This document shows positions 1 to 22,129 of a stretch of 22,129 nucleotides of DNA, in pieces (position 1 is the stretch's first letter; each line of letters opens with the position of its first letter). Where the stretch lies: positions 1 through 22,129 of IMG/VR virus record IMGVR_UViG_2526164668_000016; one strand, given 5' to 3'. The notes under the pieces are model-generated. The model worked only from the letters and a program-made list of their open reading frames with translations. It had not been told where the DNA came from and did no database searches. The position numbers and the translations under genes were made by a program. Origin of the DNA: a virus (Duplodnaviria; Heunggongvirae; Uroviricota; Caudoviricetes).

Positions 1-8290: not shown

Positions 8291-8971
8291 TTATGAAGCC
8301 CGGGCAATAGGCCCACCAGTTAACAGCCACATCGGATCGCAACCAAGCGCATTAGCCAGTGGAATGATCTGGCTTGCGGGGACTTCGCAGATACCGCACT
8401 CCCAGTCGTTTATGGGGTCGTTGTAGGTGTGAATCATGCGTGCCAGGTCTGCTTCTGTCAGTCCAACTTTTTTACGTGCGGCTTCTATACGTGTGCCAAT
8501 GCTTTCCTCCTGGATGTCTGGCTGATTTACGGTAACAGCAGCAGCGCTATTTTTTTCACTCAGCAGAGAAAGAGGATCGCATCCCAGGACATTTGCCATG
8601 GGGATTAGCATGCTGATGGTTGGTTCGTATTCTCCACTCTCCCATTGCAGGATAATCTCTTCGTCAAGATCGAGCAGTCTGGCCAGTTCGGTGGTCGTCA
8701 AACCGCAGGCTTCACGTTGGGTGCTAAGGTTAACCATGTATTCAGGCTGTTTTTCAGGAGCAATATCTTGTCTTGAATAAAAAATTGCGTTTTTTACTTC
8801 GAAGGCGTAATCAGTGGCCAAAGCAACTATGGTATCGCCAATTTCACAGTATTCATGGTTATTTGATGTAGCTAATAAATATCCAGCTTCAAAAAGAACG
8901 GCGGTATTTTTTAGCGCATCCAGTGGGTGCATGGAAAAGCCATTAAAAGTCAGAGTCGGTTTTGCCCTCAT
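8291..8971 (-). CDS. tandem helix-turn-helix (XRE/Cro-C1-type) DNA-binding protein with an extra 75-aa N-terminal domain
   Basis: Two HTH-like segments (…REACGLTTTELARLLDLDEEIILQWESGEYEPTISMLIPMANVLGCDPLSLL… and …AARKKVGLTEADLARMIHTYNDPINDWECGICEVPASQIIPLANALGCDPMWLL…). ATG at 8971 with GGAG RBS, about 27 bp downstream of the OL-like dyad repeats. Confidence 0.6.
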   Translation of the reverse strand: MRAKPTLTFNGFSMHPLDALKNTAVLFEAGYLLATSNNHEYCEIGDTIVALATDYAFEVKNAIFYSRQDIAPEKQPEYMVNLSTQREACGLTTTELARLLDLDEEIILQWESGEYEPTISMLIPMANVLGCDPLSLLSEKNSAAAVTVNQPDIQEESIGTRIEAARKKVGLTEADLARMIHTYNDPINDWECGICEVPASQIIPLANALGCDPMWLLTGGPIARAS

Positions 8972-9005
8972 CTCATTAACTCCATCTATTTGGAATGAGA
9001 GCATA

Positions 9006-9044
9006 ATAGAACCTGCTATAAATTATGGCAATAGCAAGTTCTAT
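9006..9044. promoter_or_regulatory. candidate left operator region (OL-like): two ATAG-N6-CTAT dyads, 11 bp apart
   Basis: ATAGAACCTGCTAT (9006-9019) and ATAGCAAGTTCTAT (9031-9044), between the cI stop and the first leftward gene. The same 14-bp dyad form recurs in the cI-cro intergenic region. Confidence 0.45.
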
Positions 9045-9102
9045 TTTTTTGGGTGATTTTTGTTACCTTATTGATATTTAATAAAAATATTTCCTTTTTG
9101 AT

Positions 9103-9849
9103 TCAAAGCAAAACTGAGTACCAGAATAAACGCCCGATAATATCAACCTTATCAATACTGGTTTCTTCATCTGGGTATTCGTCACTGTTGTAACTGCGGA
9201 TAATCAATTTTCCACCTGGTCTTCTGTGTAGTTGTTTAATGCGCTTTAGTTGTCCGCCACAACCATCATCTTGTCCAATAGCATACAACTTACCATCGAC
9301 AATTCTTTTGTTGTTGGTGTCAATAGCTACGGTCGTTCCATCAGGGATTATAGGCTCCATACTGTTACCAGTCGCCGGAAAACATAGCACTCCACTTCCG
9401 TCAGAGTTTGCGCCGATCCGACGAAGGGTAGCTTTTGAAAACCTAAGTTTTAATCCATTATGATCTTCGCTAATCACTTTCCCAGTACCACACGCAAACT
9501 CAATATCTTTAAGAAAAGGGACTTCAACCTCATCATCACTTAGAGGCGTGTGCTCATCCCACGACTCTATCTTCCCCCATTCGGATTTTGGTGGAATAGA
9601 TGGTTTCTTGTTCTCTGCCCTCATAGAACCTACACCAGAACTTAACCATTCCGGTGTAACACCGAGAGCATTAGCGAGATCGACAATTTTCGTTGTTCCT
9701 CTTGCATTCCCCGATGCTATTCGCCAAATGGTCGGTTGAGCCATGTTTGCTGCCTTAGCCAACTGAGCTTGGCTCATTCCCATTTCGTACATTGCAAAGT
9801 TGAGCCTATCTGCAAGGGTTCTCAACATGCTCATTTGTGATTTCGACAT
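9103..9849 (-). CDS. cI: CI-type prophage repressor (N-terminal HTH, C-terminal S24 LexA-like autopeptidase domain)
   Basis: N-terminal HTH (…MSQAQLAKAANMAQPTIWRIASG…); C-terminal domain with candidate catalytic Ser (GNSMEP) and Lys (QLKRIKQL); GGAGG RBS; divergent from the cro-like gene. Confidence 0.9.
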   Translation of the reverse strand: MSKSQMSMLRTLADRLNFAMYEMGMSQAQLAKAANMAQPTIWRIASGNARGTTKIVDLANALGVTPEWLSSGVGSMRAENKKPSIPPKSEWGKIESWDEHTPLSDDEVEVPFLKDIEFACGTGKVISEDHNGLKLRFSKATLRRIGANSDGSGVLCFPATGNSMEPIIPDGTTVAIDTNNKRIVDGKLYAIGQDDGCGGQLKRIKQLHRRPGGKLIIRSYNSDEYPDEETSIDKVDIIGRLFWYSVLL

Positions 9850-9963
9850 AAATATAGCCTCCGCTATTACATTGTAGATGCGTTCTATAAGTGTGTCTAT
9901 TGCATGGTGGAATAGGCGTTGCTATTATTTTTTGATAGAAAAAGCAATTGTTAGGTGTGTTTT
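9850..9963. promoter_or_regulatory. cI-cro divergent switch region (OR-like) with ATAG-N6-CTAT dyads
   Basis: ATAGCCTCCGCTAT (9853-9866, overlapping the cI RBS) and ATAGGCGTTGCTAT (9912-9925), plus further CTAT/ATAG half-sites. Must contain the divergent promoters for cI and cro. Confidence 0.5.
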
Positions 9964-10215
9964 ATGAAATCAGCGATTGAGAAAGCAATAGATATTGCAG
10001 GGGGCGTAAATGCATTAGCTCGCGCCGTTGGGGTCAAACAGCCATCTGTTTCCCGATGGAGAAAGATTGGACTTGTAGGGGTGGAGCATGTTCCAGACGT
10101 TTCTGCCGTAACAGGGATTCCCGCTCATGAGCTTAGGCCAGATAAGCCAAAACTTTTCCCACACCCAAGCTTAGCGCACACAGAAGATGGAGTGTGCGAA
10201 GGAGATAAACAGTGA
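9964..10215 (+). CDS. Cro-like / YdaS-family HTH regulator
   Basis: 83 aa, MKSAIEKAIDIAGGVNALARAVGVKQPSVSRWRK…; AGGTG RBS; divergent from cI. Confidence 0.75.
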   Translation: MKSAIEKAIDIAGGVNALARAVGVKQPSVSRWRKIGLVGVEHVPDVSAVTGIPAHELRPDKPKLFPHPSLAHTEDGVCEGDKQ

Positions 10216-10919
10216 ACACCGCAATTTTTAACGATAAAGCATCCATGACCAGCGTTGAGATCGCAGAGCTGGTGGGTAGTCAGCACTCAGATGTTAAACG
10301 TAGTATCGAACGCCTGGTTGCTAAAAACATCATCCGGAAACCGCCAATGGCTGTTTCCGAGAAAATCAATAACTTAGGTTTTAAAGTTCAATATGAGCAT
10401 TACCTGTTTGAAGGAGAACAAGGTAAGCGCGACAGTATCATTGTCGTCGCACAGCTCTGTCCTGAATTCACTGCTCGCCTGGTAGATCGTTGGCGCGAAC
10501 TGGAAGAGCAGGTGCGCAAACCAATGAGCGAAATCGAAATGGTTGCCGCGATGGCTCTTGAAGCAGTTCGTCAGCAAAAACGCCTCGACAAGATGGAAGA
10601 AAAAGTTAGCCACGTTGCCGAAACTGTCGAACAAATCAAAAGAGGCACCATACGCGATGGTTATGCAGGATACCGTCAGCTGGTGGCGAAAACAGGTATG
10701 TCAGATGCGAAATGCCGCAATCTGGTGAACGATTATCAAATTCCTACAGACACCCATGAGTTCATGACGCCGGACGGATTGTTGTCACGTCGCGCAATTG
10801 TTGCCGTGGAACCTTTTATGGCTGCTTTTTATCGGGTTATGGAGGAAGCAGAACCGCGAGGGACTCGCTGGTATCACCCGAAAATGGGGTTATTTCAGGT
10901 TATTGGTTGGCAGCGGTGA
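10212..10919 (+). CDS. phage regulatory protein, Rha/antirepressor-like
   Basis: GTG start overlapping the cro stop (GTGA) with GGAGA RBS; N-terminal MTSVEIAELVGSQHSDVKRSIERL resembles the Rha-family signature (S..IAE..GK.H.NVLRDI) as recalled. Confidence 0.55.
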   Translation: MNTAIFNDKASMTSVEIAELVGSQHSDVKRSIERLVAKNIIRKPPMAVSEKINNLGFKVQYEHYLFEGEQGKRDSIIVVAQLCPEFTARLVDRWRELEEQVRKPMSEIEMVAAMALEAVRQQKRLDKMEEKVSHVAETVEQIKRGTIRDGYAGYRQLVAKTGMSDAKCRNLVNDYQIPTDTHEFMTPDGLLSRRAIVAVEPFMAAFYRVMEEAEPRGTRWYHPKMGLFQVIGWQR

Positions 10920-10942
10920 AAAAAAGCCGGGAGTAACCCGGC
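10919..10942 (-). terminator. intrinsic terminator for leftward transcription (GC stem GCCGGG/CCCGGC plus T7 on the minus strand)
   Basis: Plus strand reads A7-GCCGGG-agtaa-CCCGGC; on the minus strand this is stem-loop followed by a U7 run. Confidence 0.45.
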
Positions 10943-11327
10943 TCACTCAACATCAATAACGGGGAGCTGTTTCGCATAAAACGGCTCCGAAACATCCAAG
11001 AACAGTTCTAAAGATATCAGCAGCTATATGATCATTTCAAGACCAAATATTGATTCTGCAATTTCGGGACGTTACACTGTCTCTGCACCTTATAAAGCGG
11101 GTGCCGGGGGTCGCAGCCCGGAATTGATCAAGGCGATATACGACGCGCCAGCGTCTTTTTTATCGTCTGCGCTCACGCACGCCAGAATTATGGTGGGCTG
11201 GGCAGGGGAGCCGAAAGGCTCGCCGGTTTCCTTGATCGCCGGTACTGCGAACCCTGTTCAGTTCACCACCCATGAGTTTCGCAGCTCCGGTGGTGGAAGT
11301 TTTTCACCGATCAAGGAGGCTGCCATC

Positions 11328-11690
11328 ATGGCTACAGTCCCAACTTCCCCATTCCTCAAAATCGAAGTCGTCAACGGCAAAGCTGTTATTTTCTCCCTGC
11401 ATGTTGCCTGCCACTTTAAGCGCATGCACCAGAACATCGTCGACAAAATCGAGTATCTGAACTGCTCGCGCGAATTTTTTACCCGCAACTTCATACCGGG
11501 TACTTACCACATCTATGGTGACTCCCTGCGTGGTTATTACATCACCCTTGATGGCCTGATGATGCTTCAGCTTGGGTTAAGTCTACGCACAATGCGGTAC
11601 TACGAGAGCTGCATTGGAGCATTCCATGAGGCTGAAACCAGCCTGAATCACACTGCTTTTCGCCGTAATCAATGGGAGGTACGCCCATGA
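11328..11690 (+). CDS. phage regulatory protein, Rha-family-like (120 aa)
   Basis: ATG at 11328 with strong GGAGG RBS; …AVIFSLHVACHFKRMHQNIVDKIEYL… fits the Rha-type motif. The longer frame from 11028 is probably not translated. Confidence 0.5.
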   Translation: MATVPTSPFLKIEVVNGKAVIFSLHVACHFKRMHQNIVDKIEYLNCSREFFTRNFIPGTYHIYGDSLRGYYITLDGLMMLQLGLSLRTMRYYESCIGAFHEAETSLNHTAFRRNQWEVRP

Positions 11691-11881
11691 TTAGTTACGA
11701 AATCATCATCTCCACTACGGAATACAGAAACGATGTATCAGTTCGCACGGATGTATCTGTCTGGCACCGTCGCTATAAATCCAGAAAAACGGCGGAACTG
11801 AAAGCGGCAGAGATGTGTGAAACCATCTCAATGAAAGGTAGCCCGGTTAAATACGTAACTACGGCGGAGGTGCGTCCATGA
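11687..11881 (+). CDS. hypothetical small phage protein
   Basis: ATG at 11687 with GGGAGG RBS, overlapping the upstream stop (ATGA). Confidence 0.4.
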   Translation: MISYEIIISTTEYRNDVSVRTDVSVWHRRYKSRKTAELKAAEMCETISMKGSPVKYVTTAEVRP

Positions 11882-12111
11882 TCCGCTACATCGTTAATTC
11901 CCTGTATCACCGATACAACCGTTGCCCCCGTGTGGGGCAGTGGTTCGCCACCAGCAACGGTCACGTTCTGCGGGTTTGCCTGGTCAATACAGAAAGCCAG
12001 AAGGTTGTCTGCCAGGTTCAGGGACGTACTCATACCCTGAGTTATCCGCTGGTGGCTTTTCAGTCCGGGAAAATGTTTAAGCGCCTGGGAGGTGGCTATG
12101 CGTCCGTCTGA
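11878..12111 (+). CDS. hypothetical small phage protein
   Basis: ATG at 11878 with GGAGGTG RBS, overlapping the upstream stop. Confidence 0.4.
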   Translation: MIRYIVNSLYHRYNRCPRVGQWFATSNGHVLRVCLVNTESQKVVCQVQGRTHTLSYPLVAFQSGKMFKRLGGGYASV

Positions 12112-12991
12112 TCTTCTGCTCGATTTTGGGCATCCGGTTGCTTATTACCCTGGGCTCGTTAAATACATGGGAAGTCCGCACGCTGTTATTTTCTTTGGTC
12201 AGATTTTCTACTGGCAGGATAAAGCACATGCAGCGGAAGGCGTACATAAAACGCGTGAAGAGATACAACACGAAACCGGACTTACATTTGAACAACAGGC
12301 TGTAGCGCGTAAGCATCTTGTGTCCAGAGGCATTTTGGTTGAAACCAACAAGCGTCTTGAGCACAAAATGTTCTACCGTATAGATTGTGAGCGTCTTAAT
12401 GAAATTATCAATGAAAACAATCACTTTTCCCGAAATGGGGAAACCCGTTTTCGGGAAACTGTAAAACCCGATTTCGCGGAGGAGGGAAAGCCTTCACCGC
12501 GGACACGGGAAACCCCTCGCCGCGGAGAAGGGAAAACCAATTTCGATCTTACAGAGAATACAACAGAGATTACTTCAGAGAATACTACAGAGAGTAAAAA
12601 CACTATTGGCGCATCCGCTGACGCGTCTGCACCAGCACGTTCTGCCCGACAGGAATATTCACCGGAATTTGAACAGGCCTGGCAGGAATATCCCAAACGT
12701 GCTGGTGGTAATTCCAAGTCAGCAGCCTTCAAAGCCTGGAAAGCCCGTATCAGGGAAGGTGTGACACCCGAAACCATGCTCAACGGTGTGAAACGCTATG
12801 CCGCCTGGGTGCGTGTCTCAGGAAATACCGGCACCCAGTTCGTGAAGCAGGCATCGACGTTCTTTGGCCCCGATCGGCACTTTGACGAATCCTGGCAACA
12901 GTCAGCAGCTCCCGGAGGTGGGCGGGGCAAAAGCCTCCCGATCTCGGGATTCAGTGAACAGGACTACGGCTCAACGAACTTCAACTGGTGA
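12098..12991 (+). CDS. phage replication initiation protein (O-like / replisome organiser)
   Basis: ATG at 12098 with GGGAGG RBS; sits directly upstream of, and translationally coupled to, the DnaC-like loader; contains a basic/acidic linker with short repeats (ENTTEITSENTTES). Assignment by synteny. Confidence 0.55.
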   Translation: MRPSDLLLDFGHPVAYYPGLVKYMGSPHAVIFFGQIFYWQDKAHAAEGVHKTREEIQHETGLTFEQQAVARKHLVSRGILVETNKRLEHKMFYRIDCERLNEIINENNHFSRNGETRFRETVKPDFAEEGKPSPRTRETPRRGEGKTNFDLTENTTEITSENTTESKNTIGASADASAPARSARQEYSPEFEQAWQEYPKRAGGNSKSAAFKAWKARIREGVTPETMLNGVKRYAAWVRVSGNTGTQFVKQASTFFGPDRHFDESWQQSAAPGGGRGKSLPISGFSEQDYGSTNFNW

Positions 12992-13008
12992 TTTTGTGGG
13001 GTGTGAAA

Positions 13009-13899
13009 ATGACTAATTTCCTGAACAAACAATACATGCAACACGACAAAGCGCAGTTACTTAACCGCAAGGCAGACCTGGAAGAGGAGCTGGCATTTGT
13101 CCGTGGCGGAAAGCGTCCGTGGCGCTGTGAGCATTGGGTGCAAAGCACTGAGACGGTGTCCTGCGGGAAACACGGAAAATACACACGCTATGTGCTGACA
13201 GGCCCGGATGTAAGAGGGAAAGCTGTCAAACGGGTGTCCGGTTGCCTTTCCTGCCTCAGTGAGGAGCTGGACTGCGTGTATGACGAATTACGCGCCCTGA
13301 AGGTTCGTGAATTACTCGATCTGGCCGCTATTGCCCGCCGGTTCCAGGATTGTGAGTTTGATAATTATCAGGCGGTGAATACTGACGCACAGAAAAACCT
13401 TGAAGCCTGTCAGCGCTACGCCGCTTCCTGGAAAAAATGTCTCGCTGCAGGCACCAGCATGATCATGATTGGCAATTGCGGTACCGGGAAAAATCACCTG
13501 GCTGTATCAATGGCAAAAAATATTATTCGCCACCACCTGGCGACCGTCGAAATTACTGATGTTATGCGACTGACCCGCGCTGTGAAAAATACCTGGCGTC
13601 ACAATTCTGAGCGCACTGAAGATGAAGTTATTGACCATTTTGTATCGCTGGACCTGCTTATTATCGATGAGGTTGGTGTGCAGTTCGGTACGCCTGCGGA
13701 GATAACCATCCTGCAGGAAATCATAAATGCGCGTTACGAAAGCGTTTTACCGACAATTTTGATCAGCAACCTGACTTTTGAACAGCTTAAGGAATCCATT
13801 GGTGAACGGATTGTGGATCGCGTTACTGATGGTGGGCGTAACTGCCTGGTGTTTGGTTGGGAAAGCTACCGTGCGCATATCAGAGGTGTGGCAGCATGA
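13009..13899 (+). CDS. DnaC-like helicase loader (IstB-type AAA+ ATPase)
   Basis: Walker A GNCGTGKNHLAVSMAK and Walker B LLIIDEVG; start taken at ATG 13009 (alternative GTG at 12988 overlaps the upstream stop). Confidence 0.85.
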   Translation: MTNFLNKQYMQHDKAQLLNRKADLEEELAFVRGGKRPWRCEHWVQSTETVSCGKHGKYTRYVLTGPDVRGKAVKRVSGCLSCLSEELDCVYDELRALKVRELLDLAAIARRFQDCEFDNYQAVNTDAQKNLEACQRYAASWKKCLAAGTSMIMIGNCGTGKNHLAVSMAKNIIRHHLATVEITDVMRLTRAVKNTWRHNSERTEDEVIDHFVSLDLLIIDEVGVQFGTPAEITILQEIINARYESVLPTILISNLTFEQLKESIGERIVDRVTDGGRNCLVFGWESYRAHIRGVAA

Positions 13900-15296
13900 C
13901 AAACCCAACAAATCCGGTGTGGCGTAATGATGACCTGGAAGGTGCGGTGATTGGCGCGTTTTTTCTGCGTGGGGCTGATCCGGAAGTGATGGATATTCTG
14001 GCCACGCTTCCGGCGGATGTATTTTTCGTGCGTCAGTACCGGGATATTTACGCGGGGATTTGCAGACAGGCCCGCGTATCCGGCGTCATTGACCCCGTGC
14101 TGCTGTGCAATGAGATGCCGGAACTTGCCCCGGTGATTACCGACACCGGGCGCAAAACCTGGGTGAAGTCTTCACTGGAGCACTATGTTGCAGCGCTGCG
14201 ACGCAATGCCGCACTGCGCGATGCAGAAAAAACACTGACTGAAGCATTACAGAATTTACGTGATGCACATACCTGCGAAGCGGCAGAAGATGCCCTGAAG
14301 GATGCGCAGAACATGATGGCCTCACTGTCGACCGGAAAGGGCGTCATTCAGCCGGTTCACATTGATGATGTCCTTCCGGAAGTGGTGGGCCGTGTTGAAT
14401 GCCGGAATCAGGGACTGGAGAAATCCAGGGCGCTGATGACCGGTATTGATGAACTGGACGCAAAAACGGGCGGTATGGAGCCCGGAGACCTGGTATTCAT
14501 TGCCGCCCGTCCTTCGATGGGGAAAACAGAACTTGCGCTGGACATCATCGACAAGGTGACTGAGCAGGGGCATGGCGTGCTTCTGTTCACCATGGAGATG
14601 GCGAACATCCAGATTGGTGAACGTATGGTGTCTGCAGCAGGGGGAATGCCGGTATCCCGTCTTAAGTCTGTTGCCCGTTTTGAAGATGAAGACTGGGCGC
14701 GTTTCTCACAGGGCGTGGGACGAATGACGGGGCGTAATATCTGGATGGTGGACCAGGCAAATCTGACCATTGATGAGATATGTGCAACCACGAGGTACCA
14801 CCGGATGAAGCATCCGGAAACGGCGCTGGTGGTGGTCGATTACCTCGGCCTGATTAAAACCCGCAGCACGGGGCGTCACGACCTTGCTGTGGGGGAAATC
14901 TCAAAGGGACTTAAAAGCCTGGCAAAATCCGGCGGTTTTCCGCTGATTGCTCTGAGCCAGCTCTCCCGTGGCGTGGAATCCAGACCCAATAAACGTCCCA
15001 TGAACTCAGACCTGAAAAACTCCGGGGAAATCGAGGCTGATGCCGACATCATTCTGATGCTTTACAGGGATGAGGTGTATAACCCGGATACACAGGCGAG
15101 AGGCATAGCAGAAATCAACATCACGAAACAGCGTAATGGCACGCTCGGGACCATTTACCGGCGTTTTCATAACGGACATTTTCTGCCTGTGGACCAGGAG
15201 AGTGCCCGGGTTCTTTCCACACCCATGACGCCGGGCAATCCGCGCAGATACAGCAATAACCGCATGTCGGGCAGTAAAGCGGAGCGTTTATTTTGA
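13896..15296 (+). CDS. DnaB-family replicative DNA helicase
   Basis: Walker A AARPSMGKTELAL, and ALSQLSRGVE, DADIILMLYRDEVY, INITKQRNG motifs typical of DnaB; ATG at 13896 overlaps the loader stop (ATGA). Confidence 0.9.
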   Translation: MTNPTNPVWRNDDLEGAVIGAFFLRGADPEVMDILATLPADVFFVRQYRDIYAGICRQARVSGVIDPVLLCNEMPELAPVITDTGRKTWVKSSLEHYVAALRRNAALRDAEKTLTEALQNLRDAHTCEAAEDALKDAQNMMASLSTGKGVIQPVHIDDVLPEVVGRVECRNQGLEKSRALMTGIDELDAKTGGMEPGDLVFIAARPSMGKTELALDIIDKVTEQGHGVLLFTMEMANIQIGERMVSAAGGMPVSRLKSVARFEDEDWARFSQGVGRMTGRNIWMVDQANLTIDEICATTRYHRMKHPETALVVVDYLGLIKTRSTGRHDLAVGEISKGLKSLAKSGGFPLIALSQLSRGVESRPNKRPMNSDLKNSGEIEADADIILMLYRDEVYNPDTQARGIAEINITKQRNGTLGTIYRRFHNGHFLPVDQESARVLSTPMTPGNPRRYSNNRMSGSKAERLF

Positions 15297-15550
15297 ATAA
15301 CAGAACAGCCACTGTTTCACCGGAACAACTTCGTCGCCAGGCGCAGGAGATGCTTCGTTGTGCTGAACAGATGGAAAAAATGAGCGTGGCAAAGGATACG
15401 CTCCGCAAGCAGCTTACTCCGGCGCTTCGTGATCTGCTGCAGGCAAAACACCGCACACAAAAGGCGGTGGATGAGCTGGTGGATTGCGTGGCGGAACTGG
15501 AAGGCAAGGTAAGCCAGTTTGAAACTCTGGTGAAGGAGTTTACTGCGTGA
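15293..15550 (+). CDS. hypothetical small protein (coiled-coil-like)
   Basis: TTG start overlapping the dnaB-like stop with GGAG RBS; alternative ATG at 15350. Confidence 0.35.
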   Translation: MNNRTATVSPEQLRRQAQEMLRCAEQMEKMSVAKDTLRKQLTPALRDLLQAKHRTQKAVDELVDCVAELEGKVSQFETLVKEFTA

Positions 15551-15595
15551 TGGCTGAATTTTTTCTCCTGTGTTCATGCAATATCGTTCGCTGAG

Positions 15596-16591
15596 GTGAC
15601 CGTGAGAGCATTGTTGACTCCTGAAATTGCCCCGCGAATGGGGATTGTATTGTTCAGACCCGGTTCAGAGCTGATGCCCCTGTTTATGCAGGGGCGTGTC
15701 CTGCTGGAGCCTGAGCCGGAACGTTATTCATCTTTCGCCAGTGGTGCCGTTCCGGCGGCATCACAACCGCTGGCGGATGATCCTGCCGTTCGGGCCGTGT
15801 TCCGCAATGAGGCAGTGATCCGTCGTGCTGGTGGCGTGGAATGTCTTGAAAGCTGGTTACTTCGTGAAAAAGGCTGCCAGTGGCTTCATTCCGACTGGCA
15901 CAGCGAGAACATGACCACAATGCGACACGCGCCGGGCGCAATCCGTCTGTGCTGGCACTGCGATAACCAGCTGCGCGATCAGTTCACGGAACGGCTGGAA
16001 TCAATGGCAACGGATAACTGTGCCCGCTGGGTGTTGTCTGTTGTGCGTCGGGATCTCGGTTTTGATGACAGTCACGTTGTGACAATGCCGGAACTGTGCT
16101 GGTGGCTGGTTCGTAATGATCTGGCGGATGCCTTACCGGAAAGCGCAGCCCGTAAGGCACTGAGATTACCAAAGCCTGTTGTGCCGTCTGTCACCCGGGA
16201 AAGTGACCTTGTGCCTTCGGTTCCTGCCACCAGCATCATCCAGGATAAAGCGAAAAAGGTGCTGGCGCTGAAAGTGGATCCGGAGTCGCCGGAGTCTTTT
16301 ATGTTACGCCCAAAACGTCGCCGCTGGGTTAATGAAAAGTACACGCGCTGGGTTAAGACACAGCCGTGTGCATGTTGTGGAAAGCCCGCTGATGATCCCC
16401 ACCACCTGATAGGTCACGGTCAGGGTGGAATGGGAACAAAAGCGCATGACCTTTTTGTGTTGCCTTTGTGCAGAAAGCATCACGACGAGCTGCATGCGGA
16501 TACCGTGGCATTTGAAGAGAAGTATGGCTCCCAGCTGGAGCTGATATTTCGTTTTATCGATCGTGCGCTGGCAATTGGCGTGCTGGCCTGA
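15596..16591 (+). CDS. DUF968-like prophage protein with C-terminal Cys/His (HNH-like) motif
   Basis: C-terminus …[46 protein letters not shown]…; position between replication genes and Q matches the nin-region of lambdoid prophages. Start codon uncertain. Confidence 0.5.
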
Positions 16592-16608
16592 TTTTGTGGA
16601 GAAAGTTG

Positions 16609-22129: not shown

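Follow-up and report, generated by a model that had tools for sequence, protein, structure and literature searches.

A repeated ATAG-N6-CTAT dyad as the probable CI/Cro operator of a 434-style prophage immunity region

In the immunity region of phage lambda the cI gene lies between two operator clusters, the promoters PR and PRM are divergent, and one of the sites is able to shut off cI; induction occurs by RecA-stimulated self-cleavage of the repressor. The lambda operators are 17 bp long, and PRM, which produces a leaderless transcript, requires activation from OR2. Dimers of the lambda and 434 repressors bind cooperatively to sites spaced at about 23-24 bp. The 434 repressor and 434 Cro have a common start of the recognition helix (Q-Q-S-I); Q28 of 434 contacts the first adenine of the operator and Q33 contacts positions 4-5. 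Among known systems the 434 immunity region (cI, cro, OR1-3, OL1-3) is the closest to the locus described here. The two have in common a 434-type helix-turn-helix, a C-terminal self-cleaving S24 domain, a divergently oriented cro gene, and 14-bp operators of the 4-N6-4 form with invariant outer 4-mers and a variable centre. They differ in the half-site, which is ACAA-N6-TTGT in 434 and ATAG-N6-CTAT here, and in the recognition helix, which reads Q-Q-S-I-E-Q in 434 and Q-P-T-I-W-R here. With lambda our locus shares the overall logic of the switch and the distance between adjacent sites, ~24-25 bp from centre to centre.

The analysed stretch of viral DNA, hereafter the window, is 22,129 bases long. 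A pattern scan found four exact copies of ATAG-N6-CTAT in it, at 9006-9019, 9031-9044, 9854-9867 and 9912-9925, where 0.23 were expected; none of 100 dinucleotide-preserving shuffles, which provided the background for the dyad counts, reached four. All four lie within the two gaps flanking cI, two between cI and the next leftward gene and two in the cI-cro gap. The preliminary description had reported four copies around cI, and all four exist, but the third had been placed one base off, at 9853-9866. Copies with one mismatch are uninformative by themselves, because 11 were seen in the window against 6.6 expected, and on this ground those at 6069, 6616, 6799 and 9796 were dismissed as chance matches. 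The two gaps flanking cI contain no other repeated dyad, and between 8900 and 11100 no Rfam family scored above chance.

Escherichia phage ASU11 matches bases 8200-10300 with 99.8% identity; its database record describes an Stx2-encoding phage from E. coli O80:H2, with mitomycin C as the inducer. Ten E. coli chromosomes carry most of this stretch with an identity of at least 99.5%, and several further E. coli genomes carry it at 96-99%; O145 and O157 strains are among them. A scan of the whole genome had been proposed as a check on the motif; in the complete ASU11 genome (44,227 bases) it gave only four exact dyads (0.21 expected), each in the position that it has in the window, and a spacer base is changed in two of the four. 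The motif is thus not scattered over this genome. Compared with the window, ASU11 and two E. coli variants of 96-97% identity (L096 and L098) carry ~20 differences in the two gaps, several of them within dyad spacers but not one within a 4-mer. The immunity cassette is a mosaic module, since the match to phage phiP27 is limited to the gene on the right of cro. In E. coli JNEC-KY176 homologous flanking genes enclose another cI, with the helix AQSSVNKL, and another cro, and ATCG-N6-CGAT dyads are present instead.

The cI-type repressor is encoded on the minus strand at 9103..9849 (248 amino acids; Pfam HTH_3 and Peptidase_S24) and has the recognition helix AQPTIWRIASG. Its N-terminal domain aligns without gaps with the DNA-binding domain of the 434 repressor (E = 7e-6), and its best matches in the Protein Data Bank are 434 repressor structures. 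In this alignment Q38 of CI corresponds to 434 Q28 and R43 to 434 Q33; by analogy with 434, a contact in which Arg or Lys at the R43 position reads the G at operator position 4 is plausible. The self-cleavage domain is complete, with the cleavage-site Gly, the Ser nucleophile and the Lys base, and C120-G121, G-x-S163-M-E-P and K202-R203 are invariant in an alignment of 13 CI relatives. Divergently from cI, across the right operator, lies the gene of a Cro-like lytic repressor (9964..10215, plus strand, 83 amino acids; Pfam YdaS_toxin and P22_Cro), whose helix-turn-helix contains GVKQPSVSRW and whose nearest solved structure is the Cro chain 3bd1. Both gene identities agree with those proposed earlier. 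Unlike in 434, where Cro is of the 434-Cro type, the protein is YdaS/P22_Cro-like. CI and Cro have a common helix start, Q-P-[ST]-[IV], which suits two proteins reading one half-site.

A database search with CI returned 780 relatives, many of which have a common C-terminal domain and different N-terminal helices. A search of genome contigs with the single CI protein found no relative, and a profile search of genome contigs with an alignment of 13 same-helix relatives yielded 80 cI loci from 80 bacterial species. When these loci were compared together with the window (81 in total), an exact ATAG dyad was present within ~130 bp upstream of cI in 9 of the 14 with the helix QP[ST][IV]W[RK] and in 1 of the 67 others (Fisher p = 7e-8, which is not a true probability because the loci are related and not independent). 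Outside the upstream regions we found 12 exact dyads in 458 kb, eight of which form pairs downstream of cI; a uniform density of the motif across the related genomes, which would have spoken against operators, was looked for and not seen.

The position of the dyad is conserved more widely than its sequence. Among the 47 loci with a recognisable helix-turn-helix, 33 have a perfect 4-N6-4 dyad starting between -28 and -17 from the cI start, against ~0.07 expected per locus. This family-wide dyad close to the ribosome-binding site (RBS) is compatible with the earlier suggestion that the copy on the cI RBS could autoregulate cI. The 4-mer goes with the recognition helix: loci with SQAAIQK[IL] have an ACAA dyad at the same position (21 of 23), loci with AQPTIWR[IL] or AQPSVWKL have ATAG (9 of 10), SQPAIQKL is accompanied by ATAA and KQASISEI by AAAG. 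The helix start Q-P-[ST]-[IV], shared by CI and Cro in several clades, likewise appears to go with ATAG. As a strict rule, however, the prediction of ATAG from the helix motif fails at three Morganella and Providencia loci with QPTIWK or QPSIWK, which lack an ATAG dyad upstream of cI; thus the helix motif alone does not fix specificity.

The association was also found in the opposite direction, starting from DNA. The query ATAG-N6-CTAT-N11-ATAGAC-N4-TTAT, corresponding to the two cro-proximal sites A and B described below, was run on the bare DNA of IMG/VR and matched 54 contigs, of which 53 were immunity regions. A CI with a QP[ST][IV] helix and/or a Cro with a KQPSV helix was encoded within 1.5 kb in 51 of these 53. 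Forty-three of the 54 matches were right-operator regions whose available flanks encode a cI with AQPT[IV]WR and a divergent cro with KQPSV, ten were left-operator regions of another clade with the CI helix KQPSVASW, and one was a chance match in AT-rich DNA. An exact 25-bp-spaced pair downstream of cI was present in 35 of the 35 right-operator loci with enough sequence.

The sites therefore exist, are non-random, keep their position, co-vary with the recognition helix and, as detailed below, overlap promoter-like hexamers. We consider it highly likely that they are the CI/Cro operators of a prophage lysis-lysogeny switch with 434-style immunity. CI dimers would recognise the dyads by means of their 434-type helix-turn-helix; Cro, very probably, is a second reader of these sites. 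It could be argued that the operators are read mainly or solely by the Cro-like protein and that CI uses other sequences, as almost every locus with the dyads also has Cro, and the correlation of the Cro helix KQPSV with ATAG is as good as that of the CI helix. We regard this as improbable: the Symbiopectobacterium loci have an intact cI and three ATAG/ATAC-type dyads but no cro, which suggests that CI reads the sites, and the gaps flanking cI offer CI no alternative repeated dyad. Moreover, the site at the cI RBS and promoter is found throughout the cI family, including clades with a different Cro, and to our knowledge CI and Cro share their operators in every lambdoid switch studied.

In the left gap the dyads are arranged around a sigma-70-like promoter on the minus strand, the predicted PL (9003..9031), which has 10 of 12 consensus matches in the consensus scan: the -35 hexamer is TTGCCA (9031..9026), the spacer is 17 nt and the -10 hexamer is TATTAT (9008..9003). 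All promoters described here are consensus matches, and transcription starts were predicted 7 nt after the -10 hexamer, which puts that of PL at ~8996. The promoter-proximal, OL1-like site ATAGAACCTGCTAT (9006..9019, exact) lies over the PL spacer and the three bases at the start of the -10 hexamer and would occupy ~-23 to -10. The distal, OL2-like site ATAGCAAGTTCTAT (9031..9044, exact) adjoins the -35 hexamer with an overlap of 1 nt and is centred at ~-41.5; changes in its variants are confined to the spacer. This PL module is conserved in the loci of SaltyDalty (L093), Superficieibacter (L086), Pantoea (L043) and Pluralibacter, and neither the window nor any of the relatives shows more than two sites in the left operator.

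On the other side of cI, the predicted PR (9900..9928, plus strand) consists of TTGCAT (9900-9905), a 17-nt spacer and TATTAT (9923-9928), with a predicted start at ~9935. It was read by eye, as the consensus scan did not call it because its -35 hexamer matches at just three of six positions; its layout is conserved in five loci. PL and PR have a common design, in which the final T of the distal site is the first T of the -35 hexamer, and the proximal site begins six bases after the -35 hexamer and contributes its last TAT (of CTAT) to the start of TATTAT. With the predicted starts the proximal sites lie at -23 to -10 and the distal ones at -48 to -35. The dyads on both sides of cI, overlapping predicted PL and PR, fit the OL/OR-like lambdoid arrangement that had been recognised in the preliminary description. 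Its proposal that the leftward operon is repressor-controlled is likewise favoured, since the left pair overlaps PL as the right pair overlaps PR, which makes such control the natural reading.

The first gene of the leftward operon (8291..8971, minus strand) probably starts at the ATG at 8971, which is preceded by GGAG; a longer reading frame (8291-9004) would start upstream of the predicted PL start. Its product consists of a small N-terminal domain and two HTH_3 domains. A protein with two such domains encoded directly downstream of the left pair might itself own the pair as an autoregulatory site, in place of CI. We find this very improbable, because the left and right sites have one motif and one promoter geometry, and the pair is also present in SaltyDalty, in Pantoea and in the 35 viral contigs mentioned above, whose leftward genes, where compared, differ. 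We rejected the two-HTH protein as owner of the left pair on the evidence of Superficieibacter, which has the pair even though its first leftward gene, as given in the list of open reading frames, encodes the N-terminal domain only and no HTH.

The cI-cro gap contains two exact sites and one conserved site with a single mismatch. Site A, OR1-like (ATAGGCGTTGCTAT, 9912..9925, exact), would occupy ~-23 to -10 of PR; in relatives and in the close variants its 4-mers are invariant and its spacer varies. Site B, OR2-like and weak (ATAAGTGTGTCTAT, 9887..9900, one mismatch), is 25 bp from A and 33 bp from C and adjoins the -35 hexamer of PR. Its position and its mismatched half (ATAGAC-N4-TTAT in the cI orientation) are kept in Pantoea, Superficieibacter and SaltyDalty, and because of this conservation in distant relatives we assign three sites, not two, to the right operator. 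The exact site C (9854..9867; plus-strand sequence ATAGCCTCCGCTAT) is OR3-like and contains the cI Shine-Dalgarno sequence GGAGG within its 6-base spacer, 8 nt from the ATG. It is invariant in the alignment of relatives; read in the cI orientation, it is ATAGCGGAGGCTAT in 39 of the 43 OR-type viral contigs and ATAGAGGAGACTAT in the remaining four. A further one-mismatch copy, ATAGAAAAAGCAAT (9935..9948), lies at the predicted PR start and is a possible fourth, weak right site of uncertain status. It is ATAG-N6-CAAT, shifted by 1 bp, in the 96%-identical E. coli variant L096, and we grade it as only possible because distant relatives keep just one half (ATAGC).

The five-site layout is common to SaltyDalty, the Superficieibacter prophage and the Pantoea prophage: site A, 25 bp to a weaker B, 33-34 bp to C (with ATAGCGGAGGCTAT on the RBS), and the 25-bp pair downstream of cI. 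It is the same in Superficieibacter even though CI is just 38% identical overall. The invariant columns of the alignment are the 4-mers and the promoter hexamers, and the spacers are variable.

The best candidate for the cI promoter, PRM (9871..9899, minus strand), consists of TAGACA (9899..9894), a 17-nt spacer and TACAAT (9876..9871), and has 10 of 12 consensus matches in the consensus scan. A PRM-like promoter, TAGAC[AT]-17-T[ATG][CG]AAT, is conserved in the same Pantoea, Superficieibacter and SaltyDalty loci. The -35 hexamer of predicted PRM is inside site B and its predicted start (~9864) is inside site C, so that C would extend from ~-3 to +11. Site B, if this predicted start is correct, is centred at ~-29.5 and covers the -35 hexamer, and is not at ~-42. 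Therefore the logic of positive autoregulation in lambda and 434 is not simply transferable to this locus. In two relatives with 25/25 spacing (L031 and L035) the middle site does fit a -41.5 geometry. Besides the one coordinate, the preliminary description is thus amended in two respects: there is a third, weaker right-hand site, and the RBS site also covers the predicted cI start.

The position of site C could also suggest a role in RNA, namely a hairpin hiding the cI Shine-Dalgarno sequence, as a 5-bp stem with the Shine-Dalgarno sequence in its loop is possible. The chance of this is very slight in our estimation, and the hairpin was rejected, as the fold is no better than that of shuffled sequences (-5.2 kcal/mol, z-score -0.62; 51 of 200 shuffles fold at least equally well). 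In addition, with the predicted PRM start inside the dyad the 5' arm of the hairpin would be missing from the mRNA. Since site C covers the predicted transcription start, it would act on transcription. It is extremely improbable that the dyads are chance palindromes or by-products of promoters (the CTAT/TAT of the -10 hexamers) with no protein reading them, for although the region is AT-rich and two half-sites overlap -10 hexamers, four copies are observed against the 0.23 expected, the promoter-distal halves and site C are outside any -10 hexamer, and a change of recognition helix is accompanied by a change of 4-mer in an otherwise constant layout.

We therefore return to CI and Cro as the readers of the sites, and propose the following scheme, in which binding, order of occupancy and cooperativity are, like the transcription starts, predictions from sequence. 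CI bound to the promoter-proximal sites would exclude RNA polymerase at PL and PR, and the 25-bp centre-to-centre spacing, close to the 24 bp of lambda, would fit pairwise cooperative binding. Through site C, transcription of cI would be switched off by CI in excess or, once induction has occurred, by Cro. Given the complete S24 self-cleavage motif in CI, SOS-induced cleavage would free all sites at once.

The arrangement of predicted PRM invites a more specific reading, with two parts. One is that the cI promoter is wired unlike that of lambda or 434, so that CI would only repress and never activate cI: the promoter looks intrinsically strong by its consensus matches, its -35 hexamer would lie in a deliberately weak middle operator, and its start and the Shine-Dalgarno sequence in the third operator. 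Escherichia, Pantoea and Superficieibacter all conserve this PRM/operator layout, with its mismatched middle site. The other part is that the family may provide a natural recognition table on one scaffold, comprising ACAA, ATAG, ATAA, AAAG and ATCG. We offer the two parts jointly as a tentative reading, one that we would rather bet against than on.

It is instructive to compare the layout with those of 434 and lambda. The PL spacer is occupied by an operator that reaches into the -10 hexamer, an arrangement also annotated for OL1 in the 434 genome. The spacings differ, 21-23 bp in 434 and 25 and 33 bp here. By its annotation, 434 has OR3 within the spacer of PRM and the centre of OR2 at ~-43.5, whereas here the third site covers the PRM start together with the Shine-Dalgarno sequence and the middle site covers the PRM -35 hexamer. 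Lambda and 434 have three left-hand sites, but here two were seen. OL and OR are 2.3 kb apart in lambda and ~0.9 kb apart in this locus, and at the start of the leftward operon we saw no gene for an N-type antiterminator, unlike in lambda.

By sequence, ASU11, SaltyDalty and Fraca can be listed as sequenced Escherichia phages of the same immunity type. SaltyDalty has the helix AQPTIWRI, the five-site layout found here and ATAGCGGAGGCTAT on the RBS, and the N-terminal domain of our CI is 74% identical to that of SaltyDalty and, equally, to that of Fraca. The database records of these phages annotate genes and no operators. The literature that we searched contained no paper on this immunity type or on the operators of these phages, nothing relevant on phiP27 operators, and no mention of the dyad motif or of ASU11. 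The operator sequence is thus absent from the literature searched; the switch itself is almost certainly of the ordinary 434 style. Our results assign a concrete operator sequence and layout to the immunity type of Stx2-converting E. coli prophages. This should allow prediction of homoimmune prophages, and of the places where CI cleavage would release early transcription, with which prophage induction, and hence the release of toxin, begins. Orthogonal repressor-operator pairs could be drawn from the way in which half-site and helix vary together on one 434-like scaffold. The current understanding of phage switches is not challenged by these findings, which are useful for annotation and unsurprising.

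A more distant group is formed by BTP1, ST104, SE1 and 4A7, whose cI proteins have the helix AQPTIWRL and an N-terminal domain 65-68% identical to that of our CI. The cI-cro gaps of BTP1 and 4A7 contain sites that also begin with ATAG, and the Cro helix of both is KQPTVWRW. Unlike in our locus, the dyads of these two phages mix ATAG and ATAC halves (ATAGCAATGCGTAT, ATACGCAAGCGTAT) and are arranged in a different layout.

The ORF at 11028-11690 of the window, which combines Ash and Rha domains (Pfam) and is annotated in the near-identical complete Stx2-encoding phage ASU11 as a putative antirepressor, encloses two Rfam matches above the gathering score, both on the plus strand: at 11085-11161 the Hfq-binding RNA isrK, with 57.6 bits, and at 11186-11273 a C4 antisense RNA, with 85 bits. 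This arrangement looks like a second immunity layer, RNA-based in the manner of P1/P7, which would control the antirepressor, and the 'Ash' portion of the ORF may consist largely of RNA genes. On the minus strand, between the Rha and Ash genes, a sequence resembling a promoter (11011-11040) reads TTGAAA-18-TATCTT and has a TG upstream; about 70 nt downstream it is followed by an intrinsic terminator (10924-10944, also minus strand). Together they suggest a short antisense RNA, which in this respect would resemble lambda oop. A one-mismatch copy of the predicted operator dyad ATAG-N6-CTAT, ATATCAGCAGCTAT (11014-11027), lies in the spacer and -10 element of this promoter-like site, in a geometry matching that of the proximal sites of the predicted early promoters PL and PR; it could be a chance occurrence. 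Further RNA genes were detected by Rfam towards the end of the window: the sRNA STnc100 (19867-20060, plus strand, 142.7 bits), the anti-GcvB sRNA AgvB (20062-20123, minus strand, 88.7 bits) and two plus-strand tRNA genes (18849-18921 and 19021-19094), the latter in the same position as the tRNA genes of ASU11, directly upstream of its stx2 genes.

The RefSeq cI proteins of the E. coli variants L096 and L098 have 241 aa and start from MLRTLADRL, at the eighth codon (window 9826-9849, minus strand), and the ASU11 annotation begins at the upstream ATG. A GGAGG 8 nt before this upstream ATG, which relatives retain, favours the 248-aa form. The first leftward gene (8291-9004, minus strand) encodes a small domain (phrog_4587/4739) fused to two HTH_3 domains. 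Since its ORF start at 9004 is upstream of the predicted PL start, translation more likely begins at 8971, where an ATG is preceded by GGAG at 7 nt. The small domain recurs C-terminally in the next gene (7704-8087, minus strand), and in Superficieibacter it constitutes the first leftward gene alone. The ASU11 record gives the name 'putative CII repressor' to both the first leftward gene and cro, and both names look unfounded.

Other pairings of recognition helix and dyad were found among the CI relatives. In Pectobacterium and Brenneria (L016-L029 and others) ACAA-N6-TTGT lies 25 bp upstream of cI, and the CI helix is SQAAIQKIE. The operators of phage 434 have identical outer 4-mers, although the helix of 434 is QQSIEQLE; here one half-site may be read by two helices. 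In a further CI clade from IMG/VR (L103, L105, L115 and others), with KQPSVASW in CI and KQPSVFAW in Cro, the PL module recurs and again contains ATAG dyads: ATAGCTACACCTAT-TGACAT-N5-ATAGACATGTTTAT-AGT, located by pattern match at about 1201 of the extracted region. Finally, in Symbiopectobacterium and Serratia (L011-L015, at about 2420-2490) cI is intact and accompanied by three dyads of the ATAG/ATAC type, but cro and replication genes are absent. In several Symbiopectobacterium genomes this cI adjoins an ORF of 144-169 aa and apparent host genes; possibly the repressor has been domesticated or orphaned.

Follow-up and report, generated by a model that had tools for sequence, protein, structure and literature searches.

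The window analysed here, a stretch of 22,129 nucleotides, belongs to a lambdoid prophage that carries CI/Cro and O/DnaC/DnaB-type replication genes and a late region with Stx-phage-like features. Within it, the interval 10919–11327 is flanked on both sides by Rha-family genes of the + strand (10212–10919 and 11328–11690), as judged from the list of open reading frames, Pfam and PHROG. The upstream gene is Rha/Ant-like, with matches to Pfam Phage_pRha (E 7e-8) and to PHROG 63, anti-repressor Ant (E 4.5e-48). Its TGA stop codon, at 10917–10919, adjoins the tail of a terminator that faces leftward. The downstream gene encodes a Rha-like regulator of 120 amino acids that matches PHROG 995 and 518 (Rha-like) and scores 27.8 bits against Phage_pRha, slightly below the cut-off of 29.9 (E 4e-6). 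An earlier note on this DNA had likewise placed the interval between two Rha-like genes, and had described it as a structured, GC-rich, non-coding gap that might encode an antisense or small RNA resembling lambda oop.

Composition is uneven across the interval. The GC content is 58% in 11085–11327 and 42% in 10920–11084, compared with 48% for the whole window, so that the description as GC-rich applies to the right-hand part and fails for the left. The only long frame had been thought to lack a usable start; in fact an ATG at 11028 opens a + strand open reading frame of 220 amino acids (11028–11690), annotated in RefSeq as an ash family protein, which contains the downstream gene in the same frame. 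A scan for tRNA and tmRNA genes returned none in the interval.

IsrK and C4 RNAs upstream of a Rha-like gene

A local Rfam search returned two matches on the + strand, to isrK and C4, with E-values of 1e-11 and 3e-17. The first, an IsrK or seqA-type leader RNA (RF01394), occupies 11085–11161 and scores 57.6 bits (gathering score 50). The second, a C4 or CI-type antisense RNA (RF01695) at 11186–11273, scores 85 bits (gathering score 45) and covers the model over its full length (1–87). IsrK lies directly upstream of C4; F039 and APSE-7 carry annotations of this tandem, and P4 has it as well. The leader comprises a hairpin at 11085–11104, a second at 11104–11121 and a terminator stem-loop at 11142–11155, followed by U6 at 11156–11161; this intrinsic terminator was also recovered by a terminator scan. 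The Rfam c4-a1b1 model was considered for the leader and set aside (17.2 bits, with a gathering score of 46.7), the leader being of the IsrK type.

We predict that a constitutive promoter of the module lies at 11050–11078 on the + strand, with a −35 box TTGATT (11050–11055), a spacer of 17 nt and a −10 box TACACT (11073–11078). Its 8 of 12 consensus matches place it under the threshold of the promoter scanner. Homology among otherwise unrelated loci starts at about 11047, at the predicted −35 box, with both hexamers kept, and, as in P4, 6 nt separate the end of the predicted −10 box from the start of the Rfam isrK match. Transcription from this site would start near 11085, and we predict the promoter to be the counterpart of P4 PLE and Gifsy-1 PisrK.

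In C4, a basal stem of 17 bp (11191–11207 with 11252–11268) encloses two hairpins. Hairpin 1 is the GAGCC-GAAA-GGCTC element that the earlier note had singled out as a GNRA-type hairpin, and it sits exactly at 11208–11221. Hairpin 2 (11222–11243) carries in its loop the segment a′ (11227–11238), and a further segment, b′ (11245–11251), is unpaired. The basal stem is followed by CCCA at 11269–11272, an arrangement compatible with a tRNA-like acceptor stem and a CCA-like tail. Covariation across homologues, which had been proposed as a check, supports these stems. In 36 homologous sequences, 98.6% of cells are paired, compared with 31–50% in slid controls; 14 of the 27 pairs change on both sides, a level reached by none of 500 shuffles, and double-sided changes occupy 115 cells compared with 30.8 in shuffles. 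The invariance of helix 3 is due in part to the way the loci were gathered, with a pattern that lies inside this helix.

The two specificity segments have complementary sites just downstream, on the same strand. Site a2, CGATCAAGGAGG (11308–11319), is complementary to the a′ loop and holds the Shine–Dalgarno sequence AAGGAGG (11313–11319), with ATG 11328 standing 8 nt past it. The predicted a′/a2 duplex of 13 bp (−20.1 kcal/mol) runs across the Shine–Dalgarno sequence, and none of 500 shuffled queries did as well. Site b2, TTCGCAG (11278–11284), is complementary to b′ at 7 of 7 positions in the window, although the b′/b2 duplex by itself is no better than shuffles (70/500).

Among about 30 distinct relatives, a′ and a2 of the same locus, compared at a fixed offset, match at a mean of 5.24 of 7 positions versus 2.21 for cross-type pairs; for b′ and b2 the means are 6.55 of 7 (26 of 29 perfect) and 3.18. 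Twelve a′ types and ten b′ types occur in 21 combinations, each with its own matching a2 and b2. GG always comes next after a2, and an ATG 8–10 nt later. Imperfect copies of both target sites lie in the leader: a1 (11125–11133, an 8/9 match) is unpaired in IsrK and b1 (11111–11116, a 6/7 match) is in the loop of its second hairpin. Across loci these copies in the IsrK-type leader track a′ and b′.

An alternative fold also exists. In a hairpin at 11260–11297 (+ strand), the 3′ half of the basal stem of C4 (11260–11268) pairs instead with 11289–11297 and b2 falls in the loop. Of 17 distinct combinations, 11 can form all 9 pairs, and there are compensatory changes such as ATCGCC/GGCGAT and CATCACC/GGTGATG, and strands from the same locus pair at a mean of 8.0 versus 6.2 for strands from different loci. 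This hairpin had also been a candidate for a + strand terminator (11260–11305, with a GUUUUU tail); the T-run is lost in relatives, and the element is better read as the alternative helix.

Because a2 covers the Shine–Dalgarno sequence of ATG 11328, binding of C4 would block translation from it. The short gene 11328–11690 is therefore the predicted target of regulation, in the position held by kil in P4 and icd in P1. Judging from these sequence features, we consider it probable, at roughly 85%, that the right two-thirds of the interval (about 11047–11327, + strand) are an RNA immunity cassette of the P4/P1 type. The left third (10919–11046) is a separate element. The expectation of a structured region with an antisense or small RNA has thus held up, but its structured, GC-rich part is read on the + strand as IsrK and C4, and the leftward, oop-like reading of that part is not supported.

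A leftward terminator and a candidate small RNA

The leftward-facing intrinsic terminator that had been noticed at the left edge was recovered at 10919–10944 on the − strand. Its stem consists of GCCGGG (10926–10931) and CCCGGC (10937–10942) around a loop at 10932–10936, and can be extended to 10924–10944; the tail is U7, from 10925 to 10919, which appears as A7 on the + strand at 10919–10925 and as seven T on the − strand. A terminator scan of 9800–12200 gave 5 sites, compared with 2.1 ± 1.7 in shuffles, which is not significant by itself; the case for the leftward site lies in its quality and in its conservation in one diverged variant. That variant, of the SE11 type and about 70–80% identical, keeps the stem and the A7 run and differs in the loop. 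In a natural variant (L189) one stem pair becomes G–U, on the minus strand only.

Upstream of the terminator, as seen by a leftward polymerase, is a promoter-like site at 11011–11040 (− strand), with a −35 box TTGAAA (11040–11035), a spacer of 18 nt, TGn and TATCTT (11016–11011). It has 9 of 12 consensus matches and, with TG present, is of the extended −10 form. Site and terminator would delimit a candidate leftward small RNA of about 85 nt (10919–11004), made up of a conserved 5′ segment (10992–11004), a hairpin (10963–10988) and the terminator. The candidate folds at −30 kcal/mol (z −3.2), and the variant folds to a similar outline of inner hairpin and terminator (z −4.6).

We tentatively propose, at somewhat less than even odds, that a small RNA of this size runs from about 11004 to 10919, is transcribed from an extended −10 promoter that stands back-to-back with the predicted promoter of IsrK, and acts either in the manner of oop or in trans as an Hfq-type small RNA. 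In addition to the strong U7 terminator that faces left, a promoter-like TTGAAA-18-TGnTATCTT lies at a suitable distance, and both versions fold better than shuffles. The sole diverged variant keeps the promoter (as TTGAAA-18-TGnTATTTT in L125), its spacer length, the TGn, the 13-nt 5′ segment and the terminator stem, whereas the spacer sequence, the loop and the inner hairpin differ. Like oop in lambda, the candidate unit lies after the second gene of the pR operon and before the replication genes, and its outline is likewise short and leftward, with a promoter-like site and a strong terminator.

Several observations speak against such an RNA. When 5426 E. coli genomes were searched by BLAST and viral contigs were scanned with a 14-mer, the matches listed fell into only two sequence types, together with point variants, which is too few for a covariation test of the leftward unit. 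The inner hairpin loses strength in two natural variants when read on the minus strand, but not when read on the plus strand. Rfam assigns the candidate to no family, the best match being sroD at 24.5 bits against a gathering score of 50, over the terminator only. Permissive minus-strand matches to sroD, SorX, SorY and PrrF are all sub-threshold and driven by the terminator, and were taken as chance. Complements of the conserved 13-mer are not enriched in the window, where 11 were counted at a tolerance of 3 mismatches versus 7.9 expected.

The likeness to oop is likewise partial. The oop terminator lies about 25–50 nt inside cII (303–330 of the lambda locus, with the end of cII at 354), which makes oop antisense to coding sequence; here the tail overlaps the upstream gene by its stop codon alone. 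Alignment of the candidate unit to the lambda oop region gave scattered matches and no convincing similarity. The comparison with oop made in the earlier note therefore survives for the position and outline of a possible unit of about 85 nt (11004 to 10919), but not for overlap with a coding sequence or for similarity of sequence.

The hairpin and T-run could equally be a mere barrier against stray antisense transcription into the cro/cI immunity region, with no RNA gene attached, an explanation that we also regard as possible but short of probable. A related prophage has a different leftward hairpin after the same Rha gene with 53 nt to the next gene, which leaves no space for a dedicated promoter, so that the terminator may be an insulator. 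A leftward hairpin with a preceding A-rich run recurs right after the homologous Rha gene in another context where a gene follows directly (L127 and L129), and BLAST matches that lack the rest of the interval (H62–H64) still have the terminator attached to the 3′ end of the Rha gene. A barrier does not, however, explain the conservation of the promoter-like site and of the 13-mer at the expected 5′ end of an RNA.

The fuller version of the small-RNA reading is that the left 130 nt encode an undescribed leftward RNA of about 85 nt (from about 11004 to 10919) that would form, together with the P4-type cassette, one divergent control unit made only of RNA, between the immunity region and the replication genes. 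We hold this to be conceivable but rather doubtful.

The Ash open reading frame

The cassette at 11047–11327 is nested in an open reading frame. The long frame (11028–11690) is the counterpart of P4 Eta (ORF199); codons 1 to 100 correspond to the predicted promoter, IsrK, C4 and the target sites read as protein. Pfam PF10554 (Phage_ASH) matches it at residues 16–99, equivalent to nucleotides 11073–11324, with E 2.2e-16 and 60.7 bits. The interval is not simply the non-coding gap first described, since it sits inside a conserved, RefSeq-annotated frame, as in P4 eta/kil.

"Ash" is treated in several papers as a protein domain of unknown function, and the interval could be the 5′ part of a coding gene, specifying the N-terminal Ash domain of an Ash–Rha regulator of 220 amino acids, with the RNA matches incidental. 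The Pfam match and the ATG at 11028, in frame with the Rha-like gene, agree with such a protein, as does the PGAP label "ash family protein" in many genomes. The frame is open, also into the downstream gene, in most enterobacterial homologues, and in several lambdoid contexts an ATGA in the same frame precedes the −35 box by 6–7 codons, in one case following a strong GGGAGGTG. For P4, translation of the long form, Eta, has been reported (PMC10111431). In the window, ATG 11028 has no visible Shine–Dalgarno sequence and no coupling partner.

Substitution patterns speak against a selected protein. In the Ash frame, substitutions are spread evenly over the three codon positions (48/52/43) and show no coding signature, whereas the adjacent gene of the same loci, 11328–11690, has the third-position excess of a true gene (20/22/59). 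Amino acids change wholesale wherever the a/b specificity changes. Distant relatives retain the RNA and not the frame, with stops or another frame in L053, L076 and L027/L063, and in L010 and L040 the icd-like downstream gene is out of frame owing to a 1-nt deletion. Purifying selection on the Ash/Eta-type frame as a protein is thus not apparent in these loci, given the flat codon positions and a frame that is broken or shifted in distant homologues although the RNA is retained. Relatives with a conserved protein-coding gene in the gap, which had been named as evidence against an RNA element, do exist in RefSeq annotation, but the substitution pattern speaks against selection on a protein product.

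The make-up of the "domain" points the same way. A predicted promoter and an intrinsic terminator lie inside it, and the Pfam match and the RNA module share one stretch of about 250 nt, which begins at the −10 box (11073) and extends to a2. P4 is represented in PF10554 by the old "cI ORF", which overlaps the CI RNA, and not by the epsilon derepression protein. A search of solved structures with the 100-amino-acid Ash translation gave only a chance match to titin (E 0.02). The PF10554 family is the translation of the IsrK–C4–target RNA module. An Ash–Rha protein is consequently unlikely as the sole explanation of the interval, and we consider it quite improbable.

Because the frame is open in most enterobacterial relatives, translation through the module may matter, and translation as a by-product or as an anti-termination device can be reconciled with the RNA cassette. 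The left-hand segment is present in more than 200 complete E. coli genomes, and among the matches listed nearly all label the module frame "ash family protein".

Relation to known cassettes and proposed working

Satellite phage P4, whose immunity region is ordered PLE–seqA–cI/CI RNA–seqC with the nested genes eta and kil, offers a close parallel. According to PMC10111431, eta contains an internal constitutive promoter, seqA and CI, Kil is a truncated Eta, and translation of Eta prevents termination; PMC3632133 equates IsrK with seqA and C4 with CI, and reports the pair from lambdoid prophages. P4 has the two Rfam families in the same order and spacing as here, an a2 site over the Shine–Dalgarno sequence of a short gene beginning MAT..., and one long open reading frame that takes in the promoter, seqA and CI and has its reading frame in common with the short gene; both long frames match PF10554. 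The differences are that the host element is a lambdoid prophage rather than a satellite, that the short gene encodes a 120-amino-acid Rha-like regulator rather than a 65-amino-acid Kil/Icd-like protein, and that the ATG here is uncoupled whereas the P4 long frame has an ATGA overlap with orf88. The a′/b′ specificities also differ, those of P4 being CUGUGAA and UCUCAC-type sites.

The isrK–orf45–anrP locus of Gifsy-1 in Salmonella is, like the present one, in a lambdoid prophage and yields a terminated IsrK small RNA and a read-through mRNA; the read-through form carries a processed downstream RNA, STnc1160, that is complementary to IsrK, and the translation of the next gene, of the antirepressor or regulator type, is under control (PMC4825925). 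In Gifsy-1 the frame that crosses the C4 region closes as a separate 45-codon open reading frame coupled to anrP (we infer the overlap of orf45 with C4), whereas here it runs into the gene, and IsrK is described as an activator in a paper that makes no mention of antisense repression of the C4 type (PMC4825925).

The immI locus of P1 and P7 (c4–icd–ant) shares the C4 Rfam family and the two-site antisense logic. In P1, a′ and b′ of c4 reportedly pair with a2 and b2 at the ribosome-binding site that serves the first gene downstream. P1 and P7 have duplicate a1 and b1 sites upstream, and the a and b sites are determinants of specificity. The present locus differs in that its leader is of the IsrK type with its own terminator, and in that the regulated gene is Rha-like rather than icd/ant.

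By analogy with these systems, the cassette could work as follows. The constitutive promoter at 11050–11078 is predicted to start transcription near 11085, and most transcripts would end at the terminator at 11142–11161 to give a 77-nt IsrK (seqA-type) RNA that carries the copies b1 and a1. Transcripts that read through would hold C4 (11186–11273), whose 5′ end is probably cut by RNase P, as in P1 and P4, to give a stable RNA of about 80 nt. This RNA would use a′, in the loop of hairpin 2, and b′, unpaired beside it, to bind a2 and b2 in the mRNA of the same operon, blocking translation of the 120-amino-acid Rha-like regulator from ATG 11328; loss of translation would probably lead to Rho-dependent termination before the replication genes. 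IsrK, with its a1 and b1, may titrate C4 or pair with it in cis, as work on Gifsy-1 and P4 suggests. Translation of the long form from upstream transcripts, overriding the block as in P4, is plausible here by the same analogy.

Outcomes differ among the known systems: P1 combines a translation block with polarity, P4 shows termination, and in Gifsy-1 IsrK activates. As far as the sequence goes, the cassette may follow any of these.

The gap is an ordinary member of the described P4-type IsrK–C4 antisense immunity family, and its main content on the + strand is already known: what looked like a structured non-coding gap is a textbook cassette, found at once by Rfam. Only a possible extra leftward small RNA at the left edge goes beyond the described family. 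Because the cassette lies between cI/cro and the replication genes, an RNA layer may gate a Rha-type regulator and replication, and hence induction. Unrelated elements have its a/b specificity codes in common and in reshuffled combinations, a point relevant to cross-immunity between prophages and satellites.

An IsrK–C4 cassette between two Rha-like genes

The interval 10919–11327 lies in a lambdoid early-right operon that has a CI-type repressor gene on the minus strand (9103–9849), a Cro/YdaS-like gene (9955–10215) and, right of the interval and in this order, two small ORFs, an O-like initiator, a DnaC-like loader and a DnaB-like helicase. It was correctly placed by the earlier note between two Rha-like genes, one encoding a 235-amino-acid Rha/Ant-like protein (10212–10919) and the other with a well-placed start at ATG 11328. 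The late region has STnc100 (19867–20060, plus strand, 142.7 bits), the anti-GcvB sRNA AgvB (20062–20123, minus strand, 88.7 bits), tRNA-Met (18849–18924) and tRNA-Arg (19021–19097), a set typical for Stx-type lambdoid prophages.

An Rfam search of the whole window at gathering threshold, then rerun locally, identified two plus-strand families in the interval: the seqA-type leader isrK (RF01394, 11085–11161; 57.6 bits versus a gathering score of 50) and the C4 antisense RNA (RF01695, 11186–11273; 85 bits versus 45). The GNRA-type hairpin GAGCC-GAAA-GGCTC that the earlier note had singled out at 11208–11221 is the first inner hairpin of C4, and the plus-strand terminator of the scan (11142–11155 plus T6) is that of IsrK. 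The region, described as GC-rich, is so only at 11085–11327 (58% GC), not at 10920–11084 (42% GC). The cassette is already known, through two gathering-level Rfam families, some GenBank annotation and discussion in lambdoid prophages in 2013 and 2016: annotations of the two RNAs in tandem exist for Stx2 phage F039 and for APSE-7, where the exposed C4 segments a′ and b′ are also labelled, and Barquist et al. treated IsrK as the equivalent of seqA, and C4 as that of CI, noting such pairs in lambdoid prophages (PMC3632133). By BLAST, the region was matched in 393 phage records, mainly from Stx-converting phages.

C4 and its surroundings have the classical two-site antisense layout, as judged from predicted pairing. 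Segment a′ (UUUCCUUGAUCG, 11227–11238), in the hairpin 2 loop, is complementary to a2 (CGAUCAAGGAGG, 11308–11319), which includes the Shine–Dalgarno sequence AAGGAGG, 8 nt 5′ of ATG 11328; the predicted duplex (13 bp, −20.1 kcal/mol) was equalled by none of 500 shuffled queries. Segment b′ (CUGCGAA, 11245–11251), unpaired 3′ of hairpin 2, is complementary to b2 (UUCGCAG, 11278–11284). Near-copies of both targets lie in IsrK, b1 (11111–11116) in a hairpin loop and a1 (11125–11133) in the unpaired stretch 5′ of the terminator; all of these sites are on the plus strand. The 3′ strand of the C4 basal stem (11260–11268) can also pair with GGTGGTGGA (11289–11297), leaving b2 in the loop. This alternative helix co-varies among relatives (9/9 pairs in 11 of 17 combinations) and may be a component of a switch, possibly the counterpart of the alternative structures described for Gifsy-1.

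Homology shared by otherwise unrelated loci begins at about 11047, just before two conserved plus-strand hexamers, TTGATT (11050–11055) and TACACT (11073–11078), which are 17 nt apart, the second ending 6 nt before the IsrK model. We read these as a candidate module promoter, a sub-threshold match to the consensus.

Co-variation of the recognition sites

Relatives were drawn from viral contigs by matching a pattern within hairpin 2 of C4; among the distinct ones whose flanks are complete there are 12 a′ and 10 b′ heptamers in 21 combinations. At a fixed offset and with no searching, a′ agrees with its own a2 at a mean of 5.24 of 7 positions, and cross-type pairs agree at 2.21; for b′ and its own b2, also at a fixed offset, the mean is 6.55 of 7 (26 of 29 are perfect), compared with 3.18 across types. 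Where the leader is of the IsrK type, a1 and b1 track a′ and b′ too, and all four target sites co-vary. The sequence 3′ of a2 is always GG plus an ATG at Shine–Dalgarno spacing, irrespective of the downstream gene. Covariation across homologues, which the earlier note had proposed as a check, is borne out for the C4 helices: in 36 sequences, 98.6% of cells are paired, with both-sided changes at 14 of 27 pairs, whereas no shuffle was as good and slid controls reached 31–50%. Together, these comparisons strongly support selection on an RNA that recognizes the ribosome-binding site of the 11328 gene.

The candidate leftward unit and the ash family annotation

The leftward terminator reported at the left edge is present (GC stem 10926–10931 with 10937–10942, then seven T on the minus strand) and is not part of the IsrK–C4 cassette. 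Back-to-back with the putative IsrK promoter is a minus-strand promoter-like site (11040–11011; TTGAAA, 18 nt, TGn, TATCTT), which with this terminator would give a leftward RNA of about 85 nt. We regard such an sRNA as the remaining candidate at this edge, at somewhat worse than even odds. In its favour, the hexamers, spacer length, TGn and terminator stem are preserved in the only diverged variant, the SE11 type (about 70–80% identical), as is a 13-nt segment at the expected RNA 5′ end, while spacer, loop and inner hairpin differ in sequence; each of the two versions is also more stably folded than its shuffles (z −3.2 and −4.6). Limiting this, only two sequence types occur in 5,426 E. coli genomes and among the viral contig matches listed. 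The unit matches no Rfam family, and no target stood out in the window. In another prophage type (L127 and L129, 935–975), the equivalent place after the homologous Rha gene is taken by a different hairpin, GGCCGG-CAGAGAAAA-CCGGCC, again leftward-facing with an A-rich run before it; a BRO-N gene starts 53 nt past the Rha stop, which leaves no space for a promoter. In E. coli ETEC4090 (about 1072–1130 of the locus), an IS element with an integrase core domain gene sits just left of the IsrK −35 box, leaving the leftward unit intact and the module parted from its usual neighbour. The suggested likeness to lambda oop holds for position and outline, but the oop terminator lies inside cII, whereas the RNA here would extend to the stop codon only, and no convincing sequence similarity to oop was found. 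The earlier note is partly confirmed in observation and partly supported in interpretation.

The long frame, said to lack a usable start, opens at ATG 11028 as a 220-amino-acid ORF (11028–11690, plus strand) in frame with the 11328 gene; RefSeq names it an ash family protein, and Pfam PF10554 (Phage_ASH) matches the translation of 11028–11327 (E 2e-16). The earlier note had held that a conserved protein-coding gene in the gap would speak against its reading; formally, by annotation, there is one, and we therefore tested the coding status of 11028–11327. Most enterobacterial relatives have this frame open, and open on into the downstream gene, and some lambdoid contexts have an in-frame ATGA start, in one case with a strong Shine–Dalgarno sequence upstream. 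However, substitutions at codon positions 1/2/3 number 48/52/43 in 11028–11327 versus 20/22/59 in 11328–11690 at the same 12–13 loci, and the supposed protein is rewritten at every a/b specificity change. In more distant homologues (L053, L076 and L027/L063), the RNA is retained but the frame has stops or is a different one, a 1-nt deletion puts an icd-like downstream gene out of frame in L010 and L040, and the Pfam match spans 11073–11324, approximately the RNA module from −10 box to a2. The comparison across loci shows that the annotation overlies a predicted RNA module without a coding signature. In L010/L101 and L040/L104, the gene 3′ of a2 encodes a small Icd/Kil-like protein (MATTP...F(T/I)W...); the deletion sits between Shine–Dalgarno sequence and ATG, and the Ash frame nevertheless meets no stop for over 100 codons in the alternative frame.

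P4, Gifsy-1 and possible exchange of specificity

Comparison with P4 resolves the coding-versus-RNA question. In P4, the C4 match (8420–8507) is the CI RNA, the isrK match (8615–8692) is seqA, and the PF10554 member is the old cI ORF over both; the derepression protein epsilon belongs to another family, PF25738. In the P4 locus (7888–8584), the obsolete ORF of 137 amino acids overlaps the CI RNA. A 2021 preprint on P4-like satellites gives PF10554 as an epsilon marker (10.1101/2021.03.30.437493); the profile would in fact pick up the immunity RNA region.

In P4, the ATG that overlaps the orf88 stop opens a single frame that continues across seqA, CI and an a2-type site into a 65-amino-acid protein; we interpret this as eta with kil nested in it. 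The window shares this nesting, with a Rha-like gene where P4 has kil. The P4 constitutive promoter is inside eta, and CI/seqA interactions terminate its transcript, giving CI RNA; Kil is translated upon read-through, and full-length Eta, the translation of which prevents termination, only from an upstream promoter (PMC10111431). In the lambdoid relative Gifsy-1, IsrK exists both as a terminated sRNA and in a read-through form, the sequence downstream yields a processed RNA complementary to IsrK, and the next gene is under translational control (PMC4825925).

By homology, the cassette would be transcribed constitutively from 11050–11078 and C4 would be freed by RNase P, with which its CCCA tail (11269–11272) is compatible; RNase P releases C4 in P1 and P4. 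A conserved AUG (11190–11192, AUGGUGG) at the 5′ end of the C4 basal stem lies in the Ash frame and matches the position of the Gifsy-1 orf45 start, reported at +107; an RNase P cut at the C4 5′ end would coincide with this codon. C4 would then block 30S binding at 11313–11330, with P1-type Rho-dependent polarity onto genes further on; for P1, Biere et al. in 1992 reportedly described both a 30S block and such polarity. IsrK may compete with C4 or act as its partner in cis, and long-form translation on pR-derived transcripts would override the block. Any of the three outcomes, that of P1, P4 or Gifsy-1, may prevail here.

Some prophages have two tandem IsrK–C4 modules with differing a′/b′ specificities: L036 has pattern matches at oriented positions 1577 and 2889, and in L073 (around 3301) one continuous frame runs through both modules, with a truncated Rha-like gene start between them. 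Among related loci (L004–L125), a′ and b′ types assort independently, and identical a/b codes are flanked on both sides by unrelated genes. The pattern suggests that immunity specificities are exchanged as modules and that cross-immunity may exist between different elements.
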